Made by a program: the position numbers and the translations under genes. Positions 1-12,574 of a stretch of DNA of 12,574 bases are shown here, one piece after another (the first letter of the stretch is position 1; each line of letters begins with the position of its first letter). Below the pieces are notes generated by a model. It made no database searches. It was given only the letters and a program-made list of their open reading frames with translations, and had not been told where the DNA came from. This DNA is from Candidatus Aenigmatarchaeota archaeon (lineage in GTDB: Archaea; Aenigmatarchaeota; Aenigmatarchaeia; QMZP01): positions 1-12,574 of the forward strand of contig JAWCLA010000021.1 of the NCBI GenBank assembly GCA_039091855.1. Direction: 5' to 3'.

Positions 1-47
1 ACAGGAAGCATTGCCACAAAAGCCACGAGAGCAATCTCATTAAGCAT
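1..47 (-). CDS. Partial CDS running off the left edge; hydrophobic N-terminus, possibly a small multidrug-export-type membrane protein
   Basis: Minus-strand ATG at 47 gives MLNEIALVAFVAMLPV...; TATA-like CTTAAATA lies 21-28 nt upstream (75-68). AMLP resembles the start of the MLP.xELRGxIP motif of COG2426-type proteins, but only about 16 codons are visible. Confidence 0.4.
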   Translation of the reverse strand, partial: MLNEIALVAFVAMLP

Positions 48-140
48 AAGAATATTTTGCACAGGATTATTTAAGGTTGGCAGATTTAAAGAAAAAGAGC
101 AAACCAATTTAAGCCATCAGCCAAAAATCTTTCTGTCATT

Positions 141-1025
141 ATGGAAAAGGAAATCCTTGATAAATATGTGAAGGCAGGAAGGATTTGCGCGGATATAAGG
201 AAAGAAATCCAAGAGATACTGAAACCTGGAACAAAACTGATTGACATAGCGGAAACCATAGAGAAAAAAATTTTGCAGAAGGGAGCAAAGCCAGCATTTC
301 CTGTAAACATCTCCTTAAATGAGATTGCAGCCCACTACACACCTTCCCATAACGACCAGAAGGCGATATCCAAGGGAGACCTCGTTAAGATAGACATAGG
401 CGTTCACGTTGATGGCTACATAGGCGACACTGCCTTCACCTATTGCTCAGAACCTAACCCCTTGGTAAAATGCTCCGAGGAGTGCCTGAAGGCGGCAATA
501 GAAATAATAAAACCGGGCATAACCATTTCAGAGATAAGCAGCAGGATAGAGGAAACGGCAAAAAGCCATTCCCTTGGTGTAATAGTAAACCTCACAGGAC
601 ATATGTTGGACAGGTACGTCTTCCACGGAAGCCCGTCAATACCAAACATATCAAACAATTCAAAACACAAGCTAAAAGAAGGGGATGTGATTGCACTTGA
701 ACCTTTCATAACAACAGCAAATGGATATGTAAAGGAGTCGGGCACTGCCGAGATTTACAGGTACCTTATGGACAAGCCTGTAAGGCTTCCGGAGGCGAGA
801 AAGATCCTTGAAATGGCAAAACAGGAATACGATGAACTGCCTTTCGCTAAAAGATGGCTTTACAAACATTTCTCTCCTATAAAGGTTTCCCTTGCAATAA
901 GGCAGCTCGAGGAAGTGGGGGCGATAGAAAGCTATCCTGTCCTAAGGGAGAGCGAAGGCAGGCCTGTTGCCCAGTCAGAGCACACGATAATAGTTATGGA
1001 TAAGGCTATTGTTACGACACTTTGA
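141..1025 (+). CDS. map: Type II methionine aminopeptidase
   Basis: 294 aa with PAFPVNISLNEIAAHYTP, KIDIGVHVDGYIGDTA, NLTGH, ALEPF and QSEHT metal-ligand motifs plus the type II helical insert (LPFAKRWL). Confidence 0.97.
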   Translation: MEKEILDKYVKAGRICADIRKEIQEILKPGTKLIDIAETIEKKILQKGAKPAFPVNISLNEIAAHYTPSHNDQKAISKGDLVKIDIGVHVDGYIGDTAFTYCSEPNPLVKCSEECLKAAIEIIKPGITISEISSRIEETAKSHSLGVIVNLTGHMLDRYVFHGSPSIPNISNNSKHKLKEGDVIALEPFITTANGYVKESGTAEIYRYLMDKPVRLPEARKILEMAKQEYDELPFAKRWLYKHFSPIKVSLAIRQLEEVGAIESYPVLRESEGRPVAQSEHTIIVMDKAIVTTL

Positions 1026-1027
1026 TT

Positions 1028-1348
1028 ATGAATGCAAATAAAACATTTTCGGAAAAAGTTCTTGAAATGGTGAGAAAAATCCCAAAGGGAAGGGTTACCA
1101 CATATTCTGAGATTGCAAGAGCATTGGGAAACCCGAGGGCTTGCAGGGCAGTCGGAAACGCACTTAAAAGAAACAGCAGTCCCGACACAATACCTTGTTA
1201 CAGGGTTGTGAGAAGAGACGGCTCGATTGGGGAGTATTCAAGAGGGAAAAGGGAAAAGCTCAGGCTGCTCAAAAAAGACGGGATAGAAATAATCAAAAGA
1301 AAGATTAATATGAATAAACACTTCCACTCGTTTGAAAATCAGCGATAA
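1028..1348 (+). CDS. ogt: Single-domain methylated-DNA--protein-cysteine methyltransferase (MGMT/Ogt family) with atypical active site
   Basis: IPKGRVTTYSEIARALG, RAVGNAL and IPCYRVV motifs. ATG at 1028 (2 nt after the map stop) is preferred over TTG at 1022. No N-terminal domain. Confidence 0.88.
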   Translation: MNANKTFSEKVLEMVRKIPKGRVTTYSEIARALGNPRACRAVGNALKRNSSPDTIPCYRVVRRDGSIGEYSRGKREKLRLLKKDGIEIIKRKINMNKHFHSFENQR

Positions 1349-2757
1349 ATCTGGAGCCTGTAGTAAATCCTCTTTATCTTGTTGTACGTGTCTGAAATCC
1401 TTGGGTAATCCCTGCCGTTTTTTATTGACTCATATATCGAGAGTATATGGCTGTAAAGCCTTTTTGCCTCTTCTATGTCGCCGTTGTCTATGCACCTGTT
1501 GCACTGCTCCATAAGATTGGATATTCCATCAAAGCTCATATCATCATCTACCTTCTGTTCCATCCTCGGTACCTCAACGGTCATTGGTTTTTCCTTTACA
1601 GGAGGCTTTTCGGATTTTTTTTCAGGTTTAGAAGCGACAGATATAGGAACCTGAAAGCCTTCCTTAATTTTCTGGATTTCCGAGACAAGCGCAGAAATCT
1701 CCTTTGTTTTTTCCTCCCTGAACTTCTCAAATTCCTCTTTCAGCGCTTTCATAGACTTCTCATAATCCTTTATCTCCGAAAGCTTCCTGTTTATCTCGTC
1801 AATCCTTGACTTTCCCTCCTTTGCAAGAAGCTCCTTTGAGCCGCCCCTTCTCAATGACTCCACAAGATCGTCCACTATGTCTTTTATTGCCTGTATTCTG
1901 TCATTAAGGTCCCTCTCGATCTGCTCGAACCTGTCATCGAGCTTCCTGAAGTCATCCTTGCTGACGGAATTCTCGACCTTTGCCTCCAGCATGTCTATGG
2001 ACTTCATCAGGTCGTGCATTGAGTCAGAGCTGAACTCTATTTTGTCCCTGTACTGATGGAACTCTGCCATCTTTTCAGAAAGCTCGGAGAACATGCTCTC
2101 TATCTTTGAAGCGGTCTTCGTAACTTCCTTCTTGTCCTCCTCTATCTTCTCCATTTTTTTGGTTATGGTGGCAGAAAGAGCTATAATGTTTTTTATGTCC
2201 TTCACCTTTTCCATCACAGAAACCACGTCAGCCATGTTCTTCTTGATATCGGAAATTTTTGCATCAAACGATTCAACCTTTGCAGCAAGCTTCTCTATCG
2301 CGTCTTCCTTCTTGTCAAGCTCTGCCCTTATTTTCTTCGGCTGGACTTCCTCGAACATCTCCTTTATCCTTGTGAAGCCTGTTTCCATCTGGTTGAAAAC
2401 CTTTTCCTTCTCTAGTATTGCTGACCTGAGCTCACCTATTTCCTCACTCAGTCTGGATATCTTTTCCTCAGTAACCTGCCTGAGACCTTCCATTGTCTCA
2501 ATCTTCGCGTTTATCTTCTCTATGCTCATCAGAATCTCATCTTCAGAGCTTTTTCCAGAAATCTTATCAAGAAGCCCCTTGGGTTCAGGCTCCCTTTCCT
2601 TCGCCTCTATTTTCGACTCCTTTGGCTTTTTTGAAAAAATACCTCTCAATCCCTTCCTTTCCCTCTTTTCGATTTCATCAAACTCCTCGGGGGTTATTAT
2701 GTTTTCCTCCTCCGGTATGTCCTCAACCTTCTTGTCCTTCTGCTTTGGCATATTCAA
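1339..2757 (-). CDS. Long E/K-rich coiled-coil protein with a Pro/Lys linker and small C-terminal helical domain; function unknown
   Basis: 472-aa ORF with heptad periodicity over most of its length; SD-like AGGAGGGGG at 2776-2768; start TTG 2757 or ATG 2751; 3' end overlaps the convergent ogt by 10 nt. Confidence 0.85.
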   Translation of the reverse strand: MNMPKQKDKKVEDIPEEENIITPEEFDEIEKRERKGLRGIFSKKPKESKIEAKEREPEPKGLLDKISGKSSEDEILMSIEKINAKIETMEGLRQVTEEKISRLSEEIGELRSAILEKEKVFNQMETGFTRIKEMFEEVQPKKIRAELDKKEDAIEKLAAKVESFDAKISDIKKNMADVVSVMEKVKDIKNIIALSATITKKMEKIEEDKKEVTKTASKIESMFSELSEKMAEFHQYRDKIEFSSDSMHDLMKSIDMLEAKVENSVSKDDFRKLDDRFEQIERDLNDRIQAIKDIVDDLVESLRRGGSKELLAKEGKSRIDEINRKLSEIKDYEKSMKALKEEFEKFREEKTKEISALVSEIQKIKEGFQVPISVASKPEKKSEKPPVKEKPMTVEVPRMEQKVDDDMSFDGISNLMEQCNRCIDNGDIEEAKRLYSHILSIYESIKNGRDYPRISDTYNKIKRIYYRLQIYR

Positions 2758-2823
2758 AGGGATGGTGCCCCCTCCTTTCTACTTTATTATTTGTTTCGGA
2801 CTAATAAATTGCTTCACCTGTTC

Positions 2824-2839
2824 AAAATATGCTTATAAG
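2824..2839 (+). promoter_or_regulatory. Putative BRE/TATA promoter for the two-small-gene operon
   Basis: AAAATATG followed by CTTATAAG at 2832-2839, in the AT-rich divergent intergenic region. Confidence 0.4.
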
Positions 2840-2905
2840 TAACGAATTCCATATAACATAATAAAAGTAAAAACAAGCGATAGTTTAACAGTAGGAGGTA
2901 TATAA

Positions 2906-3046
2906 ATGCCACAGGCTTACTGCGTAAGATGCAAGAAAAACGTTGAGATAAAGAATCCGCAGAAAGTTAAGCTGAAAAACGGAAAGCCAGCGACGAAGGG
3001 TGTTTGCCCCAACTGCTCAACAAGTGTTTTCAGGATAGGCGAATAG
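2906..3046 (+). CDS. 46-aa basic Cys4 zinc-ribbon protein (DUF5679-like); not in ORF track
   Basis: MPQAYCVRCKKNVEIKNPQKVKLKNGKPATKGVCPNCSTSVFRIGE; CxxC...CPxC; SD AGGAGGT at 2893-2899, 6 nt before the ATG; matches the recalled YCVKC..KNG.PA.KG.CP.C...FRIG pattern. Confidence 0.88.
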   Translation: MPQAYCVRCKKNVEIKNPQKVKLKNGKPATKGVCPNCSTSVFRIGE

Positions 3047-3075
3047 TCAAATTTTTAAAAAAGGAGGTGTAAAAA

Positions 3076-3240
3076 ATGCCAATGCCAAAGGCAGGGGACG
3101 AATTGCTTTTCTTTGATGTGAAGGCAAAAAAGAAGTTCAAGTCAAAGAACTGGAAGATCATAACAAAGAAAGGCAGGAAATTCGCTGTAGCAAAAGCCCC
3201 GTCCGGGATTGATGCTTACAGGATTCTCGGAAAGGCGTGA
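3076..3240 (+). CDS. 54-aa basic CC1-like (crenarchaeal chromatin protein 1 family) putative nucleoid protein; not in ORF track
   Basis: MPMPKAGDELLFFDVKAKKKFKSKNWKIITKKGRKFAVAKAPSGIDAYRILGKA; 13 K + 2 R versus 4 acidic residues; SD AAGGAGGTG at 3061-3069; matches the recalled CC1 pattern L.F.D.KAK..F...FAVAK.P..GI..YR.LGK. Confidence 0.82.
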   Translation: MPMPKAGDELLFFDVKAKKKFKSKNWKIITKKGRKFAVAKAPSGIDAYRILGKA

Positions 3241-3274
3241 AAGGCTTTTACCTTTCCGATCGATTTTTTTCTTT
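3227..3274 (+). terminator. Hairpin plus T-tract terminator after the small-protein operon
   Basis: TCGGAAAGG (3227-3235) pairs perfectly with CCTTTCCGA (3251-3259), with an inner TGAAA/TTTTA stem, followed by T7 at 3264-3270 and CTTT. Confidence 0.6.
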
Positions 3275-3294
3275 CATTTATAGTTGTTTCTATA

Positions 3295-4107
3295 TTAACC
3301 AAGCCCTATAGCTGCATAAGCCACGACAGAGGAGAGGTCCCCTGTCACATCGCCGGAATTTGTGTAACTCAGTAACTCGCCTTTTTTCACCCCCAAAGAC
3401 TTTGCCGCTGCCATAGCGACCGCTATTGGCCCATAGCCGCACACTGATGCCCTGTTCCTTTTCAGGGTTTCAAAAAATCCCTTTAAGTCAAGCATTAATA
3501 CCCTTTCTATTGCCTCCATATCAAACTTCTTTGCCGATTTCGCAGGTATGTAATGAGAGAAGTCAGAGCTTGCGACAATGTTTACATCCCTCTCTTTCAT
3601 TAGCCTTCCCAAGAAATTCCCAAGGGACGCGCATTTTTTGAGAAAACTTTCAGAATAGCCTTCGTTCATTATGCAGACAGGAACAAAGCCAAAACTCCCA
3701 AACCTGTATTGCAGAAACGGCAGCTGAACTTCAATAGAGTGCTCAGAGGCGTGAGCCCAATCATCATCCTCAGCCAGACCTGCCTTAACGATCTCTGACG
3801 CTGTTTTTGAATCCACCTCAATGTCACCGAGAGGGGTTTTCCAAACACCTCCTGTCATAACGGAAAACTCCTGCCCCATACCTGTGTGGTTGGGACCCAA
3901 AACAACAAAGGTTTTTGCAGGTTTTAGTGAGCCAACCGCGAATGCCGCGCCAAGCCCTGAATACACATATCCTGCATGAGGCGATACCACAATCCTGTAT
4001 TTTTGGCTCGGGCTTGCCTTCGAGAAAAGTTCCTTAATCTGGTTTGAAAGCCTCGCCTTGTCAGAGGGGTAGAACATTCCCGAAACCACAGGATTTCTCG
4101 TTTCCAT
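3295..4107 (-). CDS. amrB: MEMO1-family protein (AmmeMemoRadiSam system protein B)
   Basis: R.PVVSGMFYP, SPHAGYVYSG, LGPNHTG, EHSIEVQLPFLQ, ASSDFSHY, SVCGYGPI and YTNSGDV..VVAYA motifs. Confidence 0.95.
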   Translation of the reverse strand: METRNPVVSGMFYPSDKARLSNQIKELFSKASPSQKYRIVVSPHAGYVYSGLGAAFAVGSLKPAKTFVVLGPNHTGMGQEFSVMTGGVWKTPLGDIEVDSKTASEIVKAGLAEDDDWAHASEHSIEVQLPFLQYRFGSFGFVPVCIMNEGYSESFLKKCASLGNFLGRLMKERDVNIVASSDFSHYIPAKSAKKFDMEAIERVLMLDLKGFFETLKRNRASVCGYGPIAVAMAAAKSLGVKKGELLSYTNSGDVTGDLSSVVAYAAIGLG

Positions 4108-4119
4108 AAAGAGATTTTG

Positions 4120-4147
4120 TATTGGTTATTTAAGTTTGATACCAATA
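4120..4147. promoter_or_regulatory. TATA box for amrB (leaderless) flanked by a 7-bp inverted repeat in the amrB/hypC divergent promoter
   Basis: TATTGGT (4120-4126) / ACCAATA (4141-4147) enclose minus-strand CTTAAATA (4134-4127), about 20 nt upstream of the amrB ATG; the same TATA sequence occurs at 75-68. Confidence 0.45.
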
Positions 4148-4172
4148 AAAACCTCCCCGAGAATTTATTCTT

Positions 4173-4373
4173 ATGTGCATAGCAATTCCAGGAAGGGTTT
4201 GCAAGGCGAGAGGAAAAGAGGTAACAGTGGATTTTTCCGGAAAGATATCCAAAGTGGAATCGCGTTTTCTTAAGGTAAAAAAGGGGGACTGGGTTCTCGT
4301 TTTCGGGAGAAACATAGTTGAAAAAACAACTGAAAAAAGGGCAAGGGAGATAATGAAAACCTTGGGGATTTGA
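4173..4373 (+). CDS. hypC: HypC/HupF-family protein
   Basis: MCIAIPGRV N-terminus (Cys2) and KVKKGDWVLV; the usual His of VLVH is replaced by Phe. Confidence 0.85.
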   Translation: MCIAIPGRVCKARGKEVTVDFSGKISKVESRFLKVKKGDWVLVFGRNIVEKTTEKRAREIMKTLGI

Positions 4374-4375
4374 GT

Positions 4376-4927
4376 ATGAAATCCAAACTGCTTAAGCCTG
4401 CAAAAACACTTCCTATAACCGACAAGGAGCTTTTTCTCCGATATGCAATCCCCTGCGGGGAGGTTTTAGTGAGGAGGGGAAGTTTGGACCAAAACCTGTT
4501 GAAAAAGGCGGAACAGATAGTTACCGACGGAAAAGACTCAAAAATAGACATTGAAAGGATGTTCCCTGTTGCAGTAAAGATGTGCACCCTGATTGCGCAA
4601 AGGATGGGAAAGAAAGCGATAGACTCAGATGTCATCCGGCGCTATTTCCTTTTTGAGCACGAAAAGGCAGTCCGATGGAGAGCAAAGATTTATCCAGATG
4701 TGATACCAGAGAAGTGCATAGTCTATCCGGCAAGGGTCTTGCGCTCCGGAAAGCTTCTCATAGTCAACACTCCCACAGGCAGGAAAATCCTGGACAAAAA
4801 ATTCGTTCCGGAGGCGAAGAGATACGATTGGTTAAGCATTCATTACTCGTATGCTTCTGAGAAAATCCCTACAGAAACAGCAAAAAGGATGCTAAGAAAA
4901 AAACTATTTATGCAAAAAAGCAGATAA
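4376..4927 (+). CDS. DUF6390-like protein with a C-terminal HypC-like domain
   Basis: N-terminal LFLRYAIPC and C-terminal CIVYPARV...DWLSIHY..ASEKI, which aligns with the upstream HypC; ATG lies 2 nt after the hypC stop. The DUF6390 call is from recalled motifs (LF.RYA.P, DW.S.H). Confidence 0.7.
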   Translation: MKSKLLKPAKTLPITDKELFLRYAIPCGEVLVRRGSLDQNLLKKAEQIVTDGKDSKIDIERMFPVAVKMCTLIAQRMGKKAIDSDVIRRYFLFEHEKAVRWRAKIYPDVIPEKCIVYPARVLRSGKLLIVNTPTGRKILDKKFVPEAKRYDWLSIHYSYASEKIPTETAKRMLRKKLFMQKSR

Positions 4928-4950
4928 GTTTCCGTAACCAACAAATTAAT

Positions 4951-5730
4951 ATGCGAAAGCTGTTCGGAAAGATTTTCGTTTCTGATGACGCCTCGATTGT
5001 AAGGGAGAGAGATTTCTTTGTCCTTGTAGATGCAGGATGCGAGCCAAAAACAAGAGGTGATTTTATTCACCTCTGCAGGCAGACAAAAAAACCAATAAGC
5101 TATGCCTTCATTACACACAATCACTGGGATCACACACACAACCTGTCATATTTCAGGAAAATGTTCCCAAAAATGAAAGTGATAAGAAATAGCAGGAGGG
5201 GTTCAGAAATGGTTATACAGAAAGAGGAAAGCATGTTTCTCGGGGATAGCGAATATGTTGTGATTCCGACGCCTGGGCACAGCCCCGGTGGTGATGACAT
5301 ATGCATTTACCTTCCTGATAAAAAAACCGTTTTTGTCGGGGACCTCTGCCAGCCGCAGGGACCGTCATATGAAAAAACGGACTTTGCAACCCCTGTCCCA
5401 TACTTTCATCTGGGCGAGGAATACATAAACTCTCTAAAAAAAATCATTTCCCTAAAAACCAACCATATAATAACAGGCCATGGGATTATTTACAGGAAAA
5501 GGGCCCTTGAGGTAACGCTTGAGGTGGCGGAAAGGATAAGGGACATAGCGAAAGAGGAAGTAAGGAAAAACCCCTTCGCGAAAAATTCATTATTATGCAA
5601 AACAATATTTGAAAGGGTATGTTGGGAGAGGAATTTCCACAACCCTGAACAAAGGATGAGGGACCCTTATTTCAGGGACTGCGACATTCCCGGAATAATG
5701 TATTGGGTCAGAAAGTTCAAGAAGGAATGA
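4951..5730 (+). CDS. Metallo-beta-lactamase-fold hydrolase
   Basis: VLVDAG, THNHWDH (HxHxDH), PTPGHS, FVGD and ITGHG motifs. Confidence 0.92.
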   Translation: MRKLFGKIFVSDDASIVRERDFFVLVDAGCEPKTRGDFIHLCRQTKKPISYAFITHNHWDHTHNLSYFRKMFPKMKVIRNSRRGSEMVIQKEESMFLGDSEYVVIPTPGHSPGGDDICIYLPDKKTVFVGDLCQPQGPSYEKTDFATPVPYFHLGEEYINSLKKIISLKTNHIITGHGIIYRKRALEVTLEVAERIRDIAKEEVRKNPFAKNSLLCKTIFERVCWERNFHNPEQRMRDPYFRDCDIPGIMYWVRKFKKE

Positions 5731-5734
5731 AATT

Positions 5735-6631
5735 ATGCCAGGAGAAATCGCGCTTCTCGGGGATTCTGATGACCAATTTCTGACAGATGTTTTTAACATA
5801 CTGAAGGGAAAGAACCTTCCCGTAAGCATATTGAAATTTTCCGATGAGGAAATACCATTCAACTACAGGTACAGGGTTCTTGTTGACAGGGCAAGCTACT
5901 GCGACTACTACCTGAAGTCAATGGTGAAAAACTACTCCTTAAAGGGAACGTATGTGATAAACAACCCATTTTCCAACATATGCGATGACAAGATAACAGA
6001 ATTCAACATGTGCCAAAAGCTCGGTATACCCTATCCAAAGACTGTGGTTTTGCCAAAGACCAACACGGAAATGGACACGAGCGACCAGATAAGCCTTCCC
6101 AACTTGGACCTGGTTTTTTCAAGACTAAGGTTTCCCATAGTTCTTAAGCCTCACGACGGCTATGCATGGGACAACGTTTCGGTCGCAAACACACCAGATG
6201 AGGCAAAGGGAATTTACGAGTCCCAGAAAAACAGGATGGTTCTTCTCGCGCAGGAGATGGTAAAGCCAAAGACATATTACAGGGTTTATTATTTTACCAA
6301 GAGGGAGCCTGTTTTTGTCAGGTACCTGCCAAACGAAAGGAGGTATGAAAAAAGCGACTATTCCGACATAAAGGGAGTGATGCACCTCATAAGGAATTAT
6401 ATGATAAGGCTTAACACAGCTTTGGACTACGACTTCAACGCCTGCGAGTGGGCGATTGATGAGAACAACAACCTTTTCCTCATAGACGCTTTCAACGAGA
6501 CCCCTGAACTTGGGCCTGACATACTACCTGCCGAATACTATCAGGCAATACTGGAAAGGTTCGTAGGTGTGATAGAGGACAGGCTCCACTCAAATGATCT
6601 TAACAAGTGGCCTTTCGTTTTCTCTCCTTAG
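5735..6631 (+). CDS. ATP-grasp (RimK/glutathione-synthetase-like) carboxylate-amine ligase
   Basis: VLVDR, GTYVINNPF...DDK, LGIPYPKTVVLP, FPIVLKP, AQE and LIDAFN motifs. Confidence 0.85.
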   Translation: MPGEIALLGDSDDQFLTDVFNILKGKNLPVSILKFSDEEIPFNYRYRVLVDRASYCDYYLKSMVKNYSLKGTYVINNPFSNICDDKITEFNMCQKLGIPYPKTVVLPKTNTEMDTSDQISLPNLDLVFSRLRFPIVLKPHDGYAWDNVSVANTPDEAKGIYESQKNRMVLLAQEMVKPKTYYRVYYFTKREPVFVRYLPNERRYEKSDYSDIKGVMHLIRNYMIRLNTALDYDFNACEWAIDENNNLFLIDAFNETPELGPDILPAEYYQAILERFVGVIEDRLHSNDLNKWPFVFSP

Positions 6632-6661
6632 AAATTTATATCCCATAACCAAATATATCTT

Positions 6662-7570
6662 ATGAACAAGGAGCATCTCGGAACCATTCTAGCTGTAATT
6701 ACAGCAATAATAAGCGGTATCGCAATACCTCTCAACAAGATTTTTGTAGTACAGATGGAGCCTGCTGTTTTCACAGCAATAAGGGCGCTGATAATAGGGC
6801 TGGTTTTTCTCGCTTTTGCAGGCTGGAAATCCAAAAAGGGAAAAACCTCTTTCAGGAAAGTTCCCTGGAAATACCTGATTGCTATAGGGATAATAGGCGG
6901 TGGGCTTGCGTTTCTACTTTACTTCACAGGGCTCAGGATGACCACTGCAGGAAGGGCAGCCTTCCTTCACAAGACACTGCCAATATACACATCCGTTCTC
7001 GCCTTCATATTCCTGAAGGAAAGGGTTTCCCGACGACAGTCCGTAGCCCTTCTAGTGATGCTTGTAGGGACATTCCTTTTGGTTTCAGCCCAGATAAGCC
7101 CTTCTGAATTCTGGAGCAACCCACAGCTCGGTGATATGTTAGTCCTTTTTGCAACAATGCTTTGGGGAGTGGAGAACGTTCTTGCAAGATACGCTTTGCT
7201 TAAGGATGAGTCAAACTATGTGGTTTCGTTTGCAAGGATGTTCATAGGTTCAATATTCCTGTTCTCTGCTGTTCTGGCTCTGGGAAAGGCTGAATCGCTC
7301 CTTGCCTTAACGCAAGCACAAATCCAGAACGTTCTTATATCTACAGGAGTGCTTTTCTGCTATGTTTTCTGCTATTACTGGTCAATCAAGCTGATAAACG
7401 TCTCAAAGGCATCAACCCTGCTCCTTCTTTCTCCTGTGATAACCCTTTTTATAGGAGTTTTGGTATTTGGAGAGCCAACACCGCTTCTTCAGCTGATAGG
7501 CTCCGCACTGATATTAGGTGGGGCTTTCTTTGTCGCAAGAGAGAAAAGCGTTATGGCAAGCGGGGTTTAA
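6662..7570 (+). CDS. DMT/EamA-family transporter
   Basis: 302 aa with about 10 hydrophobic segments in two EamA repeats (LAFLLYFTGL..T, FIFLKE, LLSPV..LFIG...FGE, LIGSALILGG). Confidence 0.93.
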   Translation: MNKEHLGTILAVITAIISGIAIPLNKIFVVQMEPAVFTAIRALIIGLVFLAFAGWKSKKGKTSFRKVPWKYLIAIGIIGGGLAFLLYFTGLRMTTAGRAAFLHKTLPIYTSVLAFIFLKERVSRRQSVALLVMLVGTFLLVSAQISPSEFWSNPQLGDMLVLFATMLWGVENVLARYALLKDESNYVVSFARMFIGSIFLFSAVLALGKAESLLALTQAQIQNVLISTGVLFCYVFCYYWSIKLINVSKASTLLLLSPVITLFIGVLVFGEPTPLLQLIGSALILGGAFFVAREKSVMASGV

Positions 7571-7576
7571 CAGATT

Positions 7577-8236
7577 ATGAGCCATATGCCAAAAAGGTTT
7601 ATCGAAAGATATGAAAACATTGTTGACGACAAGGAGGCGTTTTTTTCAACCCTCCTGAAAAGAACAAAAAAATCCTTCAGGGTCAACACCCTCAAGTCCT
7701 CTGTTTCTGAAGTCAGGAAGAGAATGAAGTCATATGGTATAGAGATAAAGAATATGGAATGGTATCCAGAGGCGTTTGTTTCTGAAAACCCCTTTGTAAG
7801 CTCAACCCTTGAGCACTTTCTTGGATACATATATATGCAGGAGCTTGCCTCAATGCTGCCGGTTCTGGCTGCCAGAAAGGATATAAGGAAGGCCGAACTC
7901 GTTTTGGACTGCTGTGCCGCCCCTGGCTCAAAGACGACGCAGATGGCTGCAATAATGAAAGACCGTGGCACGATAATCGCAAACGACTTGAGCTATGAAA
8001 GGATAAGGGCGCTTAAGTTCAACCTTGAGAAGTCAGGCGTCCTTAACGCTGTGATAACCAACCAGGACATAAGATTTTTCAAAGGAGGCGATAAACTTCG
8101 GTTCGATGTTGTAATACTTGATGCTCCCTGCTCCTCAGAAGGAACAGTAAGGAAGAACCCTGGCATTCTTCGGAATTGGTCTGAAAATTACATCCACATC
8201 ACAACGACACGGATGGGTTTTTCATCGCTAAAATAA
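7577..8236 (+). pseudogene. RsmB/NOP2/NSUN-family RNA m5C methyltransferase, C-terminally truncated
   Basis: RVNTLK, YMQELASMLP, LDCCAAPGSKTTQ, AND and LDAPCSSEG (motif IV) are present. Family resemblance ends near WSENYI (~8194), motif VI (YSTC) is absent, and an IS end lies at 8254. Confidence 0.85.
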
Positions 8237-8280
8237 GGAAATATAAATATGATGAGACTGTTAACATAAGAATGTTGAGA

Positions 8281-8318
8281 GCATAGGTATATGCAGGAAA
8301 ACCAACATATACCTATGC
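8281..8318. repeat. Perfect 13-bp inverted repeat (hairpin) inside the IS left end
   Basis: GCATAGGTATATG (8281-8293) / CATATACCTATGC (8306-8318), 12-nt loop. Confidence 0.9.
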
Positions 8319-8362
8319 ATGAACCTCCTCCCAACAATAGAGAATAGTATCAGGGACGTGAT

Positions 8363-8985
8363 TTGGAAGGACGGCTTTATGAAATTGGCTTAAGCCGTCA
8401 ATCTAAAAACGTCTTCAAGCGCAACAAGAAGCCAATTCTGACCAATCGTGTCAGCACTGATAACCAATGCAAGGTTGTCCCTCGGGCAAACAGGTCTATT
8501 GCTTTAACTAATGTCTACCACGTTTCGGTCAGGAAGTATCACAGGGCATTGAGAAAGCTGCTTTATGGGATTAAGCCAAAATACAGGACAATGATTGCAG
8601 TTGATGAGACAAAGCTGAAGGTCAACGGAAGGCTCGTTATAGTCTACGCGGCAATAGACGTTGTCACCCAAGAGATATTGGCTATCAGGATAATGCCTGA
8701 GAGTAGCGAATTCCAGACCTATAGTATCTAGCTCATGTTGTTATATTTTTCGCCGTTAATTTGTGATACAGATATTGTTTTCAAAAGGCTAAAAAAGTTT
8801 AAGTCGCTGCTATATACTAGACCTGTTAATGCAGGAAGTTCGCAGGATGCATTGGGAGAACCAAGGTTTGACATACAGGGAACCTTGGTACACAAAATGG
8901 AGCTTATTTGAATAGCGGCATAGAAAACCTCCAGGCTTTTCTCGAGGTTTTTGTGGGGCTGTATAAACTTGAAAAGGGCTTTTAA
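8363..8985 (+). pseudogene. IS6-family DDE transposase remnant
   Basis: Fragments in several frames: VFKRNKKP; NARLSLGQTG (frameshifted); RTMIAVDETKLKVNGRLVIVYAAIDVVTQEILAI; then LMQEVRR/CIGR/LTYREPWY (degenerate D.GPWY) after ~8826; then IENLQAFLEVFVGLYK...stop. The segment expected to carry the catalytic Glu (RN.VER.F) is missing. Confidence 0.85.
8722..8819. mobile_element. 98-bp MITE-like insertion nested in the IS6 transposase
   Basis: TIRs TAGTATCTAGC (8722-8732) versus the reverse complement of 8809-8819, TAGTATATAGC (10/11). Flanked by GACCTA (8716-8721) / GACCTG (8820-8825). Transposase homology stops and resumes at these borders. Confidence 0.6.
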
Positions 8986-9060
8986 GTTAACAGTCACTAA
9001 TTAACTTACACAGGCCCCACCCAATTTAGTGAAGATTATTTTAAAGATGAGTTAAAAATT

Positions 9061-10257
9061 TCATTTCCTGAAATTGTATGAAATTCCCTTTCCTGAAACC
9101 TTGAAGTATCTTCCACCACTTCCAAAATTGTACCTGAATGCAATGCTAGTTATTATGGGAGCGACTATGCTGACTGATATGAAAAGCACCACGAAAACCG
9201 AGAACATCGCAGGATTGGTGGTGGAGAAAGCCATTGAAGCCATAACTACCGTAAGCTCGGAAAGTGAAATCATCCCCGAGCCGAGCTTTGCCGATTCCTC
9301 CATTGAGAAATTGAAAGCCCTGAAGGTTATTGAAGTTGTCAGCCATTTTATTCCTATGAGGACTGCCATAAGGGCGATTATGAAATACAGCTGGGAATAA
9401 ACCGCGTAAATGTTGAACGCAAGCCCTATCGAGCCGAAGAATATTGGTATGAAGAAGCCTTCGCCTATGTCCTTTATTTTTTTCGCCGCCACTGCGTATT
9501 GGTTGCTCTTGCTAAGAAGCATTCCAGCAAAGAAAACACCAACGAGAGAGGCGAGCTTTAGCTCCTCTGTGAGCACGCCGAATACCATAGCCATCATAAG
9601 GGTGAAAGGGACGAGAATTTCGTCTATTCCGTGTTTTTGTATGATAGTTGTTATCCTGTTAACAAACCTGCCGCTCACCCTTCCCATAACAACAAAGAAT
9701 CCTATTAGAAGGAGAACTATCGTCAATATCGGCAACAGGTTGAGAGTAGAGGTTGAAACAAAGCCCGCAAGTATGGTTATCGCTATTATTCCTACCATAT
9801 CCCCGACTACATTTACCGCCATAAGGGTTTCACCTATCGGGGTCTTCATCTCATTCAGCTCTATAAGGATTCTTGAAATGAATGCCGTGCTTGTGTTGAC
9901 GGCTATCAGGCTTATCGCAACATTTGTGTAAAAGTCCCAACCAACATAAAGCCCTATCAGGAACACTACAACAAAGGTTAACACCCCCCTTATGCATTCT
10001 ATCCAGCCAAGTGTTTCCGCCCTGTTCTCCAGTCTTTTCCAGTCTATAAGCATGCTTATAAGGAGGACAAGGAATATCAGCCCGAGCTCGCTAATTTCCT
10101 CTATAAGCGGCGTTTTGGTGACGAGGCTTAGGACAGAGGGTCCCACTATCACTCCCGCAAGAACCTCTCCGGCAACGCTTGGCTGCTTCAGCTTGCTGAA
10201 AATTATCCCTCCTGCCTTTGCCGCGAAAAGCAGCACTATAAGACCAAACAGTTCCAT
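9061..10257 (-). CDS. Cation:proton antiporter, CPA2 (NapA/KefB-like), no KTN domain
   Basis: KLKQPSVAGEVLAGVIVGPS, ELGLIFL, TS...ILIELN, VGVFFAGM, FFIPIFFGSIG and SELT motifs; about 12-13 TM segments. Confidence 0.93.
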   Translation of the reverse strand: MELFGLIVLLFAAKAGGIIFSKLKQPSVAGEVLAGVIVGPSVLSLVTKTPLIEEISELGLIFLVLLISMLIDWKRLENRAETLGWIECIRGVLTFVVVFLIGLYVGWDFYTNVAISLIAVNTSTAFISRILIELNEMKTPIGETLMAVNVVGDMVGIIAITILAGFVSTSTLNLLPILTIVLLLIGFFVVMGRVSGRFVNRITTIIQKHGIDEILVPFTLMMAMVFGVLTEELKLASLVGVFFAGMLLSKSNQYAVAAKKIKDIGEGFFIPIFFGSIGLAFNIYAVYSQLYFIIALMAVLIGIKWLTTSITFRAFNFSMEESAKLGSGMISLSELTVVMASMAFSTTNPAMFSVFVVLFISVSIVAPIITSIAFRYNFGSGGRYFKVSGKGISYNFRK

Positions 10258-10301
10258 ATTCTTTCCCCCTTTGTCCGCAGGGGAAAGGGAAGAGAATCAA
10301 A

Positions 10302-10745
10302 TTATTGGAATTCTGTCAGCTTCTTGAACACATCCCTTATCCTAAGCACGCCAAGAAGCTTTCCGTTTTGGTCCACTACGTGCAGCATCTTGTAGTTGTT
10401 GGCGTGCATTATTCGGAATGCAGAGCTCAGCTTTTCCTCTGGAGATATGGATGTGAACTTGGTGTGCATTATCTCCCTTATGGGAAAGCTGAAATACTCC
10501 TTTTTCACGTGGTCAAGCCACGGGTTTGAAACCGCAAAGAACGAGGGGGACTCATGCTTTACTATTTTTATAAGGTCATTTTCCGTCAAGACGCCTATCA
10601 GGTTGTTGTCCTCATTAGTTACAGAAAGGAAGTCTACCCTTTCCTTTCTCATTAGGTCTATTGCCTCCTGAATGGTAATTGTTGGTCGCACTGTGAAAGG
10701 CTCGCTCATAACGTCTTTCACGCGGATTTCGGTTGTCTTGAGCAT
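10302..10745 (-). CDS. Stand-alone CBS-domain-pair protein
   Basis: VKDVMS, LIGVLTENDL, IREIMH and VVDQNGKLLGVLRIRDV motifs; 44 nt upstream of the antiporter. Confidence 0.93.
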   Translation of the reverse strand: MLKTTEIRVKDVMSEPFTVRPTITIQEAIDLMRKERVDFLSVTNEDNNLIGVLTENDLIKIVKHESPSFFAVSNPWLDHVKKEYFSFPIREIMHTKFTSISPEEKLSSAFRIMHANNYKMLHVVDQNGKLLGVLRIRDVFKKLTEFQ

Positions 10746-10874
10746 AAGCTCACGCGCAATACCCCTGACCGCCTAATTCTTGGGAGAAAAGGGATAATAT
10801 ATTATATGGTGGCAGGTATTCTTAAATACATACCCCCAATACAGCAAGAGAAAATATTGCCAACAGATATTGGT

Positions 10875-11906
10875 TTACAGGTATTTGCCAGCGCTCTTTA
10901 TGCACTCAACAGTCAGCTTAACGGCATTCTCCATATCCCTCGTGTCAACAACCTCAACCGGTGTGTGAACATACCTGACAGGAACTGCTATGCACGCCCC
11001 GGGAACCCCTTCCCTTATTATTGGGGCAATAGAGGCGTCTGTCGCGCCCCCACTCATCACGTTAAGTTGCAAGGGAATCTTTGATGCCTTTGCCGTTTCA
11101 ACTACCCATCTCTTCACTTTTGGGTTTATTATGCTTATCGCGTCCTTGAGGTCAAGCGTGGGTCCCTTGCCAAGCTTCAGCGAAGATTCTGTTGGCTTTA
11201 TTTCAGGTGTGTCTCCTGCTATGTTGGTATCGAGGGCTATGACAGCGTCAGGGTTTATTCCAAATATGGTTCCTCTCACACCTATAAGTCCTATTTCCTC
11301 CTGTATAGTGCCTGCTGCATAAACAGTTCCCTTGAAGCCCTTCAGCCTTCTCATAACCTCTATCATAACAGCGCAGCCAACCCTGTTGTCAAACCCATAT
11401 CCTGTTGCCCTTGTGCCGAGAAGCTGGCTTATCTCCCCGTGATGTGTTATTGGGTCTCCTATGCCTATTCCTGCCTTTTCCACATCCTCCCTGCTTTCGG
11501 CGCCTATGTCAATGAAAAGCTCCTTCAGCTTGTAAGGAACCTTCTGCTCTTCCTTGTCCTGTATGTGAACGGGTTTTGTCCCCACCACCCCAACCACAGG
11601 GCCTTTTGAGCCGTGTATCCTTACCTTTGCCCCAGGAAGTATCCTCTCGTCCCAGCCACCAACGGTTTCGAACCTTATGAAACCTGATTTTTCTATGTAT
11701 TTTACCATAAGCCCTAGCTCGTCCATATGGGCCGCGAGCAGGATTTTTGGAGAACCATTTCCCTTTGTTGCTATAAGGTTCCCTATCTTATCGGTCCTTA
11801 TGTTGTCACAGAACGGCTTGATTTCCTTCATTATGACATCTCTGACACTCTCTTCAGATCCTGATATAGATGGGGCCTCAACAAGCTTTTCAAGCAGCTT
11901 CAGCAT
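10875..11906 (-). CDS. M42-family (TET/FrvX-like) metallo-aminopeptidase
   Basis: Start at 11906 (MLKLLEKLVEAPSISGSEE) with SD GAGGTG at 11917-11912; AAHMDE, DNRVG, QEEIGLIG, ALD, GGATDA and RYVHTP motifs; 343 aa. Confidence 0.95.
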   Translation of the reverse strand: MLKLLEKLVEAPSISGSEESVRDVIMKEIKPFCDNIRTDKIGNLIATKGNGSPKILLAAHMDELGLMVKYIEKSGFIRFETVGGWDERILPGAKVRIHGSKGPVVGVVGTKPVHIQDKEEQKVPYKLKELFIDIGAESREDVEKAGIGIGDPITHHGEISQLLGTRATGYGFDNRVGCAVMIEVMRRLKGFKGTVYAAGTIQEEIGLIGVRGTIFGINPDAVIALDTNIAGDTPEIKPTESSLKLGKGPTLDLKDAISIINPKVKRWVVETAKASKIPLQLNVMSGGATDASIAPIIREGVPGACIAVPVRYVHTPVEVVDTRDMENAVKLTVECIKSAGKYL

Positions 11907-11976
11907 ATTAACACCTCTGAATATATATGGTAGATATTTGGCTTCTTTATATTTATTGAATTGCCCATAAATTAGT

Positions 11977-12574
11977 ATGAGCCTGAAGGACGAGCTCATA
12001 GGCAAAATCCCAAAAAATCGCCTCTCTTTCCTGAGGACAGGGTTCGACATAATAGGGGATGTTGCCGTTATCGAGATACCTGATGAATTGGAAAGGCAGA
12101 AGATGGCGATAGCGAAAGCAGTTCTAATGGCAAACAGGAACGTGAGGACAGTTTGCAGAAAGCTCGGCGAAAGGGAAGGAAGATACAGGCTCAGGGAGAT
12201 GGAAATTCTTCTTGGAAAAAGCACAGAGACCGTCCACAGGGAATATGGGTGTGCTTTCAAGCTGGATGTGAGAAAGGTTTACTTTTCCCCAAGAGAGGGT
12301 ACGGAAAGGCAAAGGGTTGCCGAGCAGGTCAAGCCAAAGGAAACTGTTATGGTGATGTTCGAGGGCGTAGGACCCTATGCAATACAAATTGCCAAAAAGC
12401 AGCCAAAGGTGAAAAAGGTGATTGCCATTGAGATAAACCCGAAGGCAGTTGAATACATGAGAGAGAACATAACGCTGAACAAGGTTTCTGACAGGGTTGA
12501 GCCTGTTCTGGGTGATGTAAGTAGGGCTGCAAAAAGGTTTTACGGAACCTGCGACAGGGTTGTCATGCCGCTTC
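11977..12574 (+). CDS. trm5: Trm5-family tRNA G37 methyltransferase (partial; runs off the right edge; not in ORF track)
   Basis: MSLKDELIGKIP...FDIIGDVAVI...GEREGRYRLR...TETVHREYGCAFKLDVRKVYFSPREGTER...MFEGVGPYAI...AIEINPKA...DRVVMPL; TATA-like TTTATATT at 11946-11953. Confidence 0.93.
   Translation, partial: MSLKDELIGKIPKNRLSFLRTGFDIIGDVAVIEIPDELERQKMAIAKAVLMANRNVRTVCRKLGEREGRYRLREMEILLGKSTETVHREYGCAFKLDVRKVYFSPREGTERQRVAEQVKPKETVMVMFEGVGPYAIQIAKKQPKVKKVIAIEINPKAVEYMRENITLNKVSDRVEPVLGDVSRAAKRFYGTCDRVVMPL

Follow-up and report, generated by a model that had tools for sequence, protein, structure and literature searches.

Two short genes that lie side by side in an aenigmatarchaeal genome encode a protein with two pairs of cysteines and a protein with no cysteine at all, and the question raised by this locus is whether the second descends from a zinc ribbon such as the first. 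The window considered here, meaning the whole stretch of DNA that was analysed, comprises 12,574 nucleotides of contig JAWCLA010000021.1 from a Candidatus Aenigmatarchaeota archaeon. An initial annotation recognized the two reading frames, here termed orfA and orfB, aligned their products with each other and took the pair for a possible snapshot of zinc loss from a ribbon fold: ancient paralogues, one zinc-dependent and one zinc-free, that might replace each other under zinc limitation or form a heterodimer. Both open reading frames are indeed present at the positions given for them, and the strings that had been aligned occur in their translations. Here, we focus on the families to which the two proteins belong, on the similarity between these families and on what their distribution implies about the age of the relationship.

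The gene pair and its genomic setting

The features of the locus are collected in table 1. The common strand of orfA and orfB and the spacer between them suggest co-transcription, and the two genes probably constitute a small bicistronic operon. The run of seven thymines beyond orfB is possibly an archaeal oligo-T terminator, a candidate that would stand ahead of the convergent Memo-like gene. A scan for sigma-70 promoters returned 0 sites, the sigma-70 consensus not being relevant to an archaeal host. Other neighbours of the pair, as assigned with Pfam, are an M24 peptidase, a protein with an MGMT-type DNA-binding domain and a divergent 472-aa coiled-coil protein; further neighbours are a metallo-beta-lactamase fold protein, an EamA transporter and an RsmB/F methyltransferase. 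All of these are unrelated housekeeping genes. The coiled-coil protein, encoded upstream of the pair, shows no relation to the coiled-coil N-domains of the fused CC1 proteins L061 and P0262 (E 0.14 and 0.087, respectively).

Table 1. Features of the orfA–orfB locus, with positions numbered along the window.
Feature	Position	Strand	Description
Shine-Dalgarno-like AGGAGGT of orfA	2893..2899	+	6 nt 5′ of the start codon; from sequence
orfA	2906..3046	+	46 aa; DUF5679 zinc-ribbon protein; 5.1 kDa; pI 9.8
orfA C6	2921-2923		predicted zinc ligand
orfA C9	2930-2932		predicted zinc ligand
orfA C34	3005-3007		predicted zinc ligand
orfA C37	3014-3016		predicted zinc ligand
orfA–orfB spacer	3047..3075	+	29 nt; T5/A6 run; orfB ribosome-binding site GGAGGTG at 3063-3069; from sequence
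orfB	3076..3240	+	54 aa; cysteine-free CC1-family protein, putatively DNA-binding; 6.07 kDa; pI 10.4
orfB D14	3115-3117		at a DUF5679 ligand column
orfB A17	3124-3126		at a DUF5679 ligand column
orfB A41	3196-3198		at a DUF5679 ligand column
orfB S43	3202-3204		at a DUF5679 ligand column
Seven-T run	3264..3270	+	24 nt 3′ of the orfB stop codon; from sequence
Memo-like gene	3295-4107	minus	convergent; Pfam assignment

The host assembly (689 kb, or 0.69 Mb, in 38 contigs) is 84% complete and to that extent holds orfA and orfB as single-copy genes, Alba genes and two histone-fold genes, and no match to Cren7. The same orfA–orfB pair is found in the closest named records, which are metagenome-assembled genomes (MAGs) labelled Candidatus Aenigmatarchaeota. 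Hot-spring metagenomes from two studies, one of them possibly the source of the assembly, are listed as containing DNA of positions 2600-3500; no RNA data set is among those listed for this interval.

The two families and their predicted fold

orfA is a full-length member of the family DUF5679 (Pfam PF18930), matching positions 1-40 of the 40 in the profile with 58.4 bits (cut-off 27, E 7.4e-16). Its cysteines C6, C34 and C37 are invariant across 57 relatives, at least 90% of which also retain C9. The AlphaFold2 model of the protein (mean pLDDT 86.9) has five strands, at residues 3-6, 11-14, 16-22, 28-33 and 40-44. We infer that orfA binds zinc, a single ion being gripped by its two CxxC knuckles, which would sit at the β1/β2 and β4/β5 turns. 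In the full-text literature searched, the papers listed as naming DUF5679 deal with eukaryotic viral elements. One thaumarchaeal DUF5679 record carries the source name ‘DNA topoisomerase I (TopA)’.

orfB, judged by its sequence, is a member of the CC1 family, and the mention of CC1 in the initial annotation was apt. By BLASTP, it is 35% identical over 51 residues (E 1e-9) to P0305, the protein with RepID G4RKF6_THETK that is named ‘DNA binding protein, CC1 family’; UniProt G4RKF6 serves as the reference for Thermoproteus tenax Cc1 in the Methods of Hocher et al. (PMC7613761). An HMM built from orfB-type sequences alone scores proteins named CC1 at 63-71 bits, and exact look-ups show that the proteins it matches in the order of Pyrobaculum are named ‘DNA-binding protein CC1’ or PaREP4. 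orfB itself has no Pfam match at E ≤ 10 and no NCBIfam match, and NCBIfam has no model for the proteins named CC1 either. A word-index search gave 91 related proteins, and a full phmmer scan gave 77 cluster representatives (50% level). Across 47 relatives, residues F12, D14, K16, F21, A37, A39, P42, G44 and R49 are invariant. The protein has six aromatic residues, compared with two in orfA, and, like orfA, it is basic (its pI is 10.39). Its AlphaFold2 model (mean pLDDT 87.5) contains five strands and no helix, the strands lying at residues 10-14, 19-23, 26-31, 34-40 and 46-53.

The CC1 protein of T. tenax is reportedly the subject of a paper by Luo et al. (2007, J Bacteriol). According to the part of a review that deals with it, the protein has a mass of 6 kDa, is monomeric, basic and β-rich, is made at a high level and binds both single- and double-stranded DNA; CC1 is also said there to lack sequence similarity to Sul7 or Cren7 (PMC4200833). 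orfB resembles it in mass (6.07 versus 6.37 kDa for T. tenax CC1) and isoelectric point (10.4 versus 9.9), and both proteins are cysteine-free, aromatic-rich and β-rich; orfB differs in having a shorter β3/β4 loop and in belonging to a DPANN-type archaeon, not a crenarchaeote. Two CPR bacterial genomes also hold cysteine-free CC1 members, as do records labelled Woesearchaeota, Nanoarchaeia and Thaumarchaeota, and in Supplementary Table 1 of Hocher et al. (PMC7613761) many Thaumarchaeota, along with Candidatus Nanobsidianus, are listed with jackhmmer ‘CC1’ matches. Because of these listed matches and the members found in further lineages, the range given for CC1 in the review is outdated. The thaumarchaeal rows that give proteins of 47-48 aa were considered as possible DUF5679 proteins drawn in by jackhmmer, an idea that was not adopted; the ‘CC1’ accessions of the thaumarchaeal rows available and those of the cluster look-ups have none in common.

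The homology to CC1 makes orfB most likely a sequence-independent binder of DNA, both single- and double-stranded. The protein would coat or bend DNA, as one nucleoid-associated protein alongside Alba and the histone-fold proteins. In fusion proteins, the CC1 domain follows coiled coils or membrane segments, or it precedes Lys-rich tails whose match to a helix-hairpin-helix is weak (E 0.015, below the Pfam cut-off). Such fusions support a role linked to nucleic acids or the chromosome. Nucleic-acid binding by orfA is more weakly indicated than that by orfB, by its fold, its charge (pI 9.8) and its relation to CC1; the nucleic acid would be bound through a sheet face equivalent to that of orfB.

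The models of the two proteins agree in the order and spacing of their five strands, and 29 of the 50 entries in their lists of neighbours in the PDB are held in common, with Cren7 top or tied-top in both lists and the NrdR zinc ribbons 7p37_A and 9fzf_A present in both. Different folds, which would have spoken against the kinship proposed at the outset, are thus not what the models predict. Residues 1..46 of orfA align with 7..50 of the Cren7 chain and residues 5..54 of orfB with 3..52, and these ranges imply the register of the initial alignment at both ends. In Foldseek, the orfB model had 0 matches in the PDB at E ≤ 0.001. The models are consistent with a single zinc-ribbon or Cren7-like small-barrel architecture for both proteins, all-β and of about 5-6 kDa. 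Neither matches the Pfam model of Cren7 (PF11520) in a listing that extends to E 10, and hhalign comparison with an alignment of 27 Cren7 sequences yields P 0.008 for CC1, over 22 columns, and P 0.13 for DUF5679.

Similarity between CC1 and DUF5679

The residue correspondences that first suggested a relationship are recovered without guidance. In a MAFFT alignment of 11 family members, C6/C9 of orfA stand opposite D14/A17 of orfB, C34-P35 opposite A41-P42, and F42-R43-I44 opposite Y48-R49-I50. The same register is produced by hhalign in every run, which places the Y/F-C-V-K-C-K-K knuckle of DUF5679 opposite F-Y-D-V-K-x-K-K of CC1 and, in the C-terminal half, G-K-P-A...C-P-x-C-G-T-x-V-F-R-I-G opposite G-R-x-F-A-V-A-K-A-P-S-G-x-x-x-Y-R-I-L-G. 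orfB is collinear with DUF5679, but it lacks all four ligands and falls below the Pfam threshold of the family. Profile comparison supports the alignment of the two proteins modestly beyond chance at the family level; as single sequences they gave no BLASTP alignment at E ≤ 100, and at that level the original alignment is not significant.

The profile signal rises with the depth of the alignments. Shallow alignments gave E 0.2 over 24 columns, and 155 versus 121 sequences gave P 0.02 over 46 columns, the score of the trimmed version being reached by 9 of 300 column shuffles. With 237 CC1 and 181 DUF5679 sequences, and with the intermediate sequence P0261 (described below) excluded from both, the similarity was collinear over 43 columns with a probability of 37% and P 3.6e-4, the best P obtained and somewhat optimistic, since five alignment variants were tried. 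After trimming, the same comparison gave P 0.005; its score was reached by 2 of 400 shuffles, with a maximum of 27 columns, and the reversed profile gave P 0.12. Searches of PDB sequences with both family profiles returned nothing meaningful (best E 0.4 and 0.08), no solved structure matching CC1 by sequence. Among 30 matches in the ESM Atlas, the sole set with a Pfam name was a cluster of which 40% of the members are DUF5679; it ranked 15th, and its score of 0.83 is below the lead level of 0.9.

Further evidence comes from sequences that stand between the families. P0261, a 45-aa protein from the ENA, matches end-to-end both the CC1 HMM (45.9 bits) and the DUF5679 HMM (25.4 bits), each built without it; it scores 27.0 bits on the Pfam DUF5679 model, exactly the cut-off, and is the only one of the 68 CC1-type sequences scanned that this model matched. 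At the four ligand columns of the joint alignment it carries Cys, Cys, His and Cys, and its strand 4 and C-terminus are CC1-like. P0261 is a singleton from two short contigs, for which a word-index search returned only itself, and either recombination between adjacent genes or faulty assembly could have produced it.

The two HMMs also find each other's families. In a search of 15,864 sequences with the DUF5679 HMM, the top non-self matches were the CC1 members P0271 (E 0.0044) and P0279, a Pyrobaculum paralogue (E 0.01), ahead of the first six-frame decoy from the host's own genome at E 0.093. Two of the three best weak matches of the CC1 HMM were four-cysteine DUF5679 proteins from two genomes of the window's class, L032 (E 0.0027) and L006 (E 0.0036), with the first own-genome decoy at E 1.7. 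Their C-termini read F-K-I-L-G-K-S and Y-R-I-L-G-K-A, respectively, and the latter motif is identical in orfB. The CC1 profile also cross-matches four-cysteine DUF5679 proteins of CPR bacteria. Altogether, DUF5679-type proteins make up 30 of the 50 top weak matches of the CC1 HMM, as against 197 of the 15,864 sequences in the database, an enrichment that may stem partly from the Lys-rich composition common to both families. The cross matches are individually weak (E 0.003 or worse among about 16,000 sequences), and the sequences concerned are mutually related.

These results have to be weighed against convergence, in which two unrelated families would have only a small five-strand β architecture and a Lys-rich composition in common, the motifs being products of chance or functional convergence and the adjacency of the genes a coincidence. 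The failure of orfA and orfB to align pairwise, the E value of the shallow comparison, hhalign probabilities of at most 37% and the adjacency of the genes in just 4 of 28 loci all fit this explanation, as does an iterative search of the local set from Thermoproteus CC1, which converged after seven rounds with 267 matches and recruited no four-cysteine protein, never reaching DUF5679. Convergence does not, however, readily account for similarity that runs collinearly over 43 of about 46 columns when shuffled profiles reach at most 27, for a sequence such as P0261 with its C, C, H and C exactly at the ligand columns, for cross matches that run both ways and stand above all own-genome decoys, or for a C-terminal motif that a cysteine-free and a four-cysteine protein have in identical form. 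On balance, we consider it unlikely.

Distribution, origin and implications of the pair

The two families have separate ranges. Among 151 genomes sampled from the window's class, DUF5679 is found in 40 and cysteine-free CC1 in three (G000, G137 and G088); the CC1 profile matched five of the 151, two matches (G058 and G144) falling on DUF5679 genes and hence not being counted. Among 41 genomes sampled from the order of the Pyrobaculum MAG, CC1 occurs in 20, DUF5679 in none and Cren7 in 39. There, CC1 gives 1-7 matches per genome, unlike the single copy in the aenigmatarchaeal host, and the best match per genome lies at about 1e-18 to 1e-21, with one exception at 1.4e-8. Three Thaumarchaeota-labelled MAGs have one CC1 and one DUF5679 gene each on separate contigs, and in CPR bacterial genomes both cysteine-free CC1-type and four-cysteine DUF5679 proteins are present. 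In species genomes, orfB-type genes were located at 28 loci, one of them within a Pyrobaculum MAG. A DUF5679 gene lies near CC1, within a flank of up to 3 kb, at four of these (L047, L050, L051 and L053), the upstream DNA of a few others (L039, L062) being too short to judge. In all four, the CC1 gene, whose product is 80-81% identical to orfB, is preceded on its own strand by the DUF5679 gene at a distance of about 50-276 nt between the called ORFs; G137, which belongs to the same genus as the window's close relatives with the pair, has the same layout.

Since orfB is nearer to the CC1 proteins of another phylum than to orfA, and since the families range separately, the split between CC1 and DUF5679 must be ancient. 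The picture of a snapshot caught within one genome accordingly falls away: orfB is far closer to Thermoproteus CC1 than to its neighbour, and adjacency is confined to close relatives. What endures of the proposal that the two are ancient paralogues, one of them zinc-free, is a probable kinship of their families. The adjacency is a local feature of this lineage and has perhaps been kept for co-expression.

Zinc-free paralogues can also serve to spare zinc, and ribosomal proteins provide the precedent with their cysteine-plus and cysteine-minus paralogues. That a zinc-type and a zinc-free protein of one predicted fold are encoded side by side would suit either such an arrangement, with orfB substituting for orfA when zinc is scarce, or a heterodimer of the two. 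The operon-like layout with a strong ribosome-binding site for each gene, however, suggests joint and not alternate expression, and in most sampled genomes each family occurs without the other. Zinc-sparing pairs are expected to be close paralogues, and orfA and orfB, not alignable pairwise and drawn from separate, wide-ranging families, are not of that kind. The description of CC1 as monomeric in the part of the review that concerns it (PMC4200833) argues against the heterodimer. Both suggestions of the initial annotation, interchange and dimerization, hence go unsupported, and we regard them as very improbable. A recent tandem duplication, with orfB as a young duplicate of orfA stripped of its cysteines within this lineage, would match two genes that adjoin on one strand 29 nt apart and the tandem DUF5679 pairs of a related genus (G023, G044, G058, G082 and G100), but it can be given almost no credence when orfB has orthologues in Thermoproteus (at 35% identity) and relatives in Thaumarchaeota-labelled and CPR records, orfA cannot be aligned with it, and the second tandem copies in three of those genomes (G058, G023 and G100) retain the full set of four cysteines and make up a subfamily of their own.

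The reading that we favour is therefore an ancient one: CC1 and DUF5679 are quite probably kin at the family level, through a loss of zinc that long predates this gene pair. We infer the direction of change to be loss and not gain of zinc. orfB would have kept the strands, its ligand positions having passed to the invariant D14 and to small residues, and its extra aromatic residues would presumably hold the core in place of the metal. With moderate confidence, the whole locus can be explained on these terms, as a probable operon for two proteins of the same architecture with roles at DNA or other nucleic acids, CC1 being a zinc-free derivative of a DUF5679-like ribbon.

Such a loss would add a new case to a type of event already described, the families being known and the passage from zinc ribbon to zinc-free chromatin protein having been published for Cren7/Sul7. 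Kaur, Iyer, Subramanian and Aravind (2018, PMC5906684) trace Cren7/Sul7d to zinc ribbons through lost metal chelation, and the residue pattern of orfB fits the route of ‘loss of chelation, stronger hydrophobic core’ set out in the relevant part of that paper for Cren7. The likeness extends to the replacement of zinc knuckles at the β1/β2 and β4/β5 turns, the increase in hydrophobic content and the SH3-like fold, as given there, to the coexistence of cysteine-bearing and cysteine-free forms, and to fusions with coiled coils, which are CdvA-like for Cren7 (PMC5906684) and were found for CC1 in this analysis. Cren7/Sul7d are nonetheless separate families, orfA and orfB having no Pfam Cren7 match. 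The zinc-ribbon origin that the initial annotation took as known is thus on record for Cren7/Sul7 and not for CC1, which that paper names once, in its conclusions, in a passage that does not derive it in this way; DUF5679 is never mentioned. The C-terminal repeats of type IA topoisomerases offer a second parallel, by description: they comprise C4 zinc-ribbon repeats (Topo_C_ZnRpt) as well as repeats free of cysteine (Topo_C_Rpt), so that modules of both kinds are found together in proteins that bind nucleic acids, with the difference that these modules sit inside a large enzyme (PMC9369019). In the literature searched, we found no paper that connects CC1 to either DUF5679 or zinc ribbons; most subscription journals lay outside that search, which also returned nothing relevant on PaREP4.

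Recognition of CC1 as the zinc-free relative of a named zinc-ribbon family would supply CC1 with a fold and an origin, and would add a third archaeal chromatin protein to the Cren7/Sul7 story, in which a zinc ribbon became an SH3-like protein of chromatin. The uncharacterised DUF5679 would gain its first testable function, nucleic-acid binding, and the adjoining orfA and orfB would make a convenient matched set for comparing one fold as stabilised by zinc and as stabilised by its core. A bolder view, which we hold only tentatively, is that CC1 and DUF5679 form one superfamily, with DUF5679 both the surviving zinc form of the CC1 ancestor and an unrecognised small protein, very widespread, that belongs to the nucleoid or binds nucleic acids. 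If that were true, the role of DUF5679 would span archaea (DPANN, Thaumarchaeota and Thermoplasmata) and bacteria (Chloroflexota and CPR), and archaeal chromatin proteins would have arisen from zinc ribbons on at least two occasions, in Cren7/Sul7 and in CC1, or a single ribbon lineage would underlie all three.

CC1 domains in longer proteins and in multiple copies

Searches for relatives of orfB, the cysteine-free CC1-family protein, recovered longer proteins in which the CC1 domain forms the C-terminal part (see table). In some of these, a conserved coiled-coil N-domain precedes the CC1 domain, while others have membrane segments, followed by the CC1 domain and then a Lys-rich tail; one protein, P0260, has an additional weak match to a helix-hairpin-helix (E 0.015). 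These architectures are reminiscent of the fusions of Cren7 to CdvA-like coiled coils reported by Kaur et al. (PMC5906684). The window itself encodes a Glu/Lys-rich coiled-coil protein, for which all Pfam matches were sub-threshold and whose similarity to the coiled-coil N-domains of the fused CC1 proteins was not significant.

Multiple copies of CC1 can occur together: a Pyrobaculum-labelled MAG (G151) contains seven family matches (L065-L071), including P0279, which bears a Gly/Arg-rich tail and is among the CC1 members closest to DUF5679.

Location of features in the window and in other genomes (L, loci; G, genomes; P, proteins)
Feature	Location	Strand	Remarks
472-aa Glu/Lys-rich coiled-coil protein	window 1339-2757	-	divergent from orfA
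185-aa ORF	window 4370-4927	+	no Pfam family at E <= 0.001
298-aa ORF	window 5735-6631	+	no Pfam family at E <= 0.001
122-aa ORF	window 8363-8731	+	no Pfam family at E <= 0.001
Longer CC1 proteins	P0235, P0245, P0262, P0267, P0240, P0284, L061:2761-3252; P0226, P0256, P0260
Cysteine-free CC1-type genes, CPR	L138:391-594 (G252); L137 (G195)
Paired DUF5679 genes	L010 (G044), L012 (G023), L016 (G100), L018 (G082), L026 (G058)		related genus
Motif in myxobacterial ORF	L064:3001-3057		Myxococcota MAG

Matches in bacteria and beyond

In a sample of 101 genomes from one class of CPR bacteria, two genomes carry cysteine-free CC1-type genes, and five others encode four-cysteine DUF5679 proteins with CC1-like ends. 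This would reflect either a family that is shared between domains or contamination of the bins. The motif F-A-V-A-(K/E)-(A/S)-P-(S/N)-G also occurs within a myxobacterial ORF of 311 aa, as well as in PDB 3was_A, a mannosylglucose phosphorylase (E 0.4); both matches were judged to be due to chance. Long proteins that are plainly unrelated, namely insect calcium ATPases and a glucose-6-phosphate dehydrogenase, share 90% clusters with the small proteins; these groupings look like artefacts of the collection's clustering and not biology.

Divergence and ligand replacement within DUF5679

In one related genus, each of the five genomes sampled has a pair of DUF5679 genes approximately 250 bp apart. 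One copy of each pair is canonical (58-66 bits) and the other is diverged (34-47 bits); the three diverged copies that were read all retain the four cysteines and share a conserved C-terminal tail, R-E-G-M-W or K-E-G-M-W. In some DUF5679 relatives of orfA (P0155, P0173 and P0194), the second cysteine is replaced by Asp, giving the motifs C-V-K-D-K or C-V-R-D-K. This substitution amounts to a partial ligand replacement within the zinc family.
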